A stretch of 64,000 nt of DNA. Origin: Octopus vulgaris (Eukaryota). Positions 1-64,000 of the stretch are shown one piece after another. Location: assembly GCA_951406725.2 (NCBI GenBank), contig OX597826.1, forward strand, positions 68,076,001-68,140,000, given 5' to 3'. The notes beneath the pieces were generated by a model, which was not told the origin of the DNA, ran no database searches, and saw nothing but the letters and a program-made list of their open reading frames with translations. The position numbers and the translations under genes were made by a program. Each line of letters opens with the position of its first letter. Within the stretch, counting starts at the first letter, position 1.

Positions 1-214
1 CAAATCTGAAACGAACTGCAGGTCTGTCATATTACTATTCTTCTTGTAAACGGATGGACACGCATACACACACACAAACACACACACACACACGCATAAG
101 TGTGACGTCTAAGCAGCATACTGATTGGTCGAACTACACATAAAACTTACGCGCTCACCAAACCGTGATATATAACCCACGTTCTTTCTTCATTCTTGCG
201 CCCTTTTCCAGCCT

Positions 215-472
215 AGACAGGCTCATGGACCCGGTTTCCCGGTTTCTGTGATATATGTGTTCACCCTAGCTGGGCGGGACGCCAGTTCATCACAGCAGTA
301 CTCAAGAAACAGGAAGAAAGATTGAGAGAAAGTGGGGGCGAAAGAGTACAACAAGGGTCACCACCCTCCACTGCCGGAGCCTCGTGGAGCTTTAGATGTT
401 TTCGCTCAATAAACACACAGAACGCCCGCTCTGGGAATCGAAACCTCGATCCCCCGACTGCGAGTCCGCTGC
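215..472 (-). mobile_element. tRNA-headed SINE (family A head, V-domain-like tail), 5' truncated
   Basis: The reverse complement reads GCAGCGGACTCGCAGTCGGGGGATCGAGGTTTCGATTCCCAGA (B box) and matches the head of 1488-1764. The tail resembles the copies at 17520-17810 and 62212-62493. Confidence 0.8.
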
Positions 473-562
473 TTTATAAAAAGATATAATTCGTAAGATT
501 CGGCTTGGTGGATCCCATCGGAAGGTATTTAAACGATAAACAGACAGACACTCATTCTCAGT

Positions 563-710
<148 letters not shown>

Positions 711-1036
711 CCACTTCGGATCCTAATGTAAGCGTTATTAATAATATTGTGAATGATAATAATGATAGCATTAATGGTATTGACAACGATAATGATGCTA
801 ATTTTAATGACACTTTGGAAATTAGTAAGAAGTAATATAATGTACTATTGACTATGTATATTTGCATCTAGGTACTAATATGTGTATGTTTATTATCACA
901 ATATTAAGTTGAAGAACTGTAACATTGAATTTAGAACGTATATATGTTTACTAATTTATATTATTTATTTACATTATCATGTATATGTTTATTTTTATAT
1001 GTATAGGAGTGTGAGTATATGCACCATATGTATATG

Positions 1037-1169
1037 TATATCTCCGAGGAGGCCTTATGATATTTTTGTAAATGTCTCATTTATATCTATATATTGACCT
1101 ACCATAAAAGGCCAATATTTGTAAAATGAGACATACTTATCTACATGGCCGAAACAGCTGTAAGATGTA
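1037..1169 (+). ncRNA. Type I hammerhead ribozyme-like motif with extended stem II (Penelope-like repeat), core variant CCGAGGA
   Basis: Stem I is TATATCT/AGATGTA. The core is CCGAGGA (1044-1050). Stem II is GGCC...GGCC and encloses a TGTCTCATTTTA/TAAAATGAGACA hairpin. GAAAC-AGCT-GTA follows at 1151-1162. It lies in a (TA)n-flanked island at about 707-1390. Confidence 0.7.
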
Positions 1170-1406
1170 ATCTATACTTATATTTACTTATATGTATATT
1201 CTCTTTTTTATATATATTCTACTTATTATACAACATCACTCTTTTATGTACACTTTTTTATGTACATTCCTTTACGTACACTGATTTGTTCTGCATTTTT
1301 ATGTCTAACCCTACAGTCTCTTATGTGGTGGTTTAATAAAGTATGTGACTGAGTATTATATGGTAATTGATATTTGATTTAGATGTATTTTTCCATTTTC
1401 TTATCT

Positions 1407-1487
<81 letters not shown>

Positions 1488-1491
<4 letters not shown>

Positions 1492-1764
1492 AAGCGCAAT
1501 GGCTCAGTGGTTAGGGCAGCGGACTCGCGGTCGTAGGATCGCGGTTTCGATTCCCAGACCGGGCGTTGTGTGTGTTTATTGAGCGAAAACACCTAAAAGC
1601 TCCACGAGGCTCCGGCAGGGGGTGGTGATCCCTGCTGTACTCTTTCACCACTCTTTATCTCACTCTTTCTTCTGTTGGCCTGCGCGCTAAAAACAATGCG
1701 AACACATTGTGACCAGCGATGTGTTGCAACATCTGATGGTCTGGTCGGTCACGTGATCACGTGA
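1488..1764 (+). mobile_element. tRNA-headed SINE, family A
   Basis: A box TGGCTCAGTGG and B box GGTTTCGATTCC. It ends in GGTCACGTGATCACGTGA followed by (TA)n. Homologous copies lie at 17822-18135 and 19040-19325. Confidence 0.9.
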
Positions 1765-1795
<31 letters not shown>

Positions 1796-1999
1796 TGTCA
1801 CTCTCTCAAATTTCCCTTGAATTTAAAAGAAGAAAAATGGAGCGTGTATCAGTATACTTGCTCAATTGTCTAAGCAAGTATACTTAAAGAAAAAACCTCA
1901 AAGGCAAAAGAAGAGAAGACACGACATGCAGCTGTACGGACCAAACATTTGTTTCGGTTTGAGGTGCAACACTAGATGGCGTCTGACAAGCTCAGCAGT

Positions 2000-2032
2000 A
2001 AATAATAACGTCGATGACAACGATAATAACAG

Positions 2033-2063
<31 letters not shown>

Positions 2064-2215
2064 AATAATAATAATAATATTAATAATAATAATAATAATA
2101 ATAATGATAATAATAATAATAATAATAGTAGTAGTAAAAATAATAATAATAATAATAATACGAAGAAGAAGAAGAAGCAGAAGAAGAAGAAGAAAAAGAA
2201 GAAGAAAGAGAATAA
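2000..2215. repeat. Compound (AAC)/(AAT)/(AAG) microsatellite
   Basis: Direct reading. It explains the poly-N/K/I ORFs. Confidence 0.95.
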
Positions 2216-2249
2216 TCATGTTAGAAATTCACAGCATTCAACACTCAGG

Positions 2250-2720
2250 TCCTTCATCTCTGTTTCCGTCTCCCTCTAACTGTGAGTTCCTGACTCAACA
2301 AATATGCTTGTTTGATGAAACGATGTTATCTCACTATACACAGAGAATAATGCAATACCCAATTAAGATGTCATATGTTCCTTAATTTCCTTCCCTACGA
2401 CTAAGCGGAAGCGTAATACTTGTTCTAACACGAAATATCTGATATGCCAACCATTTTTAATAATGCCTTAGTCTTTTCGTCTGGCAAACTTGTATCTTTG
2501 GTGAAAATCAACAGCGGCAATTTACGAATATAATAACACGCTAAATTCTGTTGGACATAGCAAGAAAACAATTCTTTCTGTAAGTGATCTAGATAACTGT
2601 CAATGGATACAATCTTTGCAGTATATTGATTTGTTATTAAGTCACGAGATCCCACATATGTTTGAGTCTCCTGTAGGAAATTGGGAACTCTTTGAACGAG
2701 GTATTGGCAATTATAACGGT
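2250..2720 (-). pseudogene. Possible highly decayed hAT (Charlie/Buster-like) transposase remnant
   Basis: Fragmentary minus-strand translations (…LPDEKTKALLKMVG…LEQVLRFRLVVGKEIKEHM) loosely follow the hAT N-terminal pattern. There are many stops and frameshifts. Confidence 0.25.
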
Positions 2721-2835
2721 GAGAGTTTCAGACTATTGCTGTATGCAGAAATATCCAAAAGATTGCAGAATGTATATTTGTTTGATTGCATGCATTCGCA
2801 TATGTTATGCCTTCAAGCATTCACCTGTATACGTA

Positions 2836-3231
2836 TACTCTTTTACACTTTTACTTGTTTCAGTCATTTGAGTGTGGCTATGCTGGAGCACCGCCTTTAG
2901 TCGAGCAAATCGACCCCGGGACTTATTCTTTGTAAGCCCAGTACTTATTCTATCGGACTATTTTGCCGAACCGCTAAGTGACGGGACGTAAACACACCAG
3001 CATCGGTTGCGGGACAAACACAGACACACAAACACACACATACATACATATATATATACATATATACGACAGGCTTCTTTTCAGTTTCCGTCTACCAAAT
3101 CCACTCACAAGGCATTAGTCGGCCCGGGGCTATAGCAGAAGACACTTGCCCAAGATGTCACGCAGTGGGACTGAAACCGGAACCATGTGGTTGGTTAGCA
3201 AGCTACTTACCACACAGCCACTCCAGCGCCT
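2836..3231 (-). mobile_element. tRNA-headed SINE, family C (internal CA/TA microsatellite, GAGTAAAA-type tail)
   Basis: It is the reverse complement of AGGCGC.GGAGTGGCTGTGTGGTAAGTAGCTTGC…CTTGGGCAAGTGTCTTCT…. It is near-identical to 59862-60276. Confidence 0.9.
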
Positions 3232-3242
3232 ATGTATAACTA

Positions 3243-3460
3243 TTTTTGCTCTTTTACCCTTTCACTTGTCTCAGTCGTTTCGCTGTGGCCATGCTGGAGC
3301 ACCGCCTTTGGTCGAGCAAATCGACCCCAGGACTTATTTTTTGTAAGCCTAGTACTCGTTCTATCGGTCTCTTTTTGTCGAACCGCTAATTTACGTGGAC
3401 GGAAACACACCAGCATCGGTTGTCAAGTGATGTTGGGGTGTCAAACACAGACACACAAAC

Positions 3461-3493
<33 letters not shown>

Positions 3494-3513
3494 TATACAT
3501 ACATACACACACA

Positions 3514-3580
<67 letters not shown>

Positions 3581-3738
3581 GACGGTCTTCTTTCAGTTTC
3601 CGTCTACCAAATCCACTCATAAATCTTTGGTCGTTCCGAGGCCATAGTGAAAAACACTTGCGTAAGGTGCAAGGGATTGAACACGGAACCATGTGGTTCA
3701 TAAGCAAGCTACTTACTACACAGCCACTTCTACGCCTA
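3243..3738 (-). mobile_element. Second, tandem copy of SINE family C
   Basis: It has the same layout as 2836-3231, is more diverged and has an expanded internal microsatellite. Confidence 0.85.
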
Positions 3739-4410
3739 TTTATATACGAATTCGTTCACTATTTTATAATTGGCATTTTAAATTCCGTTTTCACAAGGCA
3801 ACCTACCCAGTGGCAATCACGGACTAAAAAAAAGAATACTAATAATAAACTGAGTAAAAATATTTTTCAGCGAAAGGTACACTTGTCCTCCTTTTGTCCT
3901 TTGCCCAACCAGTTATTCTTTGGATTTTGCGAATGTTTCAAAGAGTATTTTTATTCCCTATCGTGTATTAAAGCGCAGCGTAATCAATTTATGGAGCAAA
4001 ATTCTATCTCTAAGAATCCAACGTGACCACAGCTTGCTTCAGCAAAGCTGGTTATATACCATGCAGGTCTAATAATAATACACATATACGGCTTAATGTG
4101 AATTTTCAGTACTGCATTCGTAGGTTTTATCAATGATACTTCGAATTCTTCCTTTTCTCGATTCTGACTTCAACATCAGAGCTGCTTCCATTTAAAAGTT
4201 ACTGATAATATGGCCGCTGGCTTGGATTATTATATTCTTTTATATTTTCAGTTTTCTCGGGTTCACCTAATATTACTTTGATTGAAACAATTATTTACTA
4301 TGAAACAGCTAATTGACGAACGAGATCCTCAATTTTTTAAAATACGTTTCTCGATGTTCTGAGTTCAAACACAACCGAAGTTAGATGCCAACAAATAAAA
4401 TATACGAGCT

Positions 4411-5040
<630 letters not shown>

Positions 5041-5394
5041 AGAGAAAAAATGTGGCATCTCAAGGCGGTTACAATACCAGTGATCGTAGGAGCACTAGGA
5101 ATGATCAAGAAGGGAACCGAAAATTATATGAGAATGATCCCTGGCTTACCATCCCTGCAAGAAGTGCAAAAGATTGTCTTAACTGGTACATCACACGTAT
5201 TGAGAAGAGCATTGTCGATGTGAGAACTGTTGCTGCTCATGTATTTTAATTTAACTTTAAAAAAAAAAAAAAAAATGAACGAACTACTGAGTTTGGTTTA
5301 ATGGCCTACCAATGTATACTATGAGTTTCTTTGCCCTAGGAGTCTGGAAGACACTCGGCAAGAAATGGAAGCAAATTTGAAAGAAGAAAAAAAA

Positions 5395-5395
<1 letters not shown>
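5041..5395 (+). mobile_element. 5'-truncated R4/Dong-clade (RLE) non-LTR retrotransposon 3' end
   Basis: It encodes EKMWHLKAVTIPVIVGALGMIKKG…LQEVQKIVLTGTSHVLRRALSM* (stop ends at 5223), typical of the C-terminus of R4/Dong/Rex6 ORFs. A 3' UTR follows, and (TAA)n lies on both sides. Confidence 0.8.
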
Positions 5396-5429
<34 letters not shown>

Positions 5430-5430
5430 C

Positions 5431-5473
<43 letters not shown>

Positions 5474-6061
5474 CAACAATAATAGTTTCAAATTTGAACA
5501 CAAGGATAACAAGTTCTGGAAAGGGGGTAAGTCGTCTACGTTGAACCCAATGTTCAACTGATACTTATTTTACCAACCCGAAAATGATGAGAGGCAAAGT
5601 CAACTTCGACAGATTTTTAGCTCAGATCAAATCATATTGACAGTTGCATTTTCTGAGTTATTTATTTTCTTCAATTCCCAGTAACGTGTGAAATTAGGTA
5701 TTTCTTTGAAACAACTTTTCCTTAGTGTTCATCAAGTTCTTCTTAAGCATGTTGTTATAGAAAACATATCTTGTGATGACATGAGGATATTTTGGAGATT
5801 AATTTAACGACGTTGCTGAATAGGTTATTCAAATTGATAAGAGCGGTTTTAGAAATGTTGACAATATACTCGGATGCTTATCTTCGTTCTCTGTGAGGCT
5901 TATATCTGTCTGTGGCGAAATCTAATGTAGCATACGAGAGAATGGTACGATGTTTTGATTATATAGCAATTTCGATGTTTAGTCACCATTCCTTGAAACT
6001 ACTAAGTATGTCTCCAGGTTTGGTCTCTTTCTTAATGTGCCTTAGTATTATCTGAGATATG

Positions 6062-6510
6062 AGGCAGCGAGCTGGCAGAACGGATACGCACTGGGCAAAA
6101 GGCTTAGCGGTATTTCGTCTGTCTTTACGTTCTGAGTTCAAATTCCGCTGATGTCGACTTTGTCGTTCAACCATTCGCGGTCGATAAATTAAGTACCAGA
6201 TGCGTACTGGGGTCGGTCTAATCGACTGCCCCTTCCCACCCCCCAAAATAATTCGGGCCTTGTGCCTAGTGTAGAAAAGAATATTACCTGAGATATAAGG
6301 CAGCCAGCTAGCAGAACGGATATGCGCTGGGCAAAAGGCTTAGCGGCATTTCGTCTGTCTTTACGTTCTGAGTCCAAATTCCGCCGAGGTTAATTTGACT
6401 TATAACCTTTTGGGTTCAATAAAATAATTACCAGTTGAATACTGTGGTCGATGTAATCAATTTGCTCCTCCTTCGAAATTGCTTGCCCTGTACCAAGATT
6501 TGAAACCAAT
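6062..6510 (+). mobile_element. Two tandem SINE family B copies (Meta/MESC-domain-like)
   Basis: Both read AGGC.GC.AGCT.GCAGAA…GTTCTGAGT.CAAATTCCGC… followed by the family core. A further decayed copy lies at about 6577-6780. Confidence 0.8.
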
Positions 6511-6854
6511 GCCATCTGAGATGGTTATGCCGTTATCACTGTACATTCCTCTATCAGATGATATTTAGTTCAATGAAGGCGACGAGCTGATAGATTAGTT
6601 AACATAGGGTCAAAATGCTTAGTGTTACATATGTTCTGAGTTCAACTACCCTCACAGTCAAATCTGCGTTTCGTCCTCTCGGGCACGAGGAAACGTATCA
6701 TTACAGTACTAGAGTCGATGCAATCAACAAGGCTCATCAATCAAACTTCCATGTCTTCTGCCAATATTAGAAATGATATCTACTTCGACGAAATTGGAAA
6801 ATTCGGTAAATTTCAGATGACACACATTGATATTGCATAAAAGAATGTATTATG

Positions 6855-6889
<35 letters not shown>

Positions 6890-7366
6890 TTACAAATGCA
6901 CACACGTAATAATCTTTTCGCTCTCTGTCTCTCTGTCTGTCTGTCTCTCTTTGTATATAAATGCTTTATTACATTGAGGGCTGTTACCCTACGTAAGCCA
7001 CGCGTGTGGCTTTATTTACAGTAAAATTCCTTAATATAATAATGTATTTAAAAAAAAAATTATATACTTTGTATTAAATTTTACTATCTTTGGTTTTACA
7101 CGTTGAGATGTTTAATTGATATATATATATTAACGGTCTACTGGTAAAATTCAGGCTATAAAATTTGTTGAAAGTTGCGATATATTTCCACGTAAGGTGA
7201 ACATAATTTTCGTATGATTCCGTAACTTCGAAATTTCTTTTATTCTAAAGAAGAAGGCAGTGATTTAGAAGAATCATTAACACGCTGGACAAACTGCTCA
7301 AAGGTATTTCACCAGTCTTAACGTTCTGAGTTCAAATTCCTGCTGCGGTCGATTTTGCATTTCATC

Positions 7367-7421
<55 letters not shown>

Positions 7422-9044
7422 GCACGCACAGACTCATACAAATACATATGAGCATGCACAGACACAGATTCACATATACAAACACAAACCCAGAGGAGAA
7501 ATGAAGATAAATGGAAATTTATATTATTTGCCCCTACGTAAGTTTCCCCATTGTGGCTTAATGGATCCCAGCAGCAGGCATTCCCGATTTTGTCATAGCA
7601 CATGAATTTTTTACTCGTTTGGTTAGTCGGCAACGAGAATCAGAGAAGCAGCATTTAAAGAATCTTCGATCTCTATAAAATAAATACAATCTACTTTCGT
7701 GTGTTAGGTACATATACATTAGTATTTAAACACGGACATACAAACATACATGCGCGTAGCATATATTAATACGATTATGTATATATTTGTGAATGTGAGC
7801 ACATTTCTCTGTGTGTGTGTGAGTGTGTGTGTGTGTGTGTGTGTGTATGTATGCAGTGAGAGAGAAAGAAAGATGGAGAGAGAATAATTGAAATAAAACA
7901 ATCGATGCTATGTAGCTGAAAATAAAAACATGGCAGTATAATATACGCTTATTTTAATACACATCTATCTTGAGATGTTTTTAATTCACTTAAAGTTATG
8001 TTATATAATATTAATAAATATTTCTCCAAACTCTAACTTCGGTACTTTCTGCTTAAAAGATGCATTCTCTTAGTCTGTATGGGGGAATATTTTCGCAAAC
8101 ACGAGCAAGCAAGAAAACTGACACAACCATACATAAATGCACAGACATTACGCATATCTATGTGTGAATGTATGAGTATATATTATATATATATACATAT
8201 TTCTGTACGTGCATATGTGTGAATGCATGGATGTAATGTTTATGTGTATATAGATGCTTACATAAAAACATTAGAAACTTAACTGTCCTCTCTGTAGTAT
8301 TATGTTTGTTCGGTAAACAAGAAATGAACAGATATATCTGTTGCTATTTTTCGCACTGAAATTGTTGTTTACAACAAACCGTTGTTACAACATTTCAAAA
8401 TATTTTTTTCTTCCTTCGTTTTTCATAATTTAAAAAATAAAAAAAAAAACGATATTTTTTCTTCCTCCTTATCTATCAATCTAATAATCTGCTAATTTCT
8501 TTTTTTTTTGCGTTTTCTCTTTCGCATTTAGTTTTCAGACGTAATTCTTATCAATACATCGATTTAACAGAGGATATATTGTTTTGTTGATTTGTTTGTT
8601 TTCTACTTTCATTATACATTAGCGGAAGTCAACAAAACAATGCCAAATGTAGAACAGACGAAAATAAAAATCTGCCCAGTTAAATTGCTCTAAGGAAGTA
8701 TTCTGTCTCAGACATTCACACATGTATGTGAGAGTCCGAGTATGGCGTTTTAAGTAGAATTTATTTTACAGCGAGAAACTGTCAGTTTATTCTGACTTAA
8801 ATGTTAGTCTGTGGAAAGGAGTGCTATCGATTCCTGCATGTACGTATGTATGTATGTATGTATGTATGTATGTATGTATGTATGTATGTATGTATGTATG
8901 TATGTATGTATGTATGTAGGTAGGTATGTAGGTATGTAGGTATGTATGTATGTATGTATGTATGTATGTATGTATGTATGTATGTATGTATGTATGTATG
9001 TATGTATGTATGTATGTATGTATGTATGTTTGTATGTATGTATG

Positions 9045-9662
9045 TGAAGGCGCATGGCTCGGTGGTTAGGGCGTCGAGGTTACGATCGTGAAGTTGTGAG
9101 TTCTATTCCCGGACCGGGCTGCATAAGTTAAGTTAAGTTAATTTTTTGGCTCAAAAAGCAAAAAGCAAGGCTACGTAGGGAGACATGGAGTTATGTACAG
9201 GGTGGTGTTCATGCAAAGAGTTCAGACCATTTGTGGTCAAGGGAGACTTTGAACCGAGCGGTTGTCGGCATCTTCACTATCTCGTCCGGCAGCTTATTGC
9301 ACAGATCCGCAAACCGGACGGAGAAAGCCCCTCTCCTTCGATTGAGATGAAATCGTCGCAGATAGAGCTTTTGATGTTGTGAGCAAGAATAAGATCACCA
9401 CGGCGTGCATGTTGTGTTCTTGAGCAAGACACTTTATTTCATTTTGTTTCAGTGAACAAATCTGTAGAAATGAGTTGCGACATCTCTGGTGCCAAGCTCT
9501 ATCGGCCTTTTCTTTTCCCTTGGATAACACCGGTGACGTGGAGAGGGGAGGCTGGTATGCATGGGCGACTGCTGGTCTTCTTTAAACAACTTTGCCCAGG
9601 CTTGTACCTCGGAGGGTAACATTCTAGGTGCAATCCAATGGTCATTCATGACCGAAGGGGCT
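9045..9662 (+). mobile_element. tRNA-headed SINE (family D) interrupted by a CR1 fragment
   Basis: A box TGGCTCGGTGG and B box GAGTTCTATTCC. It resumes at about 9405 with CORE-like GTTCTTGAGCAAGACACTT and ends GTCATTCATGACCGAAGGGG. The same family occurs on the minus strand at about 47790-48132. Confidence 0.8.
9125..9404 (-). mobile_element. CR1-clade LINE 3' fragment
   Basis: The minus strand encodes RGDLILAHNI / QKLYLRRFHLNRRRGAFSVRFADLCNKLPDEIVKMPTTARFKVSLDHKWSELFA*, a CR1 ORF2 C-terminal pattern with an internal deletion. A short 3' UTR and a (TTAAC)n tail follow. Confidence 0.8.
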
Positions 9663-9730
9663 CCTCGTGTATTTATGTATCTATCTATCTATCCATCTAT
9701 CCATCTATCTATCTATCTATCTATCTATCT

Positions 9731-9892
9731 ATTTTTTCTTCCTTTCCCTTTTTTTCCTCTCCCCCCTTTTTTTGTCCTTTACGATCCCTTTTGATCGAAA
9801 ACCAACCCCCCTTTTTTACCCCCCAAAGAAAAGCTCTACCTTGCAATTTGTCCTGTCTGTGTGCAGCCCTGTGTGGCTAATAAAGAAACATA
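9731..9892 (+). mobile_element. LINE-like 3' UTR fragment after a (TATC)n tract
   Basis: A pyrimidine-rich segment ends CAGCCCTGTGTGGCTAATAAAGAAACATAT. The same terminus recurs alone at about 13498-13527 inside (TATC)n. Confidence 0.6.
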
Positions 9893-10114
9893 TTTATATT
9901 CTGTGTGCACCTATACTTGTATGTATTTATATATGTATAATGTATGTAAAATATATCTATATGAAAGTCCGCCTAGGTCGACTTTGCCTTTCATCCATTC
10001 GGGGTCGATAAATTAAGTACCAGTTACATACTGGAGTCGATCTAATCGATTGGATCCCTCCCCAAATTGTCGGGCCTTGTGCCTAGAGTTGAAGAGAATG
10101 TATTTTAAAAGTCG

Positions 10115-10588
10115 AAATGGGCGAAATGCTTTGTAGTATTTCCTCTGCCGTTACGTTCTGAGTTCAAATTCCGCCGAGGTCGACTTTGCCTTTCCTCCTT
10201 TCGGGGTCGATTAAATAAGTATCAGTTACGCACTGGGGTCGATATAATCGAGTTAATCAGTTTGTCTGTCCTTGTTTGTCCTCTATGTGTTTAGACCCTT
10301 GTGCGTAGTAAAGAAATAGGTATTCCGTCTGCCGTTACGTTCTGAGTTCAAATTCCGCCGAGGTCGACTTTGCCTTTCATCATTTCGGTGTCGATTAAAT
10401 AAGTACCAGTTACGCACTGTGGTCGATATAATCGACTTAATCCGTTTGTTTGTTCTTGTTTTTCCTCTCTGTGTTTAGCCCCTTGTGCTAGTAAAGAAAT
10501 AGGTATTTCGTCTGCCGTGACTTCTGAGTTCAAATTCCGCCGAGGTCGACTTTGCATTTCCTCTTTTCGGGGTCGATTTAATAAGTAC
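10115..10588 (+). mobile_element. Three tandem or nested SINE family B units
   Basis: Repeated …TTCTGAGTTCAAATTCCGCCGAGGTCGACTTTGC… units. The junctions read AAAGAAATA|GGTA at 10319 and 10502. Confidence 0.85.
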
Positions 10589-10719
10589 CCACTAATCGAC
10601 CCCGTTACTTATTTTTCTTTTAAAACTTGATAGTTATTTTGTCGGACTCTTTTACCGAACAGTTATATTAGGGGGAGGGAAATACACTGACACCGCTTGT
10701 CAAAAGGATACAGAGACTT

Positions 10720-10750
<31 letters not shown>

Positions 10751-10935
10751 CGCCGAGCTTCTTTCAGTTTCCATCTACCAAATTCACTCACAAGGGTTAC
10801 GTCGGCCCGCGGCCATAATAAAAAGCATTTTCCCACGATAACAGACTGTGGGTCTGAAATCTAAACCATGTAGGTGGGAATCAAACCTCTAATCACAGAG
10901 CCATATTTGGGTCTATCCCTATTTGTATTCATGCC

Positions 10936-11075
<140 letters not shown>

Positions 11076-11089
11076 TTATCTATCTATCC

Positions 11090-11138
<49 letters not shown>

Positions 11139-11190
11139 CATATATCAGTCTGTCTGTCTGTTTGTCTATCTATCTATCCACCTATATATA

Positions 11191-11274
<84 letters not shown>

Positions 11275-11764
11275 TATATGTGTGTGTGTGTGTATGTATA
11301 CATAAATATATATATATATATATCTTTCTATATATCTATATATCCGTCTATATATCTGTGTGTGTGTGTGTATGAGTGGTGTTACGACAAGTGAGTCTAT
11401 ACGAATATATGTGCACAAACGACTGCATTTCTGTATGAATTGCATTCGTGTGTATTTTGTTTCATGTCTATTATCATACATATAATTTCCTAGGGTACAT
11501 TCATCTGTATGTGTTGCCACGTATATGTGTGCATGTGTTATTGCACGGCGTTTTTAACAGTGAAAGTGGGCGTATTGTGGGCGCGCCTCTGCATGTGGTG
11601 TGTGTGTCTGTCTGCGTGTGATAGTATAAGTTTGTGTATGAATGCATGCTTATAAGGAAGTGTATGTGTGTGCGCGTGAGGGGGCGTGTCATACATCAGA
11701 TTGCGTGTATTAATTTACTAATAGCAACAGCAGTATCAGAAACAGTAGGGCATACAAACTGAAC

Positions 11765-11859
<95 letters not shown>

Positions 11860-12099
11860 ATCTGAGTTAGTAGTAGTTAGTAGAGGCGGTTTTTGGATTA
11901 CAGCAAGTGTAGTAGTTTGCTTTTATGATTTCCGTCTCACGCGCTTCCAAAGTCAAATGGTCTAGTGGTTAAGACGATGGTACACGCGGTCGCATGATCG
12001 CAGTTTCGATTTCAGCGATGAGCGCAGGAAGTTCACTTCATTTCAGATTATTTCTGTCTTACTCATTTGAAAGGTACACTTGTCCAGCTATCGTCTGTG

Positions 12100-12785
12100 T
12101 GTTAAAACTCAAACGAGTATGAGTGCAATGGCGTGTTTCAGATTCTAATATAACTATGATTATTACAAAGGATATACGTAAAAATGATGTGTAGGCTGTG
12201 GTTTCGAATATGATTCTGAATTTAAATGTGACAGTAAAAATGTAAACCTATATTAAACCTGTAATTGTAGATAGGGCTTGAATATGAGTGCTTAATTGTA
12301 TGCGCAAATCTAGGTTTGAAAGAAAAGTTTGCATATCAAATTTTGAGAAAGTCTGGTGACGTTAGAATGGACGTAAGTTTGAGACCCTGCGCAGGTATTT
12401 GTATACATGTGGGTCTAAATTTCATCAAAATGTGGAGGAAACGGAAAATGCTTACCGATGTTGAAAGGAGTTTCACACGAAATTGTCACGAAGTTAACCG
12501 ATAGCTTGTGAATCTCGGAGCACAAATGCAGCGAACAGAGGAAAGAAGCTTGCAGAAGCATTCCGGTTGCGGTTTTAATTCTTGGTTGAATATCCAGGCA
12601 GGAATTAACCATTTTATGGGTTTAAAGAGTTGAGTGTATTTAAATGAGAGTGCAGTTATGGATATAAATATCAGTGCCAGCACAGTATGAGTCCTAATAT
12701 GGAGGTCGTAAGCTTCGAATTGATCGTGAATATAAACACATGAAAACTTGTTTGAGCCAAAGAATGAGTTGTAACCTGTTGCTTC

Positions 12786-12839
<54 letters not shown>

Positions 12840-13300
12840 TGTCTGTGTGTGTGTATGTGTGATATTTGAGCATAGTTTCGAATGCAGTGAGTATGGAGTA
12901 CCTATGCATCATTGCCTGTGTTTCTGTAAAACTTTGATACAATGAATGAAAATACGATATGGGAGCAAGATGTCTTAAGTGTAGGCATCTGCAACAGTTT
13001 ATACATACATTGTGATATTTGAATATTTTACTGAGAGTAGTCCTGGGTATTTTACAGAGGGAATATCAGTGGGGAATTAAATGAGAGTGAAAGTATATAT
13101 ATATAAATACGGAATGGATGGATGTATCTACGAGTAGGCAAGTTACATACCGCAGGAGTCAGAGATTGTGTAGCTGGGATTTGATCTAGTGATTTACACT
13201 GCATAGTTATATTGTTGTGAATATTTATTATGCGTAGCTATGGAAGTATACATTAGTGTGTACGGAGTTCAGTGTCCATCTGAGTAAGAAATATAGTCAA
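12100..13300 (-). pseudogene. Decayed non-LTR (I/Jockey-group-like) ORF2 remnant
   Basis: The minus-strand peptide IQPRIKTATGMLLQASFLCSLHLCSEIHKLSV resembles the post-RT 'QNxxLRxxTG…HLHxExxxLPV' motif. The rest is disrupted. Confidence 0.35.
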
Positions 13301-13335
13301 ATGGGAGAGTTACAAAGGAAAGTGTCCGAGAACGT

Positions 13336-13438
<103 letters not shown>

Positions 13439-13443
13439 CCTAC

Positions 13444-13482
<39 letters not shown>

Positions 13483-13622
13483 CCTATCTATCTATCTCAG
13501 CCCTGTGTGGCTAATAAAGAAACATATCTATTGATATATCTATCAATCTGCCTGTCTATCTGTATATATATTTACCTGTTGATCTATCGATCGATCTACT
13601 TATATATCTATCTATCTATCTG

Positions 13623-13710
<88 letters not shown>

Positions 13711-14449
13711 CCTACCTATCTTACCATTCTCACATAGACTCCCTCTCCCAGCATCAGTATATATACGCAGCTATAAAGATACACATAAATTCACACGAGC
13801 GCGTGATTGTTTTTCCCCCTCCTCAAAGATATATATTTATGTATGCAGCCATTTTAGGTAAGTTAGTATGTATTTTGATATATATACATATGCACACACA
13901 CATACACACACATACATACATAATATGTATGTGTGTGTATCTATGAACTCCCTCCAACTCCCATTTACCCACCATATATTGCACTAACGCTCACCTCTCC
14001 TACTCTATAATCAGTCAAAAGCTATCGCAGCAATTTTTCATCACAATGAATCATTCTCGCTCTCACACCACGCCTCCTCCCTCCAACACCTAACTCCCTA
14101 TTTACCTCTCCAGCTTTCACCCACACCTTCTATCAACGCTCACTATCTCTCTCACACACTCAGAAAATTGTCCCTTATACATATTCCATATAATTATTCA
14201 TAATGTTATCAGGGGTTATGTAAAAGAAAAACAAATTGTTGGTGTTGGAAGAGTGGAGGCATTAACAAAATATATCGCATATATCCATCAACTATGGCAC
14301 AGCAGTTCCTTCTTAAATTAATTTTCAGGTGTATGCAGACACACACACACCAACACACACACACACGCGCACACACAGGTACACACACACACAGAGGTAC
14401 ATACGCAGACACACAATCGTAAGCACACAAATATTTATGTGTATATATT

Positions 14450-14523
<74 letters not shown>

Positions 14524-14532
14524 TATATATGT

Positions 14533-14596
<64 letters not shown>

Positions 14597-14693
14597 CCAA
14601 ACATGAAAACGCAAAGAGAAAACACAAGTATATGGAATAAGTATAGTGTTATTGGACGGTCAGGAAAGGGAAGAAATGAGGATATATAAATAT

Positions 14694-14728
<35 letters not shown>

Positions 14729-14787
14729 TATATTATATTATATATATTATATTATATTATATTATATTATATTATATTATATATATT

Positions 14788-15365
14788 AAATAAAATGAGA
14801 CAACAAAGCCGAAGCTATGTGGAATTTTCCGGATATGTATAAAGATGAAATTAGCCTTACAGCTGTTTCTAGGATATTAGGGATATCCCTTCAGCAGAAA
14901 CGAAGAGAGATGATGGTTAAATAGAGGGAAATATTAGAATTCAATATAAGGAATTATTTAGAAAAAGGATGGAAATGGGGAATATAGGGGGGGGGGGGAA
15001 ATAGGAGAATTAATGTAAAAATAAAAATAAAAACAAGAATATATAAGAATGTTATAGGTGCATTTCCATTATACAAGGAAAGTGATATCGATAATGGACC
15101 TGCAATTATAACAGCTTTATACATTGCATTCTTATTTTCTTCTACATACGTTCTCTTATTTCCCTACACACTCCTATTTCTTTCCTTTTCTAAAACAACT
15201 CCTTATATTGAACTCTAATATTTCCCTCTATTTAACCATCTCTCATCGTCTCTCATGAAGGGATATGGCTAATATCCCAGAAACAGTTGTAAGACAAACT
15301 TTCTCTTTGTAAAAGTCCTGAAAATTCCACACAGCCTTGGTTTTGTTGTCTCAGATTATTTAACA
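14788..15365. mobile_element. Penelope-like inverted duplication, each arm carrying a mutated hammerhead motif
   Basis: About 14788-14970 is the diverged reverse complement of about 15183-15365. The plus-strand motif at 15248-15295 reads GTCT-CTCATGA-A-GGGATAT..ATATCCC-A-GAAAC-AGTT-GTA-AGAC. The minus-strand motif at about 14853-14900 has core CTGCTGA and GAAAC-AGCT-GTA. Confidence 0.7.
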
Positions 15366-15490
15366 TATATTTTGCTCATAAAAGACCCACGTTAGACTTG
15401 TATTATTATCGAACCGAGAGTTTAACTACGGTCCTTACATAGTTTTTACATACCGCTATCTGCTACCTTGGGTCTTCTGGATACCAAACC

Positions 15491-15544
<54 letters not shown>

Positions 15545-15546
<2 letters not shown>

Positions 15547-15866
15547 ATTATAATAAATTAGAGACAAAACCACTATTATGCAAATCAAACAAAAAAAAAA
15601 GACTTAAGCCAATACATAAAATATAAAATAATTTATATAAATTAAAATTTAACAAATGAATAACCACTTCATAGTTTATAACTCGCTAAGAAGGTTTAGA
15701 AACCACCTGAAGAATGTCTAAGATGTGCTGACACGAAACGATCGTAGTGGTTATTCATTTGTTAAATTTTAATTTATATAAATTATTTTATATTTTATGT
15801 ATTGGCTTCAGTCTTTCTTTGTTTGATTTGCATAATAGTGGTTTTGTCTCTAATTTATTATAATAT
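15545..15866. repeat. Long inverted repeat (about 120-bp arms) of a Penelope-like terminal repeat
   Basis: 15545-15668 is the reverse complement of 15746-15866. It is flanked by (TA)n, and the element continues to about 15945. Confidence 0.9.
15701..15752 (+). ncRNA. Minimal type I hammerhead ribozyme with intact core
   Basis: Stem I AACCAC/GTGGTT, core CTGAAGA, stem II TGTC…GACA (A·C at the base), then GAAAC, a palindromic GATC loop and a GTA cleavage triplet (15744-15746). Confidence 0.85.
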
Positions 15867-15941
15867 AATATTTTATTATAAAATTGGATTCAATCTTAAA
15901 TCTGATTTTTCCTTGTAAATTTGGATTTATTCCCTAATATT

Positions 15942-16682
<741 letters not shown>

Positions 16683-16737
16683 CATACATATATCTATATA
16701 TACATACATATATATATATACATACATATATATATAT

Positions 16738-16782
<45 letters not shown>

Positions 16783-16823
16783 GCACTTGGTATAATTATA
16801 AACTGGGCAAATTTTGATCATTT

Positions 16824-16902
16824 CTCCTCAGACTGAAAAAGCTATAACGATGAACAACCTTAGTCGATTTTCGAACCTTATTGGGTTCTCATCAGAGGAG
16901 TC
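16824..16902 (-). ncRNA. Degenerate hammerhead-like motif
   Basis: The minus strand reads CTCCT-CTGATGA-GAACC-CAATAA-GGTTC-GAAA…AGTCTGAGGAG. The core and stem II are clear, but the stem III/I geometry is imperfect. Confidence 0.45.
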
Positions 16903-17023
16903 TACATCTTTCTGACGGTTTCCCCGAAACGTTATGGGCCAAACTGTTTATATACTCAACAAATGCAGTAGTTACTCTATGAAGGAGTCTCTAATTTGCA
17001 TACCGAAAGTGTTTCATATATAT

Positions 17024-17408
17024 AGGCGCAGGAGTGGCTGTGTGGTAAGTAGCTTGTTTACCAACCACATGGTTCCGGGTTCAGTCCCACTGCGTGGCAC
17101 CTTGGGCGAGTGTCTTCTACTATAGCCTCGGGCAGACCAAAGCCTTGAGTGGATTTGGTAGGCGGAAACTGAAACATATGTGTGTATGTGTGTGTGTTTG
17201 TGTGTCTGTGTTTGTCCCCCTAGCATTGCTTGACAACCGATGTTGGTGTGTTTATATCCCCGTTTCTTAGCGGTTCGGCAAAAGAGACCGATAGAATAAG
17301 TACTGGGCTTACAAAGAATAAGTCCCAGGGTTGAGTTGCTCGATTAAAGGCGGTGCACCAGCATGGCCGCAGTCAAATGACTGAAACAAGTAAAAGAGTA
17401 AAAGAGTA
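17024..17408 (+). mobile_element. SINE family C
   Basis: It reads AGGCGCAGGAGTGGCTGTGTGGTAAG…GGTTCAGTCCC…GAAACAAGTAAAAGAGTAAAAGAGT. Confidence 0.9.
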
Positions 17409-17519
17409 TATATATATATATATATATGCATGCCCACATATACATGCATATATACGTATATATGTGTATATCTTTGTGGGTGTGTTTGTGTGCTTGTGTA
17501 TGTATTATATATTGTTTGT

Positions 17520-17810
17520 TTCTTCTCAAGGCACACCTGGCTCATAAGAGCCGGTTTCCCGGTTTCCTAGATTCCCCACCTGGACGGGACGCCGGTCCGT
17601 CGCAGGTGAGCTGCTAGATGCAGGAGGAAAGTGTGAGAGAAAGTTGTGGCGAAAGAGTCAGCAGAAGTTTCGCCATTACCTTCTGCCGGAGCTGCGTGGA
17701 GCTTAGGGGTTTCGCTCATATACACGCACATCGCTCGGTCTGAGATTCGAACCCGCGATCCAGCTACCGCGAGTCCGCTGCTCTAACCACTAAGCCATCT
17801 ACCTCCACAT
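17520..17810 (-). mobile_element. tRNA-headed SINE with V-domain-like segment
   Basis: The minus strand has B box GGTTCGAATC and CCTGCGACGGACCGGCGTCCCGTCCAGG, which resembles the V-SINE domain. Confidence 0.8.
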
Positions 17811-17821
17811 GTATTATATAT

Positions 17822-18135
17822 CACTGTGATCACTTTTCACCGTGACCTACCAGGCTATCAGATGTTGTTACACATCGCTGGTCACAATGCGCTTTGCATT
17901 GTTTTAGCGTTCAAATGACGCCACCCCGCTGGCTAAGCGAGCAGGCAAACAGAAGAAAGAGTGAGAGAAAATTGTGGCGGAAGTAAACAGCAGGGGTAAC
18001 CACCACCCCCTGCCGGAGCCTCGTGGAGCTTTAGGTGTTTTCGCTCAATAAACACTCACAACGCCCGGTCTGGGAATCGAAACCGCGATCCTACGCGAGT
18101 CTGCTGCCCTAACCACTAGGCCATTGCGCCTCCAC
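17822..18135 (-). mobile_element. SINE family A
   Basis: It is the reverse complement of 1488-1764. Confidence 0.88.
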
Positions 18136-18628
18136 GTATTATATATAGATAAACAGATTTGCGTACATACACCATCACACACATATTCACATAGATTATG
18201 TTTGTTCGCGTTCTGCAGCTACGTGCTCAATACTCGCCTGTATCAGATGCGTCAGATGTTCATGTAGGAATTTACATATATCAGTTGTTACTTATCTATG
18301 TACACACTTTGGCTGCTATCTTTGAGACAATATTACTAACTCTCAGAGGAATTTACCAGATTTTGTTGGGAAATGGAGATGTAACTCAGCGATAATGAAC
18401 GAAAACAGAAATCCGAAAACTTTAGAAAAAAGAGACAAGAATCAAGAGAACTTATGAAGAATGAGTGAAAGTTGCAGTTGAGTAGTAATTGTATATGAGT
18501 GTTAGTGTGAGGCACAAATACGCTCTCTGTCATGTGAAATTTACTTTCTTCGTTACTGTTTCATAAATTTCTCTCACAAATTTTTCTCAAACACCAAACA
18601 CTGATCTTTCATAATATGTGTGTGCATA

Positions 18629-18818
18629 AAGATATATGCATATAAAATTTAAAGGACTGACCACTAAAAGTGGACAGTCAATATGCTAGATATAGACGTG
18701 AAAATCGCTATTTTCCACGAAGAATGTGTTCTGAATTAGCGATTTTGATGTCTATATCTAGCATATTAACTGTCCACTTTCAGTGGTCAGTCCTTTAAAT
18801 TTTATATGCATATATCTT
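18629..18818. repeat. Inverted repeat with about 82-bp arms and a 26-bp spacer
   Basis: AAGATATATGCATATAAAATTTAAAGGACTGACCACT…ATCGCTA pairs with TAGCGAT…AGTGGTCAGTCCTTTAAATTTTATATGCATATATCTT. Confidence 0.9.
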
Positions 18819-18905
18819 CGGATATTTTTAATATACTAGGCCACTGGTTTTAATTGATTAATATCAATTTCTACCCTTATTCAAATTTAGATATATGCAT
18901 ATACG

Positions 18906-18939
<34 letters not shown>

Positions 18940-19039
18940 TGTATGTATGTTTATATGTCTGTGTGTGTGTGTGTTTGTGTGTATGCTTTCAGCAAACGAT
19001 AACGTTCTTAGATATATATTTATATATATATTCATATCA

Positions 19040-19325
19040 TGTAATCAGGTGACCGACCAGGTCATCAGCTGTTACTACATATCGCTAGTCACAATGCGCT
19101 TCGCCTTGTTTTAGCCTTCAAATGACGCCACCCCGCTGGTTGAACGAGCAGGCCAACAGAAGAAAGGGTGAGAGAAAGTTGTGGGTAAAGAATACAGCAG
19201 GGATCACGCGTGGAGATTTAGGTGTTTTCGCTCAATAAACAGTCACAACGCCCAGTGTGGGAATCGAAACCGCGATCCTACGGCTGCGAGTCCGCTGTCC
19301 TAACCACTGGGCCATTGCGCATCCA
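19040..19325 (-). mobile_element. SINE family A
   Basis: It is homologous to 17822-18135. Confidence 0.85.
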
Positions 19326-19347
19326 CACACACACACAATATATATAC

Positions 19348-19433
<86 letters not shown>

Positions 19434-20268
19434 TATATATATAAGTGTTTAATATGATCTAAATTAATTAACTAATTATGCATTTTTATATCATAATTAT
19501 TAAACGATTTTATGGCTGGTTGTATTCGTTCGTGAAATTTCAACCGTGGAAACAGCTGTAGATCTTCAGAAAGAAATCATGAAATTAAAATGAAATCATT
19601 GCTTTTCATGTTTTTTAAAAAACTAATTGCCTCTTTTAGCCTAATTATCCCGATCGAGTTTCTGTCACGTCATTGTGACATACTACGTATGTTACCTTCG
19701 TACGATTTGTATCTATATACATGTATGTATACGTATAGACGTGTAAGAGGAATCAGTGGAGACTGTTGTGGTTTGATCCAGGTGAAATGCGCTTAATTTA
19801 AAAGGACACACAATCTAAAATCCACATGTTATAAAATTGATATGCATACATAACAGAGAGACAGAAATCACACGCACATAATTGTATGATTTATTGTATT
19901 TGCAAGGATGAAAATGCACAGATAGACTGTATATGCGAATAAACGCACAAAAGATTGACGGTTATAGTAGTTTACACAGATATGCTCAAGTGCCTACGCA
20001 GTTGAAAGCCAAACAGTACTCCCAGAACTCCAGGCGTTTGACTTCCCAGAATATTTTTCATTTTTCAGCTGCAGGGTAACATGTCACTGTCAGCACTCGG
20101 CTGGTTCCTTGAGATTAATTGTTGAAAGACAAATCCCCATGTTTGCTTCAGGAATCGAACTAGAGTCCTTCAGATTGTAAACCATATCCCTTCATAATGC
20201 ACCGATGCACTCTTCGTCATCCTTTCACTCTCTCTCTCTCGTTCGCTATCTACGTTTCTATATATGTG

Positions 20269-20346
<78 letters not shown>

Positions 20347-20473
20347 TATATATATATATAGATAGATATATACATACATACATACATACATACATACATT
20401 TATACATAATTATAGAACATAGATTAGATAGTTTGGTAGATAGGCAAAGACAGATCGATATATATATATATAT

Positions 20474-20547
<74 letters not shown>

Positions 20548-20964
20548 CAATGAACATACGTAGACCCCAAGTTTCCGGAATGTGATTCTTTATAATTGTA
20601 AGAATTATTAACCCATCGAAATCATTTGATGAATGATTTTAATGTCGCCGTTCATATTTAAATTCGAGTCAAAACTGCATTGATCATCAAGAGCAGTAAT
20701 TAAAATAGCTTAATTAATTCACGAATTATATTACAACTAAAAAAAAAATTAAGCAGCTATAGTTATTTTCACATAAATTTACATTGTATTAATTAGAATG
20801 CTGTAAACATAAAGATTTAGTTATCAATATTACGTTATTTAAGAAATTCTGTAACGGAATCTGTCGAAAGTTTTTAGATGATCTATATGAATATGTACAC
20901 ACGCACGCGAGCACACACTCACATACACACATCTGTTATATAAAATAAGCTCTGTCTGTGTATG

Positions 20965-21004
<40 letters not shown>

Positions 21005-21511
21005 GTATAGGATCTCGGGCATCCTCCATCCGATTGCGCTTAAATTTGATATGTAGAAACCGACGGTATCAGGGCTTGTATAAGTCTTGAAAAAATTACA
21101 AAAATCGATTCCAGGTGAGAGTGCAATCGATAAAGCCGTGGGAACGTGCATTTGTACACATAAGTACATTTGCTGCTGCGATCGATACTACGCGTACGCG
21201 AAAAGAATGCACGTGCAGTTTGCGCAAAAAAGCCGACTGGCTTGAAATAATTCCACAAAATGCAGTATATTTAAGAGACCCAAAATGTAAGATGCAAAAG
21301 GAATATTTTCTTCAAACGTGGCATGAAGGCAGGAAAGACTATTTCGTTTCTCAAGAAGTTTTTTCTTTGCTTTAATTTTGTTTAACAAAACTAAAAATTT
21401 TATTGAAATAAAGGCATGCTTAATTATTTTTAATGAAAAGAAAACACTGATTGCTTTTTATTCAGCAGATATGATTGAACACTGTCCATTGGATGGGGTG
21501 CGTTTTACTCG

Positions 21512-21583
<72 letters not shown>

Positions 21584-21771
21584 GCAGCATTTCATCCGTC
21601 TTTACGTACTGAGTTCAAATTCCTCCGGGGCCGACTTCGCCTTTCATCCTATCGGGGGCAATAAATTAAGTACCAGTGAAACACTGGGATCAACGCATTC
21701 CACTCGTACCCTCCTCCAAAATTCCAGGCCTTGTGACTTTAGTAGAAAATATTATTATTATTATTATTATT

Positions 21772-22906
21772 CAGTAGTTTTATTTTATAGAGTACTTTCA
21801 CATCACTACTTTTGTTGCTTACTTCGCTTTTGTTGGAAACGTTACGCCTTTCTTCGTGTTTTACTATCTCAGTGCTAGTACTATCTGGCATTGCTGTGTG
21901 GCTACTATCTACATTTTCCTGATGTATATTTCCTTTTACATATTCTATTTGTATCTCTGATATATTTGTTTTTGTTTTGAGAATATATCTTCGTATTTTA
22001 GCTACTTTGTTAGGGTTCATTGCTGTATCCAAATCTTTATTTAGGTTATTTTTCTTTCAGATTTCATATGGATATGTTGTGTTTTCGTTATTTGGGTAGA
22101 GCACTGCTGTAAAATAAGCGTGTAGGATTGAGATAATATATTCCTCACGTGTCCATTTATGCCTTTTTAGTTTTATTTGCGGGACATGAGGAACAACGTC
22201 CGGCCCTTTATTTTGACGGTCATCATTTTTGTAGAGTGCCGGTCCGTTCATCTCTGTTGTTAGGTAGTTTTGCACGAGGATATTTTCGTACTTCTATGTA
22301 ACAAGTTTAAAGTACGCACGTCACGATTGTTATTCTTACGTTGAATAATACCGGTATTATTTAATAAGGCGGTGAGCTGGCAGAATCGTTAGCACGCCGG
22401 GCGAAATGCGTAGCCGTATTTCGTCTGCCGTTACGTTCTGAGTTCAAATTCCGCCGAGGTCGACTTTGCCTTTCATCCTTTCAGGGTCGATAAATTAAGT
22501 ACCAGTTACACACTGGGGTCGATATAATCGACTTAATCCGTTTGTATGTCCTTGTTTGTCCCCTCTGTGTTTAGCCCCTTGAGGTTAGTAAAGAAATAGG
22601 TATTATTTAATTTATTTGTAATTATTTTTACATGGTGTTTGGGGCCGGAGATCGTCTTGTGTTGATGGATCGTAATGTATCGAACGTGTTTACATGTGCT
22701 GTGCGAGTAGTTGATATGATATCCAGTTAAAATACATCATTTCATTTGGAAAATAGAAATACATATCAATGAGTGTTACTTGGATATAGTCCAATCCTTT
22801 GTCAGCTACTTTTAGCTCCATGCGATGTTTTTATTTCCGATGTTTTTAGATAAATTTCGGAGCAGTGTTTTATCGCTCTCACATGTTAAACGTCCCCGGT
22901 GTCTTC

Positions 22907-22907
<1 letters not shown>
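21772..22907 (-). mobile_element. 5' portion of an R4/Dong-like retrotransposon (N-terminal Myb-like region), 3' deleted
   Basis: The minus strand encodes KRHKWTREEYIISILHAYFTAV…YEI*KENN…MNPNKVAKIRRYILKTKTNISEIQIEYVK, resembling the 'KWTxEE…L.DQ.R.I….LSELEIE.IK' N-terminus of R4-clade ORFs. It is bounded by TAA/TTA tracts. Confidence 0.6.
22367..22598 (+). mobile_element. Full-length SINE family B with 13-bp target-site duplication
   Basis: It reads AGGCGGTGAGCTGGCAGAATCG…GAGTTCAAATTCC…GCCTTTCATCCTTTCAGGGTCGATAAATTAAGTACC…TAAAGAAATA. The TSD GGTATTATTTAAT lies at 22353-22365 and 22599-22611. Confidence 0.92.
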
Positions 22908-22956
<49 letters not shown>

Positions 22957-23054
22957 TTATTATTATTATTATTATTATGATCGCCCGGTCTGAGATTCGA
23001 ACCCGCGATTCCTCGACCGCGAGTCCGCTGCTCTAACCACTAGTTCATGTGCCT

Positions 23055-23104
<50 letters not shown>

Positions 23105-23122
23105 GTGTATGTGTGTGTGTGT

Positions 23123-23186
<64 letters not shown>

Positions 23187-24103
23187 TGAGAAAGTGTGTG
23201 GAGGGAGAGAGGGAAAGACAGCATGTGCGTGTATGTGTGTGTATGTGTGTGAGTGTATTGAAAAAGAGAAAAGAGACTGAGTGAGATTATATATTAGTAT
23301 ACTGGCATATTCTAACTTCTAAACCCCCATGCATACATGCACGCATTCGTACATGTATGTAGAGAAGACAAGGCATTTTTTTTTACTTTTAGTTATTTTA
23401 CTAATTATATTTCAGATTTCTTTAATAGTGCATCATGTTTAGATGATAATCTTTGAATCCATTAAACGTTCGATAGAGATTTTAACAGAATTCAAAACAC
23501 ATGTAATTAATCAACTGTGCAACGCTGAAGTGATCATATATGAAACAGCAGGCATCTCCTACGAGTTGTAATTGAAGTGATGATTTCATTAATATCATCA
23601 TTATTGTCACATTGAAAATTTGCTTGGGAGTTACCTGCAAGTGACTTTCAGTGACCAATAAATATTTCAAAGTTATTAAACGCTTGCTGTCTCTCATTGT
23701 GTCTGCTTGTTAGTTTCTGCTTTGCGTGTTATTATTAGTAAAGCTCTTAAAATATATCTATTAGTGACAGATTTACTAAATAACGCATTTTTTTCTGTTT
23801 ATGTATTCTCTCTCCGGTTTTACAATGCGCTGCGCCATATTGCAAGTGCATAGAAAATCAACAAAAAAGTGTCGTCGTTGTACGATATTACATATAAACA
23901 CCCGATGGCTTTCATGTTGTGTCCCTCGGATCTTTTGCTCCGCTGAGTAGTAAGTGTCCGTGATTATTTGCAAGATCGGTGACAGTAGCGGGAGCGAGGC
24001 AACGAAGTATCCTTAATAAACAACTCCGAGTAATTCTTACGTATGGTGTAACAAATGTGTTCTGTTTAGTGATTTTAATTATGTACACATTTTCCTCAAT
24101 ATA

Positions 24104-25330
24104 TTGGGTTGGGTAAAATGTAAGCAACGTTATGAACCATGAAAATTTTGTACTGGATTTTTACAGAGTTTTATGTTTTTTTAAATAAAGTTTTTTGAAA
24201 ATGTCTGATAATACTGACATAGACCTGCCGAAATGCATCAATAAATTAACATTTATATTGTTTACGCCGTTGTTACAATAATCTGAAATGGAACTGTCAA
24301 AGCGCGATATTCGAGAAATTTTTCTATTCAACTCCAAAAAAAGACGTAAAGCAGCTGAAACTGCTCGCGATATCAACGAAGCGTTTGGTGAGGAAATGCA
24401 GTGAGTGGTCAGCTCGAAAATGGTTTAAACGATTTGGGAGTGGAGACCTTTGCCTTGCAGATCGTGAGCGTAGTGGATGCCCATCTGTCATCGATGGCGG
24501 TCAATTAAAAACCGTCATTGAGAAAGATCTACGTAAAACCACTCGAGAACTGGCAAAAGAACTTCAAGTTAGCCAGAAAATCGCCTGCAACCATTTGCAT
24601 GTGATCAGAAAATTAAAAAAAACTCGATAGATTGGTACCACACGATTTGAATGAAAATCAGAAAATGCGCAGTTATGAAATTTGCTCGTCCCTTCTTCTC
24701 CGTAATCAGACCGATCCATTTTTCGACTGTATTGTAACCTGCGATGAAAAGTGGAATCTGTACAATAATAAAAATATGCTCTTCAGAGTGGTTGGCCCAA
24801 AATGAAGCCCAAAAATCTTCCTTAAACCCGAGCTCTTCAAAAAGTACGTTATGGGGACTGTTTGGTGGTCTTAAAATCTATTGGTATGAAGTTGGCAAAA
24901 TGAACGAAAAATCTGCTTTTCCTCCGTCCCAGACTAATCAACAAAAGAGGACTAATCATTCTTCATGACAATGCTGAACCACACGTTTCACTCATGACGC
25001 TCCAGAAGTTGAGGATACTTGGTTACGAAGTACTTCCCCACTCAGCTTATTCCCCAGAACTTTTTCATACCGACTACCACTTTTTCAAGCAACTTGATGG
25101 TTTCCTGTGAGGGGAGTTCAAAAATCAAACCGATGCTGAAAGTGCTTTCAAAGAGTTCATCAGCTCCAGAAATCCAGATTTTTATGTTGCCAGAATAAAC
25201 AAACTTGTAACTCGTTAGCGAAAATGTGTTGATTGTAATGATAATTACATTGATAAATAAAAGTTTCACATCGTTGAAAAATATAGTGATGAATTTCAGG
25301 TTTCAAAATGTTGCTTACTTCTCACTCAGC

Positions 25331-25334
<4 letters not shown>
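24104..25334 (+). mobile_element. Mariner DNA transposon (Hsmar1/cecropia-like), degenerate
   Basis: Imperfect TIRs of about 35 bp (TTGGGTTGGGTAAAATGTAAGCAACG… / …TGTTGCTTACTTCTCACTCAGCCTGA), with TA on both sides. Confidence 0.92.
24288..25260 (+). pseudogene. Mariner transposase pseudogene
   Basis: It reads MELSKRDIREIFLF…AAETARDINEAFG…RKWFKRF…VPHDLNENQK…IVTCDEKW…HDNAEPH…YSPELFHTDYHFF, with several frameshifts and an internal deletion. Confidence 0.92.
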
Positions 25335-25378
<44 letters not shown>

Positions 25379-25379
<1 letters not shown>

Positions 25380-25870
25380 TAGCAGTATCACCCGGCGTTG
25401 CTCGGGTTTGTAAGGGAAATAACTATATAAGCATTTTTAGAGAGTTACTTCCTTTATAGATGCCAATTCGGGCTTTCTTAGCCATTTCTGTTTTGGTGTC
25501 TTCAAGCCACGAAGTCCTTGACAACGCATTACGACGTTGATTTCCTTAAACTCCCTTCCCCAGAGCTTCACGAGAGAGGGAAGAAGGGGGAGAAGCAAAC
25601 ACAGGTGCAGGTGTTTGAGCGTGGACGCCAACTCCGCCGCCATCGACACACGAAAAATTATGCATTAAAATGGAATAAAAAATGATGTTAAATAATTTCT
25701 AAAATCGTAGACTCATCGTTGACGCGCGCTAATAGTCAGACGGGCTCGATATTAATCACGACTATAAGATACCCGAGTTTGGTTAAACTTCACCGCAAAA
25801 TGTGGGAGGAGTTAGGAATCTAAATCGTAGGAGACAGACACTCACACAACTACAGTTTTATATATAAAGA
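25379..25870 (-). mobile_element. Non-autonomous Helitron
   Basis: The minus strand starts A|TCTTTATATATAAAA and ends with the hairpin CCCGAGCAACGCCGGG followed by …TACTGCTAG|T. This gives 5'-TC, 3'-CTAG, insertion between A and T, and no TSD. Confidence 0.85.
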
Positions 25871-26204
25871 TATACTCCTAACCTTCTGATCAAAAGAATA
25901 TGCATCTTGTTTGTGATTTACTTATATGTGTGTGTGTGTGTGTTTGTGTGTGCGTGTGTGCATTTTCCTTTTATTTTTCCTTTTACTTGTTTCAGTCATT
26001 TGGGTACTGCCATGCAAGAGCACCGTCTTTAATCGGGAAAATCAGCCCCAGGACTGATTCTTTGTACGCCTAGTACTTACTCTATCGGTTTCTTTTGCAA
26101 AACCGCTAGTTTAAGGGGACGAAAACGCACCAGCATCGATTTTCAACTGATGTAGAGGAGACATGCACAGTGCACAGACACACAAGCATATATACACACG
26201 TACA

Positions 26205-26253
<49 letters not shown>

Positions 26254-26999
26254 AGTAGGTGTTTAAGTTTCCATTTTGATATTTTTGCTTTGCTACATCA
26301 AATTTTCTACGACGTACTAGCCGAAAACTATAATGATTCCTCGTTAAAATTAATTATGCATTTTTAAAATTCCTCTCTTTGATATGTATAATTTCAGCGG
26401 TATTACTTTTGTATTGAATTGCTGTGTTGTCAATTGTCAATAGTCAATAAAATTATTTTAATTTCGACAAATTAATATTTCGTCAAGTACTTTTTATATC
26501 TTATTATTTCCACATATAATTTCGTTCAGTTACTTAACGTTGTACGAAGCTGGGTTAAAAGCAAGCTATCTAATCGAAATTTACTGAAATGGTACCAGAT
26601 CCACACGTATTACCAATGATTGTCGGAAAGCAGAAGAAAAAGAGAAACACAACAACCAAAAATTTTCTTTCGCAAATTCATACCCGCATTTGAGAGAGAG
26701 CCTTGCATCAAAATATCGGTATATATGATATAATTAGAGAGTATACTAACGTGGAACGGCACTAGCTATACGATTTTGTCCGAAAGAAGCTTCTCAAGGA
26801 AGCTTCTGTTAAAACAAATCTTTGCTCAAACTCTTGTATTTTGCCGAACACGGTGTTTCGACCTAATGTTGTTCACTCTGTGACGAATGCACCGGAGGTT
26901 CCCTGTTTATCAAGACAAATCAAAAATATCAGAAATCGTCAGAAAGCATTTATAATTGTATAATCTAATTCAGTTATTAAATGTTTGTGTCTCTAATTT

Positions 27000-27753
27000 T
27001 AGGTATTCTATGGTAATTATATTAGTGAAATTAATTTCAAACGTCTGAATATGCATCTGAAAGAGTACCATCTTGTCTATGACGGTAAAGAGAAACCATA
27101 GCTTCGATTTTGTGGATTGGTCGTGAAACTGCCGACCTAATAAACCAAATATTCAGTCCTGAATAATGCGACATCGTTTCTTATAAAATAATTACTGATA
27201 AATTGAGCGATCATTTCAAGAAACATCTAAATATTCTGATCGTGTCTAATAAATTTCAACATTATGTAATGAAAACTGATCAATTATGCGGTAATTGGGA
27301 AATTGAGATGAGATTGTTGACGCGATATTGCAAATTCGAAGATAACGCTTTGAATATCGCTGATCGTCTGATACGTGATAGAACTGACAAATTTGCGCGA
27401 CACGAAGAAAAGTGCTTGTCTTCCGACATGAAAATCCATCACTCAGTGATGTAGGAAAAGCTGCAATCTCTATTGTTCGTGCTAAAGAAGCTGAATAACT
27501 ACTTATTGGTGCAACGATATCAAGCAAGATATTAATGATATTTCTGAAAGCTTCTTCGAATTCTGTAGAACATAATAACCTTAACGTTATTCATTGTCGA
27601 ATTTCACATAAAGATATTACATAATTAAATAACCAATGGGAATGTTATGTAAATTGTTATATCGATCGTAAAAAAAAATTATTGCCCACATATAAGAATG
27701 AAAAATGTAGCAAAATCTAACATTTAGCAAATACATACTTGATATTAAAATGA

Positions 27754-27828
<75 letters not shown>

Positions 27829-30020
27829 TTGAGAAATATCGTCAAAGCACTTACAAAAATTACACTGGCCGTGATAATAATTTGTTGATAGTTTATACGA
27901 ATCAAATGAATTAAATATTGAAGCTAATTCGATATATATTAAAAATCTGTGTGAAGTAATCGGAAATAAATGTTATATTTCAGCACATATCAATAATAAA
28001 TTGCATAAATTCTAATTTCGATATAGGCGCCACAAGAACTTTGATTTGAATAAATATGAAATAATCAACTCTCCCTCATTAGTATCTGTATCGATAAAAT
28101 TAAACGCTTATGGTAATAAAAATATATTCCAATGGAAAGAAAATGCCTATTAAATATTAAAATTGGAAATAAATAACCGCAAAATTTAAAAGCTCTTATT
28201 AGCAATTCAGAACTGGGTTCAAATTTAATCGTAAATAATTGGTTAAAAGCATTAAATATATCGCCCATAGCTTTGCACAGTAATATTACTGATATTGTTA
28301 ATAGGGTTTATACGTCAACTGATTTGAATATTAAAAATATAATCGACTTTTTCATGTGTCAAGTATCGTGCACCATCAGCCTAAGCCAGTTAAAAATGCA
28401 CCATATCGTGCATGGGTTATATTTTCATTTGGTTTTGGCCATAGGACGTATTTCACTACATCGGTGTGCAAAAGCAATATAACGAAAAACCTGACTGTAA
28501 CCATTTTCGAATAACGAAATGATAAAGTAATTAAACGGTTAAGTATTGAATGGTACATCGAAATGAACTAATTACAGTGAGTGGCTTGCGTCGGTCGTCG
28601 TCGTTTTTTGAACCTGCACGGCAAATTCATGTCTTTTGGTGATTTCGAAACCCCAATCAATAATCAGGCATGCCCAGACATGATTAATTATTCTGTAAAA
28701 TGGAAGGTGAAAATGAAAATCAGCAGACTAATGAGTTTTAAAGACATGTATTTACTAATGGAGGCAACAAGAAAATTACAAAATGTGCGATTAGTAAATA
28801 CAACTTCCGGTCATTATAAAGTAATTCCATGCCTAATTAGCTGAACTCGTGCCTCGTTCTAATTTGTTATCTGGAATAAAGTATTTTACGACTTATATAG
28901 ACAGTATCATTAGCACTTCCATATAGAATAAAGAATATTTAAATCAGGAAGAAAAATACATTTTTTTCACCAAAAAGTCGATTATCTTGGCTATAATATT
29001 AACGCATCTGGGGAAAAGAAATGATTATCCTGAAAGTAAAAAAAAACTGTCGATGCTATAAAAAAAAAAAAAATTACCAATTCAAAAATCTGCAAATGAA
29101 ATATTAGCATTTGTTCCAAAAGTCGGATATTGCTGCATATTTATTAAGAATATGGCAAATCTTACTGAACCATTATAGAATTTAACGAAAATGAACGTAC
29201 CGTTCAAATAGTTGTCAACGAATATTTGATGAGGTTAGAGAGTTCACGCATTGTAATGATAACTCGCCTCTAATTTTGGCAGTGGTTACATCACAAATCA
29301 GTGTTGGAACTATTCTTTATAGCATGAAAATGAAGTTGAACGTCCGCTGACACACGCTTGCTTCTAAGACACTGAATGCATATTTCAACGGTGGTATTCA
29401 TCAAAAGATAAGTTGATTAGCTATTTATTTTTCTCCCCAGTTGCTGTATAGATGATAATTCTTTATCGTTATTCGTCGTCTATCAAAACCTGCATAAATA
29501 CATGGACTCACTGGATGATGAAATACGCATTTGTCGATTTCAATGGCTGGTAATTGCATAAAATCGATTCAAAACTGCCATTATTCCCTCTCGTCGTTCT
29601 TGGCTCGCACTGCAAGCAATCGACCCTGCGACTACGCAAATCCACCAGACAGTGAATAACAAAGGCGCGTTGCTCGGTATTGCAAATCAAACATTGAAAA
29701 TAAACAATTTATTGTTATTTCCAAATTATATATTCAAACTTTGTACTATTTATCAATTAGCACGTGTATTAATAAGTACTAAATGCATCGTACAGTATTG
29801 TACTTTCGTTGAAAGACAATAATTTTGTTATCAGATTGAAATTGGAAGTCACCATTAAAAAGTTCGATAATTCCGATAATTCAATTATCCTCGAGTATTT
29901 GTATTCGTTTATCGAATATTATCGGCACAGTGTTAAATGGTGAATGAAGAATCAATTCCGTTTTGACTACAAACACATCGATTGTCACAAGCATTTTAAA
30001 TGCGTCGCATGTGCCACGTA
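27000..30020 (+). pseudogene. Decayed Ty3/Gypsy LTR-retrotransposon gag-pol
   Basis: Gag-like WIGRETADLINQIFSPE*…KIITDKLSDHFKK…RYCKFED…IRDR. RT-like …GKFMSFGDFETPINNQ…KDMYLLME…VNTTSGHYK…TYIDSII…KVDYLGYNINASG. Connection SANEILAFVPKVGY…NMANLTEPL. RNase H SVGTIL…ERPLTHA/SKTL. The domains are in the correct order with many stops. I could not identify LTRs. Confidence 0.8.
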
Positions 30021-30317
30021 CCTTATTTCTCCTGACAGATAATTACTGCTTTACTTATTCAATCCGCTTTTATATAAGTTTGGGAGACAACCCTTATACT
30101 TCCTGAAGTAACATAAGATTTTCTTTGGATGTAGTTAGTTGTCTCCTTAAGAATTATCGCGATTGACCTTAACCTTATAATTAGTTTCAAATTAACGTTA
30201 ATCTTATAATTGCTTTTTAAAAACCTTAACCTGTGATTGGTTTCAAATTTTGGCATAAGCACAGAAAATTCATGGTGGTAGGGTTAGTCGATTACATCGG
30301 CCTCAGTGCTTAACTGG

Positions 30318-30538
30318 TGGCAGAAACGTTAGCACGCCGGGCGAAATGCGTAGCCGTATTTCGTCTGTCGTTACGTTCTGGGTTCAAATTCCGCCGAGGT
30401 CGACTTTGCCTTTCATCCTTTCGGGGTCGATAAATTAAGTACCAGTTACGCACTGGGGTCGATGTAATCGACTTAATACCTATGTCTGTCCTTGTTTGTC
30501 CCCTCTGCCTTTAGCCCCTTGTGGGTAATAAAGAAATA
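30318..30538 (+). mobile_element. Young SINE family B inserted into an older, opposite-strand family B copy
   Basis: The host reads …CTTAACTGGT|insert|GGTACTTATTTTATC…. The insert is near-identical to 22367-22598. Confidence 0.85.
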
Positions 30539-31148
30539 GGTACTTATTTTATCAAACCCGAAATGATGACAGGCAAAATCAAACTCGGTGGAATTTGACT
30601 GCAGAAAGTAATGACGCTAAGCATTTTGCCCTGCGTCCTAACAATTCTTCAAGTTCCTTGTCTTAGGCTCAACCTATAATTGCTATATTGAATCACCCAG
30701 TTGATGCTCATGTTTCACAATTTACAACTTCTTTGTTGCTACAATATAAAACGTATGTCAATGTTTCTGTGTATCTCTGTATGCGTGTATATATATATGT
30801 CTTACTCTTTGTATGAATAAGTATCTGTAGGTTTCTGTTTAATTCAGTATGCGTGTGTGTTTATATGTGTGCGTGTTTATACGTGTAGATGACTATAAGC
30901 GTGCGTATGCATTAGCGTGTCTTTCATATTTTTTCTGTTCTTTATTTGAGTCATTAGATTGCGGCCATAATGGGGCACCGCCTTGAAGAATTTTTATTTA
31001 TATATTTATTTTATTTGCTAAGCCAAGTAGTTGTTCTATCGGACCCTTTTTGCTGAACTGGTAATTTACAGGAACGTAAACATGCCAACACCGGTTATCA
31101 AGTGGTGGTGAGGTCAAACACAAAAGACGCACACAAACACACTTATAT

Positions 31149-31181
<33 letters not shown>

Positions 31182-31189
31182 TATATTCA

Positions 31190-31394
31190 ATATGTGACCG
31201 GGTGGGTATCGTTGACGATTTTTTTAACTCCGTCTCCCCTTCCTCGGATCTTTCCTTTTCCTATGTTTCTGACGAAGAACTCCGCTCGAAACATTAAATC
31301 CTCCTTCTTTCTTTCCTTTCCTGAGCATCTGATAACATTATACTTCTTCCACGTCCTCGCGTTGTTGTGTTTTCTCTTTTGTTCATGTTTGGAT

Positions 31395-31398
<4 letters not shown>
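31190..31398 (+). mobile_element. Penelope-like terminal fragment with minimal hammerhead-like motif
   Basis: GTTT-CTGACGA-AGAACTCCGCTC-GAAAC-ATTA-AATC lies at 31265-31300. The 3' part recurs inverted at about 14596-14682. It sits inside the (TA)n of a split family C SINE (about 30925-31140 and 31690-31835). Confidence 0.6.
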
Positions 31399-31446
<48 letters not shown>

Positions 31447-31576
31447 TTTAACAATTAAGGATAACCTCTTAATAAGGAATCTTAACAAGAAATTATCGGG
31501 TAGTTAGCGTGAAAACCTCATAAAAGAAAAGAATTCGAAAATAATTTTTTTTCTTTTGAACAAATTAATTATTTCT

Positions 31577-31660
31577 ATATTGTATAGAGGGCATTATTAC
31601 ACATAAATGCCTCACACTAGTGTGAGGCATTTATGTGTAATAATGCCCTCTATACAATAT
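31577..31660. repeat. Perfect 84-bp palindrome
   Basis: ATATTGTATAGAGGGCATTATTACACATAAATGCCTCACACT|AGTGTGAGGCATTTATGTGTAATAATGCCCTCTATACAATAT. Confidence 0.95.
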
Positions 31661-31693
<33 letters not shown>

Positions 31694-32867
31694 GCGATAA
31701 GCTACTTCCAGTTTCCATTTACCAAATCCCCACTGACAAGGCTTTGCTCGGCCCCGAAGCTATAGTTTAGAAGATATTTGCCCAAGGTGTCTCGCAGTGG
31801 GACTGAACCCAGAACGCAGTGTGATTCTTACCACACTGCATGCACATTATAAGCATTGTATGTGTGAGTGTCATTTTAATATCTAAGATGTATGAGTAAC
31901 TGTGCGTACGTGACTTTAGCCAGGCATGTGTATATCCAAGTGTTTATCAATGATCGTTCATAAACAATATAGAAACTTCGTGTAAAGATGAATGTATGAG
32001 TGCGTTTATGTGTGAGCGTGTATGTGTATGTTTGAGTATGTATGTGTATGTGTGAGTGCGTGTATGTGTGCGACTGTGTATTTCCATGTGTTACTAGTTG
32101 TTCCCTGGCAACCTTTCATGAGGATCAAGTTTTTTGATTAATAGCCGTATCTGGGAAGAAATAAATCCCTTCTTCGGAGCTTAACCCTTTATCAAATATA
32201 ATCCCATCCGACTGCATCCTCCGTTCACCCCCCCCCTCCTTTGATTTTTGTGATTTGTTTTCTCACTAGCAGCAGCAGCGGCAGCAGCAGTAGCAGCTGC
32301 AGAACCACCAGGACTACGAATACCGCTTCTACTACTACTGTTACGACGACCACGACCACCACGACCACCAACACCACCGCCGCCACCACCACCAACACCA
32401 CCGACACCGCTACCAACCACCAACGCCGCCACCAGCACCACCACAAACACCACCAAAACACCATCGCCGCCGCCGCCGCCGCCACCATCAATACCACCAC
32501 CACCAACAACAACAACAACATCGCCGCCACCACCACCACCTCCACCACCGCCACTACCAGCACTGCAACAACACCACCAACACTACCACTACCGCCATCA
32601 ATCATGACAACCGACATGAACAGGATTCTCACAAGCCATCAAAGGAACGTGTCAGTATTGGTTCGACCTCGTAGAAGCAGCAGCTAAATCACGCTCAAAT
32701 CATACCCCGCCGTCTTCAACAAGTCAAGGTGACATTTCATAATGTAGTCTTATAAATTACTAAAACAGACATTACGGTCACGGATGGAAGGATTTTGTCC
32801 ATTTTTCTGCTTTATCAGGGCTGACCACGGCTAAACAATAACTAACATCACCACCTACAGCACCTAA

Positions 32868-32926
<59 letters not shown>

Positions 32927-32927
32927 A

Positions 32928-33022
<95 letters not shown>

Positions 33023-33056
33023 TAATAGTGATAATGATAGTAATAATTATAATTAA

Positions 33057-33616
33057 CAAATGCCCTGATGCAGTACCAGGAAGTGGCTCACGTGGCTTCT
33101 GATCTGAACTGATTGGAAGTGTTATCATGTACATTGTTTTGTCTTGGTATAAAAGATGGGCTACAGCAAATATTCTGCTCAATACCACAGATTTGCTTGT
33201 CAGTTGATTGACCATAACCAGTTGAGCATGTCCCTTGGTGGCTGACGATATGTGCATCTCTGATCACGAGCAGAAGTAGTGGGGGAGCATCATAGCCATG
33301 TGTTGAGCGGGATTCTTTGGCGTTTGAATAATTCACCTCTGGAAACATGGGTGTTTCGCTCAACAACCTCAAACAACCCTTATTCAGGGACCTTTTGAGC
33401 GGGATGGGTTACTCGACCAGAAGAAAATTCTAACTGGGTTCCATCTGCAAGTTCATGTGCTGTTTATCTTGATATGAGATCACCATGTCGCGCACATATG
33501 TTTGTGATGCATGTGCCTGGTGTACCCTCATCAGACGAGTAGTCATGATGGGTATACTGGGCTTCGTATATTTTATCCCAGGGTCTCTTTGAGGACATTC
33601 ACAGCTCTCTCACTCA
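33057..33616. mobile_element. About 560-bp non-coding element embedded in (TAA)n
   Basis: This complex, higher-GC block has (TAA)n directly on both sides and no recognisable ORF. It is probably the UTR or a derivative of a TAA-targeting retroelement (inference). Confidence 0.45.
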
Positions 33617-33747
33617 ATAATAATAATAATAATAATAATATCAATAATAATAATAATAATAATAATAATAGTAGTAATAGTAGTAGTAATGATAATAATA
33701 ACAATAACAATAATCATAATAATAACAACAACCACAACAACAACAAC

Positions 33748-33791
<44 letters not shown>

Positions 33792-33829
33792 TAATACCAC
33801 CACTACCACCACCACCACCACCACTACTA

Positions 33830-33898
<69 letters not shown>

Positions 33899-35230
33899 AC
33901 ATACTGTCCCCGTCGCCAGCTTTACCACTCATAATTTCCGCACCAAATTAAAAAACTCAACCATCCATGCCAATGCTACTGCCACAAGCCAAATATCCAC
34001 ACTATGGCACCTGAATCCTTTATTTGTGGACCCTAGTCTATTTTCTTACCCGTGGCTCCTTTTCTTGCCTGCCTAAACATATTCTACCATCAAGACAGAT
34101 ACTGGCTGAAGAGAGATATTTCTTCTTTATCAGAATTTTTTTCCTACAGCATCCAGAGTTAACCTACTACAGAAGGAGAAGAAGCAACCACATGTTTGCT
34201 AGCGTGGTAGATATTTGCCAGATTCCCGTAGCTATCATCTTACAGCAATGAGAACAGAAGGTGCTTTCAAATATGCCAAACAACACAAAAGAAGGAACAG
34301 AACAAGACAACAAAAAGGGGAAAAGTATAAAAAAGAAGATGGTTACATTTCGAATGCCTTTGATCGCGCTTCTGTCAAATCTGAAGTAACCTGGTGCTGA
34401 ACATTTAAGCGACCAATGTTTTAATATTTTTTTTCTTTCGCTGCTGTTTTCTTTGAGTTCCTTTCACTTTATTTCATAAATCGTCACACTGTCAGTAAGA
34501 GATTTATACGCTATCAAAGAATCCAAATGGTGTCAAGAAGACACGCTGTCTGCATTATGACACAGAGACAGCCGCATAAGTAGATATAAAGAAACTCGGA
34601 CAGAAAGTTAGCTATATTGAAAGATTGACGGAAGTTTGCCTGTCTATGTGGATAGCTAGATAGATAAATAACGTCTTACACTCACATATATATATATATA
34701 CAAATGCACGGGTTGAAACACACATAGACGAAGGCAACACATTAACTCTTAGAACCACGTATACAGAAATATAAAATAGTTAAGAGGCTTGACATATGAA
34801 AGCAAAATAATAAACCTAAAAACCAACGAAACCAAATCATACAGTATATCCAAGAATTATCTCTGTCAAGTGGAACGTTATGCGCATGAAAAGAAATAAT
34901 AACATTCAAAGTTAACAGCTGACATATAGATCCCCCCATAGTAAATTCTCTCGAAGATTTATGAACGCACGAATATTGATAATTGTTATCAATAAGATTT
35001 GCAATTCAGTTAGTGAAACGGACAGTAGCGAAATATTGCCTAAGTACGTATTTTATCAATACACATTCGTGCACATTCAGTAAACGCATACACATGCACG
35101 TATACGTACATGACACACGACGATAAATATCCGCTCATCCACCTATACGCTCATACACACGCACAGATTGATAAATGGATTAAACGCACAACATAATTTC
35201 AGTATAAGTTGTGTATCTTTATTCAAGAAG

Positions 35231-35275
35231 ATGCTTCTGCCCCGATCAGAGGTTTACTTATCCTTTCTCCCTAAT

Positions 35276-35328
<53 letters not shown>

Positions 35329-35388
35329 CTGGGGTTATGGAAGAAGGATAAGTAAACCTCTCATCGGGGCATCGGGGCGGAAGCATAT
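35231..35388. repeat. About 50-bp inverted repeat around a (TA)n tract
   Basis: ATGCTTCTGCCCCGATCAGAGGTTTACTTATCCTT pairs with AAGGATAAGTAAACCTCTCATCGGGGC(ATCGGGGC)GGAAGCAT. Confidence 0.8.
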
Positions 35389-35414
35389 ATATATATATAA
35401 AGCTTCCGGAAGCG

Positions 35415-35467
<53 letters not shown>

Positions 35468-35752
35468 AAGGGAGAGAAAGAGAGAAGCGGAGAGATATGT
35501 GTGTTGACATCTGTGAAACCTTATTCATTTTATCCTACACACACGTCAGTTCAGCCTGTTGCATGGCACCTCATCCTATTGTTCTTTCTGTGTTAGTCCT
35601 AAATCTTGTTTAATAAATCAATTATTAATACAATCACTCTAGTCCGGCACACATGTACACCAGCTAGACACACAATCCACGCGCGTGCAAACACACGCAC
35701 GTACGCACACCACACATATTGTTATATATGTTATTAGCAGACGTAGCAACAA

Positions 35753-36205
35753 AGCGGTGGGCCGGCGGAATCCTTAGCACGCCGGGCGAAATGCTTCGCA
35801 GTATTCCGTCCGTCTTGACGTTCTGAGTTCAATTTCTGCCTCGGTGCACTTTGTCTTTCATTCCTTTCGTGTTCGATAAAATTAGTACCAGTTGAGCAAT
35901 GGGTTCGATGTAGCGACTAGCCTCTCCTACCTAATTTTTTTGGCCTTGTACCTACTTTAGAAAGAATTATTATGTGAGACATTTCACATTCAGTTTTGCA
36001 CAGTGAGCTAGCAGAATCGTTAGCACACCGGGCAAAATGATTAGCGGCATTTCGTCCATCTGTAAGTTCTGAGTTCAAATTCCGCCTTGGCCGACTTTCC
36101 CATTCATACTTTCGGGGTCGATAAATTAAGTACCATATAGAGCACTGGGATCGATGTAACCAATTTATCCTCTACCCACAAATAACCCACAAATTTGAAA
36201 TCAAT
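35753..36205 (+). mobile_element. Two diverged SINE family B copies
   Basis: The head and core motifs match 22367-22598. Confidence 0.75.
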
Positions 36206-36434
36206 ATTTTAGTATAAGTTTTGTCTTTGCTTTTGTTCTTCGGTATAGATCGGTCGTTCTGGTTGGCTGCTCATAGCTGACCAGTTATTGATGTTTTGAT
36301 ATTTCGCTGCCTTTCGTGTATTCCGTCTCCAATTATACTTTCTCTCTTCCTTTGACATCGTATTTAGGAAGAATATAATGGGAGTTGAAATACTGAATGT
36401 TCCAAGGAGTGGCTTTCTGAATAGGACATTTTTC

Positions 36435-36471
<37 letters not shown>

Positions 36472-37090
36472 ACAACAGTAGAGGAAGTAGTTTTTGTAGT
36501 AGAAATGGTTGTGGCCGAGATAGTTGCTATTCTTTTAGTTGTTGTTGTTGTGGTAGTAGTGGCAGTAGGCGTACTAGTATCATTATAACATTAGTAGTAA
36601 AGCAGTATTGATATATTCTAACAATAGAATAAAAGGGAACTGGGTGAACTGGAACAACGGAAAATGAATTACAGGGTGGCAGTGCTAGGTAGTGATGTGC
36701 ATAAGTACAAAGTTATTCGCAGTTCAAATATGCTTAGAGCACGTTCGAACTCGTAAGAAAGCAATTTGTCACGGTATCTGTAACTGAGGAGGAAATAACC
36801 ACTCCAAAATGTATGAATCTCACCGTATGGGCAGGTGGCGCTGCGAGCTGATTTTAGTGCATTTACACCATTTGTCTGCCGCGAAAAATTTTCTCCATGA
36901 CAAAACACTATCAATGGCTTTCTTACAAATTCCAAAGTTGGCTCAACCATATTTGAACTAGTAATATACTGTCTTACTTCAGAACACGCGTGTCGCCTGT
37001 TCCAGGAGCAGAAATGACAGTCATGAATCCAACACCCTAACCACAAAGACATGGGACTCTACATATTGACAATACTAATAGTTACAGTAA

Positions 37091-37830
37091 TAATTTCTTT
37101 TTTTAACCACAACGACATCAGTGAGGGGGACATCACAGGGACAGTCAGTTATTTGTGTGAGGATTTACATAACAAATGAGGAGAAAGAAATGGAAAAGGC
37201 GAAGAAATGCGATAAATTATACATATTATATAAAGTATATGATGACATGAGAGATGCACACCTCCTGATAGAGGAGAAACTCCATCTAGGTTCATTCAAG
37301 GAATCCTCTCATATCCATGATGATCCTTAACCACCAAAGGCATGTGCCATCTCCCATCTGTTGCTCTCCAGTCCATAGGCACATGATTAGAGTAGAGCCA
37401 TTCACGCTAACCATTTTTGCTACTGTCACCTATCTTTTCATAAATACACAACACTAACTGATTTTTCTTCATCTCTACACTGATTTTTCAAGTGGAAAAT
37501 CGAATGACGATGAGGAGTTCGCCGAAAGAGAAAGAGTTTGTCCGCAAAACTTTAGCCCTCGTCCGCCACACAATCTCTTTCGCCATAACCACAAGACAGA
37601 AAGTATCGTACCGTCTGCCTGCCTTGATAAAAATGGGTGAGGAACGATCTTCGCTATGGATTCTCCTGATACTCAGATTCGTCTCATACGCGATAACATT
37701 TGTTCGGCAAAACGCCACAGCTCAGCAATATTCTGACACTGCAGATTGCAGGCAGCATGATTCAATGGCTTCGATGCTCTGCGTGCATCCTAGAGACACC
37801 CGCCTAGCACCACCTCCGCTGCTATAATTC
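37091..37830 (-). mobile_element. Tx1/L1-clade LINE 3' fragment (ORF2 C-terminus and 3' UTR)
   Basis: The minus strand gives a decayed zinc-knuckle region (RCTQSIEA/…LQCQNIAELWRFAEQMLSRMRRI*VSGESIAKIVP) and then FCLVVMAKEIVWRTRAKVL, the 'AKxxIWxxR' motif. The 3' end is …GTTGTGGTTAAAAAAAGAAATTA. Confidence 0.7.
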
Positions 37831-37999
37831 TCAGCACATTGAGAATTATATTATATAACGGGAATAAAGATATAAAATGAAGCATGGAATTGTGTCTCAT
37901 CATAAAAATATTCTTAATTCACCCATTCTATTCACATCTATTCACATTGATGAATAAAATACGTAACAGGCTGAAATAATGAATATAGGCAATAGAATC

Positions 38000-38560
38000 C
38001 ACTGTAATACTCAAAACATGGGCCCTGACATGGTGGCCGTCGCATTATTGGTATCAGTAGATGAGTAAAAAGCATTTGGTATATATGTTGGAATCTATAT
38101 CTTCACCGGAGGTCGTCTCTCATTTTGACCAAGTTCTCTCATGGTAAGATTAAATTCGCATCTGGTGTTCGGAGGAATTATTTTTCTCTATTATGCAGTA
38201 CGTTCTTTATATCTTCGATCAGCCTTCAAAATACAATTCTGGCTGTAACCCTCTATGTGTTTATTTCCCACAGATCAGGATCATGTATATTTCTTGCATG
38301 TGAGTATATCATTTTTCCATCACTTCATCTCTTGCAAACAGAAGTGAGTCATGCTCGACTTTTTCACTTGAAATATTTAATCTTCCTCTGAAGATTGATT
38401 TTGAAAATAAACTCTAATTAACCTCGATGCAGAAATTCTTGAAATCATACTTCTACAGTAAAATGCAAAGAAATGGTGCGAATAAAGGATACATCACAGG
38501 TGAACTCAATCTCATTTTCGAATCACATCTAACACATGCACGAAACTTTTCATCGCCATG
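38000..38560 (-). pseudogene. Probable RTE-like reverse-transcriptase remnant
   Basis: The fragments NLQRKIK…DSLLFARD…LWEINT resemble the RTE 'LFNLRRL…ELLFADD…GLTIN' order. The region is heavily decayed. Confidence 0.35.
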
Positions 38561-39369
38561 TTTAGTTTATCAACAGTGTTAAAAGGAATTAAAATGATAC
38601 CTTGCCAAATATTGGAATCTCTCAACACCTAGTAAATGGCAGAACCTTTTCTATGGTCAGGAATTACGTTTCAATTTTACTGAAACAGTTCAGCATATTT
38701 CACTAATGTTTTACTTCCCCCATTTTCCTTCCGTTTTATCACGTAAACCTGTTCTATGGCGTTACCCTACAATAAAACGTTGCGCGATTTTGGTTTTAAT
38801 ATCAGCAACGTCTACTTCTCAATCGCTAAAATTATAATTTGATTGCGTTTAAAATCACCAATGTCACACTCCGACATTTGCAAAATATACAGTTTTATAG
38901 TAACCGTTTCGTATCTTGCTATAACACTAATATTTTCGCACTCTTAAATACAAAATAATTGTTAAGAGAATGAAAACGTTGCCTCATTTCAACCATTTAA
39001 TCTCGCTTGAGCGAAAGTATTTAAGATGAAATACACCTCGGGGAACTTCATTTGTCTTAAGAATCTAAATCGACTGTAATCTCTGATAATACTCGTTGCT
39101 ATGTAATTAAAGATGACGGAGGACTTTTGAGGTGTAATCCACGTCATGTCCTTTCAAAATTACACTCAATGGAAATTACATTAGAAGTTTATTCAATAAG
39201 GGTTTGCGATGAATTATAAATGTGAACGAACGGGACATAAATGGATGAAACGCGTATTTAAATGTAGGACCAGTAATAATTGGAAATGCATAAAAGCTAG
39301 CAAGACTTATTTCTTGATTAACAAAATCTAATGTAAATGTTTCGAAATGCACGAGTGGGGAACTCTCTT

Positions 39370-39438
<69 letters not shown>

Positions 39439-39481
39439 ACCTTTTTATCTATCTATTTCTCTCGTTCTCTCTTTCTCTCTT

Positions 39482-39513
<32 letters not shown>

Positions 39514-39573
39514 GTATAAATGTATATATTCAATTGTAACTGAAGTTGGGAGTTTTCCAAAGATTCAGTCGGC

Positions 39574-39646
<73 letters not shown>

Positions 39647-39751
39647 ACTATCTATTTATCTATCTATCTATCCAGCTAGCTGTCTGTCTGTCTGCCTGTC
39701 TGTCTGTTTGTCTCTCTCTCTCTCTCTCTCTCTCTCCCTCTATCTATCTAC

Positions 39752-39847
<96 letters not shown>

Positions 39848-40753
39848 TTATCTATCTATCTTTCCATCCATCTTTCCATCCATCTATCTGTCTCGCAGAC
39901 CATTCTATTTTGCTACTTCAGACAGCGAAATACAAAAAAAAAAAAAAAAAAAAAATTAAAAAACGTTCGCTCTTAACGGTTTGAACATCGAAGATACGCT
40001 TATGCTAATAAAAGCTTGTTGTTGTCCTCTTCCACTCACACATACATTATGCACCAAAGTCTCTTTCTGATTATAGGAAGTAGCAAAGAAAATCTTAGGC
40101 GCAGTTTCCCCCATGTTTTGACCGAAAACTTGCTGCACTTAGACAGCAATCTATAATCGATCATTTTAAACTGCCATCGGCGAAGGACCAAGAGAAATAT
40201 AATTAAACTCCGCAATATAACAATCACTATCCTCCTTCTATCACTCTTGCATCCATTATCCCCCTCTTCTTTATCATTGTCTCCCTTTCTATATTCCTCT
40301 CTCTCTCTCTTCTCTCCTTTTCCTATCCCCCACTTTCTCTCTCTCTGTCTGTCTTATGTTATGTTGTTGATACCCTTTGTTTATTTGACTAATATCTCGC
40401 TTTGGTGTTTTCGGTTGTTTTTTTTTTTTTTGATACGAACAAAGAATTACAGAAAAGAATATCAAGCAATCAAAGAAAAAGTTGCACCTTTATATTTCAA
40501 ATATATTCTTATTGAAATTGGGCAACATCACAACAATAATAAATAACATTTTTCCTGTTCTGTGTAACCGAAAAACGAAAGCAACTTAAGTTTACACACA
40601 CGCACACACACACACAGACACAGTCAAACACACACGCACACACATTCACTCACACACAACGCACATATATATGCATATATCTCTGTATGTATATATATGT
40701 AAATATATATATATGTATATATATGTATATATATTTATATGTATATACAATTC

Positions 40754-40834
<81 letters not shown>

Positions 40835-41059
40835 CCATATGTATCTATATATATATATGTATACATATGCGTATATATAAATATATATATATATAGTGAA
40901 ATATATTTACCACTTAAACGTGGCTAACCCCTAAGGGTGGATGCTACTGTAGATTGTGGTCCCAGGAGGACACCTCCTCCAGTTGGCTGTTGACACACTT
41001 TCTGTGCCCTGTCAGTACTTGCAAAGGGAAGCCATTCTTCCCGTCTTCAACCTATGATA

Positions 41060-41104
41060 CACACGGACTCGAGTTTCTGGGTATTGACCCGTAATCAGCG
41101 TGTG
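41060..41104 (-). ncRNA. Minimal type I hammerhead motif (core G8 mutated)
   Basis: The minus strand reads CACACG-CTGATTA-C-GGGT-CAAT-ACCC-A-GAAAC-TCGA-GTC-CGTGTG, with a perfect 6-bp stem I, a palindromic TCGA loop and a GUC triplet. It lies in a (TA)n-flanked island at about 40895-41120. Confidence 0.8.
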
Positions 41105-41357
41105 ACAATCACGAGATATTTATTATAAATATATATGCTAATACACGACCTACGTTGGTCTCCTCATTCGTATCATTATCGAACCTGGCGCTTAACATTA
41201 ATCTGTACATACTATTTACTCAGCATTCCCTGGCACCAATACCTCTCCTACCCTATACATATATATGCAGACATCATATATATTTTTGAATATATTATAT
41301 ATAATATGTGCATATATATGTGTGTGTGTGTGCATGTGTGCGTGCGAGCGCGAGCAG

Positions 41358-41434
<77 letters not shown>

Positions 41435-42377
41435 GGTCTGTTTATTTTGTATTTACATATTTACAAGGTTTTCTTATTGACACTGAAAGTACGGCATTAT
41501 GAGAACAAATAGTGAATGTTTCTTGTAAAGTCTAACGCAAGAAACCTGCAGACTCTGAAAATGCAAAAGAATAGATCACGTGGACTGTTTCCTGCCGATC
41601 TACTTTTCAAAATGGGGTACATAACTGAGATAACGAAATTGCACTATACGTATGGCTTCAGGATTTATTTCTTAGTATTCTTGTAGAATGAAGATGCTAG
41701 TTTCTAATATGGAATCAAAAGTACCATAGCTGGAATTCTGATAACAATGGTAACAGCTACATAATGAATTTTAGCAAAAACCATTTGTATTCTTACAGTT
41801 TTGCAGTTCCCTATCCGTCAAGTTTGAGTTAACTTGTCACTTTCGTTGCTTGATAATACTAATTTCCTGCTAAACTTAATAAGATTGTGGCTTAAACATT
41901 GACGAGGATAACCAAATGCATATGCTAGAAATCGGAATTTATCAGGGCAGGGGAGCTTATTCAAAACCCTGTTCATAGATATTCACATTCTCTTTGATTT
42001 TCGAAGACATGTTCTTATGTACAGTGTAGACAATCTTCATGAGTAAAGACGCCTTTCATTTCTGTCCCAAATAACTAAATCGTGTGTCTTATTTATGAAC
42101 TTGTTAAGCATTTTAATGGGATTGTTCCCTCAATAATCTTCTATATGTATGTTATGTACGTACGCATGTATGTATTTTTTCCAAAAAATTTCATCAAAGT
42201 AAATTTCATGGCAGCATATTCGAAAACCTTTAAGGCGAACATTATAAACAATTTATTAACAAGGGCAAAAGAAAAAATATTTCTATCCCAATATGATGAG
42301 AATAGACTTTAAATCGTCAATCACCACATTATAATATACATTCACTATGAATAGACGTCGTGTTGAAATAGAGGAAG

Positions 42378-42481
42378 GCAAGCTAACAGAATTTTTTTAT
42401 TATTTTTAATTATTTTTAACGAATTTTTTATAACGAATTTTCTTTATAAAACGAATATTTAAAAAAATTCTGTTAGCTTGC
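42378..42481. repeat. Short foldback/MITE-like element with about 20-bp inverted ends
   Basis: GCAAGCTAACAGAATTTTTTT pairs with AAAAAAATTCTGTTAGCTTGC. The interior holds AACGAATTTT repeats. Confidence 0.7.
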
Positions 42482-42597
42482 AACGTGTATTCATGATGAA
42501 TGTATATTTTAATGTGGTGATTGAGGATTTAGTCTATTCCCAGCATATTGGTATAGAAATCTCTTCTTCTTTTGCCCTTGTTTATAAATTGTATATA

Positions 42598-42707
<110 letters not shown>

Positions 42708-42747
42708 TGTGTGTGTGTGAAAATAAATATCAGGATATGAAGATGTG

Positions 42748-42835
42748 ATGCGGTACGACCGTTTCAAGCGGCTCCATTTAATTCAATAATGCAATCATTT
42801 CATCAATTTAAATGCAGGGCTATCATCAGCTGCAC
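42748..42835 (-). ncRNA. Type I hammerhead motif with long stem II and intact core
   Basis: The minus strand reads GTGCAG-CTGATGA-T-AGC…CATTTAAATT…AATTAAATG…GCT-T-GAAAC-GGTC-GTA-CCGCAT. Confidence 0.7.
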
Positions 42836-43106
42836 AAATAAATAGAACTTTAATCAGTCGGACACATCAATATAATTTTGCTCAAATACTTTAACAGAGC
42901 AAGAAGATGGAAGAAATCCATATTGTCGCTATTGTTGCTAAGAATATACTACATTTCCAAGAAGCATACTGGGTTCATAGCTTGTAAAAGATTTGGGTTC
43001 ATTTCTAATTTATTTGTCTTTTTATCAAATACTAAATCTAAGATTAGAGGACTGTGTCTGTTTGGAATGAAGGCCAAGAGTGAGTTGACAGCTTATGGCT
43101 GGGTAT

Positions 43107-43317
43107 ACTCTTTTACTTGTTTCAGTCATTTGATTATGGCCATGCTGGAGCACCGTCTTTAGTCGAGCAAATCAACCCCAGGACTTATTCCTTGTAAGCC
43201 TAGTACATATTCTATCTTTCTCCTTTGCCGAACTGCTGAATTACATGGATGTAAACACACCAGCATCTGTTGTCAAGCGATGTTCGGGGGACAAACACAG
43301 ACACAGACACAGACACA

Positions 43318-43391
<74 letters not shown>

Positions 43392-43538
43392 TACATACAT
43401 ATATATATATATATAGGAGCAAAACGCCCACCGTCCAAGGGACGGTGCTGAATCGTATCTGCTCGAGATTTGCTCGACTAAAGGTGGTGCTCCAGCATGG
43501 CCACAGTCAAATGACGGAAACAAGTGAAAGAGTAAAAG
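43107..43538. mobile_element. SINE family C 3' half (minus) plus an inverted 3' fragment (plus)
   Basis: 43107-43400 matches 2836-3050. 43462-43538 is a plus-strand tail, GCTCGACTAAAGG.GGTGCTCCAGCATGGCC…GAGTAAAAG. Confidence 0.75.
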
Positions 43539-44792
43539 ATTATATATTTATATAGATAGATAGATAGTTAGATGTGTATATGCTTGAGTGGGTGCCCACG
43601 TGTGTATATCAGTTTGTGAGACTGCGTGTGTGCCTGTATGTGTCTCACTGTGTGTGTGTGTGTGTATGTGTGTGTGTGTGTGTCTGTGTGTGTTTGTATG
43701 TCTGTGTGTCTGTGTTTTTAGCATTTAATATATTTTAGAAACTACGATATAGATTATAGTTAGACGGAAACCAGTTTTGTTCGAAAGATTAAAAATACCA
43801 TAAAATAACCATTGATTTTTCTTTCTTTGATACGAAAGAATATATCTGTATCTCTTTCTCAGCTTTTGTTGTTTTTTCAATCCTACTCTTTGTTGATGTT
43901 ACTCCGCCATTTTCCTTGTTGAAGTGTTGCCCTTATTACTCTCTATGCATACGTTTTCTTTGATGCTAATCACATCGTTGTTATTTCGAACTGTTCAATA
44001 ATATCTATGATTCAAAGACTTCTAGCCAATGCGTCTTATCTTTTTGTACATCTAATAGTACACTTTTCTCATTATGCTGAAATTTCAAAAAAAAAAATAT
44101 ATACAGGGTTTAAATTTTGATCGCCATCGTCGCGGCATTTTCTTAGCAATTCGATTGACCGCGGAAATGTAATCTTCTTAGTTCGGTTTGATGATCAAGC
44201 TGCTAGCTGTTGTTTTTGTTGTTGTTGCTGTTGTTATTGCAGCATTTGTTGTATCGACGTTGTTGTTGTTGTTCTTGAGAAATGTCCACGCTTTCTTCCT
44301 TTCATTTCCAGTTTCGATGACGTTTCCGGCAATCTGTCTTTCGATAATTCGTGGGGAGTATGATTGAGTTTAATAAAACTCGGCCATCACAACCACATCG
44401 TCAGCTTTCCCGATTTATGTTCAAACGTACATACATCCACGGTCATATGTCGGTATGTATGCGTATGTGTATGGTTGTGTTGTGCGAGTTGTGTGTGTGT
44501 GTGTGAGTGTCTGCGTGTATGTATGGGTGGACGTAAGTATACATATATTTATGTATAAGTGTATGCATGTGTGTGTATGTGTGTGTGTATATATATTTAA
44601 ATATGTATATAAATTATATATAAATATATACCTGTACATCTATATGTATATCCATAAACATATGTACTTGTACGTCTGTTTTTGTGTGTGAATATATGTC
44701 TGCGTGTGAGCGTGTGTATGAGTGTATGTTTGTCTATAATGCTATAATGTATATATATATATATGTGTGTGTTTGTGTGTATATGTATATAC

Positions 44793-44852
<60 letters not shown>

Positions 44853-45549
44853 GTATGTATGTATGTATGTATATATGTATATATGTGCATCCAAACACAT
44901 AGATATACAAAGTGAGAGGGAAAGAGAGCGAGAAAGAGAGAGACAAAGAGAGACAAAGAGAAATCTTGATAACCGTTCGTTCTCAATTCTCATATCCGTT
45001 TGTTAGCGGTGATTTTATTAGAGTCGGCCGCGAGAAAGGGAGATAATTGTGCATTAGAAACGACGTAAATATATACTAACACAAACACATTTGTGCATAC
45101 CAACATGATACGCTCTCACACATACATGTAAATGTATTAATGACTACATATATATATACAAAGCTGCGTACTACGCACTCAGGCACACTTAAACAAACAC
45201 ACGCAGACACACGCATAGACACAGAGACACATAGAGCGAAGAAAAAATTGTTGAGAGATCAAATTAAAATTGACAGCTGACCAAGAAAATAAATAGTGAA
45301 TTAACGTTAGAGAGTTTAGCGGTGAGGTATATAGACAAATATAACTCACAAGCTTATATACATATCCAATCACGAAAGCTCTGTGTGTGTGTGTGTGTGC
45401 GTGTGTGTGTGTGTGTGGGGGTGATATAATATATGTGATTAATTATCTATAAACATATACGCGTGTGTATATCTTGTGATTCTTTATAGATAAATCAGTG
45501 ACACAGAAATAATAATAAAACAATATAATAATATATATGTTAATATTGG

Positions 45550-45608
<59 letters not shown>

Positions 45609-45998
45609 ATATATACATATGTGTGTGTGCGTGTGTAAATATATATCTATATATATATATATATGCATGTATGTATGTATGTGTCCATGCACATATGTAT
45701 GCATATATGTATATGAATAAAGAAACATAATTCGTTGCTATTATGCAAAAGTGTCGTAAGTTTTAAGCGCTGCTTTTTTTCTTTTTTTTTGTCAGAAAAA
45801 AGATAAAACAGTTTCAGTATTTCATGGCAAAATCGTTGAAGTGACCTTGAGACAATTTTTGATATATTGGCATCTGAAGCAGATGCAGATACGATAATCT
45901 GACAAAAGGTACCGGCTCTTGCAAGCAAAATTAAATATTGAAAAACTTAAAACGCATTTGGCCAAATTTGGATATACGACAGTTTCACATAATAGCAA

Positions 45999-46044
<46 letters not shown>

Positions 46045-46047
46045 AAT

Positions 46048-46087
46048 TGAGATAGGGGTTGTAAATGCATTTACAACCCCTATCTCA
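46048..46087. repeat. Perfect 40-bp palindrome next to (TA)n
   Basis: TGAGATAGGGGTTGTAAATG|CATTTACAACCCCTATCTCA. Confidence 0.95.
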
Positions 46088-46143
46088 TTAAAGAAGTTAA
46101 TGCATAAATGTTAAGGATTGCGATGCAATCAATTCATTTACTC

Positions 46144-46231
<88 letters not shown>

Positions 46232-46504
46232 CATACACACATACATACATACATACATACATACATACATACATACATACATACAAATATATATATACAG
46301 ATCTATCTATCTATCTATCTATCTATCTATTTATCCACCTAGATTTTTGTCATATAAATGTATATATTCAATTGTAACTGAAGCTTGGAGTTTGTCCGGA
46401 GATTCCACTCCCACGCTGCTTCGATCCTCAGATCAATTCTCAGCTTCAGTTTCAGTAGAATAAACCCATATCCTCTTACACAATTACTTCTGTCTCAATC
46501 ACTC

Positions 46505-46540
<36 letters not shown>

Positions 46541-46546
46541 TACACA

Positions 46547-46587
<41 letters not shown>

Positions 46588-47339
46588 ACACACACACACA
46601 CAGAAACGCACATGCACTGTATACATACGGAATCTTGTCACGGAATTGCTACCGTGAATAACTAGGATATACATACACGAACAAAGTTACTTTTTACTCC
46701 TTACTCGCTGGAAAATCTAATGCTAATTAGCTAAATTTGTGCTCTTAATATCTCCATTTCCCTCAATATATAAGTACAGTACCTTCGTAAAACCTACAAT
46801 GATTATCCAATTGTGTATAATATGAAATCCCAAAAGAACATAACGCCTATTATAATTTCCTCATTCGTGTTCAAACATTATTACGGGCTTAATTGATAAT
46901 AATGTTACAATGTTTTCCCACATAATGATGCTTTTGTACGTTTCCCAAGAATATTAATATACAATAATTCAATCAGTCGTAATATCGCTACCTTTTTGCA
47001 AAGTTTGGTTTACAAAAATCACATTAAAGCTCCCTAATACCCCAAACCCACGAAATGGATGTTTTCGTTCGTTTATTTAATAACGTCTCATAGATACCCA
47101 CAATGATAAACCCACGTTCAGTTATGTGCACCAACAAGCACGCGATGACTCGTTAACTTGTCTATGTAGGCACAAGAGCGCAGTTTGGAAAGTTTAAACA
47201 AGGAGACGTAGACACGGAAACATCACCGACGTAGAACACAGATAAGGAGAACAAATCCATCACGAATCAAAATATAAATAAATACCGATACAAGAAAGGA
47301 AAAACCCAACAATATGGTGCTGTTTGCTTTAAGAAGCAA

Positions 47340-47866
47340 TATATGAACGTATGATAAGGAATATTAAGCCGAAGGACCATCATAAGATGAAATTAATAGT
47401 TACAATGCAAGGATGGAAAATACAGAATTGCATACATAAGGTAAAGATGTCCTTCCGTCATGAATGACCATGGGAATGCATCTAGAAAGTTCCTCTCTGA
47501 GGCACAAGTCCGGGAAATATATGAAAGTATAATAAGGAATATTAAGCTGAAGAACCATCATAAGATGAAATTAATACTTACATTGCAAGGATGGAAAATA
47601 CACAAATACATATATAAGGTAAAGCCGACCTTCCGTCATGAATGACCATGGGATTGCACATAGAAAGTTCCCCTCTGAGGCACAAGTCTGGGCAATATAT
47701 GAAAGTATAATAAGACGAAGAACCATCATAAGGTGAAATTAATAGTTACAATGCAAGGATGGGAAATATACAGATACTTAAGGTAAAGTGTAAAGACTCC
47801 CTTCCGTCATGAATGAGCATTGGATTCCATCTAGAAAGTTCCCTTCCGAGGCACAAGTCTAGGCAA
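47340..47866. repeat. Three diverged tandem units of about 178 bp (SINE family D tail plus flank)
   Basis: ACCATCATAAG.TGAAATTAATA…CTTCCGTCATGAATGA.CAT.GGA…GAGGCACAAGTC occurs three times. The SINE body continues to about 48132 on the minus strand. Confidence 0.88.
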
Positions 47867-48639
47867 GATTGTGTGTGTGTGTGTGTGTCTGTCGAGCGAA
47901 TGAGACAGAGGTAATGTTGTATATATGCAGTCGCCGATGCATACCAGCCTTCCGTCTTAACGCAAACCGATTTAATCCAAGGGGACGTTGCAAATAATTT
48001 TTACAACTGTTTGAACTGGAGAAACATTAAATAAAGTGCCTTGCTCAAGAACGCAACACACCGCCCGGCCTGGGAATTGAACTTACTATCAAGTAATTGT
48101 GAGCCCAACGCTTTAAACTCTATGCCATGCGCCATACATACATACATACATACATGCATACACACGTACATACAAACATACCTACATACATACATATATA
48201 CGTACGGGGTGTATGTGCATGTGTGCGTGTGTATTTGTGCGTGCATGTGTGTGGATGCATACGTGTGTGTAGCTGTGTGTATCTGTCAGTGCCTGTGTTT
48301 GTGTCCGTGTGTCTTTGTCTGTGTATCCGTGTGTAAGTGTATTTAAAAAAGATTTTAAAAAGAATTCTTGACATCGATACAATATTTGAAGAAATATTTT
48401 CTTAAACTGAAATTTATTATATTCAATAAAAAAATAAAACAAAAAAAGAATACAGAAGTTTTAATGAAATTATTAGAAGGAACCTGAGTAAGGAATATTT
48501 CCTATTGAGCAAGTGCTTTCGGTATTTTCAATATCTTTGAAGAGATAAAACCAGCGAAAGTGCTGACACATTACGATAATTTACTTCAATAGGCTGGCGT
48601 CATGTTTTTCTTTTTTCGTAGAGATTTGAATATTAATAT

Positions 48640-49780
48640 TGGGCAGCTGGCCCAATCGCTAGCACGCCGAAAAAAATGATAGAGACATTTCTTCTGTCTT
48701 TACATTCTGAGTTAAAAATTCCGCCGAAGTTGACTTTGCTTTTTCAACCTTTGAGGGTCGCTCTAATGAGGACCAGTTGAGCACTGCGCTCGTTGAAATC
48801 GAATAACCCACTCCCAAAGAATACTCTTCATTTCTCTAGGCAGAAGGTCCGAAATTTTTAGGGAGGGGGAAGTCGATTAGATTGACCCCGATACGCAACT
48901 CGTACTTACTTTATCGAGCCGAAAGAATGAAAAGCAAAGTCGACCTCGGCGGAGTTTCGAACTCAGAATGTCATGATAGACGAAATTCCGCTAAGCATTT
49001 TGCCCGGCGTGCTAACGTTTCTGCAGACTCACCGCCTTACTCTCAGTGAATACTCTTTTCTAATCGAGGCACAAGGCCCGAAATTTTGGGGCAGAGGGCT
49101 AGTCGATGAGATCGACTCCACTACGCAACAAGTACTTAATTTATCGACCCCGACAGGATGAAATGCAAGGTTGACCGCGGCGGAATTTGAACTCAGAACG
49201 TAAAGACAGCCTGATGAAGGCTGGAGGGTATATCAAACGAAACGTTGTGTTAACAACAAAGAAGAAGACAAATATACGTCAAATGTAAATAATGTAAATA
49301 ATGTACATAATTCCGCATCTCTTAAATATAGAACCAGACGTAATACCCAGAGAGCACAAAGAGGAACAGACACACAGATTAAGTCGATTACATCGACCTT
49401 AGTGCATAACTGGTACTTATTGAATCAACCCCGAAAGGATAAAAGGCAAAGTCGACCTCGGCGGAATTTAAACTCAGAACGTAGCGGCAGACGAAATACT
49501 GCTAAGCATTTCGCCCGGCGTGCTAACGTGTATGCCATCTGGTTTATGCCTTACTCCCAATGAATATTGTAACACTTTGGGCAGTGAACTGGCAGATCGG
49601 AAGCATGCCGGTCAAAATGCAGAGTAACACTTCGTCCGTCTTTAAGTACTGAGTTCAAAATCCGCCCAAGGTTATTTCCGGGTCGTTAGAATAAGTACAA
49701 GCCGAGCACTGCTGTCGATGTAATCGACTTTCTCCCTACCCCGGAGCTGCTCGCTTTTGCCAAAATTCAGAACCAATATT
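48640..49780. mobile_element. Cluster of about five SINE family B copies in both orientations
   Basis: Repeated GTCGACCTCGGCGGA.TTT..ACTCAGAA (minus) and plus-strand head/core motifs. Confidence 0.8.
49210..49334 (+). mobile_element. 5'-truncated copy of the hammerhead-bearing element (same family as 63337-63803), inserted in a SINE
   Basis: It reads C-CTGATGA-AGGCTGGAGGGTATATCAAAC-GAAAC-GTT-GTGTTAAC…CTCTTAAATATAGAAC and is flanked by CAG on both sides. Confidence 0.8.
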
Positions 49781-50479
49781 GTAAAATAAATGTTGATAGA
49801 AATTAAAAGCACATTTCTGTGACAGAAACAATGACAGGTTCATCGAGGGTTCGAAAAGAGACATTTAAACACTATTGCTATATCTCAACTATATAATCGG
49901 TTGGTCATTTATTACTAGCAGAATCGTCTATACTATTAATGCCAATATAGCTTTCTTTCCGATGGGAAATGACCAGATAAATCAAATTTGATTGAATTAA
50001 CTATCAAGCAGAATAAGTAATATATTAAAATCGACACAAGCCTCTTTGGAGTCTGTTCCTAAGTAATATGTTATATGTAATATATTATCTGTGAAGTTGT
50101 GATAGAAAATAAAAGAGTTACAGATCCATTAAAGGGGCGCAATCCGAGTACATAAATAGCTTGTCGGAATATATTACAGAGTTGTTAACATTATTCGTCG
50201 TCTGCCTTGTTAATGTCAATTGTTTTCACTATTTTTACTGAATTATTTTATATTCATAATCAGTGTCTCTCTCTCTTTTCGTTAGTATTTAAATACAGAG
50301 TTTCGTAGTGGACGCAGGCATGACTCAGTAGTCAAGGAGTCCGGACAGAATTTCGAGGTATCGAGTTCGATTTCCCTCCCTGATATTTTTGACAAATTTC
50401 ATTTATTACATTATCAGCTCGGCTCCGCATCTTCATCGTCCAACGCCTTATCACAACGAGAAAGAACTACATATTCAAT

Positions 50480-50960
50480 TTTACATTTGGTTTCACATGA
50501 AACTTAACTGCATACGCCATACTTCCATATTTGCACGCTAGTGCTGTCCAGTGGTATATTAAAATCTCATTCTAAAACAATGGTAATGTTTGTATCCCGC
50601 TCAATGAGGCTGTCATGCATGAACGCTGTGTACTGCGGTAAGCGCCCTCATATAACGTTAGCGTATTTCTACTAAAGATATGAATATGTTCATAGCACCC
50701 TGCGTCGTTACTTGAGGTTCTCTCAAGGCGAAAACCGCAGTATTCAGGGGTTCTGGCAATACATCCGCATTGAGCTTGAAATGATGGTTAACATTCAGCG
50801 TTATTACTGCTTCCGTCATCGAGAATTTTATGTTTTCTGACATACACTAAGCGTTGACGCAGACCAAACACAGGCTTTTAAGAAATCCTGCTTGGCAATG
50901 TTGCTGGGAGGCATGGCCGTTTTCTCTACAGGTACAACAGCGTCGTCAACCTATGTGAAG
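50480..50960 (-). pseudogene. Decayed L1/Tx1-like ORF1 zinc knuckle and ORF2 APE endonuclease start
   Basis: The minus strand gives RRCCTCRENGHASQQHC, then VITLNVN…AVFALREP and TIVLE*DFNIPLDS (GDFN motif), in the expected order. Confidence 0.5.
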
Positions 50961-51676
50961 GAAAGAAAACTAGTCCTGTAAGCAAACTTTTAATTCCGTG
51001 AATTATGGAATTTTGTCAAACAGCTGCCTCTACGGAATTTTGTCAAACAGCTGCCTCTACATGTCCGGTTGCTAATTGAGCCCATCGTGAGGATCACAGT
51101 GCATCTGTCCTTAACTTCGAGTCACACATGAAAATAAAGGTGAAGGTGGAGAGGAAGGAAGAGCAGAGGAGGGAGACTTACAAAGAGATAGGTGGAGAGA
51201 GAGGGAGAATAATAGAGAGAGAGCGAGGAGAGTAGGAGAGGGTTGGAGAGTACGAAGGAGAGGGAGAGTAGCAAAGAGAATAAAAGAGAGACAGATGCAG
51301 CGTTGAAGGATAATTTACAGAAACGGGAATCAGAAAGCCAACGTGTGTCTATCCCATAATGCAACTGTAGTCAATTGAATATGGCTAATGAAGAAGAAGC
51401 TCTCTCGATAGAAAGAATAAACCAGGGCTTGTGCAGTGTCAGTGATTAGCCCCACGTAACGACCCCCTATTAAAATGTACCGCTTTCTTTTCACTTTTTT
51501 TCTTTCTGCCTAAATTCTTATACACAATTCTATATAAACCCTCAGAAATATTTCTCAATTTTCCCTATAATATTCCTGCATCCGTCGCCCTTGTGGCAGT
51601 ACTAAAAAAAGATTATTATTATTATTAATTATTATTATTATTATTATTGTTATTATTATTATTTTTATCATTATTA

Positions 51677-51719
<43 letters not shown>

Positions 51720-51780
51720 TATCATCATCATCATGATTATTATTATTATTATAATTTCTATTGTGGTGGTTTTTGTTTTT

Positions 51781-51816
<36 letters not shown>

Positions 51817-52586
51817 GGTTTTTTTGTTATTGTTGTCATTCTTATTTCACATATATAATTTTTTTTTCGCTCCCAATGTATTTTTTTAAAGTTTAATTTT
51901 ATCGTTTGTGTATTGTAGATAATTGAAAGCGATGCTAAGTTCAAACAGTCGGCACACATCAAAGGAAACTTGCTGAGGCATACAAAGGAGGGAGATTTTT
52001 CATATCTGACTAAAAATGGAAAGGATGCTGGGAGGGGGGAGGAAGGGGGTTGAGTAAGTGCTTGGTGCTTCATGTAAGTATGTTTATATGCATTGAGGTA
52101 TATATAAATATGTGTACACACAGACAAACTCACACGCACATAAACATACCCCTACAATGACGAAGTGCACATATATATAGACGTATGTGATTAAACACAC
52201 ACATATGTATGTATATACAATACATGTAAGTGTGAGTGTGTGTGTGTCTTTATGTAAGTATATATATATATATATATATATATAAATATATAACAACACA
52301 CGAGGTGTATGTATGTAAACATATGCTTAGATGTGTATGCTTTTTTTCTGGTATATATTTTGTGTGTGTGTGTGTGTGTGAATGTATGAGCAAAGATATG
52401 TGGGCGTGTATATAGGAATATATACTTACATACTTTCCTACTTGCAATTAAACATACGTACACTCACATACAATTTCTATATGTATTTACGAACACACAC
52501 ATAGATACATACATACAAACATACATACATGCATGCATACATGCATATATGTATATATATATACACACATATGCTCATTTATATGT

Positions 52587-52774
<188 letters not shown>

Positions 52775-53354
52775 GAGCATACATGTTCCTGATTGCGTTT
52801 GTGGTGGTGGTGTTTTCTTTTATTTATGTATTTGTGTAAAACTGTTAATTCCGATCAATATTTCTTTCTACATTTTGGTAGGTCGATGCCTGAGCGAGAA
52901 CAGAGATGGTTTGGTCGGTTGTGTTATGGTAAATGAAAAATTAAAAAAATAAAAATAAAATAGTACAACAAGTAATAAAAAAAAAAAAAATAATACTTAA
53001 TGACGAAAACATCAGCATCAATAACTTCATCAGCAGTGAGGAGCAGCAACAATAACAAAACGAATCTGTGAAATGAATGTCAGAGACCACAAAATATATC
53101 AGAAACACAAAAAATAAAAGAAAAAAAAAACAAACAAAAAGGACTGAAAAGAAAAGAATAACAAAAATAGCAACGAAAAAAAAGAAGCAAGAAATACTAT
53201 AAGTGTATAAAAGAAACTAAAATAAGACGAAAAATTAAAAATAATTATAAAGAATAAACAAACGAAGAAAAAAACAAAAAGGAAAACAATGTAAAACATG
53301 AAAGTGAAATGTATAAATACTTGGAAAAGAAGATATATTAGTGAACATTTAGGC

Positions 53355-53377
53355 GGTGATGATGATGGCAATGACGC

Positions 53378-53413
<36 letters not shown>

Positions 53414-53579
53414 GCGCGATAATGATGCTGATGATGACAATGACAGTGATAATGACGATGATGGTGATGGTGATGATGAGCAGGATGAAGATGCTAATGA
53501 TGATGATGATGAAGATGGTGATGATGATGATGATGAGCAGGATGATGATGATGATGATGATGATGATGTAGATGACGAA

Positions 53580-53636
<57 letters not shown>

Positions 53637-53654
53637 GATGATGTAGATGACGAA

Positions 53655-53689
<35 letters not shown>

Positions 53690-54034
53690 CGATGATGATT
53701 ATGACGGTGATGGTGATGATGAGCAGGATGAAGATGCTAATGATGATGATGATGAAGATGGTGATGATGAATATAATGATGATGCCAATGATGATGCTGA
53801 TGCAGCTGCTGCTGCTGATGATGGTAATGATCACTGTAATGATAATGCTAATGTTGATCATTATGATGATGATGATGATGAGGATGACGGTGACCATGAC
53901 GATGATGCTAATGATAATAAGCATAATGATGGTGATGATGATAATGATGACGATGAGGGTGATAACGATGATGGTGATGATGATGATGATAGTATGATGG
54001 TGATGATGATAATGATGACGATGAGGGTGATAAC

Positions 54035-54087
<53 letters not shown>

Positions 54088-54438
54088 CGAAAATGATAAT
54101 GACGATGATCACGATAGTAAAGCTGAAGGGGATGCTGCTGCCACTGCTGCTGGTGATGATGACGATGAGGATGATGGTGATGATGGTGATGATGAGGACG
54201 ATGATAGGGTAGTATGAAGAGGAAGGTGAAGGGAAATGATGAATAAAATAGGGACGATGGTGATGGAGGAAGAGGTTGATAAGAAAGTGCATGAGGACGA
54301 GGGGAATTTGAAGCGAAGGAGGCAGGACGATGAAGAGAGAAGGGGAGAAGAGTTGGGGGCGTTGGGGTGATGGTTTGTATGGTGGCGACGATGATGGCAG
54401 TAGTAGTGTTCGTGACTGTAGATGTTGTCATGGTGTTA

Positions 54439-54489
<51 letters not shown>

Positions 54490-54634
54490 GTGGTGGTGCT
54501 ACAGGTGATGGTGGTGGCGATGGTGGAGGTTGGGATGATCATGAGAATGGCGATGATGACGATGATAAGGATCATGGGGATGAAGATGATGATGATGATG
54601 ATGATGATGATGAGATGATGATGATGATGACAAA

Positions 54635-54679
<45 letters not shown>

Positions 54680-54784
54680 GGTGATGGCGGTGATGTTGGT
54701 GGAGGTTGATTTGATCCTGAGAATGGCGATGATGACGATGACAAGGATGATGAGGGTGAAGAGGACAATGATGATGATGATGAG

Positions 54785-54834
<50 letters not shown>

Positions 54835-55261
54835 GGATGATGAGGATGATAATGAGGATGAAGATGAGGATGAAGATGATGTTGATTATAGTGACGATGA
54901 CGCTGTTCGTCGCGATGGTGACAAGGTAATAGGGTTGATGGTGATGGTGATTACGTTCATGGAGGTGATGTTAATGGCTATGTTCATTGTGGTTACGTTG
55001 AAGAAGGTTCAGGCGATCAGAGTGAGAGAGATGTTGCTGCTGGTTGTGATCATAAATATGGCAGACTAAGGTGCCATCCCTCGTCGCGGGCGCCGTCGCC
55101 GTCGTTGTCGTCGTTCCCGGCGCCCACCTCTTCCTGTTCATGTCCATGGCGATCGTCATGGTGATAATGTGTAAGATGACGAAGGCGATAGTGAAAATGA
55201 TGATGCACGAGATGATGACGACGACGACGACGACGATGATGATGATGATGATGATGATGAA

Positions 55262-55310
<49 letters not shown>

Positions 55311-55483
55311 GTGGTGGTGACGATGACGATGATGATGATTATGATGATGATGATGGTGATGATGATGGTGATGATGATGATGTTGATGATGATGATGATG
55401 ATGATGATGATCGTGACGATGACGATGATGATGATGATAATGATGATGATGATGATGTTGATGATGATGATGATGATGATGAA

Positions 55484-55553
<70 letters not shown>

Positions 55554-55635
55554 TTGATGATGATGATGATGTTGACGATGATGTTGATGATGGTAGTGGT
55601 GGTGGTGGTGGTGTGGTGGTGGTGGAGGTGGTGGT
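53355..55635. repeat. About 2.3-kb compound (GAT)n/(GGT)n low-complexity tract with internal block duplications
   Basis: Direct reading. For example, GATGAGCAGGATGAAGATGCTAATGATGAT occurs at about 53475 and 53718. Confidence 0.95.
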
Positions 55636-55782
55636 AAGGGGGATTACAGACATAATGAATATACATTGATTGATTTGCTTGTCCGTTGAACCTCACATTA
55701 AACTAAGACGATATTTCTGTATACATACACATACATACGCAGACATATGTATAAACGCACATCCACACAAACACATAGACAC

Positions 55783-55847
<65 letters not shown>

Positions 55848-56075
55848 CATACATACATAATATATATATATACATAATATATATATACATATATATATAT
55901 ATAAATATATAAAATCTCTATATACGTGAGTGTGTGTATGTGTGTATGTATCTATGTATATCTTAAGATATACATCTAAAAATATATATGCTTACGCTTA
56001 TATTTGTATATATGTTTATGCATATATATTTATAAATATTTAATATATATATGCATAGGTATATGTATATACACA

Positions 56076-56114
<39 letters not shown>

Positions 56115-56161
56115 GTACATATACGTATAGGTATATATATATATATGTATATGTATGTATG

Positions 56162-56192
<31 letters not shown>

Positions 56193-56459
56193 GTATGTAT
56201 GTATACATATATATATATTGTTAAACGCATGCATATATACATTATATATTACACATATTAAGAGAAGGGGTGTAAAAACATACAATAAGACCTGTACGTA
56301 ACACACAGACACACGCATATACATACACCCACATGTAGATATCCATTATTTTCGTGTATGTATTCTTTATATAATTAGGCATACATATATACACATAAAT
56401 CCCTATTTATATGGGTATATTTGTGGATATATCTACACATAATAAGCGTATATATATGG

Positions 56460-56580
<121 letters not shown>

Positions 56581-56841
56581 TGTGTGTGTGTGTATTTCTG
56601 ATCGTTTGATTTATGTATGCGCGTGACTGCTTGCATTTGTGTGAGTCTGTGTCTCTGTATTTTTTGAAGAATGCAAAACATGCGGTAAAATTAACCTTTT
56701 TAAAACCAGTCTTAAACTTGGAATGATCCTTCAAAACATACAAAAAGAAACACAAAAACAGTGTGTTTGTTTTTATGTCTGAGTGCGTGTGTGTATATCG
56801 ATATCTATCTATCCATATATACATATATATATATATATATA

Positions 56842-56899
<58 letters not shown>

Positions 56900-57859
56900 T
56901 ATAGATAGATCAGATATACATAAAATATACATCAAATAGGCATCAAAATATATGTTGTATGAACCTATCCAAGCTAACGTCATAATTAGAATCTATTGTT
57001 TGATCTTCCGCCATTGATGTTACCCATCCAACTATCGATCACTCCATCTATTTAACCATTTAACCATCGATTTATTGACGTATCCATATTACATCCTTGG
57101 AGATTTTTCCTAATGCTGTAACCATTGTTGTTTAACCCAGAATAAGTCTCCCTCCATAAATCCTATGTTTAAATGATTTCTATCCTTGAATATGAATATT
57201 ACAAGTTTTTATTTATTTATTTATTTAATGGTAGCCTGTGTTGTTAAGGGAGATTTTGGTTCTATATTCGGAGAGAAAAGCCACCAAGTAGATTTTTTTC
57301 CCCCGTTGGTGCAACGACTGGCGTTTCCTTGGTTTTTAAGTTAGCGATTTACCCCGAAAAGGTTATCTTTAGCTTTTATCTTTTCCTTGCTTCAGCTATT
57401 CGAGTGGGGCCATGCTGGAGCAGTGCCTTGCGAAATTTTCACTAGATGAAACGATTTTGTTTTAAAATCGGTAATGATTATATTCCGCTTTTTTGTCTGG
57501 CCCCTATATTGCGGGGACGTTAATTCACCGACACCGGTTATCAAGCGGTGAGGTTGGATACAAAGACGGGCAAAAACACACGTACTCATTGATACACAAA
57601 CACAAACATACACACAGAACATGCCCACAGACAGACACAGACACGTACAGACAAACACATACGCCCACAAACACACACACGCACGCACACACACACTCAC
57701 AAGCAAACACACACACACACTCACAAGCAAACACACACACACACACATATATATATATAAACACATGCTTATATATATGTGAGTGTTTGCGTGTGTGTGA
57801 GAGTGTGTGCTGCGTGTGTGTGTGCATATATATATATAGAGAGAGAGAGAGAAAGAGAG

Positions 57860-57928
<69 letters not shown>

Positions 57929-57949
57929 CATCGACATTGTCTTCCAACT

Positions 57950-58068
57950 TTTTGGGGTCGATTAAATAAGTGCCAGTTACGCACTGGGGTCGATGCAAAC
58001 GACTCAATCCCTTTGTCTCTCCTTGATTGTCCCCTCTATGTTTAGCCCTCTGTGGGGTATAAAGAAAT
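57950..58068 (+). mobile_element. SINE family B 3' half
   Basis: It reads GGGGTCGATTAAATAAGTGCCAGTTACGCACTGGGGTCGAT…GCCCTCTGTGGGGTATAAAGAAATA. Confidence 0.75.
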
Positions 58069-58077
58069 ATATATATT

Positions 58078-58112
<35 letters not shown>

Positions 58113-58201
58113 TTATATATTGGGTTCAAACTTTTGCACAAGGCCAGCAATAACAGGGAAGATTGTAAGTCGATTACATGAATCACATACGCACGCACAC
58201 A

Positions 58202-58238
<37 letters not shown>

Positions 58239-58769
58239 ACACACACATGAATATTTTATGTTTCAAAACAGTTTAGCATTACGCTAAAGAATTACTGAAT
58301 AGTTTTAGCAGATTACATGTGTATTAAATTTTCACCAGAAGTTCTCGACTTTCTTCTTCAATGCGAGCTCGTGTGGGTGTGCACGCACTCATATCTATCG
58401 CAAGTGTAAGCATAACTAGTCATTATCGGAAAGCTTTGCAAAATTAAGTGCGCTTGTGACGTATGATCACGAATTATACGCCAACACGACATAGCTAAAT
58501 CATTCGCGGCTTTTTAGTCATGGCGTTACACATTTGTGTAATATACAGAGAGTCTTTCACAGGAATTGATAAAGTTGCTCCGCTAAACTTATGGCATGAT
58601 ATACATTGTTTAATAAAAGCATGTGTACTCCTGCTGTGAAATTGATTCTAAAGAAAATGCTTTTGACATCGCTTTAAAAAGAAATAAAGAAAAGTCAAAG
58701 AGATGATGAGATTTGCTGCTTTCAAATGATTCGAGATTTTCGTGTTTTATGATCACAGCAAAGCGGTGA

Positions 58770-59200
58770 GCTGGCAGGATTTTTAGCACGCCGGGTGAGG
58801 TGTTTCGGGGTTGCTGACAGGAACTTTAGCACGCCGGGTGTGGTGCTTTGCGGCAGCTCTTAGGATCATTAGCACGCCGGGTGAGATGCTTCGCGGTTGC
58901 TGACAGTATCTTTAGCACGCCGGGCGAGGTGCTTCGCGGTTGCTGGCAGGATCTTTAGCACGCCGGGAGAGGTGCTTCGCGGTTGCTGACAGTATCTTTA
59001 GCACGCCGGGCGAGGTGCTTCGCGGTTGCTGGCAGGATCTTTAGCACGCCGGGCGAGGTGCTTCGCGGTTGCTGACAGTATCTTTAGCACGCCGGGCGAG
59101 GTGCTTCGCGGTTGCTGGCAGGATCTTTAGCACCCCGGGCGAGGTGCCACGCGGCAGCTAGCAGGATCTTTAGCACGCCGGACGACGTGCATCGCGGCAT
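58770..59200 (+). repeat. 43-bp minisatellite (10 copies) derived from the SINE family B head
   Basis: TTAGCAC starts at 58783, 58826, 58869, 58912, 58955, 58998, 59041, 59084, 59127 and 59170. The SINE then continues to about 59370. Confidence 0.92.
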
Positions 59201-59861
59201 GTCGTCTATTTTCACTATTCAAGTACAAATTCCGCCCAGGTCGACTTACTTTGTATTCTTTTTTCATCCTTTCGAGGTCGATAAAATCAGTACCATTTGA
59301 ATGCTAGCTCGATGTAAACTTAACGCCTCCCAAACGAAATTGCTGGCCTTGTGGCAAAATTTGAAATTAACATTTTATGAACGACACAAGGCAGTGGGCT
59401 GGCAGAATCGTTGGTACGCTGGACGAAATGCTTAGCGATATTTCGCCAGTCGCTACGTTCTGAGTTCAAATTCCGCACGGTCGACTTTGCCTTTCATCCT
59501 TTCGGAGTTAATAAAACCAGGGAAATTCTGGGGTTGATGTAATCGACTAATTCCCTCTCCCAAAACTTCGGCCCTTGTGCCCATAACAGAAAAGAATCGT
59601 CAGCACACAGGCTTAGCGGCATTTCTTCCGTCTAAATGTCCTGAGTTCAAATTCTGCCGAGGTTCGTACCCGATCTACTTGGCAAATCATGTTGGTTTGT
59701 TTACGTTCCCGTTTATTAATATTTCCCCATAAGAGAGTGATAGATTAAATACCAGACTTAGGAATATGTACTGGAATCAGTTTGTCCCACTAAACACTTC
59801 AAGAGGGTGCTGTAGTATGGCCGTAGCCCTATGACTGAGTCAAATAAAAGATAATAAACAA

Positions 59862-60276
59862 AGGCGCAGGAGTGGCTGTGTGGTAAGTAGCTTGCTAACC
59901 AACCACATGGTTCTGGGTTCAGTCCCACTGCGTGGCATCTTGGACAAGTGTCTTCTGCAATAGCTCCGGGCCGACCAATGCCTTGTGAGTGGATTTGGTA
60001 GACGGAAACTGAAAGAAGCCTGTCGTATACATGTATATATATATACATATGTATGTGTGTGTATTTGTGTGTTTGTGTTTGTCCCCCTAGCATTACTTGA
60101 CAACCGATGCTGGTGTGTTTACGTCCCCGTCACTTAGCGGTTCGGCAAAAGAGACCGATAGAATAAGTACTGGGCTTACAAAGAATAAGTCCCGGGGTCT
60201 AGTTGCTCGACTAAAGGCGGTGCTCCAGCATGGCCGCAGTCGAATGACTGAAACAAGTTAAAGAGTAAAAGAGTAA
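59862..60276 (+). mobile_element. Full-length SINE family C
   Basis: It reads AGGCGCAGGAGTGGCTGTGTGGTAAGTAGC…GAAACAAGTTAAAGAGTAAAAGAGTAAAG. Confidence 0.92.
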
Positions 60277-60919
60277 AGGAGAAAAGACAAACAAAATCTA
60301 CTAATAGTCGTAATGTCATTCTACACTCTACGATGTGACGATGCGACGTATATTTCCCTCTAACTTATACTCCACACGCTCACCTATACTCCACTGACCG
60401 AGTGATACTCCTCGAACTCCCGCACCCCCCCTATCCCTACTCAACCATCTCCCTCATTAACCAATAACTAACCTATACTTCACTTTCTCGCCTTTAGTCC
60501 CTTACCACACCTGTACTCACTCTCAATTACCTCATCTAGACTCCAAATTCCTTACCTACACTCTACTCTTTTCTACTCTTTTCACTTACACTCCACTCTC
60601 TCACCTGTGCTCCACTCCATTCACCCTCCGCTCCATTTACCCAAATACACACCAATGAAATTTCTCTGTTCTTCTTACTCTCTCAAATATCATCCGCTGT
60701 TTCTCATGTCATCCAATCACTCGCTATACACATCAGAGTTAATTATATATCTACCTGTTAACAGTCGCATACAATATAAAACACTTTACCGCCATTTATC
60801 ACCACACTAAATTTATTTGCGAGTATGTTTGTCTCTTTCTTTCTCTCTTCTTTTCCTTCCTTCCTTCCCTCCTTCTTTCTTCCTTTCTTTCTTTTTTCTT
60901 TCCTTTCCTTTCTTTCTTT

Positions 60920-61000
60920 ATGTATGTATGTATGTATGTATGTATCTATCTATCTATCTATCTATCTACCTGCTTATCATCCAACATATCTATCTATTTT

Positions 61001-61064
<64 letters not shown>

Positions 61065-61124
61065 ACTATCTATCTATCAGTCTGTCTCTCTTCCTGTCTG
61101 TCTGTCTGTCTGTCTATCTATCTG

Positions 61125-61155
<31 letters not shown>

Positions 61156-61188
61156 CTCTATCTATCTATATCAGTGTATCTATCTGTC

Positions 61189-61286
<98 letters not shown>

Positions 61287-61535
61287 CCTGCTTATCTGCC
61301 TACATATTTATCTATCTATCTATCAATCTATCTATCTATCTATCTACCTATCTATCTATCTATTTATCTATCTATCTACCTATCAGTTCACCTGTTTATG
61401 CGTCTACATATATATCTATGCATTTATCTATCTATCATTTATCACCTATCATCTATCATCTACCTACCTACCTACCTACCTACCTACCTACCTACCTACC
61501 TACCTACCACCTACCTACCTACCTACCTATCTAGC
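60920..61535. repeat. (TATC)n/(TACC)n tetranucleotide tract
   Basis: Direct reading. Similar tracts lie at 10936-11240, 13337-13720 and 39613-39860. Confidence 0.95.
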
Positions 61536-62097
61536 TATCTCTCATTCTCTCTGTCCTCTCATTTTCCTCTCTCTCTTTCTCGCTCTTTCTCTATGTTTGC
61601 ATTATAAAGACAACCAACCAACCAACAGTCAAATAGTGAATGTTCTGCGAGGGTTATCGGTTCTCACACGCTGTGTGTTCTTTAATTTAGTTTCTGACAC
61701 CTCTTCTCTTTAGGTGGCACTATTGCTAGATTCTTGCCATAGTTGACAGTAAATAATCGCCTTCCTACCATGTGTAATAATTCCGCTTTATACTGAGCTA
61801 TAACAAAGAATATAAAACACACAATGATGTCTGAACTACTAAAAATGAAGAATTTGAGAGAGAGAAAGAAACATTATTGCAAGGAATGTGAACGGTACGA
61901 TATATCTAAAGTTATTTGATGCAATATCATTAATTGATAATAATAATTCTAACCTTGGTAAACTTTCTTAAATTTTGATCCCGTTATTACACGAGGATAT
62001 ATATTTTTTTTCTTCGGCAATGGAAAGATTAATGCAAATTATTTTTTTACTTAAATTTCGGATACGCGTGTGTACGCGCACGCAGGCTCGCACACGG

Positions 62098-62129
<32 letters not shown>

Positions 62130-62211
62130 AATTACATATCAATGTAGATATATGTACAAATATATGCATGAATATGCACGCATATATAATGTTTGTTCCT
62201 TCTCGAGCAAT

Positions 62212-62493
62212 GGCTGGCTCATTAGGGCCCGTTTCCCGGTTTTTTTGGCGTATAGGTTCCCTACCTGAACGGGACGCCGGTCCGTCGCAGGTGAGATGCA
62301 AAATGCAGGAGGAAAGGGAGAGAGAAAGCTGTGGCGAAAGAGTGAGCAGAAGTTCACCATTACCTTCTGCGGAAGACGTGTGGAGGTTAGGTATTTCGCT
62401 CATAAACACACACATTGCCCGGTCTGAGATTCGAAGCTGCAATCCCTCGACCGCGAGTCCGCTGCTCTAACCACTATGCCATGTGCCTCCACA
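62212..62493 (-). mobile_element. tRNA-headed SINE with V-domain-like segment
   Basis: It is homologous to 17520-17810. Confidence 0.82.
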
Positions 62494-62501
62494 TGTATCT
62501 A

Positions 62502-62669
<168 letters not shown>

Positions 62670-63034
62670 TGAAATTCAGGAGAACGGAGATTTTCCACAT
62701 CTATAAATTTATTATACATCTATTAACAACATTCTTCCTTGAGCCAACACCTGTTTCGGCTGCATCAACTGCACACTGTATGCATCATGGTGGGGGTTAA
62801 TTTTCGATGTAGCAACCTTCTCGTGACCTGTGTTAATATTATTACGGGAGTTATGCAGTACCGGTTGGGCACTCGGATTTGCCAGACGAAGATAATAACC
62901 GGAGTGTAGTGACTTAATTCTAACTCGATTCTCACCAATATTTGCTGTGGGGATCCGGCATTGAAAACCAATTTAAGAGGAAACATGGTAATTGCCAGGA
63001 TTTTAGATCCCTTTCAAACCATTTTTGGAAGCAC

Positions 63035-63102
<68 letters not shown>

Positions 63103-63336
63103 GCATGCACAGACGGACAGACATACTGAAAAACAAATAGATAAATATTGTGGGAAACAATTTTATTTTTTCTTTAATCTGGAATTCAAAATGCAAAATT
63201 TTTAGCATACTTTTATTTTTCATAATGAAGTATTTTTCATATTTTTCATATTTTTCCTATTTTCCCTGCACTTTAAAGATTTAGATACCACCATATTCTG
63301 GCTAAAGATTGCGTGCCGAATATATGTCCAAACACT

Positions 63337-63441
63337 GTTTGTTGTTAACACAACGTTTCGGCTGATATATCCTCCAGCATTCATCAGCTGACTTGAGGAA
63401 ATTTCGAGCCTGGGTTTTCATTTCCAAGGTATTTTTTGTGG

Positions 63442-63472
<31 letters not shown>

Positions 63473-63560
63473 CATTCAGGTCACTGCCTGGAATCGAACT
63501 CGGAATCTTGGGGTTAGTATCCAACGCTCTTAACCACTACGCCATATGACTTGAATAATG

Positions 63561-63605
<45 letters not shown>

Positions 63606-63803
63606 TCGAAAAATACCTTAAGAATGTGAACGAACGTTCGAAATTTCCCCAAGACACCCGATGAATGCTGGAGTGTATATCAGCCGAAACATTGTGTTAA
63701 CTAAAAGACAAAAAAAAAGAGGAGGACAAATATCCGTCATATTTAAATAATGTATATAATCTATATAATGTACATAATTCCTCAGCTCTTAAATATAGAA
63801 CTG
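63337..63803. mobile_element. tRNA-headed, hammerhead-bearing element in head-to-head inverted arrangement
   Basis: The minus copy (63551 to 63337) has a tRNA-like head (A box TGGCGTAGTGG, B box GAGTTCGATTCC), (TAA)n, a linker and CTGATGA…GAAACGTTGTGTT. The plus copy (63547 to 63803) has (TAA)n, the linker, GACAC-CCGATGA-ATGCTG…CAGCC-GAAAC-ATT-GTGTT and a tail. Confidence 0.8.
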
Positions 63804-64000
63804 GGAAATTGCGTATTTATATGTAGCTGACACTTTACAGTAAAGAGGGCCAAAAATCGTTGTAGACACAACCATTGAAATTTGAACGTATGACCGATAG
63901 ATTTATTCATAAAGCAACCGATGCTTATGTTTGCTTGTAACTCTTGTGTTTCGTTTTGGATAACGTTTCCAGTTCTATCACTAATTGTTCATTCTTGTGG

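Follow-up and report, generated by a model that had tools for sequence, protein, structure and literature searches.

Six head-to-head insertions from four sequence families carried U6 snRNA joined at the predicted cut of a hammerhead ribozyme, in both arms. Judged from the genomic sequence, these joints are likely fossils of ribozyme cutting in living germ cells. The palindrome described here lies in a 64,000-nt stretch of Octopus vulgaris DNA (the window), on contig C13 of the 2.8-Gb genome. It reads as a processed copy of the 5′ mRNA leader of a Hydra-clade Penelope-like element (PLE), since spliced arms exist in its family and their 5′ ends share one point.

The inverted repeat and its hammerhead lay where the preliminary description had placed them, with arms at about 15547–15668 and 15746–15871 and a cut predicted to follow 15746. 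The left arm repeats the right one in reverse complement, and complementarity ended at 15668/15746 (15669 T vs 15745 T). The palindrome and its flanks were composed as follows (^ marks a joint or a cut):

15498–15532, no strand: left target flank, a (TA)n tract
15547–15668, minus strand: inverted tail-less arm, a leader copy reaching from the cut region to the tail-less 3′ end (about +125)
15666–15668, no strand: ACT microhomology, common to the end of the left arm and the 5′ end of the right arm
15666–15693, plus strand: leader exon 1, from the putative transcription start, TSS (ACTTCATAG)
15693–15694, plus strand: splice junction AAG^GTT
15701–15752, plus strand: minimal hammerhead of type I whose stem-loop III is palindromic, with the cut predicted after 15746
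15746–15871, plus strand: direct arm, the portion mirrored by the left arm
15872–15945, plus strand: PLE 'tail' of about 70 nt, on one arm only
15946–16119, no strand: right target flank, a (TA)n tract

A chance palindrome was rejected as a reading of the window, and tblastn detected no RT in it. More long inverted repeats were present in the window (14779–15370, 16120–16535, 18629–18818, 42243–42597, 48654–49020 and 63344–63701). Some of them, at least, adjoin microsatellites, and they are probably other PLE-type head-to-head insertions. Another (TA)n-flanked repeat contained a hammerhead-like motif with an imperfect stem III at 16858–16899 on the minus strand (CCT CTGATGA GAACC..GGTTC GAAA ATCGAC TA^AGG).

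Stem I of the window hammerhead is formed by AACCAC (15701–15706) and GTGGTT (15747–15752). The core comprises CTGAAGA (15707–15713), stem II (15714–15734) and GAAA (15735–15738), followed by the palindromic ACGATCGT (15738–15745) and then GTA, with the predicted cut after 15746. This was the sole match of a strict motif scan over the whole 64 kb. The minimal type I PLE core was present (CUGANGA, GAAA and NUH), together with a helix I of 4–6 bp and a short palindromic helix III that permits a dimer; stem III itself consists of two pairs around the palindrome. The conserved G10.1-C11.1 pair was missing. The position is A.C here, likewise in most subfamily-A copies, and A.A, A.G, A-U or U.U in sister subfamilies. 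An Rfam scan of the window gave no match at the gathering score, and the monomer fold was no more stable than shuffles (z 0.2). A dimer through the ACGAUCGU palindrome was favourable (−27.8 vs 2 × −9.1 kcal/mol). The hammerhead had been called intact, which holds for its core, stem I and NUH, but not for 10.1-11.1, the Rfam score or the monomer fold.

The 16-mer immediately 3′ of the cut had 135 exact matches in the genome (3 by chance), and the common 3′ motif had 8,697 over several subfamilies. Three loci (L024, L028 and L255) were unspliced, with a 1,329-nt GT...AG intron that stands between the equivalents of 15693 and 15694 and ends just before the ribozyme. The junction in L024 and L028 was AAG^GTAAGT...TTTTAG^GTTTAG. 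The window copy is spliced, because these three loci show 15666–15693 as an exon before the intron. Among 129 sampled arms reaching at least 58 nt 5′ of the cut, 95 were exon-1 spliced, 30 were unspliced and 4 were spliced from an upstream donor (donor 1); all three isoforms were present as genomic DNA. The 5′ ends of the spliced arms accumulated at a single point, and the main 5′ end of the family is a putative TSS rather than the cut. Unspliced copies have TTACTTC there, which we take to be Inr-like. Directly before the TSS unspliced copies have T, whereas 17 of 31 rows had G at this position. This is what a copied cap would give; the argument is weakened by microhomology, by which about nine of these rows are explicable, and by two loci that were counted twice.

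The ORF-bearing partners L242, L259 and L407 contained RIKWK, DKT, PMG, YRDD, CxCx5C and a C-terminal (A)V/IYIGST. Twelve open frames over 780 aa were present in the 30 loci examined, all 12 with DKT and the CxCX5C linker, as in L407. The N-terminal motif reads RIKWK, not literally RWK; PMG/YRDD and AVYIGST were read by eye, and a GIY regex gave no match. Pfam recognized neither RT nor GIY-YIG, and nothing relevant, in the partner ORF. Atlas look-alikes (at 0.95–0.97) had GIY-YIG in 31–50% and RVT_1 in 18% of members, and the GIY-YIG ones serve as a lead only. A metagenome scan with the RT gave two weak matches (27% identity), which were set aside. In ORF-bearing copies the ORF begins about 70 nt after TTCCCTAAT. 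The order in L259 is ORF, 3′ UTR, donor 1, promoter region, exon 1, donor 2, acceptor, hammerhead and tail, and the next ORF starts about 70 nt beyond the tail. Four contig runs (none recorded as RNA) on the unspliced L136:400–1850 contained no splice joint; ends are not visible this way, and the result argues neither for nor against.

Some copies had further peculiarities. L242 and L186 are ORF-bearing and spliced from the upstream donor, whereby the putative internal promoter is lost (unit of 2.98 kb). L255 and L256 (C1) are near-identical 4.7-kb head-to-head insertions in a duplicated flank, and their element is an ORF-less, intron-keeping derivative of subfamily A. In the ORFs of L242, L259 and L407, RT and endonuclease are separated by an asparagine-rich insert of the kind reported for rotifer PLEs (PMC3846280).

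In this family cleavage is exceptional, because 183 of 197 position-sampled arms of subfamilies A and B continued at least 3 nt through the cut. The sample comprised 119 A rows, less 3 matches due to chance and 18 arms that the positional listing did not contain (from a score-ranked search or fetched by choice, the window's arm among them), and 101 B rows, minus one outside the listing and one duplicate. Fourteen of the 197 arms ended at 0..−2, where 3.3 were expected from −3..−52 (P ~1e-5). Position −9, in the palindrome, had 7 ends, equal to the highest single cut position. The preliminary description had named a sharp peak of ends at the GUA site as what would support its claim. The outcome was in its favour, with a real excess of ends there, but the peak is a minor one, the main 5′ end being the putative TSS.

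Exhaustive end patterns were applied to A-like arms (n = 403; expectation about 2.3 per position). At +2 there were five matches, all by chance (0 true breaks), and at +1 there were 12 with 7 breaks. Position 0 had 18 matches and 15 broken arms, equal to 12 independent events. Three of the 5 matches at −1 were breaks, including the window's, as were 6–7 of the 15 at −2, where many matches are CpG changes. The zero at +3 is weak, because the +3 pattern was narrower than the others. In subfamily B, 3 of 163 arms were at position 0. Subfamily C (n = 1016), often without a perfect palindrome, had a weak excess of about 25 arms over 3 nt (0.8%/nt vs ~0.33%/nt, the latter a rough background from 30 arms read by eye). 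Most of its 45 position-0 matches are a GTT variant, not breaks: of 30 inspected, 26 ran on and 1 broke at −4.

The 18-mer at +59 is unspecific for subfamily A (791 matches), so arms anchored there form their own unbiased sample and not a denominator for A. In this sample, 22 of 99 arms ended at +4..+11, the base of stem I. Apart from the TSS, no cluster was larger (3.5%/nt, with 0.45%/nt 5′ of the cut). These ends may have been trimmed after cleavage, or RT may have stalled at stem I; in the first case, about a quarter of the arms would derive from cleaved RNA. In L339, the core between the stem I strands was replaced by a short (TA)n that ended at the cut.

Two of the six U6 insertions, L425 (C4) and L431 (C25), hold full-length U6 (Rfam RF00026, 1–105/105). 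Their joint reads TTTTT^GTGG in both arms, and flanks and central joints differ between the loci. They were first met in a cut-targeted search, among position-0 matches; the other four were found without targeting the cut. U6 3′ ends were listed regardless of PLE (259 exact matches), and 97 were examined, namely 94 of the first 100 listed and three from a separate targeted search. This positional listing yielded L510, L568, L569 and L583, each a head-to-head pair between (TA)n flanks with U6 in both arms; here U6 was recognized from sequence identity alone. Their joints lie directly after the NUH of hammerhead-like folds in three families, H2–H4, as read in intact relatives; for L510, the joint was predicted before its family was fetched. 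The fold of H2 (412 arms) is AAACG ATGAATA ... GTAAAC CATG GT[C/T]^CGTTT, with a non-canonical core (A3-U8, GTAAA). H3 (three copies with small differences) reads CAG TTGAAAA AGTC..GACT GAAA CCGG TA^CTG, and H4 (two partial copies) reads ACCGGT[T/C]^ATTTCT with AGAAAT TTGAAAA upstream. The H2 and H4 joints are uncertain by 1–2 nt, because some copies have T in front of the cut. A search for further U6 joints in H2 returned only L510, and no U6-PLE palindrome joined elsewhere than at the cut was present among the 97 U6 ends. Of the four families, the one of L425 and L431 has an ORF linked to it.

Hammerhead cleavage leaves a 5′-OH end. RtcB joins the U6 cyclic phosphate (U6>P) only to a 5′-OH, and mature U6 ends in five U (PMC6789731). 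From the base-exact U6 joints it follows that an RNA 5′ end existed at the predicted base, used by ligation or template jump, and addition of U6 by RtcB is likely.

The listing of U6 ends also showed that 62 of the 97 (L480–L529, L560–L599) have a SINE-like head of one of four repeat types within a few bases. These are either SINE insertions into the U6 T-tract or U6-SINE chimeras. Other examined U6 3′ ends resemble genes or tandems. Beside the U6 palindrome of L431, a third arm (L431:1980–2175, the same as L433) ends in ATATTTTT^GTGG, and is possibly a third cDNA from the same U6-chimeric RNA.

For the window copy, it had been claimed that the breakpoint falls within 1 nt of the cut, and that the inverted arm is a cDNA of an RNA whose 5′ end was made by the ribozyme. 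The arm does end at 15668, but this does not fix one base: because ACT is common to the two arms, the break may be placed at any point between +2 and −1 of the cut. The right arm is full-length, spliced and uncut from the TSS through the ribozyme. With an uncut partner and a 3-nt microhomology at the joint, the origin of the left arm from cleaved RNA is not established. Such an arm, untrimmed and AC/GT-paired to a full-length cDNA, would fit the sequence exactly with neither end trimmed, and the U6 and peak evidence argues that the family cleaves. Yet the partner arm points to uncut RNA, while both arms seem to come from one template. In addition, 56 arms ended near the cut, and all 8 of them with a long partner, the window's included, map at −1/−2, none at exactly 0. 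ACT/AC sites distant from the cut are joined to the TSS end equally well (L006, L011, L030, L113, L013 and L035), and L216 and L327, of other subfamilies, have this ACT joint too. It is thus doubtful that the window joint marks a cleaved template; trimming or stopping at ACT is its probable origin. The footprint of in vivo cleavage that had been read from this one copy is weak there, but it stands at the level of the family, in the excess of ends and the six U6 joints. That most inverted arms stop at the cut was rejected: 24 of 33 run past −1, and 15 reach −74..−81 (in 17 more loci no inverted arm was scored, which is wrong for a few of them).

We consider it quite probable that the window holds a head-to-head pair of spliced leaders in (TA)n, copied from one sense RNA and joined at ACT, in a family where a minority of transcripts is cleaved in the germ line and U6 is sometimes joined. 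The PLE protein would cut both strands of its (TA)n target, and the two target ends would prime RT at two internal leader sites, giving one arm with the tail and one without. RT starts at internal leader sites would therefore yield leader-only copies of ~270 nt. The cDNAs would extend to the RNA 5′ end, which is mostly the TSS, sometimes the cut site, or run through a ligated U6. Their two 3′ ends would be joined by microhomology-mediated repair, often with templated inserts such as those at the joints of L004, L008, L018 and L023. The hammerhead would cleave a minority of germ-line transcripts, probably with a need for a dimer or protein help, and the cut product would sometimes be joined to U6 snRNA, likely by RtcB, before copying.

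We infer that both arms are copied from one sense RNA, because U6 was in both arms (6/6), each arm of L431 holds sequence missing from the other, and arm lengths are correlated. Near-cut ends co-occurred in both arms (10/12, P 1e-4). Partners of near-cut arms were short in 32 cases vs long in 8, against 47 vs 47 (P 0.001); about 5 rows were classified wrongly, and the ratio by eye is ~28:10. Transposition does not appear to require cleavage. Cleavage may serve to free the leader or the unit from read-through RNA, or be incidental.

Other mechanisms were weighed against this one. Ends at the hammerhead could arise without any cleavage in vivo if RT stalls at the folded ribozyme, AT-rich microhomology repair joins the ends, and U6 is added by template switching at the stall. 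Such stalling may still account for the 22 arms ending at the base of stem I, and Min-HHRs are described as cleaving poorly in vitro (PMC4209133). However, stalling would not lead one to expect that ends are missing at +2/+3 and then peak at exactly 0, or that U6 follows NUH to the base in four sequences with stems I of 3–6 bp. The supply of microhomology alone does not place ends either, because a 14-nt perfect AT palindrome at ~+24..+37 is rarely used as an end site. We regard an origin of all ends without cleavage as improbable. Somewhat unlikely, too, is a route in which cleavage is real, U6 comes from an RT template jump at the cleaved end, and the second arm forms by fold-back of the cDNA, with the loop flipped in some loci. 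Fold-back of a full-length cDNA onto ACT yields precisely the window structure and makes identical U6 joints in both arms trivial, and self-priming was proposed for PLE palindromes (PMC3846280). But the tail-less arm exceeded the other in length in 11 of 30 A/B loci with unequal arms, in 13 of 23 in the A2 sample, and in the U6 locus L431; fold-back would therefore need frequent flipping. Against the template jump, the joints carry five T, which is the mature U6 end (PMC6789731).

An antisense transcript as template, also proposed in PMC3846280, would explain the head-to-head repeats and the intron kept in 30 of 129 long arms. We give it hardly any credence: 95 of the 129 have lost the intron exactly at GT-AG sites of the sense strand, and U6 stands in the sense direction at the cut of the sense RNA. 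For spliced and U6 copies it was ruled out. A broader reading has, in our estimate, slightly better than even chances. In it, minimal PLE hammerheads would cleave in the germ line, RtcB would add U6 to the 5′-OH product, and this single sense RNA would be copied two times by a dimer of the PLE RT, once from each start site, to give the head-to-head insertion. It would cover the non-canonical cores as well (A3-U8, U3-A8 and an extra base after G12).

The element class, the inverted arm and the tail are already known. Searches of open-access main texts turned up neither a U6-PLE chimera nor a spliced genomic copy of a PLE; these families may be among those in the Hydra supplement of PMC8557442. 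The base-exact U6 joints in four families provide DNA-only evidence on in vivo cutting by minimal PLE hammerheads, and would validate unusual ribozyme cores that escape Rfam. A sense RNA template, with both arms from one molecule, is what the spliced copies and the U6 joints common to both arms point to. The PLE mechanism is thereby constrained, and for these families the proposal of an antisense template is contradicted. If true, U6 chimeras are a fossil map of active self-cleaving ribozymes, minable in any genome.

The family resembles the Hydra-clade PLEs (Craig et al. 2021, PMC8557442) in DKT and the CxCx5C linker, and, as read by eye, in a putative C-terminal GIY-YIG and an RWK-like motif. 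It also shares their (TA)n target, pLTR hammerhead, inverted 5′-truncated arm and tail at one end, all of which were found here, and its upstream-donor-spliced unit of 2.98 kb (L242) is alike. The assignment to this clade was made from motifs and layout by that description. The tail is ~70 nt here and 30–40 there, and two donors share one common acceptor, unlike in the Hydra-clade PLEs described. Short copies here are mostly spliced leaders, whereas PLEs are described as intron-retaining (PMC8557442).

Non-LTR retrozymes (bioRxiv 10.64898/2026.07.22.740005) are likewise described as short non-coding PLE derivatives with type I hammerheads. They are head-to-tail tandems, whereas the window copy is a head-to-head spliced-leader pair with a tail; it does not consist of head-to-tail tandem monomers with a hammerhead, and a retrozyme identity was rejected. 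A retrozyme-like head-to-tail repeat of ~350 nt was observed in the 3′ flank of L259 (~6050–6900) and in the flanks of L383 and L420, each unit with a U3-A8 hammerhead-like motif (CTGCA TTGAAAA GGGG..CCCC GAAA CGCG TC^TGTAG).

With the minimal PLE hammerheads of Cervera and de la Pena 2014 (PMC4209133), the family shares the type I fold, the palindromic helix III and the predicted dimer. U3-A8 core variants, an intron end beside helix I, and opposite-strand pairs 100–700 bp apart are also common to both. G10.1-C11.1 is not kept here, unlike in that set. That study itself states that in vivo evidence is absent, whereas genomic evidence of cleavage at the predicted base is presented here.

As in the anole Poseidon element PAc (Frangieh et al. 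2024, PMC11167929), two internal RT starts would define the tail, both strands of an AT-rich target would be cut and extended, a dimer is predicted, and uncut RNA is the main template. The anole ribozyme is reported there as dispensable in vitro, and as having no RNA-seq ends at the cut. The two systems also differ in the position of ribozyme and tail, which stand upstream of the ORF here and not inside it.

The U6 joints are closest to the U6/LINE-1 chimeric pseudogenes (Moldovan et al. 2019, PMC6789731), in which U6 with ~5 T is joined to 5′-truncated retroelement RNA. In the L1 chimeras the joints are variable and the nucleases are given as unknown, whereas here the six joints are at the ribozyme site of a PLE, in both arms of the palindrome.

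Follow-up and report, generated by a model that had tools for sequence, protein, structure and literature searches.

Close to the end of the analysed window, a stretch of 64,000 nucleotides of Octopus vulgaris DNA (contig OX597826.1, positions 68,076,001 to 68,140,000 of the forward strand), a tRNA-like head and a hammerhead ribozyme lie together in one repeat, which raises the question of what kind of element the repeat belongs to. The original prediction was a separate non-autonomous SINE or retrozyme family, carrying its own Pol III promoter and mobilised by a Penelope-like element (PLE). Mobilisation by a PLE is borne out, and an autonomous PLE that shares the repeat was found, with the repeat as its terminal sequence; the separate family is not. 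The unit of head, (AAT)n, minimal hammerhead and tail is the pseudo-LTR (pLTR) of a PLE encoding a reverse transcriptase (RT) and a GIY-YIG endonuclease (EN), an element of Penelope/Poseidon type and not a SINE or a retrozyme.

Comparison of the window with the family majority sequence by blastn shows two arms placed head-to-head (63314-63803) and, separately, a third piece (49203-49334). The minus arm opens with the tRNA-derived head (63477-63548, 96% identical to the family majority), which here starts ~10 nt short of the usual 5' end. As predicted, both promoter boxes are intact on this strand, with regex matches to a box A-like motif, TGGCGTAGTGG (63534-63544), and a box B-like motif, GAGTTCGATTCC (63490-63501), the former of which fits the type-2 Pol III consensus. 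The predicted order of head, (AAT)n and hammerhead is also present. The spacer, whose length differs among copies, occupies 63443-63476 and is separated by ~45 nt from a minimal type I hammerhead (63347-63392), recognised from its sequence and from cross-family comparison. Between the two lies the site of the ATG that opens an 838-aa ORF in the family majority (63419-63421), and the hammerhead corresponds to codons ~10-25 of this ORF. Its core strings are intact, G10.1 is changed and helix I is mismatched, and the predicted cut falls between 63352 and 63351. The arm continues to ~63314, its 3' end (63314-63346; blastn, majority positions 7-129) stopping short of the tail.

The second copy on the plus strand is indeed head-to-head with the first, but it has no head of its own beyond the last 7 nt, which form the inversion junction (63547-63553). 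This junction also accounts for the GTCA/TGAC pairing that had been taken for a tRNA acceptor stem: GTCA (minus strand, 63550-63547) is the reverse complement of the first bases of the plus arm, and the family majority begins GGGCATA and has no pairing with the 3' acceptor side. Downstream of the junction are the (AAT)n spacer (63554-63602), seen in the sequence, and the ORF-start region with the full PLE tail (63603-63803, 84% identical to majority positions 1-184), which stops at a 3' end common to 38/99 family copies. The plus-arm hammerhead (63653-63698) has a broken core, with U4 and G16.2 changed. The third copy (49203-49334, plus strand, 93% identical to majority positions 49-182) is 5'-truncated as expected, comprising hammerhead and tail; it begins at the hammerhead, carries a mismatched helix II and lacks a head. 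It apparently sits inside another common short repeat (49100-49203), with a few bases shared at the junction. Damaging changes are thus present in all three hammerheads, and what the locus shows is an ordinary inverted insertion of a PLE, its three ribozymes decayed. No family sequence was found in the 2 kb past the window end.

The family is large. Exact genome-wide matches number 8,830 for a 17-mer of the hammerhead, 6,663 for one of the head and 1,138 for one of the 3' UTR immediately upstream of the head, while the reversed control of each gives 0. Dividing these counts by the pooled match rates in sampled copies, which were 20/56 for the hammerhead (loci seeded on the hammerhead excluded), 46/117 for the head and 25/51 for the upstream 3' UTR, yields estimates of ~25,000, ~17,000 and ~2,300 copies, respectively. 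Copies are ~92% identical to the majority. The association of head and hammerhead extends well beyond this single locus: among 30 head-seeded loci, the window's own included, a hammerhead lies within 600 nt in 24, farther off behind another insertion in 2, and is absent in 4. The first 1.33 Mb of one contig (G000:C1:170000-1330000) hold 30 exact hammerhead 17-mer matches, against a genome mean of ~3.2 per Mb, and family density is higher near that contig end. A further repeat of ~600-750 nt recurs inside the (AAT)n of the pLTR at ten loci, which suggests an element that targets AAT microsatellites.

The coding nature of the family was established from both ends of the ORF. Coding sequence was found immediately upstream of the head in three head-seeded loci, from which a 200-aa piece served as an ORF-end query. 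In the 30 loci examined of the 150 listed for this query, a head lies within 250 nt of the ORF end in 26, a hammerhead is present in 21, and both in 20. A second query with the ORF N-terminus, also read over 30 loci, showed the tail in frame with the ORF start in 21, partly so in 2 and absent in 7. The pLTRs therefore flank the ORF on both sides (26/30 after its end, 21/30 before its start), and the passage from ORF through pLTR to ORF is continuous at four loci (L198, L201, L207, L218). The element reads as ORF stop, ~40 nt, head, (AAT)n, ATG, hammerhead, tail and ORF body. A majority built from 74 segments gives the open frame of 838 aa, beginning 22 nt past (AAT)n; the longest open frame found in the genome itself is 569 aa.

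Matches to the 569-aa frame identify the RT. It aligns to RVT_1 with an E-value of 2.7e-6 and 27.7 bits, below the Pfam cut-off of 29.6, but matches 2,989 RT proteins; a PDB sequence search returned weak RT matches only. Pfam gives no direct match for the endonuclease part of the family ORF. Its sequence carries a C-terminal GIY-YIG-type motif, VYSIPCSC..YKGET..R..EH..H..E (CCHH), in which Y462, C468, Y472, E475, R478, R483, E486 and H504 are invariant in the protein alignment, and some full-length homologs carry PF01541. A relative of 55% identity encodes the same hammerhead-derived peptide, TPDxG..PKRCVNN, near its N-terminus. The CX2-5CxxC linker between RT and EN separates Neptune/Nematis from Penelope/Poseidon in the classification set out in the consulted part of PMC8557442; it is absent from the 838-aa majority and present in a control family from the same genome, and by this criterion its absence points to Penelope/Poseidon.

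Sequence variation in the ORF has two components. Private changes are spread evenly over the codon positions (531, 513 and 547), while common variants are enriched at the third (22, 22 and 49), as expected of dead copies of a once-active coding element. Four low-identity matches were considered as sister families and proved to be decayed copies of the same one. Neither metagenome nor viral contigs yielded relatives to a query with one protein, and an alignment query found none in viral contigs. Among the sequencing runs listed as containing the family were DNA runs of several organisms and no RNA run. The control family (L285 445-2787; G000:C16:20836300-20841300) is a second, much younger PLE family with a Neptune-like CxxC linker, in which many copies share the same 781-aa open frame and the 3' UTR contains tandem repeats; a pattern search found no hammerhead core in it. 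In addition, 23 loci from prokaryotic MAGs (L368-L390) encode PLE-type RT/EN proteins, several with pLTR hammerheads, and are likely to be animal host DNA binned into MAGs.

The hammerhead consensus of the original prediction equals the genome-wide majority, and it fits the metazoan minimal hammerhead as far as this is described in the accessible text of PMC4209133. Across 19 families, the present one and 18 relatives, the same minimal layout recurs, with an extra base before G10.1-C11.1, a palindromic 15.2/16.2 and no helix III loop. Helices I and II covary, as had been anticipated, and show all four Watson-Crick pair types; pairing is kept in 69/76 cells for helix I (shuffle mean 34, maximum 48) and in 68/76 for helix II (shuffle mean 41, maximum 58). 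Both core strings survive in just 10/76 family copies not seeded on the motif. For such a ribozyme, cleavage would require a dimer or the help of a protein, and it does not set the ends of the copies.

The head resembles tRNA-Arg. When compared with 10 tRNA sequences of the same genome, a sample covering part of the isotypes, it shares 49/73 positions with tRNA-Arg(TCG) (z 7.9 against shuffles) and 51/73 with tRNA-Arg(TCT) (z 6.9). The alignment scores of 62.5 and 60 lie above a best-of-10 shuffle maximum of 47.5, and the tRNA-Arg scores exceed all 1,000 dinucleotide shuffles. Judged by its sequence, the pLTR head is derived from a tRNA and has boxes A and B. It is not a cloverleaf: the acceptor stem is unpaired, and for this reason RNase P processing at tRNA position 1 is unlikely. 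Neither an Rfam tRNA match nor an ARAGORN gene at thresholds of at least 80 was obtained for the head. A call at threshold 70 was treated as noise, since threshold 75 already gives 29 calls on four control loci. With Rfam, the locus and five good copies gave no match to either a tRNA or a hammerhead; its models cover neither the minimal hammerhead nor a head without a cloverleaf.

The head appears to be particular to this family among the PLE loci at hand. Of 102 related loci retrieved from metagenomes and MAGs, 6 were dropped for short or missing matches, and a strict A/B box pattern occurs in 0 of the 96 used, many of which end short of the pLTR. Two other tRNA-like SINE heads in the window (19260-19315 and 1499-1554) match the pLTR head at 70% and 64% across 56 nt. 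They are no closer to it than tRNA genes are, so no donor is identified. Seven tRNA calls, six of them Cys, cluster within 3 kb at another locus (L226 138-2854).

The ends of the copies bear on how the short forms arise. They were mapped for 99 of the first 100 listed hammerhead matches on one contig, a sample not selected for 5' extent. The 5' end lies past (AAT)n in 20 copies, in (AAT)n or unresolved in 18, within the head in 15, at the head start in 37 and upstream in 9. Of the copies that reach the head start, 33/46 (72%) end within 17 nt of each other, and the density of 5' ends there is 0.042 per nt, compared with 0.001-0.008 on either side. Four further 5' ends at 640-643 are palindrome artefacts. 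At base level the edge falls at T650/G651, 13-14 nt before box A; in tRNA-derived SINEs, transcription typically begins ~13 nt ahead of that box. Leaving aside copies that clearly fold back, 81 remain, of which 12 end at 650-651, 1 at 645, and 7 extend farther upstream.

The 3' ends fall into two classes, 55/99 at positions 138-160 and 38/99 at 181-184, with 0/99 at the cleavage site near position 90. In 65/99 copies, the 5' end has an inverted arm no more than 150 nt away. Two 3' end classes and inverted arms are described for PLEs in the available parts of PMC8557442 and PMC11167929, and in the Anolis PLE the tail lies between two internal RT start sites (PMC11167929, same limitation).

The best explanation of these patterns, to which a probability of about 0.65 is assigned, is that Pol III starts at the head and that the PLE protein copies the RNA from a 5'-proximal internal site, producing SINE-like solo and inverted copies. 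The RNA would start ~13 nt before box A and be read by Pol III, and the RT/GIY-YIG protein of the element would nick AT-rich DNA. Reverse transcription would begin at one of two sites in the first ~160 nt of the ORF, as the in vitro internal start reported for the Anolis PLE illustrates (PMC11167929, in the part consulted). Extension of the cDNA to the RNA 5' end would give a head-to-tail copy of ~250-300 nt. The cDNA end would then fold back on a GCCC-AC-GGGC palindrome, or join a second nascent strand, to leave head-to-head pairs like the one in the window. The promoter part of the original prediction is probably right under this explanation, and the short SINE-like copies stem from the autonomous element's own sequence.

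Some observations stand against a Pol III start at the head. The 5' pile coincides with the palindrome, so that stalling or fold-back on a longer RNA could also yield it. Five N-terminus-seeded copies have an upstream pLTR that reaches the head start, and 4 of them continue into the end of a previous ORF while 1 stops, indicating that long copies come from RNAs begun further upstream or from insertion into an older pLTR. Lastly, a related PLE (L335 4600-4800) has a pLTR that is A-rich and T4-free with no recognisable A/B box, showing that freedom from T4 can occur without any head.

It is also possible, though tentatively so, that Pol III transcribes the whole element, ORF included, from the tRNA-derived box, the 2.6-kb unit having been purged of T4. 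The sense strand of the 2,642-nt majority unit contains 0 T4 runs and 31 A4 runs. The probability of finding no T4 is 0.008 under a base shuffle, 0.028 under a synonymous-codon shuffle and 0.07 under a first-order Markov null. T4 is found elsewhere at 9 in 2,343 nt, 8 in 1,722, 3 in 1,227 and 1 in 1,002 in other PLE frames of the same genome, at 1.7-5.3 per kb in four LINE-type families, and at a mean of 2.6 per kb in related ORFs whose T content is similar (45 loci). The difference is more marked in the pLTR: from the ORF end to the hammerhead, T4 occurs in 17/18 related pLTRs (median 6) and 0 times in the family majority. The ATG sits just past the head.

Several points weigh on the other side of whole-element transcription. 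The T4 counts set a family majority against single copies, and a T4-making variant is common to 5/32 copies. T4-free ORFs occur in 3/96 related loci, and in 1/30 of at least 1,900 nt; that one (L293 2698-4690) is 48% identical in the RT part and T4-free over 1,993 nt, with a T4-rich pLTR and no tRNA-like head. The absence of T4 is suggestive but not decisive as a Pol III signal. The 4/5 long copies extending upstream of the 5' head also count against this reading, translation would have to proceed from a 2.6-kb RNA that has no cap, and autonomous partners are expected by Kojima to use Pol II, in the accessible portion of PMC10886601. A PLE that switched to Pol III by capturing a tRNA-Arg-derived promoter in its pLTR, lost its T4 runs, translates its RT-endonuclease from uncapped RNA and sheds SINE-like solo pLTRs by the tens of thousands falls somewhat short of an even chance.

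A Pol II element with a passenger head, caught in the 3' UTR as a fragment of a tRNA or SINE, at which RT stalls or folds back on the palindrome, is a real but less likely alternative. In its favour, the 5' edge lies exactly at the palindrome and 22/103 copies mapped at the head show a clear fold-back, with several others retaining a few fold-back bases. Characterised PLEs have pLTR promoters tied to introns, according to the consulted part of PMC8557442, and the RNA data offer no start site. In three raw RNA-seq runs, 6,800-10,200 reads each map to one family locus, mostly <95% alike, with little strand bias and 63-68% continuing into unlike flanks. Neither these runs nor one contig set show piles of starts or ends, and depth tracks genomic copy number. 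This pattern fits passive transcription of embedded copies and speaks neither for nor against Pol III. Against a passenger head, 72% of copies stop at a stem of just 4-5 bp that closes a 2-nt loop; both boxes are intact though the cloverleaf is lost; and the pLTR is A-rich and T4-free, unlike 17/18 relatives.

It is improbable that the short copies are an independent family, SINE or retrozyme, that has master copies of its own and depends on the PLE for mobilisation in trans. Copies with the head are ~6- to 7-fold commoner than copies with upstream sequence, solo pLTRs could be secondary sources since they retain the head, the hammerhead and the RT start sites, and Sm-alpha provides a precedent in what is available of PMC2770079 and PMC6765202. 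But the head is part of the autonomous element, and when 49 short and 40 ORF-linked pLTRs were compared, with loci seeded on the window copy dropped, their majorities were identical at 250 positions (0 diagnostic, smallest p 0.002) and their divergence was equal at 5-9%. A tRNA-derived SINE lineage distinct from its partner is thereby largely rejected, the head lying within the PLE and short copies showing no majority difference. Membership among non-LTR retrozymes was likewise rejected: among the first 100 hammerhead matches, close pairs are inverted in 15 cases and same-strand in 2, no tandem arrays of the unit were seen, and, as noted, no 3' ends fall at the cleavage site.

A reading of the pairs as DNA transposons of foldback or MITE type, bounded by long inverted repeats, can be dismissed, for although inverted arms are common and TA is frequent after the tail end, the arms are unequal, usually one with a tail and one without, the TAT after the tail is the element's own next ORF sequence, the ORF that the repeat flanks encodes RT/GIY-YIG and not a transposase, and the ORF-linked head and tail together with the 838-aa majority frame refute this reading.

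For autonomous retrotransposons, Pol II is the expected polymerase, with read-through by Pol I for R2. A tRNA-derived promoter in the terminal repeat of a coding PLE provides a direct route from a PLE to a hammerhead-bearing SINE, and it shows that a repeat with a tRNA head can be the end of a PLE that was misfiled. From the thousands of copies, the 5' end of the RNA and the two RT start sites may be taken as mapped in vivo, and the copies support the internal-initiation model of the Anolis element. Should the whole ORF be read by Pol III, the family would be a natural example of a Pol III transcript that is translated into protein. It would then combine a LINE-class element and its SINE in one, and could serve as a model of how hammerhead SINEs of the Sm-alpha type arose.

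Non-coding SINEs and TRIMs are known to carry Pol III promoters, as stated in the part of PMC10886601 available. The same source describes TRIMp3 elements (Cassandra, Helenus, Ajax), which carry a small-RNA-derived Pol III promoter inside a terminal repeat and are LTR elements that encode no protein, measure 0.3-1.3 kb and have a PBS and a PPT, in contrast to the present PLE with its 2.5-kb ORF. Membership in TRIMp3 was rejected, as the repeats flank an RT/GIY-YIG ORF and not a non-coding LTR element. Animal non-LTR retrozymes are presented, in the accessible text of PMC7229834 and bioRxiv 10.64898/2026.07.22.740005, as short type I hammerhead repeats related to PLE pLTRs. They form tandem arrays, whereas the copies here are single or head-to-head and of the same kind as the pLTR. 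The octopus tRNA SINEs OR1 and OR2, cited as CORE-SINEs in the portions consulted of PMC4824008 and PMC4758252, also bring tRNA-derived heads into a cephalopod genome. They are set apart, by description only, in that here just (AAT)n lies between head and ORF start.

In Sm-alpha and Sj-alpha of Schistosoma, a tRNA-derived SINE-like repeat carries a hammerhead and is reported to be Pol III transcribed (PMC2770079, PMC6765202). The parts of these reports at hand present them as tandem repeats that are non-autonomous and whose hammerhead is canonical; in the octopus family the repeat is the terminal repeat of a coding element, the hammerhead is minimal and copies are inverted. A literature search found no tRNA-derived or Pol III promoter in a PLE pLTR, although the family may be catalogued in Repbase, Dfam or SINEBase with the head unnoted. 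One supplement file of PMC13282606 has no match to two family motifs.

Closest in anatomy are the Penelope/Poseidon PLEs, such as Penelope of D. virilis, Poseidon_Ac of Anolis and Cercyon of Schistosoma, whose anatomy was compared through the available portions of PMC4209133, PMC11167929 and PMC8557442. As in the octopus family, these have a single ORF with RT and, at its C-terminus, a GIY-YIG-type domain, a minimal hammerhead in a pLTR that overlaps the ORF start, a tail of 30-40 nt, inverted 5'-truncated neighbours and many solo hammerheads. Unlike them, the pLTR described here opens with a tRNA-derived A/B box, is A-rich and T4-free, and most copies begin exactly at the head. The novelty of the family is this tRNA-derived head, set in the pLTR of an otherwise Penelope/Poseidon-type element.
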